Translations under genes and position numbers: made by a program
Assembly: GCA_965656495.1 (NCBI GenBank)
Contig: CBFHKU010000007.1
Coordinates: 40,993 to 104,992, forward strand
Direction: 5' to 3'
DNA from: Coraliomargaritaceae bacterium
Lineage (GTDB): Bacteria; Verrucomicrobiota; Verrucomicrobiia; Opitutales; Coraliomargaritaceae
DNA length: 64,000 nucleotides
Notes under the pieces: generated by a model
Databases searched by the model: none
The model's input: only the letters and a program-made list of their open reading frames with translations
Told to the model about the DNA's origin: nothing
In this document: positions 1-64,000 of the stretch, one piece after another
Layout: each line of letters begins with the position of its first letter
Numbering within the stretch: position 1 is the stretch's first letter

Positions 1-1
1 T

Positions 2-1591
2 GTGGGTGCAGGTGCCGCAGAGGGCGCGATGGATGCTTCCAATATTTTTAAACCTGCCCTGAGTCGGGGCGAGTTGCAGTGCATCGGTGCCACCACGCTC
101 GGCGAATACCGCAAATATATCGAGAAGGACAGTGCCCTTGATCGACGTTTTCAATCGGTGAAAGTGGACGCGCCCTCGGTGGATGATACGATCTTGATCC
201 TGAAGGGCATCCGCAGCAAATACGAGGAGCACCACAAGTGTAAATTCACAGATGAGGCGCTCGAAGCGGCGGCACGGCTTTCGGAACGTTACATCACCTC
301 CCGTTTTCTGCCGGATAAAGCGATCGATGTCATCGATGAGGCGGGCGCGCGGGCGCGGATTGAATCTTTGAAACGTCCCCCGGAAATCGAGGCGATGAAT
401 GAAAAGATTGAATCGGTCTGCGAAGAAAAGGAAAACGCGATCGGCAAACAACAATTTGAAGAGGCCGCGAAGTTCCGCGACGAGGAAAAGAAATTGCGTC
501 AGGAACAGAGCGACGCCATCGAGGCGTGGAAGCAGTCGCGCGAGGAGAATCGCCTCACGGTCGGCGCGGATGAACTGCTCCACGTCATTGCGGCATGGAC
601 CGGGATTCCGCTCTCACGCATGGAGCAGGAGGAAAGCAAGAAGCTGCTTGAACTGGAAGCGAAATTGCAGAGCGAGGTGATCGGTCAGGGACGCGCTACT
701 GAAGTGATCGCGCGTGCCTTGCGTCGTTCCCGCGCGGATCTCAAGGATCCCAAGCGTCCAATCGGTTCCTTCATGTTCCTTGGACCCACGGGGGTGGGTA
801 AAACACTCTTGGCGAAGGTCTTGGCGGAGGAAATGTTCGGCGAGAAGGATGCCATCATACAAATTGATATGTCGGAATATATGGAGAAATTTGCGGTCTC
901 CAGACTGGTGGGTTCGCCTCCCGGATATGTCGGCTACGAAGAGGGCGGGCAATTGACCGAAGCGGTGCGACGCAAGCCCTACAGCGTGGTGTTATTCGAC
1001 GAAATTGAGAAAGCGCACCCTGATGTTGTGCAATTACTGCTTCAGGTCCTCGAAGAAGGTCGCTTGACCGATAGTCTCGGTCGCAAGGTCGATTTCCGCA
1101 ACACCATCCTCATTATGACCTCAAACGTGGGGGCGGAGATTCTTCAACGCAACACCTCCATGGGCTTTGGAATCGAGCGCAGTGCCGAAAATGAGTATGA
1201 CAAGATTCGGGAAAAAATCATGGATGAGACCAAACGGGTCTTTAAGCCTGAATTCCTCAATCGCCTCAATGAACTGGTGATCTTCAAATCGCTGGGTCGT
1301 GAGGATATGGAATCAATCGTAACGCTCGAATTGCGCAACCTCGCGCAACGTCTCAAGGAACGCGAACTCACCTTCAAATTTGAGGACTCTGCCAAAGCAT
1401 TCCTCATCGAGAAGGGTTACGACGAGAAGTATGGGGCACGTCCGCTGCGACGCGCGGTCGAACGTTACCTGGAGGATTCCCTGGCGGAGGCTATTTTGAA
1501 TGGCGACATCAAACCGGGCGAAGTCATAACGGTCGCGGCCAATGAGGCGAACGAGGGATTGGTCTTCACGCAGGGTCACGCGGTCGGGTAG
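2..1591 (+). CDS. clpC: ATP-dependent Clp protease ATP-binding subunit (5'-truncated by window edge)
   Basis: AAA+ motifs [33 protein letters not shown]-like coiled coil; second Walker [33 protein letters not shown]. Confidence 0.93.
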
Positions 1592-1616
1592 GCCGCATCC
1601 AGAAGTCGTCTAGTGC

Positions 1617-2501
1617 TTATTCTTTGGGAAGGAAATAACCTTCCTGCTGCTCGCTGATGTCCATGCCGGTTTTGCGCATGACTTCCAGCATATCCTCCCA
1701 AACGTTGCGTTTGGTTTTTACGGTATCGTTGCGGAGCAGGTAGGCGGGGTGAAAGGTTATCATCAGATCGATGCCTGCATATTGATGCCATTTGCCGCGC
1801 ACCGCGCCCATGCGGCGTTTCGGATCATGCCCCAGGAGACCGGTGACGGCGGTGTTGCCGAGGGCGATGAGCACCTTGGGATTAACGATCTCGATTTGTG
1901 CCTTTAGATAGGGCATGCAGAAGTGCATCTCCTCCAAGGTCGGCGGGCGGTTGCCGTAGGGTTTGTCGTGTTCCGGGCGCCATTTCAGGATATTGGCGAT
2001 GTAGACCGTTTCGCGGCTCAAGCCCATTGCGGTAATAATCTTGGTCAATAATTGGCCCGCCGCGCCTACAAAGGGTTCGCCGGCACGCGCCTCATCCGCA
2101 CCGGGAGCTTCGCCGCAAAAGAAGATATCGGCATCAACCGAACCGGTGCCAAACACGACTTTATCGTGATCGCCCAAGTGGGCCTTGCAGGTTTCGCATG
2201 CTTCCACCATCTGACGCAGGGCGTCCATTTGCTGAGCGCGGTCACCCTCGGGTAATTGAATAACCGGGGCTTCGGGAAAGGCGGGTTCCGGTGGTGTTTC
2301 AACTTTGGGCGCTTCCGCTTCGACTGGCTTGGGTTTCTCCGCTTGCGGGGTGCTGGTTTCAGTGCTCGTATCCGCCGGAGCGGGAGTGCCTTGCAGGGCC
2401 TTGATCTGCTCAAGGGTTTCCGGGGCTACCGCGACACGTTCCATTCCCGCTTCCTTCAAACGTGACAATTCTTCGTAAACTGCAGCCAATTCCTGCGACA
2501 T
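1617..2501 (-). CDS. Uracil-DNA glycosylase family 4 (Fe-S type) with Pro/Glu-rich N-terminal linker
   Basis: CxxC (CETC), GEAPG, PFVGAAGQLL, NILKWRP..NRPP, TFHPAYLLR motifs. Confidence 0.9.
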   Translation of the reverse strand: MSQELAAVYEELSRLKEAGMERVAVAPETLEQIKALQGTPAPADTSTETSTPQAEKPKPVEAEAPKVETPPEPAFPEAPVIQLPEGDRAQQMDALRQMVEACETCKAHLGDHDKVVFGTGSVDADIFFCGEAPGADEARAGEPFVGAAGQLLTKIITAMGLSRETVYIANILKWRPEHDKPYGNRPPTLEEMHFCMPYLKAQIEIVNPKVLIALGNTAVTGLLGHDPKRRMGAVRGKWHQYAGIDLMITFHPAYLLRNDTVKTKRNVWEDMLEVMRKTGMDISEQQEGYFLPKE

Positions 2502-2559
2502 GCACTCAGCATCGGATGCCCGGCGCGGGGGGTCGAGCAGGATTTTATATTTTTCTCAG

Positions 2560-3855
2560 CTATGCCTGCTCCGCCTCCAATATAAAAGGCGCCACTGCGG
2601 ATTGAAGCCGCGCGGGGATCGCGCTCACGAGATAAGTGCCCTCGTCACGACTTTCCTCTTTGCGTACAGTACCCTCGCGATGGAGGCGTGCCACGAGGTC
2701 ATAGCGTTCGTGCGGAATCAGGAGGCGGATTTGTGCAAATTCTGCTTCGATAATCGCCTGCATGCGTTCGAGCAGCGTTGCAACGCCTTCCCCGGTGTGG
2801 GCGCTCAGGAATAATGCCTCGGGGTATTGCATTTTTAAATCATCCAACCGTGCAGGATCCCAGAGGTCATCGATTTTATTGAAAACCGTGAGGGTCTGCT
2901 TGTCCTTCACCCCGAGTTCACCGAGGACTTTCAGGGTGGTTTCGGCGTGTGCTTCCACTTCGGGGCTGTTGATGTCGAGTACGTGGATTAGGAAATTTGA
3001 AACAACCGCTTCCTCAAGGGTCGCCTTGAAGGCATCGACCAGTCGGTGCGGCAGATTTCGCACAAAACCCACCGTGTCGGTCATAACGAGCGCTTGTCCG
3101 TTGGGGAGCTCGCAGCGCCGCGAAGTTGGGTCGAGGGTCGCAAAGAGTTTATCCTCCGCGAGGATGTTGGCTTGGGTCAGGTGATTGAGGAGGGAGGATT
3201 TTCCGGCGTTGGTATATCCGACGATCGCGCAGGTCGGAACCGGTACCGTCATGCGTTTCTTGCGCTGGAGGTGACGATGCTGAATGACGCTTTCCAGTTC
3301 CTTGCGGACGCGGGAAATCTGGGTGCGCACCATGCGTTGGTCCATTTCCAACTGGGTCTCACCCGCATCGCGTTGGATTGCGCCACCGCCCCGTTGCCGG
3401 TCGAGGTGGGTCCAGGCGCGCTTCAGGCGGGGGAGGTTGTATTCCAAGCGCGCCAGTTCAACCTGCAGCACCGCTTCCTTTGTGCGGGCGCGGTCTCCGA
3501 AGATATCGAGAATGACCTCCTGCCGGTCGATGACGAGGATCTTGTCCTTGGCGGCCTGTTCCCAGTTGCGTTGCTGGGCGGGCGTGAGTTCATTGTCGAA
3601 AATAATAACATCGCAATTATGCGCCTGTGCTTCCTCAACCAATTCCTCCGCTTTGCCCGAGCCGACGAGGAGTTTCGCCTGGGGTTTGCGGACCGTGAGC
3701 ATGCGCTCATGACAAATCCCAATCCCAAGGGTCGTGACCAGTTCGCGCAGTTCATCCAGCAGGCTGCGGGTTTCGGCGACATCCGTGCCCGGCAGGGTGA
3801 TCCCGATCAACATGGCCCGTTCGACCATTTTTGGTTTTTCTTTTACGTCGTGCAC
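2560..3855 (-). CDS. hflX: GTPase HflX
   Basis: GYTNAGKSSL, LFATLDPT, DTVGF, NKID motifs; start placed at GTG 3855 (alternative ATG 3828) rather than 3930. Confidence 0.93.
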   Translation of the reverse strand: MHDVKEKPKMVERAMLIGITLPGTDVAETRSLLDELRELVTTLGIGICHERMLTVRKPQAKLLVGSGKAEELVEEAQAHNCDVIIFDNELTPAQQRNWEQAAKDKILVIDRQEVILDIFGDRARTKEAVLQVELARLEYNLPRLKRAWTHLDRQRGGGAIQRDAGETQLEMDQRMVRTQISRVRKELESVIQHRHLQRKKRMTVPVPTCAIVGYTNAGKSSLLNHLTQANILAEDKLFATLDPTSRRCELPNGQALVMTDTVGFVRNLPHRLVDAFKATLEEAVVSNFLIHVLDINSPEVEAHAETTLKVLGELGVKDKQTLTVFNKIDDLWDPARLDDLKMQYPEALFLSAHTGEGVATLLERMQAIIEAEFAQIRLLIPHERYDLVARLHREGTVRKEESRDEGTYLVSAIPARLQSAVAPFILEAEQA

Positions 3856-3973
3856 AAAAATTCTGGTATAGAAGCCGATATGAGAACCGGCTAAGCGGAT
3901 CAGAAGAACAGTTGTCTGCGTGGATGGCAATTTTTGAATGGCGTGTTTTGAAATGTTGGTATTTCTAAGGGGT

Positions 3974-4654
3974 ATGCAGGCGAGTGAATTATTTGAATTT
4001 CCGGATTCGCTTCCCTTTGGGGCTTATTTCCCGATGGAGGCGAGTCCCTGGGAATGGGTGCAGGGCATTAAGGCTGCCTTGGCGGATTTCGACTTCACCG
4101 CAGCTTTACCGGAGATTCCCGCCGGTTTGCATATCGAAGGCCCGGTCTTTTTGGCGGAGGGTGTGAAACTACCCGCACAGGGAACGATTATAGGCCCCGC
4201 TTATATCGGGGAAGGCTGTGAATTGCGCCCGGGGGTTTATATTCGCGGGAATGTCATCGCGGGGGCAGGTTGTGTCTTGGGGAATTCCTGCGAGTTCAAA
4301 AACTGTCTTTTGTTGGATGGGGTACAAGTGCCGCATTACAGCTATGTCGGGGATTCGGTGCTGGGTAACAAGGCCCATTTGGGGGCGGGTGCGATTTGCT
4401 CGAACCTGCGGCTCGATCAGGCGGGTGTGAGGGTGAAGGATTTTGAAGGTGGAAGCCATGCCACCGGAATGCGCAAACTGGGTGCCTTGATCGGTGATGC
4501 CGCCGAAGTCGGTTGCAACGCGGTCCTCAATCCGGGGTCCGTTCTGGGGCAACGTGCGCTGGTTGCGCCTACCTTGTCCTTTAGGGGCACGCTCAAGGCC
4601 GGCACGATGGCATTTGGCCCCTCGGCGATAAAGACCGCCCCCCGGATGGACTAG
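3974..4654 (+). CDS. GlmU-like left-handed beta-helix (hexapeptide repeat) acyltransferase
   Basis: Hexapeptide repeats; HYSYVGDSVLGNKAHLGAG and RKLGALIGD typical of the GlmU C-terminal-like family; no nucleotidyltransferase domain. Confidence 0.8.
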   Translation: MQASELFEFPDSLPFGAYFPMEASPWEWVQGIKAALADFDFTAALPEIPAGLHIEGPVFLAEGVKLPAQGTIIGPAYIGEGCELRPGVYIRGNVIAGAGCVLGNSCEFKNCLLLDGVQVPHYSYVGDSVLGNKAHLGAGAICSNLRLDQAGVRVKDFEGGSHATGMRKLGALIGDAAEVGCNAVLNPGSVLGQRALVAPTLSFRGTLKAGTMAFGPSAIKTAPRMD

Positions 4655-5304
4655 GCCTGAAGGTCGGCGAGAAGGGTGTTCAGGCAAGGGTAGCTGGCGT
4701 ATGCACCGACCGCCTGGAGTTCTGCTTCACTGTGTGCACCGGTCGCGACGGCATAGCAGGGAATGTCAATCGCTTGCGCGGTGGCGACATCGGTGGGCGA
4801 GTCCCCGATCATGATTGCACCGGCGGCTTCAATGCCCAAGCGCTCAAGCACCGTCCGGCCGAGTTCCGGTTCGGGTTTGCTCCATTCCGTATCGCCGTTC
4901 CCAAGGCAAACGCTCACGAAGGCATCGAAGCCGCAGTGTTGACTGACCGCTCGGGCGGTTGCGCCGTGTTTATTCGTTAAAATCGCCTGAGGGATGCCGA
5001 GACGGGTGAAATATTCCATGCAGGGGAGGGCGCCGGGTAAAATCTCCAGACCATCATACATCATCTCCGGAAAACGTGTCCGGAATTGCTGACAGGCATC
5101 TTCGAGTTGAGAATCCTCAACAAAGAGGGCCATCGTGCTTGCCATCGGTCCACCCAGACTGCGGCGAATCGCCTGCGGATTGGGAGCGCGGTGACCCAAT
5201 CCCGTAATGACCGCTTCATAACAGCGCACAATCGCAACGGTTTGATCGATGAGAGTGCCGTCCATATCCCAAAGGACTGCGAGGGGTTGCGGGTGTGTTG
5301 TCAT
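4651..5304 (-). CDS. HAD-family hydrolase (phosphoglycolate phosphatase-like)
   Basis: DMDGTL motif I, TNK, KPEP, IGDSPTD. Confidence 0.88.
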   Translation of the reverse strand: MTTHPQPLAVLWDMDGTLIDQTVAIVRCYEAVITGLGHRAPNPQAIRRSLGGPMASTMALFVEDSQLEDACQQFRTRFPEMMYDGLEILPGALPCMEYFTRLGIPQAILTNKHGATARAVSQHCGFDAFVSVCLGNGDTEWSKPEPELGRTVLERLGIEAAGAIMIGDSPTDVATAQAIDIPCYAVATGAHSEAELQAVGAYASYPCLNTLLADLQA

Positions 5305-5966
5305 CCGTTCGCAATTAAGGGAATATCCAGATTGAAAACACCGGCGCCCAGTTCAAAGAGATTTTGATATACTTCAACCGCTTGGGTCTCTGATCTGAGC
5401 GCCTCTTGGGTGTGCGATCCCGTTGCCACGAGGTAACTCGGAAGGTTTCCGACATCCGCAGCGGCGGCATCAAAGGGGGAATCGCCGATCAGGCAGGTGT
5501 TTCGAGGGTCCGCCTTCAGTTGGTCCATGATGTATTGGGTGAATTCCGGCTCGGGTTTACGGTAGGGGCAATCTTCCGTGCCGAGGGTCAGCGTCAGAAA
5601 ACGGTCGAGCTTCAGGTGCTCCAGCACCGCGCGCGCGTGCTCGCCGTATTTATTGGTAAAGACCGCCAACTGCAGTCCCTTCGCGTGGAGCGTTTCAAGC
5701 AACCATGCTGCGCCGGGAAGGATCGCGACATCTTTGAGCATGACCCGATTAAAATGTTCATGAAAATGGGGCAGGGCGGCTTCGACCTTTTCCGTGCCGA
5801 TTAATTTTCCCATCGTGACGGGCAGCGAACCCCCCACCGTGGCCTTGACAATTTCGTAGCTCGATTCAGGCAAGCCCAGCGCTTTTTGAGCATACGCAAT
5901 GCTCGAATGAATCGCCGAGAAATGATCGATAAGCGTGCCGTCGAGGTCGAAGAGAACCGTTTGCAT
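5301..5966 (-). CDS. HAD-family hydrolase (phosphoglycolate phosphatase-like)
   Basis: FDLDGTL, TNK, KPEP, IGDSPFD; start MQTVLFDLDG at 5966; 4-bp overlap with downstream paralog. Confidence 0.88.
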   Translation of the reverse strand: MQTVLFDLDGTLIDHFSAIHSSIAYAQKALGLPESSYEIVKATVGGSLPVTMGKLIGTEKVEAALPHFHEHFNRVMLKDVAILPGAAWLLETLHAKGLQLAVFTNKYGEHARAVLEHLKLDRFLTLTLGTEDCPYRKPEPEFTQYIMDQLKADPRNTCLIGDSPFDAAAADVGNLPSYLVATGSHTQEALRSETQAVEVYQNLFELGAGVFNLDIPLIANG

Positions 5967-6240
5967 AAAACTTGTTTGAACACTCCCCGCCGTTAAGGCA
6001 AGGATGTCTCCAGACATTCCGACATGATTTCTATTGGCAAAGTGATTTTAGCCCTCGGCTTGCTTTCGGTCTTGCGACCCGCACTCGCGACGGATGCCGT
6101 CCCGCATCCCTGAAAGCCCTGCACCAGAAACCCTGTCGGGCCAATCAACCCCTCGCCCGACGCTATCAGCTTACCCGTAAACCGTAGTTCAAAGGGAGAT
6201 TGACAACTGAGGACGGATTCGCGAAATTGCTCCGCTTTAT

Positions 6241-6318
<78 letters not shown>

Positions 6319-6321
6319 TTT

Positions 6322-6373
6322 AAATGCATCTTAAAATATGCGGGACGAGAATCCGCGAACAAAGCGGGTTTGA
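6322..6373 (+). repeat. Direct repeat copy 1 (52 bp) immediately after tRNA-His
   Basis: AAATGCATCTTAAAATATGCGGGACGAGAATCCGCGAACAAAGCGGGTTTGA; matches 7790-7841 at 50/52. Confidence 0.95.
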
Positions 6374-6427
6374 CGCAATGTTTTCAGGCACAGAGGTGCC
6401 GCCCGGAAAACATGAAGATGGCGCAGC

Positions 6428-6449
6428 AGTCCCGTTAGCCACCCCATTT
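6428..6449 (+). repeat. Duplicate of tRNA-His 3' end (tRNA-linked repeat / att-like)
   Basis: AGTCCCGTTAGCCACCCCATTT identical to 6300-6321. Confidence 0.95.
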
Positions 6450-6453
6450 TCTT

Positions 6454-6485
6454 AAAAGCCTCACTTATTCGAGTGAGGCTTTTTT
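6454..6485 (+). terminator. Intrinsic terminator after tRNA-His and its linked repeat
   Basis: AAAAGCCTCACT-TATTCG-AGTGAGGCTTTTTT hairpin with T-tract. Confidence 0.85.
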
Positions 6486-6886
6486 GACAAGTAACCACAC
6501 AGGCCAGCCATCGCACGGCGTGAGATGCGGTGCCAAAGTTCGTTGAAATTTAACGCGGAAAGCAGCTTCTGGGCTATGAACCAATAGACTTGAGCGAGCA
6601 TGCTTCTTGATTCAGAGACTGAGCAGAGTTTTGTGACTCAACGGCTCGGAATCATCTTCAAGCCTCATGTAATCTCGCTTTTATTAAGACGTCTTCAAAC
6701 TTCGCCTACGCTTCGCACACTCAAATGACTAGCCCTCCTCGTGCCACTTGTCCCTGGTCACCTCGTCCGACGCTCTTGCATCTTTCAGCCTACGTGCGAA
6801 CTAGACTACGGTATGAATGCGACTGCTTATGCTATGTATTGACAAGAATGAGTTGCAGATCAGTTTGAGGGGCAAGAGCTGAGTCC

Positions 6887-7468
6887 ATGAATGAATACAA
6901 TTATCAACGCCAAGTGATCGCCTATCATGGTTGTGATCGTTCTGTTGCAGATAAAGTATTGCTCAAAGGTTCGGCCCTCGCTCCGAGCGAGAAAAACTAC
7001 GATTGGCTGGGGAAGGGAATTTACTTTTGGGAACATGGCCCTCAGCGAGCTTTTGATTGGGCAGTGCAGCGTCAGAAAATGGGTAAGATTTCTGAGCCAT
7101 CGGTGGTTGGCGCAATTATTCAGCTTGGGAACTGTTTCGATTTGTTGGATACTCGTTACACGGAAGCTTTGCAGCGGATGTGGCCATTTTTCGTTGAGGC
7201 AAGGGTTCCTGATGCCAAGAGCATCCCTGCAAACCGTTCGTCAAAACAACAACCGGAAGTCGATAAATTGCTTCGTTACCGAGATTGTGCAGTCATTAAT
7301 TGGACGCTTTCACAACTTGAGGAAAGCGAGCCTGCGTATGATTCGGTCCGTGGTGTGTTCCTAGAGGACAAACCTGTTTACGAAGGATCGGAAATTCGCT
7401 TGAAGTCCCATATTCAAATTGCGACCCGCAATCCTGCTTGCATCATCGGATATTTCAGACCATCTTGA
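6887..7468 (+). CDS. Hypothetical protein, putative ADP-ribosyltransferase fold (H-Y clade)
   Basis: YHGC near N-terminus, WLGKGIYFWE, late HIQI strand; spacing resembles the H-Y-E/Q ART triad; TTGACA at 6839. Confidence 0.6.
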   Translation: MNEYNYQRQVIAYHGCDRSVADKVLLKGSALAPSEKNYDWLGKGIYFWEHGPQRAFDWAVQRQKMGKISEPSVVGAIIQLGNCFDLLDTRYTEALQRMWPFFVEARVPDAKSIPANRSSKQQPEVDKLLRYRDCAVINWTLSQLEESEPAYDSVRGVFLEDKPVYEGSEIRLKSHIQIATRNPACIIGYFRPS

Positions 7469-7474
7469 TTTTTA

Positions 7475-7660
7475 ATGAAGACCAGTAGCCCAGTTTTATC
7501 AGCAGATCCTCGTAAGTTGGTGGATCGCTTTGAGCGTCGATTCAAGAGAATGAGCGCAAAAGAAAAAGCGCAGACTCTTGTGGATGCTGGTATCATGACC
7601 CCGAAACACCGAATCAAGGCTCCTTATCGTGAGGCGCTTGCTGGAGTCGGTAAGGGATAA
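7475..7660 (+). CDS. Small basic hypothetical protein (61 aa), putative partner or antitoxin
   Basis: ATG 6 bp after upstream stop; helical basic sequence ending LVDAGIMTPKHRIKAPY. Confidence 0.6.
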   Translation: MKTSSPVLSADPRKLVDRFERRFKRMSAKEKAQTLVDAGIMTPKHRIKAPYREALAGVGKG

Positions 7661-7789
7661 TTTCTCAGACTGAGTCACTAAGTCCCGAAATATAGCCGAA
7701 AAGTTCGAAGAGGGGGCCGTTTGGGCACCACACTCGATAGAATTGGTTCGAAGACGGGTATGCTTGGCACCCCATTTTTGCTCGGGCAA

Positions 7790-7841
7790 AAATGCATCTT
7801 AGAATAGGCGGGACGAGAATCCGCGAACAAAGCGGGTTTGA
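7790..7841 (+). repeat. Direct repeat copy 2 (52 bp)
   Basis: 50/52 identical to 6322-6373; preceded by CACCCCATTT at 7768. Confidence 0.95.
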
Positions 7842-7903
7842 TTCTTTGGTTGTAGGGGTCGGGCTTTTGAGTCCTTATGGCAGAGTTCCTCTGTTACCCG
7901 ACT

Positions 7904-9313
7904 ATGATTCACCGCATCCCTAATTTTTTCCGTGCGCGACTCGTTACTTGCGCGCTGGCGTTTTTACTTTGCCTGCCTCTGTTCGCCGACAAGCCCAATA
8001 TCGTTGTTATCTTTGCCGATGACATGGGTTACGGGGATATGAGTAATAACGGGCATCCCACTATCCGGACGCCATTCCTCGACCAAATGGCTTCTGAAGG
8101 GCAAAAGTGGACGAGTTTTTATTCGGCCTCGCCGGTCTGCACTCCCAGTCGCGCCGCTTTACTCACCGGGCGCTATGCGGTGCGGAGTGGGATGGAATCG
8201 CCGCACAAGGGGGTCCTTTTTCCCGATTCCACCGGCGGACTTCCCGCTGCGGAACTCACGATTCCGGAAATGCTGAAGAGCGCGGGTTACGCCACCGGTA
8301 TGGTGGGCAAGTGGCATCTTGGGCATTTGCCGGAATTCCTGCCGACACAGCATGGTTTTGATTCATGGTATGGTATTCCCTATAGCAACGACATGGACCT
8401 TGATCGCCCAACCGTGACAGCATTGAACGGTGGTCGTCTCGGTGAATGGCACACCGGTATTCACTGGGAGGAACCCAAGTCGGAATACTGGCAGGTGCCA
8501 CTCATGGAAGGGGAGGCCATCCTCGAGCATGCACCGGATCAAACCTTGCTCACAAAGAATTATACCGCCAAGGCGATTGAATTTATCAAAGCAAACAGGG
8601 AACAACCCTTCTTCCTTTACCTCGCCCATAGCATGCCGCACGTGCCACTCTTCCGTTCAGAAAAATTTGAGGGCATCAGTACTGCGGGGCTTTACGGGGA
8701 TGTCATTGAGGAACTTGATGCTTCGGTCGGGGCGATCCTTCAAACATTGAAGGAACAGGGACTCGCTGAAAATACCCTTGTAGTTTTCACCTCCGACAAT
8801 GGCCCCTGGTTACAGTTTAAGACGCAGGGCGGGATCGCCGGCCCCCTGCGTGGTGGAAAGTTTGATACGCATGAAGGTGGAATGCGTGAACCGGGGATCT
8901 TCTGGTGGCCGGGAAAAATTCAACCCGCCATCATTCACGGAATCGGTTCGACCCTTGATCTTATGGCGACCTTTGCCTCGCTGGCAGGTGTGGAAGTACC
9001 GAAAACCGCCGAAGATAGTTATGACCTCACCGCGACCTTAATGAACGGCGCAGACAGCCCCCGCGAGGAACTCTTCTATTATAAAAACGCTCGTGTTGAA
9101 GCACTCCGACTCGGGAGCTACAAAGCGTTCTTCACCTTGGAAGGCGACCCCGCTCAGACCGAGATTCAGGCACTCTACAACCTCGACCACGATCCCGGTG
9201 AAAACTACGACCTGCGCGAATCAAAACCCGAACGATTACATGATTTTATCGCTCGCTACCACGCGCACCGCGCGACCGTGAAACCGGTGGAAGACCAGCT
9301 CATTAAACGTTAG
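7904..9313 (+). CDS. Cys-type (formylglycine) sulfatase, arylsulfatase family, secreted
   Basis: PNIVVIFADDMG, CTPSRAALLTGR, GKWHLG, SDNG; signal-peptide-like N-terminus. Confidence 0.93.
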   Translation: MIHRIPNFFRARLVTCALAFLLCLPLFADKPNIVVIFADDMGYGDMSNNGHPTIRTPFLDQMASEGQKWTSFYSASPVCTPSRAALLTGRYAVRSGMESPHKGVLFPDSTGGLPAAELTIPEMLKSAGYATGMVGKWHLGHLPEFLPTQHGFDSWYGIPYSNDMDLDRPTVTALNGGRLGEWHTGIHWEEPKSEYWQVPLMEGEAILEHAPDQTLLTKNYTAKAIEFIKANREQPFFLYLAHSMPHVPLFRSEKFEGISTAGLYGDVIEELDASVGAILQTLKEQGLAENTLVVFTSDNGPWLQFKTQGGIAGPLRGGKFDTHEGGMREPGIFWWPGKIQPAIIHGIGSTLDLMATFASLAGVEVPKTAEDSYDLTATLMNGADSPREELFYYKNARVEALRLGSYKAFFTLEGDPAQTEIQALYNLDHDPGENYDLRESKPERLHDFIARYHAHRATVKPVEDQLIKR

Positions 9314-9390
9314 GGAAGGGTAGCAGAAGAATAAGCTTTCCAGGTATTAAAGCTAAACCCTTGTATCTTTATTGACTGATAGCCCTGTCG

Positions 9391-10662
<1,272 letters not shown>

Positions 10663-10674
10663 TGAAAGGGTGGC

Positions 10675-11820
<1,146 letters not shown>

Positions 11821-11872
11821 TGATCCGATAAAAGAGGCGAAAAAGTTCCGCCTTGGCAAATATAAGCGGCGC

Positions 11873-14410
11873 TTACTTTTTCTTGGCAGCCTTCTTTTTT
11901 GGAGCGCGCGGGGCAAACTCAAAACCGATTTCGCCGTTTTCGAAGTCGAGGGTAAGGTGTGCCTTGAAGGGGCGCTTGGTGCGGCGTGAAACAAACCCCT
12001 CCAGGAGAGCGGTCTTTCCCTTGGTAAAGAGGTCCACGATTTCTTCCGGTTGAAGCTCCTTTTGCAGGATGGTCTTGCCGAGACGGAAGCCCTCGGGGGC
12101 ATCCTTGGTCTTGAGGGCAGGGAGGTGGTATGCCTTTTCGGTGGCGTGCAATTCTGCGACGGTGCCGTCCGGCAAGGTGAGCGATTTTAGGCGGGTTTTT
12201 TCGTCAAGGGGTTCGTCGAGTTCCAGTTCGTCCTCAAAGACAAATTCGGTTTTCCACTTGCCGATTTTACCGGTTTTACTGACGGATTGCGCAAGTTTGA
12301 GTCCTGCAGTGAAGGGACGATTAAAGCGCGAGAGGAAACCCTCCATTTCGGGAAGTGCCTTTTCAGTGAAAAGGGTGATCGCCTCGTCTTCACTCAATTG
12401 GCGACCGGCGATATACTTGGAGATCTTAAAGCTACAATCGACATCGCGGCATTCATAGGTCGCGTCGGTTTGCTTGAGGCGGGGCGCCCCACACTCGGGG
12501 CAAGGGCATTCGAGGTCGGGGAAAACCCGGTTTACCGCAGCTTGCATGTGGGTACGTGCCTTATCGACAACCTGTATCGTGAAGTCGTTGATCTCCTGCA
12601 TGAATTGGGAGCGTTCAATCTCACCCTGTTGCATTTTGTTGAGTTTCGCCTCCCAGTCCCCGGTCATGGAGGGCGAGGTCAACGCCTCGAGTTTCATTTC
12701 ATCGCAGAGTTCAATGAGGCGCAGCCCTTTGCCGGTCACGTTGAGTTCGCGACCTTCGCGCGCAATGTATTTTTGACGGAGGAGACCTTCAATGGTGGCG
12801 GCACGGGTCGCAGGGGTACCGAGGCCACGTTCCAGCATCGCTTCGCGCAAGGCCTCGTCTTCAATCAGTTTTCCGGCACCTTCCATCGCAGAGAGGAGGG
12901 TTGATTCGGTATAACGCGCCGGCGGCTGGGTTTCCTTGGCGAGGGCATCCACCGCGTCGGCTTGAGCGGTCTCACCGGTCTGCACCGCGACGAGTTCGTC
13001 CTTGTCGTTCGCAACACCCGCCTGGCGTCCATAGACTTCCAGCCAGCCGGGCACCACGAGGGTTTTGCCACGGGTCAAGAATTGATCCTGCTCCTCGCCG
13101 TGATCAATGGTGGTGATCCGGGTGGTATTTTCAAATTCGGCGTGCGGGTAGAAGACTGCGACAAAACGCTTCAGAATCATGTCGTAGAGCTTCGCCTCGA
13201 CTTCGCTGAGTTTGACCATGCGCCCGGTGGGAATGATGGCAAAGTGATCCGATACCTTGGCGTTATTAAAGATGCGCTTACTGAATTGGATGAGGCCCAT
13301 TTCAATGGACTTCGCCGCCCATCGCGCGGTGGGGTGCTTGGAGGCCGCCAATTCGCGGGTGGTTTCGTGGACTTTCGAGAGATAATCCTCCGGCAAGTAG
13401 CGCGAATCCGTACGCGGGTAGGTGATCATCTTGTGACGCTCGTAAAGCGATTGCGCGATGGAGAGGGTATTCTTGGCGGTGAAGGGAGCTTCGCGCTGGA
13501 GGGTGGTGAGATCGTATAACTGGGGCGCGATCTGTTTAGCGGGTTTCTTTTCTTCGCTAACCTGACCGGTTTTGTCTTTGCAGCGTGCCTCAATCGTCTT
13601 TGCGAAAGCCTCATCCCAAATACGCTCAGCGCGGCCGTGCGGCTTGGCGGGATCCTTCTTAAATTCCGGATTGAACCACCGGCTGGAGTAGGAGCCGTTT
13701 GTTACCGAGAAATCGGCATGGACCTCCCAGTAATCCTCGGGTTTGAAAGCCTGAATCTCATTTTCGCGGCGTGCCAGGATTGCAAGGGTAGGGGTTTGGA
13801 CACGTCCCGCCGCGGTGATATTAAAGCCCCCGTGGCGCGAGCGGAAACAAGTGAGGGCGCGGGTGGAATTCAAACCGACCAGCCAGTCGGATTCTGAACG
13901 GCATTTGGCGGCATCGGCAAGGTGCGTCATTTTCTCGCCATCGATGAGGTTGCCCCATGCTTCCTGAATCGCGCCCGCCGTCATGGATTGCATCCACAGT
14001 CGCTTTACGGGCTTGTTGATCTTTCCAATGTCCATGATGTATTGGAAGATCAATTCCCCCTCACGACCGGCGTCACAGGCATTTACAATGACGTCAAACT
14101 CGGACTTTTTGGCAAGCGCGAGCACATGCTTGAGGCGAGCGGCAGTCTGCTCGATCGGTTGCAGTTCAAAGTTTTTGGGAATCGCAGGCAGGACGTCAAA
14201 TTTCCAAGGCAGGTTTTTACCGTTGGGGCCGGTGGGCATTTTCAACTCTACGAGGTGCCCGACTGCCGAAGTGATCGCCGCGCGCTCGTTCAGGAAATAC
14301 TGTGCATCCCGCGATTTTCCCTTTTTATCGAATTTACCCAATTCATTGGACAAGGCCTTGGAAAGATCCGTCGCGACAGAGGGTTTCTCAGCAATTATGA
14401 GGTATTTCAT
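11873..14410 (-). CDS. topB: DNA topoisomerase III (type IA) with C-terminal repeats
   Basis: [38 protein letters not shown]; Zn-ribbon and Toprim_C-like repeats. Confidence 0.9.
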
Positions 14411-14649
14411 TTCGATGATTCGTTGAAAAGGCAGGTGATCCGAAAGGAAGTTTAAGGTGATTTGCCAGTGTTAAAAATGTGAAAACTTTCAATCTAGTCA
14501 GTATTGAAGACCTCTTGTTCCTTGGGATAGTAATGGAGGCTTGTCAAGGCACGGTCGATATTTGAGCCTCGAATCTGGCTGTGAAAAAGCATTTTTCAGG
14601 ATAAAAATCGTTCGTAGAGGTGTAATTCAAACTGGCAACCGCTGGCTTT

Positions 14650-15927
14650 GTGAGCCAAATAAATAGGATTAGCAACGCAGTTTTGAACGCACTAAAGGAA
14701 AAGTTGAGCCAGATTCACGAAAACCTAACGGTTTTGGGGAATGCCTTTGCGCAATTTGTGGTGGACGTGGTTTATGACCGCAGGCGGCACGGCCGGGCGG
14801 CGGAAACGATGGCGAAGGTGCTCTTTGCGCTTTCACATCTTTTTCACGGAATCGTAAAGGTGCGTAGGTATTTGTATGAAAATCGGATTCTCCGCAACAC
14901 CCCCCTCGGTTGCCTGGTAGTGGTGGTGGGCAATTTAACGGTGGGTGGCACGGGTAAAACGCCGGTGGTGGAGAAATTCGCACGGACCCTGCGTGACCGC
15001 GGTCGCAAGGTCGCGATTTTGAGCCGTGGCTACAAGAGTAAGAACGAGGGACTCCCGCGAAAATTGTGGCGTAAATTCACCCATGGCGAAGAGACGCCCC
15101 CGAAGATTGTGAGTGATGGTGAAAGCGTGCTTCTGGATTCCGAGGTGGCGGGTGACGAGCCCTATATGCTGGCGCGTAATTTACCGGGGGTGGTAGTGTT
15201 GTGCGATAAAAACCGCGTGAAGGCAGGTTCGTATGCAATCCGGGAATTCGGTTGCGACACTCTCATCCTTGATGATGGTTTTCAATATTTGCCGCTGAAG
15301 GGGCGACTCAATCTTTTGCTGGTCGATAAAACCAATCCCTTTGGTAATCAGCACCTCCTTCCACGCGGGATTTTGCGCGAACCGATTCAGCATTTATCGC
15401 GCGCAAGCTATATTCTCCTCACGAAATCAGATGGCGTGCGTGACGAAAATCTCCTCGAATTGATTCGAGAGCACAATGCGAATGCCGAAATCATTGAATG
15501 CGCGCACAAGCCGCAGTTCTTGCAGGCCTTAGGGTCGGATGAACAACTACCGCTTGAAGCGCTAGAGGGAACGTCTATTGCGGCCTTCAGCGGTATTGCC
15601 ACCCCGGAAAGCTTCGAAAACATGCTCCGTAAACACGGGGCTCAAATTCAATATAACAAGCGTTTCCTCGACCATCACCGCTTCAGCGATCACGAGATAG
15701 AGGCCATTTTCAGGGAGGTCGCTGAACTGAAGGGCGTATCAATGATCGTCACGACCGAGAAGGATGCGGTTCGTTTGGCGGAGGGGGTTAAGCCGCCTGT
15801 CCCCATCTATTATCTGCGTTTGGAAATTGATATCCTCTCCGGGCACGAAGATTTCGAGGCGGCGGTGGGGCGGATTTGCTTCCCGCGTCAGGGTTCCGTC
15901 AAAAAGAGTGCAGAAAGTGGCGTTTAG
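14650..15927 (+). CDS. lpxK: Tetraacyldisaccharide 4'-kinase
   Basis: [42 protein letters not shown]; start uncertain. Confidence 0.92.
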
Positions 15928-15969
15928 GATTTGCACCCCCCATAATTTTATAAGTAATTTCACTGACAC

Positions 15970-17184
15970 ATGAAAAATACATTAAATGTAGATCTCCCAA
16001 AAAGTGATAATTCCAGCCAAGACCTTGAGGTCAAGGATGGGCAAATTATCTTCAATTCGGTTTGGAACAAACTGGTTGAAGAATTCGGAGAAGAAAACCT
16101 GCGTTTCCCCAAGGAAATATTCTGGCTGAATGGTGCGCCGGGTGCAGGTAAGGGGACCAACACCGATTTCATCATGCGTTACCGCGACCTCACCGCACCG
16201 CCGCTGGTGGTGAGTTCCGAGTTGCAAAGTCCGGAAGCACGGGCGCGCATCGATGCCGGGCAATTGGTTGGCGACCGCGAGGTTGCGGAAATTATTTTAA
16301 GGCGCTTGTTGGATCCGGACTTCGAGTTCGGGGCAGTGGTGGATGGATTTCCCCGTACTAAAGTTCAGGTGGAATGTTTGAAGCACCTGCACCACAAGCT
16401 TTCGGAGTTACATTTGAAATACCGTGAATCGCTCTACAGCGATTATTTCAAAAAACCGCATTTCCACATAGTAGTGCTCTTCATCGATGAAAAGGAAAGT
16501 GTGCGTCGGCAACTGTATCGCGGCGAGCAGGCACAGGCACACAACGCCGAAGTCGAGGAATCGGGCGTGGGGGAACTCGTCGAAGTACGGCCAACGGATT
16601 TGAGCGCGGATGCCGCCCACAATCGTTACCGCACCTTCAAGGAAAAGACCTATGACGCCTTGCAAGATCTGCGGCAGATTTTCTTTTATCACTTCATCAA
16701 TGCCCACGGATCGATTGAAGAGGTGCGCAAACGGATCTTTGACGAATTGCGTTATCAGGGCTCACTGGAGCTCGACGAGGCGACATTTGACCGCCTCTCG
16801 CCCGTTCCGGTCGCCAGCACCCTTTCGCTTCACGCCCGGCAGGATTTAGTCGATCGCCTCGACGCCTATGAAAAACGTGATACCGAACTTTTCAAGGAAG
16901 TGGTGGAGGTGATTATTTCAGACTTCATCCCGATCGTGAAACTGCACGCTATTTCAGGGACCGCCGTTATTAATTCCGAGCACCCGGTCTTCACTAAGCC
17001 GAAAGCTCTGGAGATGCTGATCGATATCTTCTCCGAACGTGGTTACCACGCCATCGTTGATGTCAACAAACTTGAATTGCCGGACAGCATCGACCCCAAA
17101 ACTTTCAAAATCAACAATACCATGAAGCGGGTCTTTCGTGTGCGCATTCGCTTCCAAGGTTCAGAGATTCGCCGCGGTCGGTAA
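15970..17184 (+). CDS. Long adenylate/nucleoside-monophosphate kinase family protein
   Basis: P-loop [23 protein letters not shown]- and C-terminal extensions. Confidence 0.8.
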
Positions 17185-17190
17185 ATTTGC

Positions 17191-18018
17191 ATGTCTCCGG
17201 TTTGCCTGATCTGCCTGGACCCGACCCGCATTGAGGAGAGCGGTTTGTTGGCGCAGGATTTGGGCCTGGAATTTTGCGTGGAATCTTCGGTTGCTGCGGG
17301 CACTTCAAAACGGGAGGAGCGACGCTTTTACCAAACCCTGCTCAACAAACGGGCGGGCGTACTTTTATTAAAGCCTGAAGGCCTGGGTCTCCTCGCGGCA
17401 CCGGAGGATGAAGCATTATGGATCAAGGCAGACTTTTGCGACGCCGGCACGCGCTATCGACTGGCGCAGGGTGGGGGCAATGAAATGATCGCGAAAGCGG
17501 TCGGCCTGAAAGGGCAGCCCAAGCCGACCGTGCTGGATTGCACTGCGGGTTTGGGAACGGATGCCTATGTCTTGGCGGCGCTGGGTTGTGAGGTCACACT
17601 CCTCGAGCGGAACCCCATCGTTCATGCCCTCCTAAAGGACGGGATAAAAAGAGCGCAAGGCGTGAACGACCCGCTGGTGAATGCGGCGATTGCACGCATG
17701 GTGCTCTTGGAGCCCCGAGATGCCGCTGCCTACCTTGAGTCGCGCCAAGGCGATGTCTTGGCATCGGTCCTTTATTTGGACCCGATGTTTCCCTTGCGCA
17801 AAAAGTCGGCACAGGTGAAGAAAGCGATGCAAGTCTTTCACGCGATCGTCGGGGATGATGCCGACGCGGGGGCACTACTGCCACTGGCACTGGGAGCGGC
17901 AGGGAATCGCGTTGTGGTGAAGCGACCGCGGCATGCGCCCTTTCTCAGTGGTCAGTCCGCGAGCCATTCCGTGGAGGGACAGCGCAACCGTTATGATGTT
18001 TATTTGAAGCAGGGATGA
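17191..18018 (+). CDS. rsmJ: 16S rRNA m2G1516 methyltransferase-like
   Basis: DCTAGLGTDA, ERNP, YLDPMFP..KKSAQVKK, RVVVKRP, RYDVY. Confidence 0.85.
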   Translation: MSPVCLICLDPTRIEESGLLAQDLGLEFCVESSVAAGTSKREERRFYQTLLNKRAGVLLLKPEGLGLLAAPEDEALWIKADFCDAGTRYRLAQGGGNEMIAKAVGLKGQPKPTVLDCTAGLGTDAYVLAALGCEVTLLERNPIVHALLKDGIKRAQGVNDPLVNAAIARMVLLEPRDAAAYLESRQGDVLASVLYLDPMFPLRKKSAQVKKAMQVFHAIVGDDADAGALLPLALGAAGNRVVVKRPRHAPFLSGQSASHSVEGQRNRYDVYLKQG

Positions 18019-18065
18019 ACGCCCACGGGTTGACCTAGGCACAAAAATAGTACGCTTTAAGAATA

Positions 18066-19184
18066 ATGGAACCCAACTATACGAAATTAGCCGAACTCTT
18101 GACCGGATTTTCCACCGACCTGAAAAAAGGAGAACGAGTCTTGATCGATGCATACGATATTCCGCAGGCAATGACAGTTGCGCTGGTCCGTGCGGCCCGC
18201 AAACGGGGCGCGGTGCCCTACGTGCAAGTACAGAATGCCCGGATCGGCAGGGAATTGGTCGCTGGGATCGAAGACGGGCAGTACGAAGCGCAGGCGGAAT
18301 GGGAACTGGCGCGGATGCAGGCGATGGATGCCTATATCGCGGTGCGTGGTTCCGATAACATATTTGAAATGTCCGGTGTCGCGCCGGAGAAACTATCGCA
18401 AGCGATGCGCGCGATGAAGCCCGTACTGGACCACCGCGTTAACAAAACCAAGTGGGTCATTTTGCGCTGGCCGACCGCCGCGATGGCGCAACAAGCGCTC
18501 ATGAGCACTGAATCGTTTGAGGAATTCTTTTTTCGGGTATGCACACAGGATTATTCGCGCATGAGCGAAGGTATGCTCGCCCTTGAGAAACGAATGCAAG
18601 CCGCCGACCAGGTGAAGCTCAGTGGCCCCGGTTGCGATTTGCGCTTTTCAATCAAGGGAATTGGAGCGGTCGCCTGTGGTGGCCGGCACAACATCCCCGA
18701 TGGCGAGGTCTTTTCCTGCCCCGTGCGCGATTCGGTGGAGGGTGAGATTCACTTCAACGCGCCCACCGTTTATCAGGGGGCTTCCTTTGATCGCGTGCAT
18801 TTGAAGTTTGAGCGCGGCAGGATCATACACGCTTCGGGCACTAACAACGAACACCTCAACGCGATCCTCGATGCCGATGCCGGCGCCCGTTACATCGGAG
18901 AATTCGCCATCGCCTTCAATCCCCACATTTTGGAACCCATGCGGGATATTCTTTTTGATGAAAAAATCGCGGGCTCATTCCACTTTACCCCCGGTCAGGC
19001 CTATGAAGAGGCCGACAACGGCAACCGCTCGCAGGTTCACTGGGATATGGTGCATATTCAACGTCCTGAATACGGGGGTGGGGAAATTTATTTTGACGAC
19101 CAATTGATCCGCAAGGACGGCCTCTTCGTTCCGGAGGATCTTCAAAAACTAAATCCCGAATATCTGCTCGGGGAAAAGGATTGA
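18066..19184 (+). CDS. Aminopeptidase, M29 (AmpS/aminopeptidase T) family
   Basis: [38 protein letters not shown]. Confidence 0.9.
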
Positions 19185-19187
19185 GCG

Positions 19188-19394
19188 ATGTCACAGGAAG
19201 ATCCCATTAGTGCACTGCAAGCAAAGCTCACGCACCTTGAACGGCACGTTGAGGAACAGGATGCCGAGCAGTATCGGCTCGCCCAGAAAGTCGAGCAATT
19301 GACCAAACTGGTGCAGCGACAGGAAGAGAAGATCAAATCACTGGACGCTTCGGGGGGCTCTATGCCTGCCAATGAAAAACCACCGCACTATTAA
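19188..19394 (+). CDS. slyX: SlyX family protein
   Basis: Short coiled coil ending EKPPHY. Confidence 0.85.
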   Translation: MSQEDPISALQAKLTHLERHVEEQDAEQYRLAQKVEQLTKLVQRQEEKIKSLDASGGSMPANEKPPHY

Positions 19395-19409
19395 ATAATT
19401 ATTGAGATC

Positions 19410-20057
19410 GTGAAGATTGACTCTGCAGAATTTCGCTTTGGTTGTCCGCACTTTGACGAGATCCCATCTGCAAGCCTTCCTGAGTTTGCGTTTGTCGGTC
19501 GTTCCAATGTCGGGAAATCCTCGCTGATCAACATGCTCACGGGGCGCAAGGAACTCGCCCACACTTCCAGCAAGCCCGGCAAAACACGCTGTATTAATAT
19601 TTTCAGCATCAACAAACAATGGCATTTGGTGGATTTGCCGGGCTATGGCTATGCGAAAGTTTCCAAAGCCAAACAGTTGGACTTCAATCAGGATGTGAGC
19701 GCCTACTTGACGGAGCGCTCGACGCTTGAGCAGGTTTTTCTCTTGGTGGATTCTCAATTGGAGCCTTTGGAGCAGGATTTGTATTTTGCGCAGTGGTTGC
19801 AGGAATGTGAGGTTCCGTTCTCGCTCATACTCACCAAGACCGACCGCAGTTCCAATACAACCGTGCTCAACCACGCTTCCCAATTTGAGAAAGCCCTCGC
19901 TGATTGGAAACTCAAACCCAACCGCATTTTTAATTGCTCCGCAAAAACCGGCAAGGGTAGGGGCGATATCCTGCAATGGATCGAGAGCCGCCTGCCCAAA
20001 AAAAGCGGTAAACAGGGCAAAAGCACCAAGATCAACCTGAATTGGATGAAAAAATAA
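19410..20057 (+). CDS. engB: Ribosome biogenesis GTPase YsxC/EngB
   Basis: GRSNVGKSSLIN, SSKPGKT, DLPGYGYA, TKTD. Confidence 0.92.
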   Translation: MKIDSAEFRFGCPHFDEIPSASLPEFAFVGRSNVGKSSLINMLTGRKELAHTSSKPGKTRCINIFSINKQWHLVDLPGYGYAKVSKAKQLDFNQDVSAYLTERSTLEQVFLLVDSQLEPLEQDLYFAQWLQECEVPFSLILTKTDRSSNTTVLNHASQFEKALADWKLKPNRIFNCSAKTGKGRGDILQWIESRLPKKSGKQGKSTKINLNWMKK

Positions 20058-20105
20058 TTCGGTAAGGGCTGGAAATTTCAAATATTCCGCCTAACTTATT
20101 GCATC

Positions 20106-20348
20106 GTGTCAGAGCCGAGCAAGAAATCCACCACCGACCATGTTTACGCTTTTTTGGGAGCAATCTTCCCGAATTGCGGCGATGCCCTTCGTTTGGTGGA
20201 AATTGGTCAGGAGCGTCCCTTGAAGGTTCACGAACGCCTGGTGCTCGCTTACAACTCGCCGCTTTGCCTGCACTGTAACTGCAAACGCGAGAAGTTTGAC
20301 AAGGAACGGGAGAAATACCGTACGGTTGAGGCCTCGCGCAAAAGTTAA
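20106..20348 (+). CDS. Small hypothetical protein, Cys-rich, weakly zf-HC2-like
   Basis: Fills the gap between engB and nrdJ; NC...ERPLKVHERLVL...CLHCNC. Confidence 0.55.
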   Translation: MSEPSKKSTTDHVYAFLGAIFPNCGDALRLVEIGQERPLKVHERLVLAYNSPLCLHCNCKREKFDKEREKYRTVEASRKS

Positions 20349-20349
20349 C

Positions 20350-23241
20350 CTAGCTACAACCGAGGCTGGTGCCGCAATTCAGGCAACAGGCGCAAGTGCC
20401 GGTGACTTTGACCTTTCCGCTTCCGCACTCAGGGCAGGTTAAGTTCCCTTCGCTCTGGGTAAGGAACTCCAACTGATCCGGGTCGATTTTGGCAACTTCT
20501 TGAGTCGGGATGGTCGAACTGCCCGGATGTTGATCCTCGAAGGCGTCATCATCCTGCGCAAGCGGCGACATCCGTTCCTTGTAACCGGGGATAAATTCCA
20601 TCCCGAGGAGACGCGCCACATAGTCGATCACGCTCTTTGCAAATGGGATATGTGGATTCTTGGTCATACCCTCTGGCTCAAAGCGCACATGCGAGAATTT
20701 CTTAACAAAGGTATCGAGCGGTACCCCGTATTGCAGGCAAAGCGAGACCAGAGTTCCAACGCAGTCCATCAGGCCGTTGATAGTAGAACCTGCCTTTGCC
20801 ATTTGAATAAAGACCTCGCCCGGTTTGCCGTCGTCGAATTTTCCCACCGTGAGGTAGCCTTCCGTGCCTCCAATCGAGAATTTATGGGTGAGAGAGGAGC
20901 GGGTATCAGGCAACTTCCGGCGATACGGTTCGGTGGTTACTTGCACGACCGGTTCCTCTTGCTTATCGTCTTTTTGGGTGCGAACCGGGGCGGATCGTTT
21001 CGAGCCATCGCGATAGATCGCTATGCCTTTCACGCCCATTTTCCATGCCTTCACATAGGTTTCCCGTATTTCATTGGCGGAGGCTTCCTTCGGCATGTTT
21101 ACGGTTTTGGAAATCGCGCCGGAAAGGAAGGGCTGGAGCGCCGACATCATTTTGATGTGTGCCTGATAGGACAGGTAACGCTTCCCCATGCCCGAGCGAA
21201 AGGCGGAATCAAAGACCGGGATATCTTCATCCCGAATGCCGGATTCCACGGTGCGCTTGCCCACTTGAACCGATTCAACCGTACCGTATTCTTTAATGTG
21301 CGCACAAATTTTATCAATGATCGCAGGTTCGTAGCCGAGCGTTTCAAGGGCGAGGGGAATGGATTTAATGGGCAAGGTCATGACGCCGCCACCGGCGAGG
21401 GTCTTGTACGCCACCAGCCCAATCGCAGGCTCGACTCCGGTGGTATCGCAATCCATCAAGAAACCAATCGTCCCGGTGGGAGCAAGTACCGTCACCTGAG
21501 CATTGCGATAGCCGAATTCCTCGCCCAGCGTGATCGCTTCATCCCAGACGGATTGTGCGAACGCCACCAAATCCTGCGGTGCGGGATCCTTCAATTCCTG
21601 TACTGCCTGCCGGTGCAGTTCAATCACTTCACGCATCGAATCGACATTGTCCGGAGCGGGTGGGTTCGGAACCCCGTAATGCGCGGCGTCGTGATAGCCT
21701 GCAAAGGCGCCTTTGACTCCCGCCAATTCTGCGGAGGTGCGGTAGGCGACGCCCGTCATGGTTGCGGTGATGGCTTGCGCCAAGCCAAGCCCTTCTGGTG
21801 AGGCGTAGGCGTAACCATTCGACATCAACAAGGCGCCGAGATTTGCAAAACCGAGGCCAAGGGTGCGGAACCAATGGGAATTATAACTGATACCTTCGGT
21901 GGGGTAGGAGGAGCGATCCACGATGATATCCTGCGCGATGATGAAAATACGCGCCGCCGCCGCGAAGCGTTCACTGTCGAAGCCAGCGTCGGTCCTGAAT
22001 TTCATAAGGTTCAGCGAAGCGAGGTTACAGGCAGAATTGTCGAGGAAGAGGTATTCACTGCAGGGGTTCGTGCAGTTCTGGCGACCGGATCCCTTGCAGG
22101 TGTGCCATTTGTTGATGGTATCATCAAATTGCATCCCCGGATCACCGCAGATATAGGTACCCTCCGCTATTTTATCCAGCAAGTAGCTGGCATCTTTTTC
22201 TTCGCAAGGTTTTCCGTCGGTCACATTGCGCGTCCAGAATTTTTCACCCGCAATTGCCGATTCCATGAATTGATCGGTCGCACGCACTGAGAGGTTTTCG
22301 TTCTGGAACTTAATGGAGCCATAGGCCTCGCCGTTAAAGGAAGGGTCAAAGCCTTCTTCGATCAAGGCCCAGGCTTTGCGTTCTTCCAATTGTTTCGCTT
22401 CGATGAATTCCTCGATGTCCGGATGCCAATCGCGGAGGGTGTTCATTTTGGCGGCACGGCGGGTTTTGCCGCCACTTTTAACCACCCCCGCGACCGCATC
22501 ATACACACACAAAAAACTTAACGGACCACTCGGTTTTCCGCCGCCACTCAATTTTTCACGGGATGAGCGAATCGTGGACAAATCGGTACCGCTACCGCTG
22601 CCGAATTTGAACAGCATCGCCTCCGAACGTGCAAGCTCCATGATGGATTCCATGCTGTCATCCACATGTTGGATGAAACAGGCGGAGCATTGCGGGTATT
22701 CGTATTGGCTGTCCGCACGCATCACGACATCGTGCTTCTGATCCCAGTAGTAATTCCCCTTGCAGGATTCCTTTCCGACCCCGTAGGCGTGATACAGCCC
22801 TAAATTAAACCACACGGGCGAATTAAAGGCGCCATATTGATGCACCAGTAACCAAGTAAGCTCTGCTTCAAAGATCGCTGCTTCCTTGGGGTCAGTGAAA
22901 TATCCATCCTCCAATCCCCATTGGGTGATGGTCTTTGCGACGCGGTCGACCACTTGCTTGAAGGAGTGCTCCCGGCCACCCGTCTTCGGGTCATCGCCTA
23001 AATCGATATCGCCATAAAAATATTTTGAGGCCAAGATCTTGGTTGCCAGTTCGGAAAATGCCTTTGGGACTTCGATATTTGACTGCTTGAAAATGCAGTT
23101 TCCCGAATCATCTGTTATTTCCGTGCTTTTTACCTCCCAATCCAGGGTATCGTATGGATGGGTGCCGTTCTCGGCGAAGACCCGTTCTATTTTTAGAGAT
23201 TTCTGGTTGCTTGTGTGGTCGATTTCGGAACTTGTTTTCAT
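20350..23241 (-). CDS. nrdJ: Class II (adenosylcobalamin-dependent) ribonucleotide reductase with TSCPD domain and C-terminal Zn ribbon
   Basis: FNSPVWFN, QCSACFI, RRAAKM, TNPCSEY, APTGTI, SGAISKTVN; C-terminal CPECG..CLNCG. Confidence 0.93.
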   Translation of the reverse strand: MKTSSEIDHTSNQKSLKIERVFAENGTHPYDTLDWEVKSTEITDDSGNCIFKQSNIEVPKAFSELATKILASKYFYGDIDLGDDPKTGGREHSFKQVVDRVAKTITQWGLEDGYFTDPKEAAIFEAELTWLLVHQYGAFNSPVWFNLGLYHAYGVGKESCKGNYYWDQKHDVVMRADSQYEYPQCSACFIQHVDDSMESIMELARSEAMLFKFGSGSGTDLSTIRSSREKLSGGGKPSGPLSFLCVYDAVAGVVKSGGKTRRAAKMNTLRDWHPDIEEFIEAKQLEERKAWALIEEGFDPSFNGEAYGSIKFQNENLSVRATDQFMESAIAGEKFWTRNVTDGKPCEEKDASYLLDKIAEGTYICGDPGMQFDDTINKWHTCKGSGRQNCTNPCSEYLFLDNSACNLASLNLMKFRTDAGFDSERFAAAARIFIIAQDIIVDRSSYPTEGISYNSHWFRTLGLGFANLGALLMSNGYAYASPEGLGLAQAITATMTGVAYRTSAELAGVKGAFAGYHDAAHYGVPNPPAPDNVDSMREVIELHRQAVQELKDPAPQDLVAFAQSVWDEAITLGEEFGYRNAQVTVLAPTGTIGFLMDCDTTGVEPAIGLVAYKTLAGGGVMTLPIKSIPLALETLGYEPAIIDKICAHIKEYGTVESVQVGKRTVESGIRDEDIPVFDSAFRSGMGKRYLSYQAHIKMMSALQPFLSGAISKTVNMPKEASANEIRETYVKAWKMGVKGIAIYRDGSKRSAPVRTQKDDKQEEPVVQVTTEPYRRKLPDTRSSLTHKFSIGGTEGYLTVGKFDDGKPGEVFIQMAKAGSTINGLMDCVGTLVSLCLQYGVPLDTFVKKFSHVRFEPEGMTKNPHIPFAKSVIDYVARLLGMEFIPGYKERMSPLAQDDDAFEDQHPGSSTIPTQEVAKIDPDQLEFLTQSEGNLTCPECGSGKVKVTGTCACCLNCGTSLGCS

Positions 23242-23263
23242 TGAGCTTGTTGCGTGGTTATTA

Positions 23264-23310
23264 ACACTAGATGTTGATTAAATTAACATAAGGAGCACTA
23301 TACCTAGTGT
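23264..23310. promoter_or_regulatory. Tandem NrdR boxes upstream of nrdJ
   Basis: ACACTAGATGTTGATT (23264-23279) and GCACTATACCTAGTGT (23295-23310), starts 31 bp apart, resemble acaCwAtATaTwGtgt; weaker third copy at 23347-23362. Confidence 0.8.
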
Positions 23311-23446
23311 TAAAAGGTGAACTAGCTCAAAATAAATTGCACGAAAAAAATAGATATTGGGGCAATTATTTTTAATTACGCTCCATATAACCCGAATGTT
23401 AATTATATGGTAAAATAAAAACTAAGGTATATTTGGTATTTATAAA

Positions 23447-26400
23447 TTATTTCAAAAAGGATCGCGCATTTTGGAAAAGCTTCAGCCAAGGGCCGGCTTC
23501 ACCGGAAAACTGTCCTTCGGGACAATAACTCATCTGTACCGAGCGGAAACAACGCTCCGGATGGGGCATCATGATCGTGACGCGACCATCGGGTGTTGTA
23601 AAAGCGGTTGCTCCTTCAGGTGACCCATTTGGATTGGCGGGGTAGTGCTCCGCCGCTTGACCACTGCCATCGATGTAACGCATGGCGATCAATTCCTTGT
23701 TTCGGCAATTTTCAAAGTTACCAGTCTTTGAGAAATCCGCACGCCCTTCGCCGTGTGCCACCGGAATCGGCAAGAGAGAACCCGACATCCCGGAAAGGAA
23801 AAGACTCGGCGAATCGACGACCGCGACGTTGGAGTAACGGGCTTCGAATTGCTCTGAGCGATTGCGGGAAAATTGCGGCCAGTCCTCCGCGCCGGGAATG
23901 ATGTCCTTGAGTTGCGCGAGCATTTGGCAGCCATTGCAAACCCCCAGGCTAAAACTATCGGGTCGTGCGAAGAAGGCCGCAAATTGATCCTTGAGGCTTG
24001 CGTTGTAGCGTATGGACTTTGCCCAGCCGGAGCCAGCGCCCAGCACATCCCCATAAGAAAAACCGCCGCAGGCGACGAGACCGGCAAAGCGATCCAGACG
24101 CGCGTTGCCGTTGAGCAGGTCGGTCATATGCAGATCCACTGCTTCAAAGCCCGCTCGATCAAAGGCGAATGCCATTTCGTTTTGGCCGTTGGTGCCCTGT
24201 TCGCGCAGAATTGCCATGCGGGGCCTGGAACCTGTGATATTAAATCGCGCCAGATGGGCGGCGCGATCTTCCTCGGGATCGTAGGACGGTTTCACGAGGA
24301 GACCACCATCGGAAGTATCGAGAAGGGCATCAAAGGCCTCTTGGGCACAGTCCGGATTGTCGCGTTTTGCCTGCATGCGGTAGCTGAGTTCAGACCATGC
24401 GCGATTGAGCTCAGGCAGTGGTTTCGAGAAAACCTCGGCGTCGGCTAAATGAATGGCAACGATTTGGGACTCCGTGCTGTGCCCGATGTGATGGCTTACA
24501 CCCGTCAGTCCATGTGCTTCCAGGATGGATTGAACCGCTGCGAGTTCACTCTCCGCAACTTCGATCACGGCTCCCAATTCCTCCGCAAAGAGCGGCGCGA
24601 GTAACTCGCTTTGCTCACCCGAGGGAACGAGGGAATCGAGTGCCAATTTTAAACCTTTGCGTCCGGCAAAAGCCATCTCGGTCACCGTTGCGAGCAGTCC
24701 TCCGTCTGAGCGGTCGTGATAGGACAATAATTTTTCCTGCGCCATCATGGCTTGCATGGCGTCAAAGAAACGTCGGAAGAGGGCAGGGTCATCGAGATCG
24801 GGTACCGCATCGCCGAGTTGATTATAGACTTGTGCCAACGCGCTGCCCCCCAGTCGGTTTTTGCCACCGCCGAGGTCGATTAAGAGCAGATGGCTGGTAA
24901 TCGATTTGAGATTCGGGGTGAGAGTCAGGCGCACATCCTGAACGGGAGAGAAGCCCGTAACGAGCAAGCTCAGCGGTGAAACTTGTTTATGGGAAAGGCC
25001 CTTGCTGTCCTGCCAGGAACTGCGCATCGACATGGAATCCTTACCGACCGGGATGCAAATGCCCAGCGCGGGACACAATTCCATCCCCACTGCCTTGACG
25101 GTGTCGTAGAGATTGGCGTCTTCGCCGCCTTCGCCCGCCGCGACCATCCAGTTCGCAGAAAGCTTGATGTTTCCGATGGCGCCGACATTCGCAGCGGCGA
25201 GGTTGGTCAAGCATTCACCGATCGCGATCCGCCCGGAAGCGGGAGCATTGAGCGCGGCGATGGGAGTGCGCTCGCCCATTGCCATGGCTTCTCCCTGATA
25301 GCTGTCCATCGAGGCAGTGGTCACCGCAACGTCGGCAACCGGAGTCTGCCAGGGGCCCACCATCTGGTCGCGACTGACCATCCCGGTGATACTGCGGTCC
25401 GTGATCGTAATGAGGAAGGTTTTGTCGGCGACTGCGGGGAAACGCAAAACCCGGTCAATGGCGTCATTGAGATCGATGCCCTGTTCGTCTAAAGTGTGAC
25501 TTGCGACGGGCTGGCGATTGACCTCGCGGAGGAGCTTAGGCGTCTTCCCGAGCAAGACATCCATTGGTAGATTGATCGGGGTATTTTTAAAATGAGCATC
25601 ATGTAGGGTGAGCTGACCGTCATCGGTTGCCTCGCCAACCACCGCAAAGGGGCAGCGTTCGCGTTGGCAAAGGGATTCAAAGTCGGGGAGCCGGTCGGCA
25701 TTGACCGCGAGGACGTAACGTTCCTGCGATTCATTGCACCAAATTTCCATGGGGCTCATGCTGCGGTCTTCGTTGTGGATGGCACGCAGATGAAAGCTAC
25801 CGCCCGTGGCTTCAACCAGTTCCGGCAGACCGTTCGATAGTCCTCCCGCGCCGATATCGTGAATCGAGAGCATCGGGTTTTGATCACCCAGCGCGATACA
25901 GGCGTCGATGACTTGTTGGCAACGGCGTTGCATTTCGGGGTTGCCGCGTTGCACGGAATCAAAGTCCAGCGCCTCGGATTGACTCCCCGCCGCAATGGAG
26001 GAAGCTGCTCCGCCGCCGAGGCCGATTTTCATCGCAGGCCCACCTAGTTGGATGATTGCGGCGGTAGGGGGGATCGGTTTCTTGGCAACATGTTCGCGCT
26101 TGAGATTACCCATACCCCCAGCAGCCATGATGGGTTTGTGGTAACCGCGGTGCAAGTCGTTGTGAACGATTTGGAAAGTGCGGAAAAGGCCACAGAGTTG
26201 TGGGCGACCAAATTCATTGCCAAAAGCGGCACCCCCGATTGGACCCTCCAGCATGATATCGAGCGGGCTCGCCATGCGGGAGGGATGTTCCGGAAAGTCC
26301 TTCTCCCAGGGCAGGGGATAGCCCGGAATTTGCAGGTGCGAGGTGATGAAAGCAGCAAGCCCGGCTTTGGGGCGTCCGCCGATACCGGTGGCGCCTTCGT

Positions 26401-27370
26401 CGCGAATTTCACCGCCGACTCCGGTCGCAGCGCCGGGGAAGGGCGAAATGGCAGTGGGGTGGTTGTGGGTCTCGACCTTGCAGAGAATGTCGAGGGTGGT
26501 CGCGGTTTTACGGTAGCGATGCTCGCCGGTGGGATCGACTTCCCACCAATCGCCCTCCGTGCCCTCGAGCACCCCGGAATTGTCTGAATACGCAACAAGC
26601 ACCCCTTCGGGATTCAAGGCATGGGTGTTGCGGATCATTTTGAACAAGGATTGCTCACTGCGCTCACCATCGACGATCCAATCAGCGTTAAAAATCTTAT
26701 GGCGGCAATGCTCAGAATTTACCTGCGAGAACATTACAAGCTCTGCGTCGGTTGGATCGCGACCGATGCGCTGATATGCGTTTGCAAGGTAATCAATTTC
26801 CTCAGCACTCATCGCAAGGCCCCAATCCTTGTTGGCTTGATGCAGGGCTTGCGCACCCTCGGCGAGCAATGGAACGACCCGATGCGCGGCGGGCTCCTGC
26901 TCTGCGAAGAAATCAGAAAGATCCGCGTAGACCGCTTCGGTCATGCGGTCATGCAGGACATTGAGTGCCGCCCCAAGCGCCTCCGCAGTTATGACATTGC
27001 CCGAGCTGTCGAGGAGGCGGTAATGAATGCCGTGCTCAACGCGTTGGATTCCATCGAGGGCGCAATTGCGGAAAATATCGGTGGCTTTTGTGGACCAGGG
27101 AGAGATGGTTCCCTTTCGGGGTGTGACAAAGAAGCCACCCTCGCGCACGAAGGCACCTTCGGCATTCAGGAGCGCCTTGGCGCGTTCCTCGGTTTGCGGG
27201 TCGAGTGCTTTGTCTAGCTGAAGGCAATAGATCGCAACCGCATCAATCGATTCAACCCGCGCCGCTGCGCTGTTGTGGTTCTTGCCGCCTTCGTCATTAA
27301 GCGCCGCAATGAGTGCCTTGAGGCGAAATTCTGAGAGGATGGGTTGGCCCTGAAATAAAGTTGGTCGCAT
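23447..27370 (-). CDS. purL: Phosphoribosylformylglycinamidine synthase (large single-chain form)
   Basis: [40 protein letters not shown]; 1307 aa. Confidence 0.96.
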
Positions 27371-27457
27371 AGAGTTAGAATCCGTAAAGTTTCAGCTTGG
27401 TAGCCTCCTGCTTTCAGAACAACTCAAATTCAACTTAATGCGGGAAATTTTACGGCT

Positions 27458-28399
27458 TTATGCCTTATTCATCGCGGCAAGCTTGGCGAGGATCGCCTTT
27501 TGGGCATGCAGACGGTTCTCCGCCTGATCAAAAATGATACTTTGGCTGGAATCGAGGACCGCCTGGCTGACTTCCTTGCCCGCGTGCGCCGGTAGACAGT
27601 GCATGAAATAGGCGTCACTTTTGGCTGCTTGCATGAGATCCGCAGTAACTTGATAAGGCGCCATTTCCTTGAGACGCGCCTCCGCCTCGTCCTCATCGCC
27701 CATCGAGACCCACACATCCGTATAAACAACGTCCGCATCGCGCACGGCCTCCGCCGCATCGGTGGTCCAGTGGTAATTGCGCGGAAGGCCATAGGCGTCG
27801 AGAGCGTCGTCCAGTTCTTTGCCGGGCGCGTAGCCCTCGGGGCCCGCCAAGGCGATCTCCATCCCAAAATAGGCGGCACTGATGATCCATGAATTTGCCA
27901 TGTTACAGGCGGTGTCGCCGAGGAAGGCGACCTTTTTGCCATGCAGGCTCGCGATGTCGACTGCCTCAGGCGAATAGCGCTCAAGGAGGGTGAAGAGATC
28001 GGAATACAGTTGGCAGGGATGATTGAAATCGGTGAGTCCGTTCACGATGGGCATGGTGGCGTTCGCGGTGAATCCCTCGATGATGGCGTGATCAAAGGTA
28101 CGAATCACGAGACCGTGCAAATAACGGGACAACACCTTGGCGGAATCCGCGACGCTTTCCCCGCGCCCGATTTGGGTGTTCTGCGCATTCAGGACGATGG
28201 GGAATCCACCGAGTTCGTTGATCCCGACCTCAAAGGAGACACGGGTGCGGGTGCTGCTTTTGTAGAAAAGAAGCCCCCAGGACTGCATGTTCAAACTGGC
28301 GGGACAATTCAGGCGATCCGCCTTGAAGGCCTGTGTCATTTTAAAGACATCCTGCGCTTCATCCAAAGTGAAGTCGGTTTCTTTAAGGAAATGGTGCAT
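27458..28399 (-). CDS. argF: Ornithine carbamoyltransferase
   Basis: SSTRTR, HPCQ, YTDVWVSMG, HCLPA, QAENRLH; start MHHFLKE at 28399. Confidence 0.93.
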   Translation of the reverse strand: MHHFLKETDFTLDEAQDVFKMTQAFKADRLNCPASLNMQSWGLLFYKSSTRTRVSFEVGINELGGFPIVLNAQNTQIGRGESVADSAKVLSRYLHGLVIRTFDHAIIEGFTANATMPIVNGLTDFNHPCQLYSDLFTLLERYSPEAVDIASLHGKKVAFLGDTACNMANSWIISAAYFGMEIALAGPEGYAPGKELDDALDAYGLPRNYHWTTDAAEAVRDADVVYTDVWVSMGDEDEAEARLKEMAPYQVTADLMQAAKSDAYFMHCLPAHAGKEVSQAVLDSSQSIIFDQAENRLHAQKAILAKLAAMNKA

Positions 28400-28436
28400 A
28401 ACAATAAGGTGTTGGAAATCGTGGTTATGATTAAAA

Positions 28437-29621
28437 TTAGGACAGATCGGTGAAAACCTGCTCCAGGATCCGGACACTCTCGCTGAGTTGTTCGGCGGTT
28501 GCGATGAGGGGAGGGAGGAGGCGGATGGTTTGATGACCGGCAGGGACAATGAGCAGCCCCTTTTCCCGCGCCGCCGTGACGACCTCGCTCAACTGATCCC
28601 TTAAACCCAATCCGACCATGAAGCCCTCGCCGCGCAGCTCCGCGATGAGCTTGGGGAATTTGCTGATTAAAGCGTTTAATTCGAGGTGCCAGGCTTGGGA
28701 AACATTCTGAACGTGCTGAAGGAGGTCGTCTTGTTCGATAACATCGAGGACCGCGTGGGCTGCCGCGCATGCCAGCGGGTTCCCGCCAAAGGTTGTCCCG
28801 TGAGAGCCCGGTTGAAAAAGCTCGGCGCAGGATTCCGACATCCAAATCGCCCCAATCGGAAAACCGCCGCCCAGGCCTTTTGCCATTCCAATGGCATCGG
28901 GCTGCACACCGCTCTTTTCGAAGGCGAAGAAGTGACCGGTCCGTCCAATCCCGCATTGAACTTCATCCAGCATCAGCAGCACGCCGCGTTCGGTGCAGAG
29001 TTCGCGCAAGTCTTTCAAAAATTCAGGTTCCGCCGGGAAAACGCCACCTTCGCCCTGTATTGATTCAATGAACACCGCGGCGGTTTGGTCATCCATCGCG
29101 GCTTCGAAACTTTCAATCTTGTTGAGTTCGCCAAATTTAAAGCCATCCAGCATGGGCCGGAATCCGCCTTGAATTTTCTCCTGCGGAGTGGCGGCCATCC
29201 CGCCAAAGGTGCGGCCGTGAAAAGCATTGTTGGCGCAGACGACTCCGTAGCGCGCCCCGTCTTTTCCGCCGGAGGAGGCGCGACCGTGCAGGCGGGCGAG
29301 CTTGATCAAGGCTTCGTTGGATTCGGCGCCGCTGTTGCAGAAAAGAACCCGGCCCGGCCCGGCACGTTCAAGTAGACGGTCGGCAAGCCGCTTTTGCTCG
29401 GGTATACCAAAGAGGTTACTGCAATGCACCAAGGCAGCTGCCTGTTCCTGTACGGATTTGACCCAGACGGGGTGACTGTGCCCCAGAGCGTTGACCGCGA
29501 TCCCGCTGCTGAAATCGAGGTAGCGCTTCCCGGTGGCATCGAACAAATAGACGCCTTCGCCCCGCGCTGCATCAAACGGGGTGGGACCGTAATTCTTGGC
29601 AAGACTGGAATGGTGCGACAT
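28437..29621 (-). CDS. argD: Acetylornithine aminotransferase
   Basis: SGAESNEA, FHGRT, DEVQCGIGRTG, AKGLGGG, HGTTFGGNPLA; arg cluster context. Confidence 0.92.
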   Translation of the reverse strand: MSHHSSLAKNYGPTPFDAARGEGVYLFDATGKRYLDFSSGIAVNALGHSHPVWVKSVQEQAAALVHCSNLFGIPEQKRLADRLLERAGPGRVLFCNSGAESNEALIKLARLHGRASSGGKDGARYGVVCANNAFHGRTFGGMAATPQEKIQGGFRPMLDGFKFGELNKIESFEAAMDDQTAAVFIESIQGEGGVFPAEPEFLKDLRELCTERGVLLMLDEVQCGIGRTGHFFAFEKSGVQPDAIGMAKGLGGGFPIGAIWMSESCAELFQPGSHGTTFGGNPLACAAAHAVLDVIEQDDLLQHVQNVSQAWHLELNALISKFPKLIAELRGEGFMVGLGLRDQLSEVVTAAREKGLLIVPAGHQTIRLLPPLIATAEQLSESVRILEQVFTDLS

Positions 29622-29632
29622 CGGGTAGGGGA

Positions 29633-30523
29633 TTAACTGTTCACAATTTCAGTTCCAACACCTTCATCGGTGAAGATTTCAAGCAGAAGACTGTGGTTTT
29701 GTTGACCATCAATAAAATGGACGCGATGCACGCCGTTGCGCAAAGCTTTTACGGCACTATCTGTCTTGGGAATCATCCCACTGCTAATCGTTCCGTCCGC
29801 AACCAGCGCATCGACCGAATCGGCAGAAATGGATGAAATAAGGGAGTCAGGGTCGTTGACATCCCGCATTAGACCCGGAACGTCGCAGAGATAGACCAGA
29901 CGACGCGCACGCAAGGCACCGGCTACCCGGGCGGCAGCAGCATCGGCATTGGTGTTGTAAATTTGGCCGTCTTCATCGCAAGCAATCGGAGAAATGACGG
30001 GGATAAAGCCGTCATCCATCGCCTTCTTGATAATCTTGGTTTTGACGGTATGGGTTTCGCCAACAAAGCCGAGGTCGAGTTCTTCGCCATCCAAAACGAT
30101 TTTCTTTTTTTCGCAGACCAGCAAGTTGTTGCCGGGAATGCCGAGGGCTCGGGCGTTCTTCCGGGTCAGCAAGTCACAAATATCATAATTGACCGATTTG
30201 TTGAGGGTTTGCTCGACCACCTTGATTGTATCGGCATCGGTAACACGTAGGCCGTGCTCGAAACGCGTCTCCACCTGTGCGGCCTCCAACGCGCGGGAGA
30301 TCGCCTTGCCGCCACCGTGAACCACCACCACCTTGATGCCGGCGGCATGGAGAAAAGCGATGTCGGTGGCGACCCGCGAGCGCACTTCCGGATTCGCGTC
30401 GTCCATAAAGGCGCCGCCGTATTTGACTACAAAAATAGCTCCCCGGAAGCGCTGCAAATAAGGCAGGGCTTCGAGCAAAACGGAGGCCTTGGTGGTGATG
30501 TCGAGTATATGGACGTCGCTCAT
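29633..30523 (-). CDS. argB: Acetylglutamate kinase
   Basis: EALPYLQRF, VKYGG, VHGGG, GLRVTD, NTNAD, GMIPK. Confidence 0.94.
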   Translation of the reverse strand: MSDVHILDITTKASVLLEALPYLQRFRGAIFVVKYGGAFMDDANPEVRSRVATDIAFLHAAGIKVVVVHGGGKAISRALEAAQVETRFEHGLRVTDADTIKVVEQTLNKSVNYDICDLLTRKNARALGIPGNNLLVCEKKKIVLDGEELDLGFVGETHTVKTKIIKKAMDDGFIPVISPIACDEDGQIYNTNADAAAARVAGALRARRLVYLCDVPGLMRDVNDPDSLISSISADSVDALVADGTISSGMIPKTDSAVKALRNGVHRVHFIDGQQNHSLLLEIFTDEGVGTEIVNS

Positions 30524-30542
30524 TGGGTTAAAGATGGCTCGC

Positions 30543-31784
30543 TTATTCGCTTTTGTTGAAATCGACGTAAGCTTCGCTGAGATCAGCGCTTAGAAGCCGA
30601 TAGGATCCGGAGCCGAGATTTAGGTTTATTGTGATCGAGAAACGCGGCTTCGAGACAATCGCCTTCCAATCCGCGATTTTATCATCCTGCGGCACGCCCT
30701 TGATAAGTGCCGGGCAATCATCATAGCTGATGTCGAGTTGTTCGACTTTGAGCCCCACCCGGGCGTAACCCGCCGCATCGGCAAGCCGACCCCAGTTAGG
30801 ATCATTTCCGTACCAGGAAGTCTTAACAAGGAGTGAATTTCCAACCGCCCGCGCGACCTTTTCGGCGTCCGCTTTACTGGGGCAACCCTGCACATTCAAT
30901 TCCACCAGCTTCGTGACTTTTTCGCCGTCACCTACGATTTTTTCCGCAAGCTGTGAACAAACCCGGAGCACCGCATCCGCAAAAGCAAGCCGCACCGCAT
31001 CCTCGCTATCAGTGCTGAGGCTAACCCCGCTTTGACCGTTTGCCATAATGAGGACGCTGTCATTGGTGCTCATGTCGCCGTCCACCGAGATGCAATTGAA
31101 GCTTTGGTCGCAGGCTTCCTTCAGCACGCTTTTTAAATTGGCAGCGTCCGCCTGTAGGTCCGTGACCAGAAAAGCCAGCATGGTCGCCATGTTGGGTTCA
31201 ATCATGCCCGCTCCTTTGGCGATGCCTGCTACCGTGATTTTTTTACCCTCCACTTCAAGGGTAGCGGTTGCGCATTTATTGCGGGTGTCGGACGTTAGAA
31301 TCGCATTTGCGGCATTTTGGGAAGCCGTTGCGTCGGCGGCGAGTTGCTGCGCGGCTTTGCTGATGCCCGCATCAATTCGCATCATCGGCAGCTTTCGTCC
31401 GATACGACCCGTTGAGCAAACGAGGAAGGGTGAGCCGACACCGGTTTGAAGTTGCGCCAAGGTCGACATTTGCTTGGCGTCGAGCATGCCCTGTTCACCG
31501 GTCGCGGCGTTGGCGTTCCCGCTGTTGACCACAATCCCTGCGATACGCTCGCCACTCTTTTCCAGCATTTCCTTACAAAGTAAAACCGGCGCGGCGCACA
31601 GGTCATTGAGCGTAAAGACCCCGGCCGCCGGGCAGGGTGCATCCGCCAGCAGGAGCGCGACATCAAGCCGCTCCTTGTCGCCGTTTTCACGGATGTCAGC
31701 TGCGACCCCCGCCATCTTGAAACCCGGGCAGTCAGACAGGCCGTTCGATTCCTTGAGCAATTCAACTGATGGATTTGCACACAC
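30543..31784 (-). CDS. argJ: Ornithine acetyltransferase / N-acetylglutamate synthase
   Basis: NSGNANAATG, STGRIG, KGAGMIEPNMATML, DGDMSTND, DPNWGR. Confidence 0.94.
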   Translation of the reverse strand: MCANPSVELLKESNGLSDCPGFKMAGVAADIRENGDKERLDVALLLADAPCPAAGVFTLNDLCAAPVLLCKEMLEKSGERIAGIVVNSGNANAATGEQGMLDAKQMSTLAQLQTGVGSPFLVCSTGRIGRKLPMMRIDAGISKAAQQLAADATASQNAANAILTSDTRNKCATATLEVEGKKITVAGIAKGAGMIEPNMATMLAFLVTDLQADAANLKSVLKEACDQSFNCISVDGDMSTNDSVLIMANGQSGVSLSTDSEDAVRLAFADAVLRVCSQLAEKIVGDGEKVTKLVELNVQGCPSKADAEKVARAVGNSLLVKTSWYGNDPNWGRLADAAGYARVGLKVEQLDISYDDCPALIKGVPQDDKIADWKAIVSKPRFSITINLNLGSGSYRLLSADLSEAYVDFNKSE

Positions 31785-31786
31785 GG

Positions 31787-32812
31787 TTAAAAAAGGAGTC
31801 CCTCGGTTTGCTCGAATCCGTATTTGAGATTCATGATCTGCACTGCCTGACCGCTCGCCCCTTTCAGGAGGTTGTCAATCGCGGCGTGCAGGACAAAGTT
31901 CCCGGTCCGTGCATCGTAAACCGCTGAGATATCCGCCCGGTTTGTACCGCTGACGTGTTTGGTATCAGGGAAGACACCGCTTTGCAGAATCCCGACAAAG
32001 GGTTGTTCCGCATAAGCCTTTTCCCAGCTCGCATAGACTTCCGCCAGAGTACCGTTTGCCTTTGCGACGATTGTGGTGGAAATGCCCCGCGTCATCGGCG
32101 CGAGGTGTGGGTTGAACTGAACCACGCAGTCTTTACCGCAAAACGCAGAAAGCTGTTCCTCGATTTCCGACAAGTGCCGGTGCATGGGGGTACCATACGC
32201 GACCATGCTTTCGTTGCGCTCAGCATAGATGAACGATTCCGCGACCTTTTTACCCGCTCCGCTAACGCCACTGTAGCTGTTGATGACAATGCCGGAAATA
32301 TCGATCAAGGCATCCTTCAACAAGGGAACCAGCGGCAACTGCACGCTGGTTGGATAACAACCCGGGCATGCGATCAGGGAAGCATTCTTCCAGTCCCCGT
32401 CGGCTAATTCCGGCAAGACATAAGGTGCGGCGGCGAGCAGATCCGGTGCGGGGTGCGCCTTGCCGTAGTAGGTCTCGTAGAGGGCAGGGGAGTTCAGGCG
32501 AAAATCGGCGCTGAGATCAATGACCACTTTGCCCGCCTCATGGAGGGGTTTGGCAAATTCACTGGCAACACCGTGCGGGAGCGCCAAAAAGAAGAGGTCG
32601 AGATCATCCCGGGCCGCCAGCGCAATGGGGTCCGACCCCTCAAATTTCAAACCACCCAAAAGATGCCGCAGGGCAGGCATGGAATCTGCAACCTTTTCGC
32701 CAACGAGGGTGCGCGAAGTCACTGCCGCCAACTCCACTTGAGGGTGAAGGGCGAGGATTTTGACGAGTTCTACCCCCGAATAACCGGAAGCGCCTATGAC
32801 TGCTGCATTCAT
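31787..32812 (-). CDS. argC: N-acetyl-gamma-glutamyl-phosphate reductase
   Basis: GASGYSG, DLSADFRL, PGCYPT, SGVSGAG, DNLLKGASGQAVQ; start at 32812. Confidence 0.94.
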   Translation of the reverse strand: MNAAVIGASGYSGVELVKILALHPQVELAAVTSRTLVGEKVADSMPALRHLLGGLKFEGSDPIALAARDDLDLFFLALPHGVASEFAKPLHEAGKVVIDLSADFRLNSPALYETYYGKAHPAPDLLAAAPYVLPELADGDWKNASLIACPGCYPTSVQLPLVPLLKDALIDISGIVINSYSGVSGAGKKVAESFIYAERNESMVAYGTPMHRHLSEIEEQLSAFCGKDCVVQFNPHLAPMTRGISTTIVAKANGTLAEVYASWEKAYAEQPFVGILQSGVFPDTKHVSGTNRADISAVYDARTGNFVLHAAIDNLLKGASGQAVQIMNLKYGFEQTEGLLF

Positions 32813-32853
32813 GAAAATTTGAATAATGGGGTTGGGATCAGGAAATGGAAAAC

Positions 32854-32898
32854 AAAAAACCCTCCACTGGCACGTAATGAAACGGCCATGGAGGGTTT
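32854..32898 (-). terminator. Intrinsic terminator-like hairpin between rpsI and argC
   Basis: Minus strand AAACCCTCCA..TGGAGGGTTTTTT stem followed by T-tract. Confidence 0.7.
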
Positions 32899-32928
32899 GC
32901 AAATTTGCGTCCTTGAGCCGCGGCGTGA

Positions 32929-33330
32929 TTAACGCTTGGAGAATTGGAAATTTTTGCGGGCGCCCGGTTGACCGGACTTCTTGCGTTCGCGACCACGGGG
33001 ATCACGCTTCATGTGGCCTTCCTGCTTGAGCGGAACACGGAGTTCTTCGTTCATCTTTTCCAGGGCGCGGGCGATACCGAGGCGAACCGCTCCGGCTTGG
33101 CCGTTCAGACCGCCACCTTTGGCGTTTACCGTGATATCGACTTCTTTTTCCATCTCAACCGTAGTGAGCGGCGAAAGCGCGGCGCGGGTGAAGTCCTCCG
33201 CCTTGAAATAGTCGGCAGGGGACTTACCGTTGATGAGAATCTTGCCGGTGCCGCTGGTAAGGCGCACACGGGCGCTGGCTGTCTTACGACGACCAACGGT
33301 TACAAAGGTGTTTTCTGCAGTTTGGGTCAT
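32929..33330 (-). CDS. rpsI: 30S ribosomal protein S9
   Basis: GRRKTASARV, GGGLNGQAGA, ERKK..ARKNFQFSKR. Confidence 0.97.
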   Translation of the reverse strand: MTQTAENTFVTVGRRKTASARVRLTSGTGKILINGKSPADYFKAEDFTRAALSPLTTVEMEKEVDITVNAKGGGLNGQAGAVRLGIARALEKMNEELRVPLKQEGHMKRDPRGRERKKSGQPGARKNFQFSKR

Positions 33331-33344
33331 GGTTTAAATGTGGA

Positions 33345-33770
33345 TTATACCAAGGGCTTGGGTTGCTGTGCCTGGTAGGGATGATCCGGGCCGGTGTGGA
33401 TCTTGAGCTTTTTAATCATTTGACGGCCTAGTTTGTTGCGTGGAAGCATGCCCTTAACGGCGTGTTCGATGATAAACTCGGGTTTGTTGGCACGCATGTC
33501 TTCCATGGTGATGTGCTTGTCGCCGCCCATCCAGCCGGAGTAGAACATATAGCGTTTGTCGGTGTTCTTCTTGCCGGTGACCTGAATCTTCTCGGCATTA
33601 ACAACCACAACGAAATCGCCGGTATCGGCATGCGGCGTGTAGGTCGGCTTGTGGCGACCACGCAGCACATTGGCGATCTTGACCGAAATACGACCCAGGG
33701 TCTCATCGGCGGCGTCCACAATGTACCACGCTTTGGTGTGGTCAGAACTGGTTGAAAGAGTTGTCTTCAT
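33345..33770 (-). CDS. rplM: 50S ribosomal protein L13
   Basis: WYIVDA, LRGRHKPTYTPH.DTGD, AVKGMLP. Confidence 0.97.
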   Translation of the reverse strand: MKTTLSTSSDHTKAWYIVDAADETLGRISVKIANVLRGRHKPTYTPHADTGDFVVVVNAEKIQVTGKKNTDKRYMFYSGWMGGDKHITMEDMRANKPEFIIEHAVKGMLPRNKLGRQMIKKLKIHTGPDHPYQAQQPKPLV

Positions 33771-33954
33771 TGGTTTTTGGAAAAGCGAAAGAGCAAACTT
33801 CCCGCCGCTGCCCCTGTCAATGCGAATTTATCGCTTTTTCAATATACTTTACGCGATCCACCGAAGGCATGCTTTCTTTAATAACCAAAGATCAAGCACT
33901 GTGAATCATTATTAAACAGGGCAGGGCCTATCCGGATGAACGCTCCAAAATCGT

Positions 33955-33982
33955 ATTAGACATAATATTTATTGTGCATAAT
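33955..33982 (-). other. dif-like XerCD recombination site (probable chromosome dimer resolution site)
   Basis: Minus strand ATTATGCACAA-TAAATA-TTATGTCTAAT; 11-6-11 layout; right arm matches E. coli XerD arm TTATGTTAAAT at 9/11; intergenic; KOPS-like polarity flips here. Confidence 0.8.
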
Positions 33983-34050
33983 AAAAGGATATGCTCAGCA
34001 ATGAGCCTAGGATTGACATTGAGCCACAACTACGGATAGCTACTGGCTTG

Positions 34051-35035
<985 letters not shown>

Positions 35036-35108
35036 TTACTGTAACAAACATACCGTATCTTAATGGATCAATCAAGTCCAGATCGCTGGATAAAACGATA
35101 GTATAACT

Positions 35109-36041
35109 TTAATTACTTTTGTTCCTTGGATGATGCAGGGCGTGGGTATCGGCGAGTTGTTCCGACCTGAGGGAGGTATAGATTTGGGTGGTGGCGATAT
35201 CGGCGTGTCCGAGCATTTCCTGTATGGCACGCAGATCGGCGCCGCCCTCCAGTAAATGAGTGGCAAAGGAATGACGCAGAAGGTGCGGTTTTACATCTTT
35301 TTTAATCCCGGCAGTTTGGGCGTGGTTTTTTATGAGCACCCAGATCATTTGCCGGGAAAGCGCCCTGCCCCGAATGCTGAGAAAAAATGTACTGCCGGTG
35401 CCCCCTTTTACCAAAGCCGGACGGGACAGCGTCAAATAATCGCGGAGGGCTTTGATTGCGGCGGTTCCGATTGGAGCGATGCGTTCTTTACGGCCTTTCC
35501 CCAGGACGCGTAAATATCCCTCATCGAGGTGAACATTCTGCAAGTCAAGGCTGCAAAGTTCAGTGACCCGCAGTCCGCTGCTGTAAAAAAGCTCGAGGAT
35601 GGCCCGGTCTCGAAGCCCCAGCGGGTTGTGCCGCGATGGTGCGTCGAGCAAGGCTTCGACTTCTTTGCGGGTCAGCACGGCCGGTAGTTTTCGTTTATTT
35701 TGAGGACCCTTCAGGAGTTCCGCGCAGTTATCGGGACGGACTTGCTCGCGCACCAGATGTTTTGCGAGCATACGGATTGCGCTGATTTTACGCAGTTGGC
35801 TACTGCGGGCAAAATCCGCTTTGGCGAGCTCTGCCGAGAATTCGGCGAGCATGGGAGGCGTGACCTCGGTCCATGAATCAACGCCGCGCTTGTGGAGAAA
35901 TTTTGCGCATTGTCGTAAATCGCGACCATAGGCCTCAATGGTGTTGACTGAGAGCCCGCGCTCCAGATCGAGCCAGGCGAGCAAGCTTTCGATTGGCTCA
36001 ATCAGGCCGTGTGGCAAAGCGTCACTGCTTTCGGGTTGCAT
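35109..36041 (-). CDS. xerD: Site-specific tyrosine recombinase XerD
   Basis: ERGLSVNTIEAY, RDRAILELFYSSGLRVTEL, GKGRKER, PHLLRHSFATH, LGHADIATTQIYT. Confidence 0.88.
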   Translation of the reverse strand: MQPESSDALPHGLIEPIESLLAWLDLERGLSVNTIEAYGRDLRQCAKFLHKRGVDSWTEVTPPMLAEFSAELAKADFARSSQLRKISAIRMLAKHLVREQVRPDNCAELLKGPQNKRKLPAVLTRKEVEALLDAPSRHNPLGLRDRAILELFYSSGLRVTELCSLDLQNVHLDEGYLRVLGKGRKERIAPIGTAAIKALRDYLTLSRPALVKGGTGSTFFLSIRGRALSRQMIWVLIKNHAQTAGIKKDVKPHLLRHSFATHLLEGGADLRAIQEMLGHADIATTQIYTSLRSEQLADTHALHHPRNKSN

Positions 36042-36116
36042 TGCTATAAAATGGCGGGTCTAACATGCGCCTTGCAAGCTCTGCCTTTGCATACATTTAA
36101 TTATGGTATCACTTCC

Positions 36117-37424
36117 ATGAATCCCGAAATCAACGCCATCACCGCGATTAAGCCGACCGACTTGCGCGGTATTTTGAAATACGTGTCCATGTTCCGCGAG
36201 CACGTCTTTGTCATCGCTTTGGACGGCAGCTTGATTGCGCATGTGAATTTTAAGAATGTATTGCTGGATATTGCGGTGCTCCGCTCGCTCCACATTCGCG
36301 TCGTGCTCGTTCATGGTATCGGGCAACAGCTCCGCGAATTGGCAGAGTCCAGATCTCTGGAAATCACCAATCCCCACGGCGAGGCGCTGACCGACGCGAC
36401 CACACTGGCGCTCGCGGGAGAAACGTCTGCCCTGGTGAATCAGGAAATCATGCAGGGGCTCACGCGGATTGGCCTGCGTTGCGTGAATTGCAATGCGGTA
36501 CGGGCGAAGGCAGCGGGCGTGGTTGGCGGGGTGGATCAACTCTTGAGTGGCGTGGTGGACAAGCTGGATCTGCCGCTCCTGAAGCGTTTGCTGGAAGCCG
36601 ATACGATCCCGCTCATTGCTCCAATTGCGCAGGATCGAAACGGAGAAAACCTGCGGCTCAACTCTGACATGCTCGCCTCGGAATTGGCTGAAAAACTGGA
36701 AGCGACCAAACTGATTTATCTCACCGCGCACGATGGGCTGAAGCTCCAGCAGGATCCCATTAAAAACCTTTCGCTTGAAGAACTGCAGGATCTTTTGGAA
36801 TCGAATCCCGAATGCATTCCCGATCGTCTGTTGAGCAAATTGAAAAATGCTGCGCAAACCCTGAGGGCGGGAACACCCCGTGCCCACATTCTTGATGGCC
36901 GCCAGTTTGGAGCCCTCCTGAATGAGGTCTTCGATAAGGTCGGCATTGGGACGATGGTTTATGGAAACGACTACCAGTCCATCCGCCAAGCGAAGCCCGA
37001 AGAAGCGTATTCGATCTACAATATTACGCGAAACGCGGTACGTGCGGAGCATCTGCGTCAGCGGAACCAGGAGGAAATCGAAAACAGTATCAACGACTAT
37101 CATGTTTATGAAATCGATGGGAGCATCGTGGCTTGTTTGTATTTAAAATTCTGGAAGGAAAGCAAACATGCGGAGTTGGGCAGCGTTTATGTCCTTCCCT
37201 TTTATCAGGGCAAAGGCGTGGGGCGTCGCATGGTGCAATACGCCGTCAACCATGCCCGCAAAAACGGGATCCAGCGACTCACCGCGCTCAGCACCCGCGC
37301 CGCTCCATTTTTCTCGGACGTCTGTCATTTCGTTGAGGGGCAACTCTCTGACCTACACGAGGAGCAACGGCGGGCATATGAAGACAGCGGTCGCAATTCC
37401 AAGATTTTCTACACCGACCTATAA
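36117..37424 (+). CDS. argA: Amino-acid N-acetyltransferase (AAK + GNAT)
   Basis: N-terminal kinase-like domain (VLVHG, RAHILDG..LLNEVF..GIGTMV) plus GNAT (YQGKGVG); ends RNSKIF; start at 36117. Confidence 0.88.
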   Translation: MNPEINAITAIKPTDLRGILKYVSMFREHVFVIALDGSLIAHVNFKNVLLDIAVLRSLHIRVVLVHGIGQQLRELAESRSLEITNPHGEALTDATTLALAGETSALVNQEIMQGLTRIGLRCVNCNAVRAKAAGVVGGVDQLLSGVVDKLDLPLLKRLLEADTIPLIAPIAQDRNGENLRLNSDMLASELAEKLEATKLIYLTAHDGLKLQQDPIKNLSLEELQDLLESNPECIPDRLLSKLKNAAQTLRAGTPRAHILDGRQFGALLNEVFDKVGIGTMVYGNDYQSIRQAKPEEAYSIYNITRNAVRAEHLRQRNQEEIENSINDYHVYEIDGSIVACLYLKFWKESKHAELGSVYVLPFYQGKGVGRRMVQYAVNHARKNGIQRLTALSTRAAPFFSDVCHFVEGQLSDLHEEQRRAYEDSGRNSKIFYTDL

Positions 37425-37756
37425 TGGGGCTCTATCATACGACCGATCTGGACGGGATTTCCGAACTCAAGCCGGACAAGCAACGCCTGCGCGCCATTCT
37501 TGCCAGTCTTGATAGCGAAAATGCCGATGCTGCGAGCCATCCTGATGTTTCACTCGTCAATGATGACAACGGATGGAGCCTCTCCGTCTATCCCAGCGGA
37601 ATCGTCACTCTGGATCAATTGGACGAACCGGACGAACCCCCGCAATATATGAAAGGCGTGAATCGTGATACTGCGCTGGGCTTATGGCTCGATTTAGCAG
37701 CCGGAAGAATGGAGTCCATCAACGCCCTACCCTGGCAGAAGGATTCCGGGGTTTAG
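37424..37756 (+). CDS. Hypothetical acidic protein (110 aa)
   Basis: TAATG coupling to argA stop; fills the gap to the convergent gene. Confidence 0.7.
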   Translation: MGLYHTTDLDGISELKPDKQRLRAILASLDSENADAASHPDVSLVNDDNGWSLSVYPSGIVTLDQLDEPDEPPQYMKGVNRDTALGLWLDLAAGRMESINALPWQKDSGV

Positions 37757-38433
37757 GAATCCGGCAAGACGCAGCACAATGAAAGCACCATGTGCTCTGT
37801 TTGTGCGAAGCGGAATTTGAAGCGCGAGCCGGGGTTCAATGCAAGCACATCGAGCGATTCGTTCAGGTGCACAAGTTTCGCGATTCCTGCGCTTAAATCC
37901 ACGTCGAGAGCAATGTCTTGGAAATTCGCCCTGACCCGCCATTTTGGAAACTGTGCCTTATAGAACGCTTCCTTCAGGCTGAAAAGAACCGTGGCTCCCT
38001 CGGCATGACCCGACGCAAATACCGCTTCCATCGGATGAACAACGCGCTTTGCTGCTGCTTCACTCAAGCGCCCGGTCTGTTCAAAATCCAAACCCAAACC
38101 AGCGTAATTTTCCGCTTGGGCTGCCACGGCTCCACAACAACCACGGGAATGCGTGATGCTGCCAACCGAACCAGCGGGCCATTGGGGTACTCCCTCGGAA
38201 TCAGCGGCAAGCGGAGAATCCTGGTAGCCCAGCGCCTGCAAGGCTTCGCGGGCGCAGGCACGGCCGCTAAGGAATTCCGCGCGCCGGGCGAGCGCGAAAT
38301 TTTCACAGGCGGCCATTTCTGCGAGGTCGGATGATTGCATGCAGGGGTCTGCCTCGCGAACTGCGGATTCGATGCCCTTCACGCACAATTGTCCTAAAAG
38401 TTCACCGATTTCAAAGGTATGGCTGATGTTCAT
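37753..38433 (-). CDS. 4'-phosphopantetheinyl transferase (EntD/Sfp-like)
   Basis: RRAEFLSGRACA, PQWP..VGSITHS, GLDFE, FSLKEAFYKA. Confidence 0.88.
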   Translation of the reverse strand: MNISHTFEIGELLGQLCVKGIESAVREADPCMQSSDLAEMAACENFALARRAEFLSGRACAREALQALGYQDSPLAADSEGVPQWPAGSVGSITHSRGCCGAVAAQAENYAGLGLDFEQTGRLSEAAAKRVVHPMEAVFASGHAEGATVLFSLKEAFYKAQFPKWRVRANFQDIALDVDLSAGIAKLVHLNESLDVLALNPGSRFKFRFAQTEHMVLSLCCVLPDS

Positions 38434-38543
38434 CCAAGGCTGAGCAAAACGATCTGCCTAGGTTTGACAATAATCAAGGTAAAGAACAGGCGGGTAGATA
38501 AATACATTGCCCTCCTCAGTTTTAGCATAAAAAGTATAGAATT

Positions 38544-39362
38544 ATGGAATTAAAGGATTTCAGCCATTATCGCATAACCGCTGAACAGAACAACAAGCTT
38601 ACAAAGGTTGACTCACATCCTTGGAAGGACATTCCATCGTGCAAAATAAAAGGCAATGAAGAGCTGAGCCACCTACATAAGCGGCTGGCTGATTTGCAAC
38701 AGCGCTTCTTTGTGGATCGGCGAAAAAAATTTCTGATTGTCCTGCAGGGCATGGACACCAGCGGCAAAAACGGCACGATTCGCCACGTCTTCAGGGGTGT
38801 CAACCCGCAGGGAGTACACGTTTCCAGTTTCGACAAACCCACTAGCCATGAATTGGGGCATGACTATTTGTGGCGTGTGCATCGATGCACTCCCGGCGAT
38901 GGCGAAATCATGATCTTTGATCGGAGCCACTACGAGGATGTCCTGGCGGTTCGCGTTAATGAATTGAAACCTGAATCGGTTTGGCGCAAACGCTACCGGC
39001 ACATCAATGACTTTGAGCAACTCTTAGTCGATGAAGGCACCATTATCCTCAAGCTTTTCCTGCACATCGATCGTGAAACCCAGCGCCAACGCTTGCAAAA
39101 TCGCTTGGATGTCCCGATGAAGAACTGGAAATTTGATCCTTCCGATCTAGTGGCACGGGAGAAATGGGAGCTGTACCAGGCGGCTTACGAGGAAGTATTC
39201 AAGGAGACCTCCCACCCCCATGCCCCTTGGTATTTGATACCCTCTAATAAAAAATGGGCGCGTAATCTTTTAGTGGCCCGATTGGTTGTGGCTTACCTGG
39301 ATGACCTCCAATTGAGTTATCCCAAAGTCGACTTTGACCCCTCCACTATCGAGATTATTTAA
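38544..39362 (+). CDS. ppk2: Polyphosphate kinase 2 family (probably class III)
   Basis: QGMDTSGKNG, GVNPQG, HDYLWR, FDRSHYEDVL, NWKF, APWYLIP. Confidence 0.9.
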   Translation: MELKDFSHYRITAEQNNKLTKVDSHPWKDIPSCKIKGNEELSHLHKRLADLQQRFFVDRRKKFLIVLQGMDTSGKNGTIRHVFRGVNPQGVHVSSFDKPTSHELGHDYLWRVHRCTPGDGEIMIFDRSHYEDVLAVRVNELKPESVWRKRYRHINDFEQLLVDEGTIILKLFLHIDRETQRQRLQNRLDVPMKNWKFDPSDLVAREKWELYQAAYEEVFKETSHPHAPWYLIPSNKKWARNLLVARLVVAYLDDLQLSYPKVDFDPSTIEII

Positions 39363-39380
39363 CAAACAGCCACTGAATCG

Positions 39381-40046
39381 ATGCAAGCCTCACCCCACCC
39401 TGTTATTCTAGCACCTTCACTATTGGCGGGAGATCACGCTGGGCTGAGGGAGAGCTTGCGAACCGTTGAGGCAGCAGGTCTGGAGTGGGTACACCTCGAT
39501 ATCATGGATGGCCATTTTGTTCCAAATCTCAGTTTCGGCCCCGAGACGGTGGCAGCGCTGCGCCCCCAATCGTCGCTTTTTTTTGATGTGCATCTCATGC
39601 TGGATAAACCGCATCAACACCTCGATGCCTTCCTAGGTGCCGGAGCAGATCAAATCACCATCCATCTCGAACCCGATTATCCAGTCGAAGCGACCCTTCA
39701 GCGCATCAAAGAAGCCGGAAAAAAATGCGGGGTTGTGATAAATCCCGACACACCCGCCGAAGCGCTGGCGCCGTATTTATCGAGTTGTGACATTATTTTG
39801 CTCATGACGGTCGTACCTGGGTTTGGCGGTCAGTCCTTTCGCGAAGATGTCCTTCCAAAGATGGAAGAGCTTGCCCGCTTGCGTGAAGATAGAGGATACG
39901 ACTTTCGCCTGCAAGTGGATGGGGGGATAACAAGCGAAACCGCCCCAGCCTGTCTCGCGAGAGGGGTCGATACGCTCGTTGCAGGAACCGCTTTTTTTAA
40001 GGCTGCTGATCAAGTACAATTCGCAAAAGGAATCGTCGCTCAATAA
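39381..40046 (+). CDS. rpe: Ribulose-phosphate 3-epimerase
   Basis: APSLL, HLDIMDGHFVPN, DVHLM, MTVVPGFGGQ, VDGG. Confidence 0.95.
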   Translation: MQASPHPVILAPSLLAGDHAGLRESLRTVEAAGLEWVHLDIMDGHFVPNLSFGPETVAALRPQSSLFFDVHLMLDKPHQHLDAFLGAGADQITIHLEPDYPVEATLQRIKEAGKKCGVVINPDTPAEALAPYLSSCDIILLMTVVPGFGGQSFREDVLPKMEELARLREDRGYDFRLQVDGGITSETAPACLARGVDTLVAGTAFFKAADQVQFAKGIVAQ

Positions 40047-40831
40047 AGATCCGTTCGCAAATCACGCAGGCAGTGCATGGTTTCCCGCACCCTCTGGATA
40101 TCTCCTAGGTCAATATCAACTATACCAAGTTCGGATTCTCCCCCCGCTTCAAAAAGTATTTCACCGGAAGGATGCACCACCATGGAATGGCCACAATAAT
40201 GTGTGCCTTGAGAACCTTGTGCATCGCCCGCAGTTCCGCATTGATTGGTCGCAATGATAAAATTTTGGTTCTCCATTGCGCGGGCTTGTAGGAGTGCCCG
40301 CCAATGCGACAACCTTGGATGAGGAAATGCCGCCGGCAGGATTTGTAATTCTGCACCCGCCAGCGCACATTTGCGAAAGAGTTCAGGAAAGCGCAAATCA
40401 TAACAAATCGAACAACCAATATGGGCATCCAAGCTTTGCGCCGTTAAAACAGCCGCACCCGCCTCCAGATGTAGGTCTTCACCCATTTGCCTGAATAAAT
40501 GTATTTTATTATAGTGCACCAGGACTGAGCCATCCGATTCAAAATACATAAAAGTATTACTAGGTTTTTCATTAACATTCCTCGTTAAAAAAGAACCAGT
40601 TATCGCAATTTTGTTTTGTTGTGCTAAGTTTGAAATCTGTTCTTGGTTTGCTTTGGAATGAATTAAAAGTTCGTCTAATTGACTCCAGGCAAATCCGGTA
40701 GTGCACATCTCAGGCAGACAAACTAACTGAGCTCCAAGCTTTGCCGACTCTTCTACCGTATTGGATATGAGCGATAAATTGGAATCTATATTTCCCGTTG
40801 AAGGCAAAAACTGTGCTAATACTATTCGCAT
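40040..40831 (-). CDS. Carbon-nitrogen hydrolase (nitrilase/omega-amidase family)
   Basis: LPE, YNKIHLF, ICYDLRFPE (E-K-C triad), ARAMENQ. Confidence 0.9.
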   Translation of the reverse strand: MRIVLAQFLPSTGNIDSNLSLISNTVEESAKLGAQLVCLPEMCTTGFAWSQLDELLIHSKANQEQISNLAQQNKIAITGSFLTRNVNEKPSNTFMYFESDGSVLVHYNKIHLFRQMGEDLHLEAGAAVLTAQSLDAHIGCSICYDLRFPELFRKCALAGAELQILPAAFPHPRLSHWRALLQARAMENQNFIIATNQCGTAGDAQGSQGTHYCGHSMVVHPSGEILFEAGGESELGIVDIDLGDIQRVRETMHCLRDLRTDLY

Positions 40832-40921
40832 AAAAATAATTTAAAATTTATAATTATTGCATTGACGCAATATAATATAGAAACAGCTTTTGCTACTTCA
40901 TTTATTAATAACATCATTATT

Positions 40922-41344
40922 ATGGCTAAACGAACAATCAAAATTAATATCAAACTACCAACAGGCATCACCGCGACACCTGGATTAGAAGCAAAAGCAA
41001 CCGCTGCCGCTAACGAGGCTGTCAAAGCTGCAGTGAAGGATATGCTCGCACTGCAAAAGATTGCCAAGGATTTATCTAGCAAGGGCTTTGCTATTACTGC
41101 GCAGGAACTGCTCGCTCGTAAAAAGAATCTGGGTGGTAAGAAGTCGTCAGTTAAGGCTGTGAAAGCGGCCAATGCGGCACCCCGCAAGCGTGTCGTGTTG
41201 ACGCCTGCCCAAAAGAAGGCATTGGTTACAGACCTCAAGGCTGGTGCAAAAACAGCGGATGCCGTGAAGAAATACGGCGTCTCGGTAGCGACCGTGATGA
41301 ACATCAAAGCTGCCGCCAAGCTCACTAAAAAGCGCAAAAAGTAA
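40922..41344 (+). CDS. Lys/Ala-rich basic protein with C-terminal helix-turn-helix (putative nucleoid-associated protein)
   Basis: ATG 40922; RKRVVLTPAQKKALV..GAKTADAVKKYGVSVATVMNIK HTH pattern; own terminator. Confidence 0.75.
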   Translation: MAKRTIKINIKLPTGITATPGLEAKATAAANEAVKAAVKDMLALQKIAKDLSSKGFAITAQELLARKKNLGGKKSSVKAVKAANAAPRKRVVLTPAQKKALVTDLKAGAKTADAVKKYGVSVATVMNIKAAAKLTKKRKK

Positions 41345-41368
41345 TTCCCTTTTGGCAATTTTTTATTC

Positions 41369-41396
41369 AAAGCCCGGTTTATTCCGGGCTTTTTTT
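41369..41396 (+). terminator. Intrinsic terminator, probably bidirectional
   Basis: AAAGCCCGG-TTTATT-CCGGGCTTTTTTT between convergent genes. Confidence 0.85.
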
Positions 41397-43248
41397 ATAC
41401 CAGTTCCAGATGCGGTTCGTTGTATTCCATGAACTCAGCATATAATTCTTTGCCCATGTAGCGGGCAATGACACGCGGGTCACTTTTGGTCAAATCAACC
41501 ACGATTAAACCATCAATTACATCGCTGAAAGCCGGATCGATATTAAAGCTGAGCAAGGAACCATTCAGTTTCAAATAGTGCTTTAATAAGACGGGAATGC
41601 CCTTCTCGTCATCTTCGATACCGGATATAATTGCAGAGACCGCATCCACTGTGCGTATCGATTTTGCGATGCTTTTAAGCGAAACGCCAAGAAAGGCATC
41701 ATTCGCCTTAGGCGGCTTCTTGGCACGCACCCAGCGTGAGAGTTCGTTGTCAAAACTATGCCCCCGAAAAAAATGAACCATCAAATTCTTTGAAATATTA
41801 CGGTAGCCATCCGCAATACTGACCGGCCCAAAAAGTATTTTATACTTGGGGTGTAGGCCACAAAAGACCGAGAGCCCTTTCAACAGCAAGGGCAAGGAAG
41901 CATGCTTTTTTTGATACTTCAGGCTGATAAATGAACGCCCCAATTCAATCGAGGGTCCCAGTTTGCTGAAGAAGCCTGTTCGTAATTTGAACAAGGTAGT
42001 GGTGTACAGTCCCTGCTTGCCGTACCGTTCAATAATTTCATCGGCCAAGCCCATGCGATAGGCGCCGACCACCTCGGCATTGGCTGCATCCCAAACAAAA
42101 AGATGCAAATAATAGTTATCAAAATCATCCAGATCATAGGCTTTGCCGGTGCCCTCTTGCGCCTCACGAAAGGTTTCTTCGCGCAATCGCCCGATCTCCT
42201 TGAGGATTGCCGGGATTTCATCTGCCCTTGCGCAATAAACCTGAAATTCCCCATGATCCAAAATCATGGATGCAGTCGGCAGGGCATTGATTTCTGCTTC
42301 CATCCGGGACTTTGGTTGTGACGGAGCGAGGGGAATGGGCACTTTCGTGGCGGAACTGGATCGAAAAGGAAAACGGAGTTTGCGACGTTTGTTGGGTTCT
42401 CTCCTGTTCAAGGAATAGGTCTCCATACGCAAATAATCATTTGCGGCATCCAGTGAGGCGAAGCGTTCCAACTCGCTTGCTTTAATCAATTTCCCGACCT
42501 TGAGGCGCAGTTCCCTACCCTGTTTATTGCAAAACTCCCGCGCCAGTAAAGCGGTTCGCAGGCGCGGATTTACCATGCCTAAAAGCTGGAAGAGCACACT
42601 ATTCCGGCCCTCAAAGAAAAGCGGCAGAATTGGTGCTCCGGTTTTTTTCGACAAGCGCGCGACGTGGGCGCTCCAGGATTTGTCTGCAACCGAGCGGCAA
42701 TTCCATTGAAAATGCGAGACTTCGCCCGCGGGAAATACACCCAGGCAGCCATCGTTCCGCAAATGGCTCAGCGCTTTTCGAATACCCTCCAGGTTGGATT
42801 TTGCAGAATCCGCCTGAGCAAATGGATCTACATTAATGATGTTCCCGCGAATCCCTTCCATCCTTGAGAGCAGATAATTCCCCATCAGTTTGCTGTCACT
42901 GCGCAAGCCTGCCAGCAATGCACCCAAGACCACGCCGTCGATGCCGCCGAAAGGATGGTTGGCAACGACGATCAAAGGCCCTGATTTCGGAATGCGGGCA
43001 TAACTTTCGGCATCCAGTTCAAAGTGAACGCCCATCACCCTTAAAGTCTTTTTGAAAAAATCCGGATCATACTCCGAGTCGGTCAACTCAGCCTGAACAC
43101 TTGCATAAATAGCATTTAAACCATCAATCGCCAACAACTTTGAAATTGCCGGGTTCAACAAACGCAATGGCTTTAGAAAAGCACCGCCCTGATTCAGCAA
43201 CGAATCCAAATCAATTAACGCCTCCCTACTCTCGATCGACTTGTTCAT
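41395..43248 (-). CDS. Bifunctional acyltransferase: PlsC-type domain + GNAT domain (OlsF-like amino-lipid synthase)
   Basis: NHPFGGIDG (HxxxxD), FPAGEVS; then EIGRLREETFR, DLDDFD, VGAYR, ELGRSF. Confidence 0.8.
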   Translation of the reverse strand: MNKSIESREALIDLDSLLNQGGAFLKPLRLLNPAISKLLAIDGLNAIYASVQAELTDSEYDPDFFKKTLRVMGVHFELDAESYARIPKSGPLIVVANHPFGGIDGVVLGALLAGLRSDSKLMGNYLLSRMEGIRGNIINVDPFAQADSAKSNLEGIRKALSHLRNDGCLGVFPAGEVSHFQWNCRSVADKSWSAHVARLSKKTGAPILPLFFEGRNSVLFQLLGMVNPRLRTALLAREFCNKQGRELRLKVGKLIKASELERFASLDAANDYLRMETYSLNRREPNKRRKLRFPFRSSSATKVPIPLAPSQPKSRMEAEINALPTASMILDHGEFQVYCARADEIPAILKEIGRLREETFREAQEGTGKAYDLDDFDNYYLHLFVWDAANAEVVGAYRMGLADEIIERYGKQGLYTTTLFKLRTGFFSKLGPSIELGRSFISLKYQKKHASLPLLLKGLSVFCGLHPKYKILFGPVSIADGYRNISKNLMVHFFRGHSFDNELSRWVRAKKPPKANDAFLGVSLKSIAKSIRTVDAVSAIISGIEDDEKGIPVLLKHYLKLNGSLLSFNIDPAFSDVIDGLIVVDLTKSDPRVIARYMGKELYAEFMEYNEPHLELV

Positions 43249-43394
43249 CTTTTATTTACATCTTCAGGATTCCAGCCTTAAAGGCAATCTAAACAATCAT
43301 GGCAAATGCAGAAACTTGTAGCCAAAAACGATGGATTGTGAAATTTGACTTGAACTAATCGTGGCAGCAGGTTTTTTTCTACGTTTCTTTAAAT

Positions 43395-43475
<81 letters not shown>

Positions 43476-43509
43476 AAAACCGCCTCAATTTCACAGCCAA
43501 CCATTCATC

Positions 43510-43983
43510 ATGCGCCATATTATTTCCATTTTGGTAGAAAATAAGTTTGGCGTGCTCGCGCGCATCGCGGGAATGTTCAGCGGGCGTGGATTCAATATCG
43601 AAACCCTCAACGTTGGCCCGATGGTCGATGATCGTTTTTCCCGTATCACCGCCACTATATTAGGGGACGGCGACGCCCTGGATCAGGCGATTAAGCAGGT
43701 TTATAAATTGGTCAACGTACTTGAGGTCACGGATTTCTCCAGCTCACAGGCAACCGAGCGCGAATTGATAATGGTCAAACTTACCGCCGCGCCGGATCAA
43801 CGCTCAGAGGTCATGCAAGTCTGCGACATCTTTCGCGCCAAAATCATCGACGTCGCCCCCGGCTCGCTCAACATTGAGATGACCGGTAATTCAAATAAAG
43901 TGCGCGCCTTTTTGAATCTCATTGAGCCCTACGGCATAATAGAGATGGCACGCACCGGTAACCTCGCCCTGAAGCGCGGCTAA
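43510..43983 (+). CDS. ilvN: Acetolactate synthase small (regulatory) subunit
   Basis: [47 protein letters not shown]; start at 43510. Confidence 0.94.
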
Positions 43984-44033
43984 CTTTTACTCACCATAAA
44001 AACCGGGCAACCCGCCCCAACGAATACATATCC

Positions 44034-45062
44034 ATGCCAGCTAAAGTCTATACTGACAAAGACGCGGACCTCAAGGTCCTGAAAAAAAAGACCCTCGCCA
44101 TCATTGGCTACGGTTCCCAAGGACACGCCCACGCGCAAAACTTAAAGGAAAGCGGCCTCAAGGTCATTATTGGCCTCTACGCCAAGAGTAAATCAGTCGC
44201 GGTTGCCAAGAAGCAGGGCTTTGAGGTCTATGAGACCGCAGAGGCCGTCAAAAAGGCCGACGTCATCATGCTTGCAGTGCCGGACATGAAGCAACCGGAG
44301 GTTTACGAGAACGACATCAAGCCCAACTTGAGCAAGGGCAAGACCCTCGCATTCACCCACGGGCTCGCGATCCATTACGGTCTTATCGAAGCACCCAAGG
44401 GCGTTGATGTTATCATGGTGGCTCCGAAAGGCCCAGGTCATGTTGTTCGCAGTCAATACGTCGAGGGCAAGGGAGTTCCGGCACTAATCGCAATCAACAA
44501 GGGATCCTCGCGCAATGCCAAGGCTGTCGCACTTGCATGGGCAAAGGGCGTCGGCGGAACCCGTGCCGGTGTGATTCAAACCACCTTTAAAGAAGAATGT
44601 GAAACCGACCTCTTCGGCGAACAAGCAGTGCTTTGTGGCGGTGCCTCCGAATTGGTAATGGCGGGTTTTGAAACCCTCGTCGAGGCTGGCTACCAGCCCG
44701 AGATGGCTTACTTTGAATGTCTCCACGAGCTGAAACTCATCGTCGACCTCATGGTTGAGTCGGGGATCTCAGGCATGCGTTTCTCGATCTCTGAAACCGC
44801 TGAATGGGGCGACTACATCAGCGGTCCCCGCGTCATCAATGCCGGTTCACGCCGCGCCATGAAGGCCATCCTCAAGGACATTCAGTCCGGCAAGTTCACC
44901 AAGAACTGGGTCAAGGAATACAAAGCCGGCCTGCCGCAATACAAGCAATTCATCAAGGACGGACAAAACCACCCCATCGAGAAAACCGGACAACGTCTCC
45001 GTTCCCTCATGCCTTGGGTGAAGAAGCGCAACATCAAGGGCGCACAAGCTGCTTACAATTAA
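44034..45062 (+). CDS. ilvC: Ketol-acid reductoisomerase
   Basis: [38 protein letters not shown]. Confidence 0.96.
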
Positions 45063-45082
45063 GCGAGCATCTTATTTCTCTC

Positions 45083-45117
45083 AAGCGGTCGGCGGGAAAC
45101 TTCCCCCGACCGCTTTT
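45083..45117 (+). terminator. Intrinsic terminator after ilvC
   Basis: AAGCGGTCGG-CGGGAAACTTCC-CCGACCGCTTTT. Confidence 0.75.
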
Positions 45118-45160
45118 CATTTGCACCGGTTCCCGCTTCCTTTTCAATGCATTATCTTTG

Positions 45161-46027
45161 ATGCCCGTCACGATAGCCACCCGTAAAAGCCCTTTGGCCC
45201 GCAAGCAAACCGAGCTTGTGGTGGATTGGATTATGGAGCGGTGCCAAGGATGTGAAACCGAAACCCTGCCCTTGAGCACTCAGGTGGATGAGCGTTTGAG
45301 TTGGTCGCTCGAAAAGCGAGGCGGTCTGGGTCTATTTACAAAAGAATTGGAAGAGGCTCTCTTGCGGGGTGATGCGGAATTAGCGGTGCACAGCGCCAAG
45401 GATCTCCCAACCACCCTTCCCGATGGACTCTGCATCGCCGGTTATTTGCCGCGCGGAAATCCACTGGATATGCTTGTTACGCGTATCGGCGCCGAAGCCA
45501 ATCCCAAGACCATCGCGACCAGCAGCCCCCGTCGACGCAACCAACTCAAACAACGATTTCCCGATGCTGAATGGACCAGCATCCGCGGCAACGTCGCCAC
45601 CCGTCTGCGCAAGATTCAAGACGGGCTTGCGGATGCGAGCGTTCTGGCAAGCGCCGGACTGGAGCGGCTCGATATAACTTCCCACGAGGGACTGGTGTTT
45701 GAAAGCTTGCCAGTTGAATCAATGGTTCCCGCCCCTGGGCAGGCTGCGATTGCAATTGAATGCAGAGTAGCGGACCTCGCAAAGTATCAAGGGCTTTTCT
45801 GCGAGCAAACCCAGCAAGCGGTGGAACTGGAACGCGCTTTTCTGCGGGGCCTTGGCAGTGGTTGCCAAACCCCGTTCGGGGTTTACTTCTCTGAAGGAAC
45901 GCTACACCTGTATCATCCGAAATGCGGCTATTTAAACCAAGCACTTGAGTTGCCAGCCGACGGAAACCTTGCTCCCTTAGTGGATCAACTTTTGAACGAT
46001 TTTAATTTATTGGAAGCGAATGAATAA
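45161..46027 (+). CDS. hemC: Hydroxymethylbilane synthase (porphobilinogen deaminase)
   Basis: IATRKSPLA, GLFTKELE, VHSAKDLP, TSSPRR, RGNVATRL, PAPGQA, GCQTP; start at 45161. Confidence 0.93.
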   Translation: MPVTIATRKSPLARKQTELVVDWIMERCQGCETETLPLSTQVDERLSWSLEKRGGLGLFTKELEEALLRGDAELAVHSAKDLPTTLPDGLCIAGYLPRGNPLDMLVTRIGAEANPKTIATSSPRRRNQLKQRFPDAEWTSIRGNVATRLRKIQDGLADASVLASAGLERLDITSHEGLVFESLPVESMVPAPGQAAIAIECRVADLAKYQGLFCEQTQQAVELERAFLRGLGSGCQTPFGVYFSEGTLHLYHPKCGYLNQALELPADGNLAPLVDQLLNDFNLLEANE

Positions 46028-47570
46028 GAATTCCAAAGGTATTGTTTATCTCGTCGGGGCAGGTCCAGGTGATCTCGGCCTTTTGACGGTGCGTGCTCAG
46101 GAGCTTATTTCGGAAGCCGACGCAATAGTCTACGACAAGCTCGCCAACCCCGCTCTGCTCGAATGGGCGCGTCCGGATGCCAAAAAAATCTATGTCGGCA
46201 AAAGCGCCGGCCAGCATTCCATTCCGCAAAGTGAGATTCAGGCAATCCTCCTTGAAGAGGCGGAAGCCGGACTGAAGGTTGTGCGTTTGAAAGGCGGCGA
46301 TCCCTTTATTTTCGGTCGGGGGGGCGAAGAAATTGAATTTCTCCACCAGAAGGGCATTGGCTTTGAGATTGTTCCGGGCGTGACCGCAGCGCTTGGAGCG
46401 GCGGCCTACGCGGGGATTCCATTATCGCATCGAGAGTTTAGCTCCGCGATCACCTTCCTGACCGGGCATGAAGATCCGGAAAAACAAGCGCTCCAGCTCG
46501 ATTTCCGCGAGCATGCCCGCAGCGGCTCGACGCTCTGCATCTACATGGGGGTCGGTCAATTGCCGCGCATTGTTTCGGAATTACTTGAGGGGGGTATGGA
46601 TAAAAGCACTCCGGCTACCATCATCCAATGGGCGACCCTCCCCCAGCAAGCGTCCTTAAACAGTACCCTTGGCAATCTCGTTCAGGACCATCAGGCCAGC
46701 GAAATCAGCGCACCTGCAATTATCATCATCGGTCAGGCAGTCTGCTACCCTGCCCGGAACAACTGGTTTGCCGCGCGTCCACTTTTTGGAAAACGCATCG
46801 TCGTGACCCGCGCCCGTGAACAGGCGGGTCGTCTCACGCAATTGCTCATCGCGCAGGGGGCCGATGTCATTGAGCTGCCTTTCATTAAAGTCGAAACGAA
46901 GTTTGACCCGCAGACCCTCGCGGAGGTTTTTGCGGAATTGGCAGTTTACGAGTGGATAGTTTTCACCAGCGCCAACGGGGTTCGCATTTTCTTTGAACTG
47001 CTCCTCAAAGCTTACCCAGACATCCGTTGCCTCGGGCCCATGCGCATTGCAGCGGTCGGACGCGCCACTGCGGAGGCGATTGAAGCCTATAATCTCAAGG
47101 TAGATCTAGTGCCGAAAAAAGCGAACGGTGATGCACTCGTTGACGAGCTGATTGAGAACGAAGGCGTAGAAAGCGTAAAAATGTTGGTCGTAACCGGCAA
47201 CCTCAACCGCAAAACCCTCAGCACCCGCCTCGAAAATGAAGGACGTGCCATCGTGGACACCTTGCAGCTTTATGCCACCCATCGGACCGACCTTTCGGAC
47301 GACCCGCAGGCAAAGCGTTATCGTGAACAGGGCGCCGACGCCGTACTCTTCACCAGCGCCTCAACGGTTCAATCCTTCATTGAGCAAACAGATGCATTAA
47401 AACTGGAGCCCGATGCCAGGCAGCCCGCCCTTGCCAGTATCGGTCCGATGACCACTGCCGCGCTTGAGAAAAATAATCTACCGGTTGATTTTGAGGCACC
47501 GCAATCCAACCTCGATCACTACGTGGTAGAAACTATTTCCTATCTAAACCACAATAAAAACAACCAATAG
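46020..47570 (+). CDS. cobA: Fused uroporphyrinogen-III C-methyltransferase / uroporphyrinogen-III synthase (CobA-HemD)
   Basis: [23 protein letters not shown]; then [32 protein letters not shown]. Confidence 0.92.
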
Positions 47571-47577
47571 AAAGCAT

Positions 47578-48048
47578 ATGCCCAACGTCATCATTGAAAC
47601 CACGCAAGGCTCGATTGAATTTAAACTATTCGAAGACCGCGCCCCGAAGACATGTGAAAACTTCACAACCCACATCAAGAATGGATATTACAATGGAATC
47701 ATCTTTCACCGTATTATCGCAGACTTCATGATTCAGGGCGGTGACCCAACCGGCACCGGAATGGGCGGTGAGTCGATCTGGGGTAAGACCTTCGAAGACG
47801 AATGCCACCCGGATTTGATATTCGATCGCCCCGGCTTGCTCGCGATGGCAAACGCCGGACCCGGAACCAACGGCAGCCAATTTTTCATTACGACGGTTGC
47901 CACGCCCTGGCTCAATATGCGTCACACTATTTTTGGTGAAGTTGTCGAAGGCATGGAGGTCGTTAAAAAACTGGAAGCAGTGGAAAAAGGCCCCGGCGAC
48001 CGTCCCATCGAAGAACAAAAAATAGAATCGGCACGGGTCGTTGAGTAA
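47578..48048 (+). CDS. Cyclophilin-type peptidyl-prolyl isomerase
   Basis: [39 protein letters not shown]. Confidence 0.95.
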
Positions 48049-48820
48049 AGCGCTTACGATATTTGCCCTTCACGGATTCACCGGAGGGGGCGCGGACTTT
48101 GCGGGTTTTGCTCAGCTGGCATTACCCCAAGCTCGTTGGATATGCCCGGATTTACCGGGGCATGGTGCTGCGTCGCACCTACCCTGCGGCCCGGATGCCT
48201 CAATCGAAACGATCGAAGCCCATTACGCCGCCGCTCAAACGGATTACCGCGAGGATTTTAAAATCCTGCTGGGCTACTCAATGGGCGGTCGCGCGAGCCT
48301 CCTGCATGCTTGCGCGCTTGAGGAAAAATGGGATGCCCTTGTTTTGATCAGTTGTAATCCGGGGATTGAAGCAGAGTCGGAACGAAGCGCCCGACGCGAC
48401 GCCGACCTGCGGCTCGCCTCGAAAGTCAAAGATATGGGCGTAGACGCCTTCATCCAGGAATGGCAGGAGCAGCCACTCATTCAAAGCCAGCGAAGCATTC
48501 GCCCCGATTGGTTTGATGCAATGCAGCAGACCCGTCGCCAGCATTCAGCAGAAGGCCTTGCCGCTAGTTTGATTGAATTTAGCCAGGGAAGCTGCCCGAA
48601 CCTCTGGCCGAAACTGGCAACTTTGAATCTCCCCGTGCTGCTTATTAGCGGAACCGAGGATAAAAAATACCGGGCGATCTGCGAACGTATGCACGATCAA
48701 ATGAATAATTCAAAACATACTCCCATCGCCGGAGCGGGACACATGCCCCATCTTGAGCAACCCGAGCAAACTGCCAAAATACTCCGGCAATTCGTTCAGG
48801 AAGTGCATCAAAATCATTGA
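48041..48820 (+). CDS. Alpha/beta hydrolase, MenH-like
   Basis: [34 protein letters not shown]. Confidence 0.8.
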
Positions 48821-49380
48821 ATCGTCTTCAAGTTGGGATCCAACTCGATGCGCTCCGGGAAGGAAATAAGGGCGCCCTCGATTACATCGGATATGATCGC
48901 CTCGCGTAGATTTAAAATCTCTACACAGTCGGGCATACTGGAGCGCCAGAAAATACGGTCCTCTTTGGGGTCGTAAAGTTCAACAACAAGACTGCACATT
49001 ACGCGGGGTCGGACCTCGTCCCGACTAAAGCCCCTAAGCTCGGGTATGTTCTCAAAGCCGTCGTTCTGCATTAAAGCCACTTTGAGGGCCTTCTTCCACT
49101 CGGTGCGTATAATGAAATCGGCACTTCTTTCCGAGCGAGCAAAGCCCCGTTTTCTCATTTCCGCATCCAATTTAAACAAAGTATATTCCGTCAAGCTTGC
49201 ACCGGATGACTCGGTCCAATCCATCCCGCTCAAATGAACCTCCCCTACTTTGAAAGTCTGCAATAAATGAAAATCAGTTGTCTGCACAAAATCACCCGGT
49301 TCACGGTCTGGGCTGAGACAACCACCCAAAAGTAAGATCAGCGCAAAACTGATGAAGCGGATATTTCTAAAGTGAATCAT
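48814..49380 (-). CDS. Putative lipoprotein (DUF4136-like)
   Basis: Lipobox-like LGGC; RGF....ADF, LVVELYDP....FWR, ends FP. Confidence 0.6.
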   Translation of the reverse strand: MIHFRNIRFISFALILLLGGCLSPDREPGDFVQTTDFHLLQTFKVGEVHLSGMDWTESSGASLTEYTLFKLDAEMRKRGFARSERSADFIIRTEWKKALKVALMQNDGFENIPELRGFSRDEVRPRVMCSLVVELYDPKEDRIFWRSSMPDCVEILNLREAIISDVIEGALISFPERIELDPNLKTIQ

Positions 49381-49442
49381 GATGCGATAAGAGTACGACT
49401 AGGGTTGCGGCTAACTGATACTACCATAAAGTATTAAGCATT

Positions 49443-49529
49443 ATGCGTCTTACGACTCAAGAACGTTATGCCCTCAGCATTCTTATCTTAATTTTTGCTA
49501 TCGCGCTCATCGGCTGGTGCTTCATTTGA
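49443..49529 (+). CDS. Putative 28-aa single-transmembrane small protein
   Basis: MRLTTQERYALSILILIFAIALIGWCFI; fits inside the 49381-49539 gap; below ORF-track cutoff. Confidence 0.5.
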   Translation: MRLTTQERYALSILILIFAIALIGWCFI

Positions 49530-49539
49530 GCCTTCAATT

Positions 49540-50658
49540 TCAACGAATGCTTACAGAGGGTAATAACTCGATTAAAGTCATCTCCGTCGGGCAATTGAAG
49601 CGCATGCGTGGCAGACCACCATATCGATTGGAACCGGCACCCGCCGAGACATTGAGGAGCGGGAGCCCGACGCGAGTCATCCCCCGTGACCATTTGTGTG
49701 GTACCTTACTGTCGGTTACGAGGGCGCCCCAAAATGGCAAACGCACCTGACCGCCGTGGGTGTGACCCGCGAGGCATAAATCAATCGGGTGATTGGCGAG
49801 CTCCATCGCAAAGTCAGGCGCGTGCCCCATTAATATTTTAAAGGCGGCAGGGTCCGTTTCCTGCGACCAACGATCGATGCCGCGAAGCGCCCATTTGCCA
49901 TGCTTGGATTCGTATAAACTGAGTCCGTGGATGCTGATCAACCCGCCACTTGTTTCGATTGTGCGTGAGCGGGACGAAAGCATCTCCAAAGGCTTCAATG
50001 TATCCACCGGAATACGATATAGGTTTAAATCGGTATCACCAAAGACTCCAAAGCTGCCATAACGAGGTCGCACCCTTTGCATGAGCTCCATCAATTTCGG
50101 GAATTCACCCGCAAAGGTAGCGGGCGGAACAACCTGTAGATAATCTCCGGTATTGATGATGATATCCGGCTCTAAGGCCCGAATACGCTCAAACAGCTTC
50201 ACCTCATAGTCCGTGATCGAACCGGCCTGAATGTCGGAAAGATGCACAATGCGAACCGGCTCCGTTAATTTCGGCGTCAGGATCTGGACCTCCCTCACCT
50301 TCAGACGGAAAGGCTCAACTTTCGTCATGTAAAAACGCAACGCCAACAGATCGAATGCCAAAAACAGGAACAAGAGCGATGCCCAACCGGCGCGAGCTCC
50401 ACCGAATATTTTCAAGCCAAGACCGAGGCAGCCGCACCCGATCAACAAAGCGGGCAGCAGTCCAAAATTAAATTCAAAGGCGCGATGTATGACCGCAAAG
50501 TCAGGATCCAGGAGCCCGGATTCATAGAATTCATAGTTTTTAATCAGGGCAAAAATCAGGAGGCTTAAGCCGGGAATCAAAAACCACGCAAAGCGTCCCC
50601 CTCCATGCCTTTGCCCTGCACTTTCAACTGTAGCGATTCGTTGGCGAAAAACAGGCAT
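49540..50658 (-). CDS. Membrane-anchored metallophosphoesterase
   Basis: N-terminal TM helices; HLSDIQ, TGD, GDTD, HAPD, GHTHGGQ; start uncertain. Confidence 0.82.
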   Translation of the reverse strand: MPVFRQRIATVESAGQRHGGGRFAWFLIPGLSLLIFALIKNYEFYESGLLDPDFAVIHRAFEFNFGLLPALLIGCGCLGLGLKIFGGARAGWASLLFLFLAFDLLALRFYMTKVEPFRLKVREVQILTPKLTEPVRIVHLSDIQAGSITDYEVKLFERIRALEPDIIINTGDYLQVVPPATFAGEFPKLMELMQRVRPRYGSFGVFGDTDLNLYRIPVDTLKPLEMLSSRSRTIETSGGLISIHGLSLYESKHGKWALRGIDRWSQETDPAAFKILMGHAPDFAMELANHPIDLCLAGHTHGGQVRLPFWGALVTDSKVPHKWSRGMTRVGLPLLNVSAGAGSNRYGGLPRMRFNCPTEMTLIELLPSVSIR

Positions 50659-50674
50659 CCCATTCAATTAAATA

Positions 50675-51580
50675 TCAGCCGCAACCTGTGAGCAAGCGGT
50701 ATGCCTCCAGGTAACGATCCAAAGTCCCCTGCAATACAGATGCCGGCAAGGCCGGTGGAGGTGGGGTTTTATCCCAATCCAGACCATCGAGATAATCCCG
50801 CACGTATTGCTTGTCGAAGGAAGCCTGTGCGCGGCCCGGCTCATATTCTGCCAGCGGCCAGTAGCGTGAGGAGTCCGGCGTTAATATTTCATCGATTAAA
50901 TACAACTCCCCCTGCTCGTCCGTTCCGAATTCAAACTTCGTATCTGCAAGCAGGATGCCGGCTTTCTCCGCCCGCGCCACGCCCATTTGGTAAAGCGCCA
51001 GACTGATCGCATGTACCTTATCAAACGATTCCTTGCCGATCAGTTCCGCCGCATCGGCGCAATCAATTGGCATGTCATGTCCGCTCGCCGCCTTAGTGGT
51101 GGGGGTAAAGAGGGGCTCGGGCAGTCGGGCACTCTCAAGCATTCCCGCCGGAAGGCTATACTCAAAAAGCCGTCCGGTCCCTTCATATTCTTTCCATCCC
51201 GAACCTGCCAGATAACCGCGCACCACCGCCTCAATTGGCAATGGATTGAGCTTTTTTACAATCATACTGCGTCCCTTTAAAAAAGGAAAATCTGCTGCCA
51301 ATGCTTCCATGCGTTGATCATGATTCTCTGCGAGGTGATGCCGAGTCAGCGTTGCGGCAGCCTCAAACCAGCACAAACTGATCTGGGTCAGAAGAATGCC
51401 CTTCCCCGCAAGACCTTCTTGCATAATGACATCAAAGGCCGAAACCCGATCGGTCGCGATCATCAGCAGCGCGTCGCCCAGATCATAAATTTCGCGCACT
51501 TTGCCCGATGCAAGGTGTGGATAAGGCAATCCCTCAACTTTCAGCAATGGCGTCTCAGGCAACTCAAACGGGTACTTCAT
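50675..51580 (-). CDS. purC: SAICAR synthetase
   Basis: GKVREIY, TDRVSAFD, VVRGYLAGS, FTPTTKA, DTKFEFG, DEILTPDSSR, DKQYVR; start at 51580. Confidence 0.95.
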   Translation of the reverse strand: MKYPFELPETPLLKVEGLPYPHLASGKVREIYDLGDALLMIATDRVSAFDVIMQEGLAGKGILLTQISLCWFEAAATLTRHHLAENHDQRMEALAADFPFLKGRSMIVKKLNPLPIEAVVRGYLAGSGWKEYEGTGRLFEYSLPAGMLESARLPEPLFTPTTKAASGHDMPIDCADAAELIGKESFDKVHAISLALYQMGVARAEKAGILLADTKFEFGTDEQGELYLIDEILTPDSSRYWPLAEYEPGRAQASFDKQYVRDYLDGLDWDKTPPPPALPASVLQGTLDRYLEAYRLLTGCG

Positions 51581-51699
51581 ATACAAAAATTGATTCCTGC
51601 ACCGAATCCTAGCAACTATTTCTTCGCATTTAAGCCCATATAAAATTTGAAGAAAAAACTTGCAGGTCACATAAGGCATCGTAAGTTCTCCTAATTCTT

Positions 51700-51783
<84 letters not shown>

Positions 51784-51880
51784 TCTCCAAGGCATCCATG
51801 ACATCGAGATTTTTTGCTGAAAACGGCTCTTTTCGTGCATTGCCATTGATTCCCGGCAGAGAGCTTATTGAATAGCTTGC

Positions 51881-53878
51881 ATGTCCGACCCTAGACAAGA
51901 AATAGCACAGCTGCGTGCAGAAATTGCGGAGCACGACGCCCGCTACTACCAAGCAGCGCAACCTACAATCGATGATCAGGCATACGACCGCCTGAAGTCG
52001 CGTCTTCAGGAACTTGAAGCCCGGTACCCCGAACTCGATCGGCCCGATTCCCCCAGTCATGCCGTGGGTGATGACCGCTCAAAAGGTTTTGACAGCTATA
52101 CCCATCGCAAACCGATGCTGAGCCTCGACAACACTTATAACCATGCTGACTTGCTCGCTTTTGGCCAACGCCTTGAAAAACTTTTTCCCGACCAGGCATT
52201 GCACTACATCATCGAGCCGAAAATCGACGGAGTGGCGGTCAGCCTCAGCTACGAGCAGGGTCACTTAGTCCGGGCGGTCACGCGGGGCAATGGAGTTGAG
52301 GGCGACGTCATCACCCAAAATTTATCCCACTTGGAGCATTTGCCGACATACCTCGAAGGTGCCCCTGAAATACTCGAGATCCGTGGCGAGATATATATGA
52401 CCCATCGCGAATTTGAGCGGATCAACAAGGAGCGCGAGCAAAACGGCGAGAGTCTCTATGCAAATCCTCGAAACCTCGCAGCCGGAACCGTGAAGCTGCT
52501 TGATCCAAACGAGGCCCGCACGCGCAAACTGGAGATCGTCCTCTACGGCTTGGGCGCCTGCAAGCCCGATAATTTCTTCCGCTCACAATCCGAGGTTCAG
52601 GAAAAACTCCGCGCATGGAATTGCCCGGTCCTTGAGAAATTCTGGACCTGTTCCGGGATCGATGCGGTTTGGCCTTGTATCGAAGAACTCGATGAACGAC
52701 GGCAGGACTTTGCCTATCCCACTGACGGAGCCGTTATCAAGCTGGATTCCATCTCTCAACAGGATGAGGCTGGCAGCACTGCCAAAGCTCCACGCGGCGC
52801 GATCGCTTATAAATTTGAGGCCGAACGCGCCGAAACAGTCCTCAGGGAAATTCAAATGCAAATCGGACGCACCGGCACCGTGACACCGGTCGCGATCCTT
52901 CAACCCGTTCAATTAGCCGGTACCGTTGTTTCCCGCGCCACCCTCCATAACGAGGACGAAATTCAGCGCAAAGACATACGGCCCGGCGATACCGTTCTTG
53001 TTCAAAAAGCCGGTGAAATCATCCCGCAAATCCTTTCAGTCAACCTCGGCAAGCGCCCGGCGGACAGCAAACCCTTCAATTTCGAAGCCCGCCTGCTTGA
53101 ACTCGGGATTCAAGCGGAGCGACAATCCGGCGGCGCGGCATGGCGGGTGGATGCACGCGACAACCCCGAGCGACAAAGCCGGAGCCTGCGCCATTTCGCG
53201 AGTCGCGTTTGCATGGATATTGAGAACCTTGGCACCGCAGTGGTCGAGCAATTGGTTCAACGCGGACTGGCGCGTGACCCGGCGGATCTGTACCAACTCA
53301 AGCTGGAGCAATTACTCGAACTGGAAAAATTTGCCGAAAAATCTGCCCGCAATCTGCTTGAAGCGATTGAAGCAAGTAAAAATCAGGCGCTCTGGCAATT
53401 GATCCACGGACTGGGGATTCCCAACGTAGGGAAGCAATCCTCCAAAGATCTGGAAATGCATTTGGGATCTATGGATGCCATCGCTGGCGCGGAGGTCGCT
53501 CAACTGGAATCGATTGATGGGATTGGCGGCATCATGGCAGAAAGTATCGCGGCGTGGTTCGCGGACGAACAGCACCGTGATTTGATCGAACGCCTTCGCG
53601 CCGCCGGGCTGAATTTTGAATCGAAACTCAAGCAAAACCTTGGCGACGGGCCCTTGCACGGTAAAATATTCGTACTGACGGGCACCCTACCCAGCCTGAG
53701 CCGCACCGAGGCTACCGAAAAAATCGAAGCGGCAGGAGGCCGCACCAGTTCCAGCGTCAGCGCCAAGACCCATTATTTGCTGGCAGGTGACTCTGCCGGT
53801 TCAAAACTGACGAAGGCTGAAAAACTCGGGGTCACGGTTCTGAGCGAAGCAGCATTTCTGGAATTGTTGAATCAATAA
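51881..53878 (+). CDS. ligA: NAD-dependent DNA ligase
   Basis: PMLSLDN, EPKIDG, RGEIYM, IAYKF, RATLHN, HhH repeats, C-terminal BRCT. Confidence 0.96.
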   Translation: MSDPRQEIAQLRAEIAEHDARYYQAAQPTIDDQAYDRLKSRLQELEARYPELDRPDSPSHAVGDDRSKGFDSYTHRKPMLSLDNTYNHADLLAFGQRLEKLFPDQALHYIIEPKIDGVAVSLSYEQGHLVRAVTRGNGVEGDVITQNLSHLEHLPTYLEGAPEILEIRGEIYMTHREFERINKEREQNGESLYANPRNLAAGTVKLLDPNEARTRKLEIVLYGLGACKPDNFFRSQSEVQEKLRAWNCPVLEKFWTCSGIDAVWPCIEELDERRQDFAYPTDGAVIKLDSISQQDEAGSTAKAPRGAIAYKFEAERAETVLREIQMQIGRTGTVTPVAILQPVQLAGTVVSRATLHNEDEIQRKDIRPGDTVLVQKAGEIIPQILSVNLGKRPADSKPFNFEARLLELGIQAERQSGGAAWRVDARDNPERQSRSLRHFASRVCMDIENLGTAVVEQLVQRGLARDPADLYQLKLEQLLELEKFAEKSARNLLEAIEASKNQALWQLIHGLGIPNVGKQSSKDLEMHLGSMDAIAGAEVAQLESIDGIGGIMAESIAAWFADEQHRDLIERLRAAGLNFESKLKQNLGDGPLHGKIFVLTGTLPSLSRTEATEKIEAAGGRTSSSVSAKTHYLLAGDSAGSKLTKAEKLGVTVLSEAAFLELLNQ

Positions 53879-53880
53879 GC

Positions 53881-55497
53881 ATGGACTTTCAGGTTTTACA
53901 CGAACTGCTGCAAAGGCAGCCTCTGCTCACCCTCTTTGCCACCGTCGCGCTCGGTTTACTGCTCGGTCGCATCTCGGTAAAGGGAATCCAATTGGGTAGT
54001 TCCGGAGTCCTTTTCATGGCACTCCTCGCGGGTCACCTCGGCTATTCTGTTCCCGGCGGAGTCGGCACCCTGGGCTTGGTGCTGTTTGTTTATTGCGTGG
54101 GCATAGGTGCGGGTGGCCGGTTTTTTCCATCGCTCATGCGGGATGGCGCTACCCTCGCCAAGCTTGCCTGCATCATTGTCGCAACCGGCGGCTTTATCGC
54201 TTGGGTCGGGGCTCGCTGGATGGAACTCCCGGTGGATTTGGCGGCAGGGATCTTTGCGGGTGCCCTGACCAGCACACCGGCACTTGCCGCTTCGGTAGAG
54301 ACTTTTTCAGATGCTGCTCCGGGGGTCAGCATCGGCTACGGTATCGCCTACCCGGTCGGCGCGATCGGGGTGGTGCTTTTTGTACAGGTTTTGCCCCGCA
54401 TCCTGAGATATGACCTCAATGCCATCGCCGCCGCAGAAACGGAAAACTCCGACTTCGGCGATGAAGTTTCAAGTGTCTTGGTTGAGGTGACGAATCAAAA
54501 CCTCTTCGGCAAGAACATTGCGACTTCGGGCATCACCCACTTCAACGCCTGCCAGATCTCACGCGTTTACCGGGAGGATCAACTCGTTCCGATCAAATAC
54601 GATGACTGCTATGCCGAGGGGCAACTTTTGCTGCTTGTTGGAAAAAATAGTGAGATTGATTTAGCGATTGATTACCTCGGTGTGCGCAGTGACCGACCGA
54701 TCCTGTTGGACGCGGAGAATGAGCGACGGAAACTTTTGGTCACCGATCGAGGCGTTGCTGGCAAATCCTTGCAAGACCTCGCTCCCCTTAAAAATTACGG
54801 AATCATCATTACCCGGATCACCCGCCTCGGGATCACTTTCGTGCCGGGGAGCCAAACCGTCATTGAGGTAAACGACCAAATCACCGCGGTGGGTCAAAGC
54901 GGCGACCTCGAACGATTCGCCAAGGCGGTCGGGCATCGATCCAATGCGATTGATACGACCGATCTGCTCTCGCTCTCCGCCGGACTCAGCATGGGGATTC
55001 TGCTCGGTCTCACGCCCTTTGCCTTACCCGGCGGCAGTCCGGTCACCCTCGGTTTGGCGGGCGGTCCCCTCTTGGTGGCGCTCCTGCTTGGGCATTTCGG
55101 CAAGGTTGGCAATATCGTGGGCCATATTCCACGACCCACCCGTATGCTCCTGCAAGAATTAGGCTTGGTCTTTTTTCTGGCGCATGCCGGTATTCGGGGA
55201 GGATCGGCCTTTGTTGAAACCTTTCAGCAGTATGGCCTTCCCTTGTTGCTGCTCAGCGCCTGTATCACATTTTTGCCGATCTTGTTCGCATGGGTCTTTG
55301 CCCGTCGATGGTTTAAGCTCAATCCCCTCCAGTCCTTGGGCGGCATTTGTGGCAGTATGACCTCTACTCCAGCACTCGGTGCCATAACGGAAAAAACGGA
55401 CTCGCAAATGCCGGTTGTGAGCTACGCCTCCGCCTACCCGATCGCGTTGATTGTGATGATCCTTTTCGCTAAAACTCTTATTGGTCTTTTAGTTTAG
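53881..55497 (+). CDS. AspT/YidE/YbjL-family antiporter with TrkA-C domains
   Basis: Duplicated TM domains with GALTSTPAL and GSMTSTPAL flanking soluble RCK_C region. Confidence 0.88.
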   Translation: MDFQVLHELLQRQPLLTLFATVALGLLLGRISVKGIQLGSSGVLFMALLAGHLGYSVPGGVGTLGLVLFVYCVGIGAGGRFFPSLMRDGATLAKLACIIVATGGFIAWVGARWMELPVDLAAGIFAGALTSTPALAASVETFSDAAPGVSIGYGIAYPVGAIGVVLFVQVLPRILRYDLNAIAAAETENSDFGDEVSSVLVEVTNQNLFGKNIATSGITHFNACQISRVYREDQLVPIKYDDCYAEGQLLLLVGKNSEIDLAIDYLGVRSDRPILLDAENERRKLLVTDRGVAGKSLQDLAPLKNYGIIITRITRLGITFVPGSQTVIEVNDQITAVGQSGDLERFAKAVGHRSNAIDTTDLLSLSAGLSMGILLGLTPFALPGGSPVTLGLAGGPLLVALLLGHFGKVGNIVGHIPRPTRMLLQELGLVFFLAHAGIRGGSAFVETFQQYGLPLLLLSACITFLPILFAWVFARRWFKLNPLQSLGGICGSMTSTPALGAITEKTDSQMPVVSYASAYPIALIVMILFAKTLIGLLV

Positions 55498-56638
55498 GAT
55501 CATTCAGGGCACGTTCTGCTAAAGCCTGCATGCGGAGCGCCGCGTTCCAGTCATTCAAATAATCAATTAAAGTACGGGTGCGGCGGAAGCCCGGTTCCCC
55601 AAATAATATCTGTTCATAAAAACGTCCCAGTGATTGAGCGGTATTATAATAAAGCGGATTGACCCGCAGCATTCCATTGAGAATCACCCGTTGTCGCTGC
55701 GCGATGAGGGCTTGCACTTCCGCATCCACCCTTTGCATTCCCAGTTCCCGTAGATTGCGAATATTCAAGGCATCCGGGAACGCCTCCATGCTTGCCAAAG
55801 CTTCCAGCCATTGGCGCGACTCCTCCATTGAATCCACCGAACCGCCCGAGCGCCGATGCAGAGCCTCAACCCCGGCTTCCCACCATGCCGCATCCGGATT
55901 CGCTGGATTTATTTTGCTTTGACGCAGCTTCAATTCTTTTTCGACCGGCACGCCAACGAGCGCGGCCTCAAGTATTTGCGCCGCCGCTTCATGCTTGGGA
56001 ATTAAAGTATCTACAGCCTCCACAAGCGCATAAGCGGTGATCAAGTCAAACTCGCTGCCCCGCCTTGCAGGCATCGCCTTTTTTACGTCCGTCGCTTCAA
56101 GCGCCTGAAATTGACGCTTGTAAGATTCGATCATTGAGGGTCTCAGTCGGAGAAATAATTTTTCCGCCAATCCCGCAATGACCCAAGCTGACATTTGATC
56201 CACCGCAGAACGCCCATATCGATAATACACCGCCCGCACCAACAGTGCTTCAGTCATGACATGACATACGGTACGCAATTCAGTGTCCGTATTCCACTGG
56301 ATTCGCAGCGTCACAAATCCACCCTCCTCGATAGTCAAATCCGACTCCTCCGCGCCGGGAACTGCCGAATCATTGGGATCCAGCAACACCGTAATTCGTT
56401 GCGGGAAATTGGGTGGCAGTAAATCCAAATACTGCTCGCACATGTACACCGCTTCACGTCCCAACTCGCCTACCCGATAGACGGAGGCACGTTCCGTTCC
56501 CGCTACTTCAAAATAAGGACTGCTGTCGGTGACAATTCGTTCAGGCGGAATTTGAGCGTCGGATTGAGCGGTTGATGCAGTTGTAAAAGAAGCACCCAGT
56601 AAAAACAATGAGACGGTAATTTGCGGGCGCAAAGACAT
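55478..56638 (-). CDS. Hypothetical secreted protein
   Basis: 386-aa ORF with signal-peptide-like N-terminus; CHVMTE...WVIAGL resembles a degenerate zincin (HExxH) region. Confidence 0.7.
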   Translation of the reverse strand: MSLRPQITVSLFLLGASFTTASTAQSDAQIPPERIVTDSSPYFEVAGTERASVYRVGELGREAVYMCEQYLDLLPPNFPQRITVLLDPNDSAVPGAEESDLTIEEGGFVTLRIQWNTDTELRTVCHVMTEALLVRAVYYRYGRSAVDQMSAWVIAGLAEKLFLRLRPSMIESYKRQFQALEATDVKKAMPARRGSEFDLITAYALVEAVDTLIPKHEAAAQILEAALVGVPVEKELKLRQSKINPANPDAAWWEAGVEALHRRSGGSVDSMEESRQWLEALASMEAFPDALNIRNLRELGMQRVDAEVQALIAQRQRVILNGMLRVNPLYYNTAQSLGRFYEQILFGEPGFRRTRTLIDYLNDWNAALRMQALAERALNDPKLKDQ

Positions 56639-56672
56639 GATAATCGGGGTAAAACTGAAAATGCGCCGTGAA

Positions 56673-57275
56673 TCAGAGGGAGCGGCGACTGCGTTGTTCC
56701 AGAGTCCTGAGACACAAGACCGTGTAGCTCAGGATAAGCAGGAATCCGAGGAAAAACGAAAGCCCATAAAGCGGGTAAACCAAAACATAAAATCCGTAAA
56801 AAGCCATCAAGGGAAGCACCAGCGGTTTCCAGAGCGCCAATGCCATCCCGAAGACAAGCCTCACCTCTTTCAGTGAGCGAAAATCACTTTGCGTGCGATA
56901 GAGCGCACATGAAAACAACAAGGTGAAAGCCAGTGTCGTCACGGTGCTGAATACAGTCCCGACCAAACTCAAACCGGCTTCACCAAGCAATTGACTCAGC
57001 AATGCCGCGACAAGTACCGGAGACAGCCAGTAGATGAGCCATGCTATTAAAAACCTCATGCCATCCGCTAATAAACCGCCCCAGTCATCCCAGGCAGGTA
57101 ATTCCAAATCGCCCGTGGCGCGGATCTGCCGTGTGTATCGATACAGATAACCAAAAGCGAAAAGGTTCAAGCCTGGGATAAATGAGAGCACAACCCCCAC
57201 GAGTAAACGAGGCCAACTCGCGCGTTCCCCCAAAAGCCGGAAACAAAGTTCTTCGAATAAAGGCTTCCAATTCAT
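56673..57275 (-). CDS. Integral membrane protein (DUF4013-like)
   Basis: IPGLNLFAFGY..LPAWDDWGGLLADG followed by several TM helices. Confidence 0.7.
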   Translation of the reverse strand: MNWKPLFEELCFRLLGERASWPRLLVGVVLSFIPGLNLFAFGYLYRYTRQIRATGDLELPAWDDWGGLLADGMRFLIAWLIYWLSPVLVAALLSQLLGEAGLSLVGTVFSTVTTLAFTLLFSCALYRTQSDFRSLKEVRLVFGMALALWKPLVLPLMAFYGFYVLVYPLYGLSFFLGFLLILSYTVLCLRTLEQRSRRSL

Positions 57276-57300
57276 GCTATCCATGACTCAACTTAGGACC

Positions 57301-58185
57301 GTGCAAGCTGCTTTAAAAGAAAAATTAACCGAGTTTCAGCAACGAACCGATCAGGCGATTGATACGCTGTTGCCGCCGGGCAGCACCCGCCCCGCTCGTC
57401 TGCATTCTGCCATGCGTTACGCCCTAACGGCAGGCGGCAAACGCATTCGTCCGGTTCTGCTGCTCGCTTCCAGTCGGCTCTTCCCCTCCGTTGCGGATCC
57501 CGCCGCCGCCGCAGTTGCGATCGAATGCCTCCATACCTACACCCTGATCCACGATGATTTGCCCTCCATCGACAACAGCGATTTGCGGCGCGGTAAACCT
57601 AGCTGTCATAAGAAATTTGACGACGCCACTGCCATTCTGGCGGGCGATGCCCTCCTGACCTTCGCATTTGAGCTCATCAGTCGCGAATACCGCAACCAGC
57701 CGGCACTTGCCAACGCCCTTACCGCCGACCTTGCCCAAGCCGCCGGCAGTATGCGCTTGATTGGTGGGCAAATGGAGGACGTCGCCCATGCCGGACAGGA
57801 TCTCGACCGGGAGACCCTTACCTACATCCACGAAAACAAAACCGCGGCGCTCTTGACCGCAGCCCTCACCATGGGCCTGCGTATGAGCGAGCCGGAGGAT
57901 GAACAACTCAGCCAAATCGAGCGAGCGGGCTATCATCTCGGGATGACCTTTCAAATCGTCGATGACATCCTCGATACCACCACCACTGCGGAATCAATGG
58001 GCAAACCGACCGGTGCCGACGCCGATGCACAAAAGACCACCTACCCCGCTTTATACGGCCTCGAAGGTGCCCGCGAAGAAGCTGCCAAGCATACCGCCGC
58101 CGCGATTGAGCACCTGCAGGCGCTGGGTGGAGATAACGAATTTTTGCTCGGACTCGTCAAAGAACTCGAACAGCGCGCGAATTAA
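57301..58185 (+). CDS. ispA: Farnesyl/geranylgeranyl diphosphate synthase
   Basis: GGKRIRP, LIHDDLP..DNSDLRRG, GDALL, KT, FQIVDDILD; start uncertain (57274, 57283 or 57301). Confidence 0.9.
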   Translation: MQAALKEKLTEFQQRTDQAIDTLLPPGSTRPARLHSAMRYALTAGGKRIRPVLLLASSRLFPSVADPAAAAVAIECLHTYTLIHDDLPSIDNSDLRRGKPSCHKKFDDATAILAGDALLTFAFELISREYRNQPALANALTADLAQAAGSMRLIGGQMEDVAHAGQDLDRETLTYIHENKTAALLTAALTMGLRMSEPEDEQLSQIERAGYHLGMTFQIVDDILDTTTTAESMGKPTGADADAQKTTYPALYGLEGAREEAAKHTAAAIEHLQALGGDNEFLLGLVKELEQRAN

Positions 58186-58301
58186 CGCGGCTTGCGGACA
58201 TATTCGCATCGATCAAGGCGGTGATTCTGCCTCCAAGAAATAGTGAAAAACTCAGTTGACGCTGTGAGAAGAGAAAGCCTAAATGAGCGCTTCCTGATTT
58301 T

Positions 58302-58377
<76 letters not shown>

Positions 58378-58413
58378 TCGGTGAACGCATCGTTGCGGTG
58401 CAAACAATCGCCT

Positions 58414-59448
58414 TTACGCCAACCGGAGTGCCGGCTCGATTCCAAGGGATTGCTCTTTGGATTCCGCAGCGACCCCTGCCGGATCGGCGTAGGCCGCAAA
58501 TGCGATCATGGCTGCATTGTCACCGGTATGCTCGGGGCGTGCGATCCAACACGGCAGGCGGTTCTTTTTGCCGAGGGTTTCCATCGCCTCACGCAAGGAT
58601 CGGTTATTGGAAACGCCTCCGGATAGACCCAAGCTGCGGTAGTTGCCCGCTTGTAAGAGGTGTCGGGTCTTCCCGGCGAGTTGTGCGATAACCGCACTTT
58701 GATAGGAGGCACAAATATTTCCCTTTGCGGCATCCAGTTGCGCATCCGACATTTTCTCAAGGCGGTAGCGCAGGCTGGTTTTTAGACCGGAAAAACTGAA
58801 GCGCTGCTCATTCCTCGGCGCGATCGCTTTCGGGAAATCGTAGGCGGTCGCATCGCCGCCGATCGCGAGTTTCTCGACTTCCGGTCCGCCCGGATAAGGA
58901 ATGCCCAGCAGTTTGGCTCCCTTGTCCAAGGCCTCGCCCGCAGCATCATCCACGGTCTCCGCCAGAACCCTCAGTTCGCGTGCAGGGTCGATCTCAAACA
59001 GGATCGTATTGCCGCCGGAAACAATTAAACCCAGATGCGGGAGGCAGGCTTGGAAGGCGTCATTGAATGCTTCCGGATCCTTGGCGTGCAGATCAATAAA
59101 CGGAGAAAAAGCATGCCCCCGCAGGTGGTTCACGCCTACCACCGGAATCCCCCATGCCACGCTCAGGCTTTTCGCGAAGGCCAAGCCCAGCGCGAGGCAG
59201 CCCGCCAGACCCGGCCCCTGCGTGACCGCGATTCCCGTGATGGCGTCGCGGTGTTCCAGGATCCCGGAGCCCTCAAGCAACGGAATAAAATTATCGAGGT
59301 GCTCACGACTCGCCAAATCCGGCACAACCCCGCCGTAGTTTTGATGCAGTTTAATCTGGGAATGCACCCATTCTCCGCGTAAGCCCCGCCCCGGATCAAA
59401 GAGCGCGAGCGCCGATTCATCGCAGGAACTTTCAACGGCCAGGAGCAT
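58414..59448 (-). CDS. tsaD: tRNA N6-adenosine threonylcarbamoyltransferase
   Basis: ESSCDE, GGVVPDLASREH, GPGL, NHLRGH, VSGG, DDAAGEALDK, FSFSGLKT, DNAAMI; start at 59448. Confidence 0.94.
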   Translation of the reverse strand: MLLAVESSCDESALALFDPGRGLRGEWVHSQIKLHQNYGGVVPDLASREHLDNFIPLLEGSGILEHRDAITGIAVTQGPGLAGCLALGLAFAKSLSVAWGIPVVGVNHLRGHAFSPFIDLHAKDPEAFNDAFQACLPHLGLIVSGGNTILFEIDPARELRVLAETVDDAAGEALDKGAKLLGIPYPGGPEVEKLAIGGDATAYDFPKAIAPRNEQRFSFSGLKTSLRYRLEKMSDAQLDAAKGNICASYQSAVIAQLAGKTRHLLQAGNYRSLGLSGGVSNNRSLREAMETLGKKNRLPCWIARPEHTGDNAAMIAFAAYADPAGVAAESKEQSLGIEPALRLA

Positions 59449-59528
59449 GATATGAGATAAATTAAGTGATACGCCGAGGCTTCGGGCTTGTTGTAACGAC
59501 AAGGCTGTGCTTGTTGTTACTAAGTTCA

Positions 59529-60518
59529 ATGAAGCAAGAATTACAAAACATCAATGCGATCTTGGCGGATGCCTGCAAGTCAGGACCCATCAGTTATTGC
59601 GACTTCATTGAGATTGCGCTCTATCACCCCGAATACGGCTACTATAAAGCTGCCAAAAATCGGGTTGGGCGCAGTGCGGACAGTGATTTTTATACTGCAG
59701 AAAGTTTGGGATCGGTCTTTGCCGAACTGGTGGTGGCGGCATCCGAGGAATTACTGGGCTTTGATGCCGCGAGTGCGAGCTTTGTGGAAATTGCCGCTGA
59801 ACCTGAAACGGCGCTCTTGTCGCAACTGAGTACCCACCCTTTCAAGGATTCGGCAGTGCTCCGCTTGGGTGACCCCATCGATATCAAGGGATCGGTCGTG
59901 ATTTTCGCCAATGAGTGGCTCGACGCCCTGCCCTTTCACCGATTGCTTTTTAAGGACGGGAAATGGCAGGAACGCGGCGTGAGCATGAGCGACGGCGCTT
60001 TGCGGGAGGTGCTCCTCCCGAAATTCACGGAACCCCTTGCCGCGGAATCCCACCGTTTGCCCCGCTCTGCTCCCGAGGGGTATCAATTTGATTGGCCCCT
60101 TGCAGCAGAACACGCCCTCTCTGCCCTTCTCAAGCAGGACTGGCACGGAATCCTACTGCTCTTTGATTACGGAAAACCCTGGGAGGAATTACTGCAAAAC
60201 TGCCCTGCCGGTACCGCCCGTACCTATCATAAACACAAGACCGGCACCGATCTCCTGCAAAATCCGGGGCATGCTGACATCACCTGTGACATCTGCTGGA
60301 CCCCGCTACAGCAGACCTGTGAGGCCGCCGGACTCGACACTGTCCGCCTCGAAAGTCAGGAGGCTTTTTTTGTCCAACGCGCCGCAAAAGCCGCAGAGGC
60401 GATTGTTTGTGAAAGTGCCGGGCAATTCAGTACCCGCCGACAAACCCTCATGGAATTGATACACCCCGCTCATATGGGTCGAAAATTTCAGGTTTTGTCG
60501 GCTCACCGTTCAGGCTGA
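59529..60518 (+). CDS. SAM-dependent methyltransferase, MidA/NDUFAF7 family
   Basis: ALYHPEYGYY, DFYTA, ANEWLDALP, DYG, PGHADIT, HMGRKFQV. Confidence 0.85.
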   Translation: MKQELQNINAILADACKSGPISYCDFIEIALYHPEYGYYKAAKNRVGRSADSDFYTAESLGSVFAELVVAASEELLGFDAASASFVEIAAEPETALLSQLSTHPFKDSAVLRLGDPIDIKGSVVIFANEWLDALPFHRLLFKDGKWQERGVSMSDGALREVLLPKFTEPLAAESHRLPRSAPEGYQFDWPLAAEHALSALLKQDWHGILLLFDYGKPWEELLQNCPAGTARTYHKHKTGTDLLQNPGHADITCDICWTPLQQTCEAAGLDTVRLESQEAFFVQRAAKAAEAIVCESAGQFSTRRQTLMELIHPAHMGRKFQVLSAHRSG

Positions 60519-60593
60519 ATTCCCCGAAAAAGACTTGCCAAGCACCTCGCACCTGTTTTTCTCAAGCGTTTCCAATTTCAACGAAGGTTTATT

Positions 60594-60824
60594 ATGTCAC
60601 GTATTTGCGCAATCACAGGCAAGCGCCCCGTAAAAGGCGGTCGCATCATCCGTAAAGGTCTCACCAAAAAGAGCGGCGGTATCGGTACCAGCTTGGTTAA
60701 AAATACCAAGCGTCGTTTCCGTCCAAACGTGCAGCGCATTCGCGTCAAGCTCCCGAGCGGCCAAGTGAAACGCATGTGGGTCTCTGTGAAGGCCATCAAA
60801 GCCGGCAAAGTGACAAAGGCTTAA
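60594..60824 (+). CDS. rpmB: 50S ribosomal protein L28
   Basis: MSRICAITGK..TKRRFRPNVQ. Confidence 0.95.
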   Translation: MSRICAITGKRPVKGGRIIRKGLTKKSGGIGTSLVKNTKRRFRPNVQRIRVKLPSGQVKRMWVSVKAIKAGKVTKA

Positions 60825-60847
60825 ACCCCCACCCGCCAATAAATTTC

Positions 60848-60875
60848 AGCCCCGGTTATCCAGCCGGGGCTTTTT
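60848..60875 (+). terminator. Intrinsic terminator after rpmB
   Basis: AGCCCCGG-TTATCCAG-CCGGGGCTTTTT. Confidence 0.85.
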
Positions 60876-60941
60876 CGTACCCACACATGAGTACGCTTTC
60901 AAAGCCTTGACCCTATGCATACCCCACTTCTCACATTCTTT

Positions 60942-61135
60942 GCTCCTCGAATCCTCTGCGTTTAAAACAACCACCCAAGATAGCTCCTCTAATCCTCTGC
61001 GTTTAAAACAACCATCCAAGTAAGCTTCTCTGATCCTCTGCGTTTAAAACAACCACCCAAGTAAGCTTCTCTGATCCTCTGCGCTTAAAACAACCACCCA
61101 AGACAGTTCCTCTAATCCTCTGCGTTTAAAAACAC
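60942..61135. repeat. 41-bp tandem repeat, about 4.5 copies
   Basis: Units start at 60951, 60992, 61033, 61074 and 61115 (partial); core ATCCTCTGCGTTTAAAACAACCACCCAAG plus a 12-bp tail. Confidence 0.95.
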
Positions 61136-61154
61136 CCGCCCCTCCGCGTTTCAT

Positions 61155-61961
61155 TCAGCCTTCGCGGCAGGCATCACAGACACAGACCGCCTCGCCTCCC
61201 TCCATGCGGTAACGAAACTCCCGTTCCGGAGCACTGCGATCCGTTGCGCCGCAGCGGGCACAGGTATGTTGAGCCGCCTCGGCGCGTTCCTGAACCGCGT
61301 GTGTATGCGCGACCCTCCGCTGCTTTGCCCGCAACGATTCCAGCATCGCGACCCGGAAAAACAAAATGAAATTCAAAACCGGGCCCAGTTCCGCGAGCGC
61401 CGCACCCGGTGATCCCGCAAAGAGAATCGTAAAGGCCGTAAAAACACCCGTCAGCATTGCCAGCCATTTCACTTTAACCGGTACCACAAAAAACAGGTAA
61501 AACTCCATATTTGGATGCAGGAGCGCAAACGCCCAGAAAATACTCAAATACAAAAAGTCCGGAAAGATGACAATCGGCGCAGCCGGTGAAATCAACTGGC
61601 CCACCAGCGAACAGATCACCGTAAAAACGATGCCCGCCAGGAGATAGAGATTAAAACGAAAGGCGCCCCATGCCGCCTCCAGCACCTGACTCATCATCCA
61701 GAGAATATACCAGAAAATCGCCAGAAACAGACCGCTCAGAGCGCCCCCTGCGATTTTCGGCGGCGACACAATAAACGTGATCAATCGCCAAAACTCACCC
61801 TCTTCCAAAACCCTCGAGGGAATCAAGGGCATTGCCCCAAACGCCAGCGTCCCGGTAAGGATCAAGCCATAGACTGCCAACTGCGCGACAATGAGGCCCA
61901 GCATTACATTCGGCACCGCCCAGTGCCCATAGCGCTTTTCAAGTTTATCAAGGAATGACAT
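61155..61961 (-). CDS. Rhomboid-like membrane protein with C-terminal Cys knuckle
   Basis: GEFWRLITF, LEAAWGAFRFNLY, PVKVKWL; C-terminal HTCARCG..EFRY..CVC; no clear catalytic GxSG. Confidence 0.75.
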   Translation of the reverse strand: MSFLDKLEKRYGHWAVPNVMLGLIVAQLAVYGLILTGTLAFGAMPLIPSRVLEEGEFWRLITFIVSPPKIAGGALSGLFLAIFWYILWMMSQVLEAAWGAFRFNLYLLAGIVFTVICSLVGQLISPAAPIVIFPDFLYLSIFWAFALLHPNMEFYLFFVVPVKVKWLAMLTGVFTAFTILFAGSPGAALAELGPVLNFILFFRVAMLESLRAKQRRVAHTHAVQERAEAAQHTCARCGATDRSAPEREFRYRMEGGEAVCVCDACREG

Positions 61962-62006
61962 CCCCTTTAAAGAGGCCCTTTCCTGCACAACTGTCAATCC
62001 GCCACC

Positions 62007-62034
62007 AAAAAACCCGCTGATTCCTCAGCGGGTT
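62007..62034 (-). terminator. Intrinsic terminator after tRNA-Gln
   Basis: Minus strand AACCCGCTGA-GGAA-TCAGCGGGTTTTTT. Confidence 0.85.
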
Positions 62035-62037
62035 AAA

Positions 62038-62112
<75 letters not shown>

Positions 62113-62248
62113 TGAAACCAAAAGAAAATGGATAAAATCCCGCCTCCGTCAAGCATGGATGCGGAATACCAATGCAAAAGGATAAGATGTCTTGTTAAAG
62201 CGACGCGCGGCGATCGCTCGCTGAAACAACACTTCAGCGATGTCATTA

Positions 62249-63781
62249 CTATCGATGCCTCAGGTCACGAAAGGGATACGGGCGTTTATCCTGACTGGCA
62301 TCGTACTTGGGGTTTAGCTGCGGCATATAGTGCGGCTTCACATTTTTCTTCAGCCAGTCCTTTGTCTCTTTGAACATCGACTGGGTGACTTCTGGTAACT
62401 GCTGCGAGAGATCCGCTCCCTCGTAGGGATCTTCGACAATGTTATAGAGCTCCAGCTTGCCGTGCCAGTCCCAGATCAGCTTGTAATCGCCCTTCCGCAT
62501 CGCGGTATGAGGCGTCAGTGGCAGCTTATGATCGGGGTGCATCACTTTTACATTGTACGGGTAGTGCCAGATGATGGTGCGGTCCGCCCCTTTCGCGTTC
62601 GGGTCGGCGAGCAGGCCAGTCAAATCCATCCCATCGAGATTCTCCGGGATCGTATTACCGGTGATCGAAGCAAAGGTCGGCAGGTGGTCATACATCGAAA
62701 CCACAGAATCACACCAAATGCCGCCCTCATATTTGCCCGGCAGATAGTAAACCAGTGGTACACGAACGCCGCCCTCATACATGGTGGCTTTACCGCCTTT
62801 AAACGGCGCGTTGTCGGTTGATTTGGTATATTCCGCGCCGCCGTTATCCGAAGCGAATACGATCAGCGTGTTCTGATCCAGCCCCTGCGCTTTAAGCGTC
62901 GCCATGATGCGCCCAATCGAATCGTCGAGATGTTTGATCATCGCCGCATAGGTTGCGTTTTTATGACCAAGGGTTCCAATCTGAGGCTTATTGGTAAAAC
63001 GGGCGATGGATTCTTGGGGTGCCTGCAGCGGGGTGTGCACCGCAAAGTGGCAGAGATAGAGAAAAAACGGTTTTTGAGTTACGCCCTTGTTTCCTTCGGC
63101 GCCGTACTTATCGATGAAGCCGACCGCAAGGTCGGTCAAATGATCGGTCAAGTATTCATCCGATCCTTTCTGGAAGTAACGCGCTCCACCGGCATCTTTC
63201 GACCAGAGGGTTTCATCAAACCCGTGTGCGGCGGGTTGCAAGGCGGCGACGTTGTGTCCACCCACATGCCATTTTCCGATAAAGACCGAATGATGGCTTT
63301 CGAGCACGTTCGGCAAGTTTGCGGGTGACGGTTCAAGGCCGGTATTGGATTTTCCGTTCAGCCATGCCTGTTGTAGATTAATTCTGTCTTTATGCCCAAT
63401 CGCATCGTGTGGACTGTGACCCTCCGGCACAGGCACCTTTTTATGATGATAAGTCGGTGTGTTCGGCGTCGCGGTCGTGAAACCTGAGCGCGCGGCGTTT
63501 TTACCGGTAAGGATCGACGCGCGGGTCGGCGAGCACAGGGGATTGGCATAGGCCTGCGAAAAAGCAATGCCTTGGCTGACCAGCTGGTCGAGATGCGGCG
63601 TTTCATAGAAAAGCTCCTCGGTTTTCTTCCCCGTGAAATGACTGGCAAAGGCCGCGACATCATTAATTCCTAGATCATCCGCGAGGATGAAAACAATATT
63701 CGGTTTCTCCTGCGCGTTGACGGTTAGGCAACAGCAAGCCAGCAGTGCACTGACTCCAATTTTTATGTCTTTCAAATTCAT
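62249..63781 (-). CDS. Cys-type sulfatase, secreted
   Basis: Signal peptide, PNIVFILADDLG, CSPTRASILTG, GKWHVG, AVHTP, SDNGG, YEGGVRVP. Confidence 0.93.
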   Translation of the reverse strand: MNLKDIKIGVSALLACCCLTVNAQEKPNIVFILADDLGINDVAAFASHFTGKKTEELFYETPHLDQLVSQGIAFSQAYANPLCSPTRASILTGKNAARSGFTTATPNTPTYHHKKVPVPEGHSPHDAIGHKDRINLQQAWLNGKSNTGLEPSPANLPNVLESHHSVFIGKWHVGGHNVAALQPAAHGFDETLWSKDAGGARYFQKGSDEYLTDHLTDLAVGFIDKYGAEGNKGVTQKPFFLYLCHFAVHTPLQAPQESIARFTNKPQIGTLGHKNATYAAMIKHLDDSIGRIMATLKAQGLDQNTLIVFASDNGGAEYTKSTDNAPFKGGKATMYEGGVRVPLVYYLPGKYEGGIWCDSVVSMYDHLPTFASITGNTIPENLDGMDLTGLLADPNAKGADRTIIWHYPYNVKVMHPDHKLPLTPHTAMRKGDYKLIWDWHGKLELYNIVEDPYEGADLSQQLPEVTQSMFKETKDWLKKNVKPHYMPQLNPKYDASQDKRPYPFRDLRHR

Positions 63782-64000
63782 GACTTCTTTCCTCCTTTTT
63801 TCTTTTTCCGATTCGGTTTAGCATTGTGGGTGGCAGGCTCCTCTGGCAGCGGAACGTAATCGCTGCTGCCATCGTCATTGCGAGCAAATTTATAATACTC
63901 TTGGTCGCCGGTTGAGTCGCTCCATTGCGCAAGCAGTTGCCGATGTTCCCGCAGCGCCTGCTTGTATTCGGGGTGATCCACCAGGTTTCGCATTTCGCCG
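63778..64000 (-). CDS. C-terminal end of a probable sulfatase (truncated by window edge)
   Basis: GEMRNLVDHPEYKQAL..HRQLLAQW is a typical sulfatase C-terminus; 4-bp overlap with the next sulfatase. Confidence 0.6.
   Translation of the reverse strand, partial: GEMRNLVDHPEYKQALREHRQLLAQWSDSTGDQEYYKFARNDDGSSDYVPLPEEPATHNAKPNRKKKKGGKKS

Follow-up and report, generated by a model that had tools for sequence, protein, structure and literature searches.

A predicted ADP-ribosyltransferase and its small conserved partner form a candidate chaperone-free toxin-antitoxin module, a probable distant relative of CmdTAC

Two small adjoining genes beside a tRNA-His gene of a Coraliomargaritaceae bacterium raise the question of what kind of system they encode and whether it belongs to any system already named. 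The window analyzed here is a stretch of 64,000 nucleotides (contig CBFHKU010000007.1, positions 40,993 to 104,992, forward strand; assembly GCA_965656495.1). Within it, gene A (6887-7468, + strand) encodes a 193-amino-acid (193-aa) predicted ADP-ribosyltransferase (ART) and CmdT-like putative toxin, and gene B (7475-7660, + strand) encodes a 61-aa basic protein, predicted to form a helical hairpin, that is its conserved partner and putative antitoxin. A preliminary description, made from the sequence alone, had proposed an undescribed toxin-antitoxin (TA) or defense cassette. In our reading, A and B probably constitute a two-gene, chaperone-independent ART toxin-antitoxin or abortive-infection module, and the pair is likely an uncharacterized, chaperone-free relative of the CmdTAC anti-phage TA system. 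On this view, A would be a distant CmdT relative that transfers ADP-ribose from NAD+, and B is predicted to bind and neutralize it.

The two reading frames and their motifs are as originally described. The 193-aa protein A carries the YHGC motif (within AYHGC, residues 12-16), WLGKGIYFWE (40-49), and HIQI (175-178), and the stop codon of A is separated by 6 nt from the start of the 61-aa ORF, whose product is strongly basic (pI 10.7, net charge +9). Judged by their sequence relatives, A and B are genuine genes rather than random frames, because relatives of A number 712 in the database at E ≤ 0.001 and 2502 representative clusters, and of 80 genome loci, 78 have a B-like ORF next to A. The pair had been called the only intact cargo of a repeat-bounded segment, and between the repeats we indeed found no further ORF of more than 61 aa except A, B, and overlapping frames. 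Less durable was the idea of a sigma-70 promoter of the pair's own at the TTGACA hexamer that had been noted upstream (6839-6844, + strand): no −10 element matching this hexamer came up in the promoter scan, and the four promoter-like sites that the scan placed in 6200-8000 all lie elsewhere. The promoter/terminator scan detected no terminator 3′ of B, and Rfam over 6150-7950 matched the tRNA alone. Downstream of B lie a repeat at 7790 and then a sulfatase gene at 7877.

The sequence around the pair bears the marks of a mobile segment (all features that follow are on the + strand). The segment adjoins a tRNA-His (GTG) gene at 6242..6318 (ARAGORN; Rfam tRNA, 68 bits). One copy of a 22-nt direct repeat (6300..6321) is the 3′ end of this tRNA itself, and the other, an att-like remnant at 100% identity, lies at 6428..6449. 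The repeat search also returned a 67-nt direct repeat, with a left copy in the sequence downstream of the tRNA (6322..6388) and a right copy, 87% identical to the left, at 7790..7856. An inverted repeat with 19-nt arms followed by a T run, resembling a terminator hairpin (6447..6490), sits at the left edge of a transferred module of 1285 bp (6490..7774). The module's right end has a degenerate tRNA-His T-arm and 3′ end (GGTTCGAAGACGGG...GGCACCCCATTT; 7745..7786), which sequence comparison revealed to be partly kept in the copy of the module described next.

By blastn and genome search, the 1285-bp segment is 92% identical to a segment in one other genus (locus L001, genome G012) with unrelated flanks, and it is absent from all six same-genus genomes searched; its GC content is 48.1% versus 54.1% for the genome. 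The 1.3-kb segment has moved between genera. Its occurrence in another genus with different flanks, together with sporadic homologues and plasmid carriage (see below), substantiates the mobile, patchy context that had been suggested. Comparison with G012 also delimited a conserved noncoding leader (6495..6837), and in G012 the same leader also sits 5′ of an unrelated Gp49/HigB-like plus HTH pair. A structured RNA in the leader was considered and found unsupported, as the 346-nt conserved leader folded no better than shuffled sequences on both strands (z, +1.38 and +0.39).

Three-dimensional modeling places protein A among the ARTs. Searched against the PDB with Foldseek, the AF2 model of A (pLDDT 91.2, pTM 0.86) matched PARP-1/2 catalytic domains best (E, 4.8e-4 to 2.6e-3; TMq, 0.37 to 0.42). 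VIA-align, run over 48,161 chains, returned PARP2 (Z 8.2, rmsd 4.4, 124 aligned), SAIP (8.0), PARP1 (7.8), ParT (7.6), NatT (7.5), MbcT (7.5), and diphtheria toxin (6.9), and about 40 of the best 50 rows are titled ARTs, PARP domains, or ART toxins; by the tool's own note, models that have no clear Foldseek match also commonly reach a best Z of 7 to 8. In a viral structure library, ART-PolyVal-like and PARP-like proteins match A. The structural matches are thus ARTs of the PARP, diphtheria-toxin, ParT, and RES types, and A is predicted, with middling Z scores, to adopt the split beta-sheet ART fold of the H-Y-[E/D/Q] (PARP/diphtheria-toxin) clade. This agrees with the fold that had been proposed from the motifs.

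Motif conservation was scored in 110 diverse relatives of A. H14, W40, G44, Y46, W48, D133, H175, and F190 are invariant (110/110), so that the histidine and tyrosine originally singled out are kept throughout. In the model, H14 lies on strand 1 (9-17) and Y46 on strand 2 (45-48), and both are predicted to be NAD-site residues. The third catalytic residue is predicted to be either E160 (conserved in 107/110, on strand 153-163) or Q177, the residue first proposed (also 107/110, on strand 171-180 and near the invariant H175). The arginines R54, R130, and R155 and two histidines are likewise conserved. Between strands 4 and 5, the region that governs target selection in other ARTs, A has a long helical insert.

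Sequence-level searches returned little. The Pfam PARP profile (PF00644) scored 13.4 bits against A, under its cut-off of 26.7 (E = 0.054, residues 9-95), and gave no match in 301 genomes of the phylum or in controls. The A family is without a Pfam or NCBIfam model: NCBIfam gave zero matches for A or B, and the RES family of Pfam did not match A at E ≤ 1. Searching PDB chain sequences with A alone or with the 110-sequence profile yielded nothing significant. The profile aligned A residues 7-73 with exotoxin A 36-100 at nonsignificant E values (0.7-1.9); its best matches, ornithine aminotransferases (E = 0.03), were rejected as spurious and attributed to the G-x-G-I-Y-x-W stretch.

Among 5027 PADLOC models searched at E ≤ 1, A matched just two, both PD-T4-9_A models (E, 2.6e-5 and 6.4e-5), and the matches are partial, one spanning positions 12-89 of a 187-position profile and the other about 4-61 (96 at most) of a 191-position profile. 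Model PDLC04069 matches 107 of the 110 relatives (best E, 1e-9), weakly and N-terminally. In the 301 phylum genomes, PD-T4-9_A found A-family genes only, through weak N-terminal matches (best E, 1.4e-8), and in two other genomes it also found A-family genes only, weakly. The PD-T4-9_A model matches in an archaeal control genome, Methanocaldococcus jannaschii, as well, and may therefore detect features of the ART superfamily rather than specific kinship. We infer that PD-T4-9_A is CmdT by comparison with the order of genes in PMC9519451. In PMC11618068, CmdT is described as an mRNA-modifying H-Y-[E,D,Q] ART whose folding and accumulation require CmdA, the CmdTAC antitoxin, which begins with a pair of helices.

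The A-B pair resembles this system in several respects. CmdT is a small ART (∼190 aa) that stands alone and has an H-Y-[E,D,Q] triad, as A is predicted to be and to have; in both cases the toxin gene comes first and is followed by a gene for a small protein starting with two helices (CmdA and, according to its model, B); this small protein binds the toxin, as modeling predicts for B; and both systems are carried on mobile DNA. The differences are equally plain. The match of A to the CmdT model is weak and takes in no more than a third to a half of it, at the N-terminal end. B, at 61 aa, is without the long disordered chaperone-addiction tail of CmdA, and none of 39 B homologues matched a PD-T4-9 model at E ≤ 1. 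Gene order is reversed in plasmid and phage clades of the A-B family. The third gene of CmdTAC encodes a SecB-like chaperone that is missing at the A-B locus, and no SecB-like gene occurs there or among 123 neighbors of 65 loci (a scan made without L066-L080). The pair had at first been left unassigned to any named system. It is not CmdTAC, but A is probably related, distantly, to CmdT (PD-T4-9_A), so the pair is not altogether without an assignment.

Protein B belongs to no named family in Pfam, PADLOC, or the ESM Atlas and matches no antitoxin family. Its model comprises helices at residues 12-25, 28-38, and 49-56, a predicted two-helix hairpin with a conserved G-I-x-T-x-x-G turn. In B and 18 homologues, no DNA-binding domain of an HTH, RHH, or AbrB family was detected; among type II antitoxins such a domain, with autoregulation, is frequent but not required, and a small helical protein such as B could still bind DNA. 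B had been proposed as a neutralizing partner, and a model of its complex with A predicts that the two bind: three runs gave ipSAE values of 0.73, 0.72, and 0.73 versus 0.00 for the best of three controls. Solved complexes pass the mark applied in 116 of 157 cases and mismatched pairs in 2 of 215, counts that are approximate here, since our own alignments were used. The runs have at least 75% of contacts in common, with a partner pLDDT of 77-78, and conserved residues lie on either side of the interface. On A, modeled B touches the helical insert (89-106 and 131-149), the 81-84 hairpin, and the invariant R130/D133/C134 patch. None of the confident contacts involves H14, Y46, E160, H175, or Q177; the model thus does not have B blocking the NAD pocket.

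CmdA is also needed to fold CmdT, so binding alone is no proof of inhibition by B. The two proteins could instead be an obligate heterodimeric ART in which B is no inhibitor but a folding or target-recruiting subunit, possibly a nucleic acid-binding one, with control exerted elsewhere. Several features suit such an enzyme: the dependence of CmdT folding and accumulation on CmdA (PMC11618068); the basic character of B in this clade (pI 10.7, with a median of 10.4 over 39 homologues); and a predicted interface that lies on the target-selecting insert and leaves the H14/Y46 site uncovered. The strict adjacency of A and B would be expected equally of a TA pair and of an enzyme with two subunits. 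We nevertheless regard this alternative as unlikely. B homologues on plasmids are sometimes acidic, an example being the one on pRL8 with its acidic C-terminal tail, which makes a general nucleic acid-binding role doubtful, and the patchy spread over plasmids and prophages, with TA and defense neighbors, suits addiction or defense better than a housekeeping holoenzyme.

That spread was surveyed through the relatives of A, for which the source name was "hypothetical protein" in all cases seen among the 120 listed. An A homologue occurs in 16 of 301 genomes of the phylum and in none of 4 same-genus genomes; further homologues lie on 70 plasmid records, 35 of them conjugative, and on 86 viral contigs. 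The B-like ORF of the genome loci is downstream of A on the same strand in 72 cases and convergent in 6, and of the two loci without one, one is a contig end. The convergent arrangement is unusual for co-transcribed TA pairs. On plasmids, a small ORF lies upstream of A in all eight loci inspected, seven with HMM support and the eighth (L098) without an HMM match. At viral loci, a B-like ORF was found upstream in 51 of 80 by HMM, and about 15 of 20 full-length "misses" show one by eye. Conserved pairing with a small ORF, as first proposed, thus extends from the genome loci (78/80) to plasmids and viruses, whereas the toxin-first order proposed alongside it holds for this clade and not as a family trait, the small gene being upstream in the plasmid (8/8) and many viral (51/80) loci. 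Divergence of A correlates with that of B across 78 loci (Mantel r, 0.48, reached by 0 of 999 permutations), a result that shared ancestry alone could yield. A fused A-B protein was rejected, because the spanning open frames in L057 and L070 are out of frame with A. Among the 123 immediate neighbors of 65 loci, 17 are defense, TA, or mobile-element genes, a raw count with many housekeeping genes among the others. Two small adjoining genes, paired across lineages and on mobile DNA, are a trait of type II TA systems, and so is direct binding of the toxin by its antitoxin, which the complex model predicts here.

Carriage on mobile elements also bears on a second alternative. ARTs such as AcrIF11 and the phage Alt/Mod enzymes modify a host or rival-element protein, and the pair might likewise be an offensive or counter-defense tool of mobile elements, with A modifying a host or rival protein and B serving as a specificity or regulatory factor. 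The relatives on 86 viral contigs and 70 plasmids are in keeping with this, as are the match of A to phrog_14664 (E = 3.9e-24), the ART-PolyVal domains of phage in the viral library, and a fold list that includes a cyanophage ejectosome ART as well as the anti-CRISPR entry 6kyf (Z 5.8), taken here as AcrIF11. However, in the window and at many of the 80 genome loci the gene stands by itself, with housekeeping genes around it and neither a phage nor a plasmid backbone, the best match in the defense library is a defense toxin and not an anti-defense protein, and this locus has no aca-type HTH gene. We consider this alternative quite unlikely.

Comparison with other known ART systems delimits the preferred reading, that of a two-gene TA or abortive-infection module. 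ParT-ParS and RES-Xre (MbcT-MbcA and NatT-NatR) are also two-gene TA systems with an NAD+-using, ART-like toxin, and the fold of A scores Z 7.5-7.6 against their toxins (6d0h, 8qnl, and 6fkg). However, A has H/Y motifs instead of R-E-S and no match to the RES Pfam family, and their antitoxins are of the Xre/DUF2384 type, for which Pfam gave no match to B or its homologues. DarTG is likewise a TA or defense module whose ART toxin targets nucleic acid, as A may do by analogy, but its fold match is weaker (7omu, Z 4.4) and DarT models are not among the PADLOC matches. Its antitoxin is an enzymatic macrodomain, whereas the 61-aa helical B is too small to be one, so that neutralization would proceed by binding and not by reversal of the modification. 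The catalytic domains of PARPs, diphtheria toxin, and exotoxin A are the top structural matches and have in common with A the H...Y arrangement on strands 1 and 2, but the sequence likeness of A to them is under family thresholds, strands 4 and 5 of A are separated by a long helical insert, and A is without translocation, receptor, or regulatory domains.

Two further alternatives fared worse. A could be a nontoxic, NAD-dependent enzyme that serves RNA repair or modifies small molecules, such as a Tpt1/KptA-like 2′-phosphotransferase or an antibiotic ART like Arr, B being an accessory protein; Tpt1-type and Arr folds are listed (9ld3, Z 6.1; 7kw9, Z 4.7; 9iaf, Z 4.5), R54, R130, R155, and the two histidines are conserved, and PD-T4-9_A matches in the archaeal control genome. 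These folds score below the PARP, DT, ParT, and RES entries, though, and Tpt1 has an additional N-terminal domain that A lacks; occurrence in 16 of 301 genomes with plasmid and prophage carriage is atypical of repair enzymes, and the obligatory small partner is left unexplained, all of which makes this alternative very improbable. There is similarly little chance that A is a polymorphic ART toxin, either secreted or delivered by contact, with B as its immunity protein, despite the listing of Rhs-type ARTs that have immunity proteins (RhsP2, Z 5.8; TreX, 5.3; TreTu, 4.8; Tne2, 4.6) and a weak ESM Atlas lead for A, DUF3990 (0.87), a family named in papers on T6SS Rhs effectors, because A is a stand-alone protein of 193 aa with strand 1 from residue 9 and no trafficking, PAAR, Rhs, or signal region, and the 123 neighbors include no secretion-system genes save one housekeeping SecA.

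If the A-B pair is a TA or abortive-infection module, analogy with CmdTAC, which ADP-ribosylates GA in single-stranded mRNA and aborts infection, suggests how it might work. A would be kept inactive as long as B is present, and loss of B by proteolysis, by loss of the plasmid or island, or by phage-induced shut-off would set A free. Free A would then ADP-ribosylate nucleic acid, most plausibly single-stranded RNA, and this modification would stop translation and growth, stabilizing the element or aborting the infection. The CmdTAC trigger relies on a SecB-like chaperone of its own. No such chaperone accompanies A-B, so its trigger cannot be capsid competition for a chaperone, and without a SecB-like sensor the trigger would act directly on B or on the A-B complex.

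Nucleic acid-ADP-ribosylating toxins are a recent addition to bacterial immunity, with DarT acting on DNA and CmdT on mRNA, and the principle, a mobile element that pairs an ART toxin with a protein antitoxin, is already known. What the A-B pair adds is a large unannotated family in which the CmdT-like catalytic core is kept and the antitoxin-chaperone pair is replaced by one small protein, which raises the questions of how the toxin is released and whether it has the same target as CmdT. We tentatively suggest, as a reading that may or may not hold in full, that A-B is the first member described of a large TA/defense family of two genes, as yet without a name, in which a new family of helical-hairpin antitoxins would restrain a CmdT-like ART by clamping its target-recognition insert, with chaperone-free sensing and a nucleic acid target possibly other than the GA sites in mRNA used by CmdT. 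Our literature search found no paper describing the two-gene A-B family, and the main text of the NetFlax paper has no ART term; the Extended Data of PMC11618068 on CmdT homologues may show chaperone-less relatives. Since the family is common on conjugative plasmids and prophages, it may, across many phyla, help to maintain plasmids or exclude phages. Defense-system finders that need all three CmdTAC genes overlook it, and the A family comprises at least 2500 clusters at 50% identity, distributed over chromosomes, plasmids, and prophages of many phyla.

Gene A (6887-7468, forward strand), a 193-aa ORF predicted to encode an ADP-ribosyltransferase (ART), is followed after 6 nt by gene B (7475-7660, forward strand), a 61-aa ORF with a basic product (pI 10.7, net charge +9). 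Both are present as the preliminary description had reported, with the motifs that it quoted from A: AYHGC at residues 12-16, WLGKGIYFWE at 40-49, and HIQI at 175-178. The TTGACA that it had noted upstream as the pair's own is found at 6839-6844, but a consensus promoter scan gave no -10 partner, and the hexamer was therefore not counted as evidence for a promoter.

A profile grown from B was used to survey six-frame translations of 80 genome loci encoding A relatives. A B-like ORF adjoins A in 78 of them, directly downstream on the same strand in 72 and downstream but convergent in 6; of the two loci without one, one has a contig that stops 3 nt past A. Plasmids show the opposite order: each of the eight loci inspected has a small ORF directly 5' of A, with the two genes overlapping or separated by at most 8 nt, and the profile recognizes seven of these ORFs. 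Among 80 viral-contig loci, the profile located B on the upstream side of A at 51 and on the downstream side at 1, and detected none at the other 28; about 15 of the 20 viral misses with a full-length A show, by eye, an upstream small ORF with G-[IV]-x-x-x-x-G. The proposed pairing with a small ORF is conserved; the proposed toxin-first order holds at 72 of the 80 genome loci but fails at the plasmid loci inspected and on most viral contigs. Almost constant adjacency combined with variable order and orientation is, at the level of gene arrangement, what a functional unit of two proteins would be expected to show. The divergence of A and B is also correlated (Mantel r 0.48, 0 of 999 permutations), which shared ancestry alone can produce. 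The B-like proteins have the conserved core M-T-x-x-E-x-x-x-x-L-V-x-A-G-I-L-T-x-x-G-x-x-x-K-x-Y; B itself matched nothing in Pfam, PADLOC, or NCBIfam, and Atlas returned unnamed clusters only.

Gene order follows clade. B is upstream on proteobacterial, cyanobacterial, and campylobacterial plasmids and most viral contigs, often overlapping A by 1 to 14 nt (plasmid loci L082-L084 and L094-L098; viral loci L102-L173), and downstream in a verrucomicrobial and myxobacterial chromosomal clade. It is tail to tail with A at L016, L030, L044, L046, L053, and L059; all of these except L053 encode a B with a Y-G-G C terminus, which also occurs on some same-strand homologues.

The structure of A was predicted with high confidence by AlphaFold2 from a 40-sequence alignment (pLDDT 91.2, pTM 0.86). 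Foldseek against the PDB placed the catalytic domains of PARP-1 and PARP-2 on top (E 4.8e-4 upward, TMq about 0.4). VIA-align, an independent fold search, ranked PARP2 first (Z 8.2, rmsd 4.4 Å, 124 aligned), followed by SAIP (8.0), PARP1 (7.8), tankyrase (7.7), ParT (7.6), NatT and MbcT (both 7.5), and diphtheria toxin (6.9), with exotoxin A, RhsP2, Tpt1, Arr, and DarT lower down. According to the tool's note, best Z scores of 7 to 8 are also typical for models without a clear Foldseek match; the argument for an ART fold therefore rests on consistency, with ART or PARP-domain titles in about 40 of 50 rows. A viral structure library likewise gave ART-PolyVal-like and PARP-like matches. These searches of the predicted model support the ART fold first proposed from the motifs. 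H14, W40, G44, Y46, W48, D133, H175, and F190 are invariant in 110 relatives, and the proposed YHG histidine (H14) and G-x-Y tyrosine (Y46) lie on the first and second strands of the model, matching H-Y-E ARTs. The third catalytic residue could be Q177, as originally chosen, which sits beside H175 on the strand after that of E160. The other candidate is E160 itself, on the first strand past a long helical insert (residues 89-144); each of the two is kept in 107 of 110 relatives.

Sequence searches gave A no firm name. Pfam returned only PARP, below threshold (E 0.054, 13.4 versus 26.7 bits), NCBIfam had no match, and PHROGs matched an unannotated family (phrog_14664, E 3.9e-24). At E ≤ 0.001, the family contains 712 relatives in a word-indexed search and 2502 representative clusters in an exhaustive one; none of the 120 A relatives listed carries a Pfam domain or a name other than "hypothetical protein." Both PADLOC matches to A were to PD-T4-9_A (E 2.6e-5 and 6.4e-5), taken here as CmdT. 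PD-T4-9 was later renamed CmdTAC; its first gene encodes CmdT, described as an H-Y-[E,D,Q]-triad ART whose substrate is single-stranded mRNA, modified at GA sites (PMC9519451, PMC11618068). The PD-T4-9_A model matched 107 of 110 diverse A representatives (best E 1e-9), with the alignment confined to its N-terminal part in every match. Across 301 phylum genomes it matched A-family genes only, and weakly (12 genomes, best E 1.4e-8, profile positions 1-96 of 191). It also matches in one archaeal control genome, that of Methanocaldococcus jannaschii, which suggests that it picks up other ART-fold proteins and that weak matches should not be read as CmdT orthology. In light of these weak, N-terminal-only matches and the archaeal match, we read A, on its sequence, as a distant relative of CmdT inside the ART superfamily rather than a CmdT orthologue.

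The sole match in a curated phage collection, in Synechococcus phage S-B28 (MK016662.1, 24503-24661), covers only A residues 10-62 (51% identity) and sits in a 117-aa protein that the viral structure library labels DUF6321; it therefore represents either a fragment or a domain-shuffled relative.

Complex modeling of A with B gave ipSAE values of 0.73, 0.72, and 0.73; the highest of three controls scored 0.00. When the tool was calibrated, 116 of 157 solved complexes reached the mark, as did 2 of 215 mismatched pairs, counts that hold only roughly for a model built with own alignments for both proteins. At least 75% of contacts agree between runs (partner pLDDT 77-78). Modeled alone, B has helices at 12-25 and 28-38, a G-I-x-T turn, and a short helix at 49-56 (pLDDT 82). 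In the complex, its helices and motif lie on the A insert (90-106 and 128-149), the 81-84 hairpin, and Y38, a patch that includes the conserved G81, C83, R130, D133, and C134; H14, Y46, E160, H175, and Q177 are not among the confident contacts. In other ARTs, the insert between strands 4 and 5 is the target-selecting region. From the contacts we infer that B, if an inhibitor, would act by covering this insert rather than by plugging the NAD site.

The best-supported reading, which we consider probable, is that A and B form a type II-like toxin-antitoxin module with predicted functions. In this scheme, the toxin would be A, an ART that uses NAD+, and B would be its small protein antitoxin, acting by binding. 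Once B is lost, A would be released, ADP-ribosylate its target, and arrest growth, which would stabilize the element or abort phage infection. By analogy with CmdT, the nearest characterized relative, single-stranded RNA is a possible, if somewhat doubtful, target. The main rival casts B not as an inhibitor but as a subunit that assists folding or targeting. CmdT is reported to require CmdA for folding (PMC11618068). In this clade B is basic, though it is acidic on some plasmids. Three further readings fit the context or anatomy less well: A as an anti-defense or host-takeover ART of mobile elements, as a Tpt1- or Arr-like nontoxic enzyme, or as a secreted polymorphic toxin with B as its immunity protein.

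As a toxin-antitoxin module, A-B would differ from CmdTAC in having no SecB-like chaperone and an antitoxin with no chaperone-addiction tail; therefore, the capsid sensing demonstrated for CmdTAC cannot apply, and what makes the pair interesting is that it would work without a chaperone. Pfam found no SecB domain among 123 immediate neighbors of 65 loci (a set that excludes 27 neighbors of L066-L080), and all-against-all comparison of 280 flanking ORFs revealed no conserved third gene (no cluster larger than 6). Mobile DNA that pairs an ART toxin with a proteinaceous antitoxin is a principle already known; the predicted toxin lineage is distant from CmdT, and B is a new putative antitoxin family. 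No description of the two-gene family was found in the main-text literature searched, and the main text of the NetFlax paper names no ART.

Defense, toxin-antitoxin, or mobile-element proteins account for 17 of the 123 neighbors by Pfam, a raw count that carries no claim of enrichment. They comprise three PLD-helicase-DUF3427, two Mrr, and two HsdM proteins and one each of HNH, Schlafen-type helicase, NACHT, PIN, HigB, an antitoxin, integrase, IS200 transposase, Rha/P63C, and WCX; many other neighbors are housekeeping (aconitase, SecA, tRNA synthetases, alanine racemase). A homologues occur on 70 plasmid records (35 conjugative, 11 mobilizable, 24 nonmobilizable) and 86 viral contigs. Neighbors at the plasmid loci inspected are relaxase/Tra genes, integrases, RelE/Phd, AbiEii, HNH, ImmA/IrrE, and DUF262. 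At 6 of 80 genome loci (L015, L026, L031, L034, L040, and L041; ORF end about 3985-4001), a SeqA C-terminal-domain protein (180-209 aa, Pfam E 1e-11 to 1e-14) is encoded immediately 5' of A on the same strand, which suggests a three-gene variant of the module.

The 1285-bp segment at 6490-7774 is mobile. It is 92% identical to a chromosome segment of a Coraliomargarita sp. (locus L001, genome G012), which belongs to a different genus of the family; there it has unrelated flanks and lacks a tRNA within 4 kb. By DNA search, G012 is the only one of 20 relatives with the segment, which is absent from 6/6 same-genus genomes and present once in its own genome. At 48.1% GC in a genome of 54.1%, the segment falls near the 10th percentile of genome windows of its size. 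By protein search (E ≤ 1e-10), A homologues occur in 16 of 301 phylum genomes, 1 of 20 from the family, and 0 of 4 sampled from the genus. One verrucomicrobial genome has two, one of which (G054:C141:2772-3341) carries an in-frame TGA and may be decaying.

The repeat-framed setting at tRNA-His (6242-6318) is as first described, with a perfect 22-nt direct repeat of the tRNA 3' end at 6428-6449 and a 67-nt direct repeat of the sequence immediately 3' of the tRNA (6322-6388 and 7790-7856, 87% identity). Sequence comparison added a degenerate copy of the T-arm and 3' end at about 7745-7786, making three copies of the 3' end with the tRNA's own; no integrase is encoded in the interval that holds them (6242-7860). 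This tRNA-His-to-sulfatase interval differs in content or length among same-genus genomes, from about 75 kb in G006:C2 to about 0.9 kb of different sequence in G001:C35 (L093), which suggests an integration hot spot within the genus.

A conserved noncoding stretch of about 345 nt (6495-6837) precedes A, with no RNA-folding signal. A 68-nt piece of it recurs once in the same genome (G000:C15:12786-12853). The stretch itself also recurs at a second G012 site (L091, G012:C1, 1666-2163; 76 to 93% identity in three blocks), broken by two mutually similar inserts of about 76 nt. The genes that follow it there are another pair, encoding a Gp49/HigB-like toxin and an HTH antitoxin; the stretch may serve small toxin-antitoxin cassettes as a common leader or recombination site.
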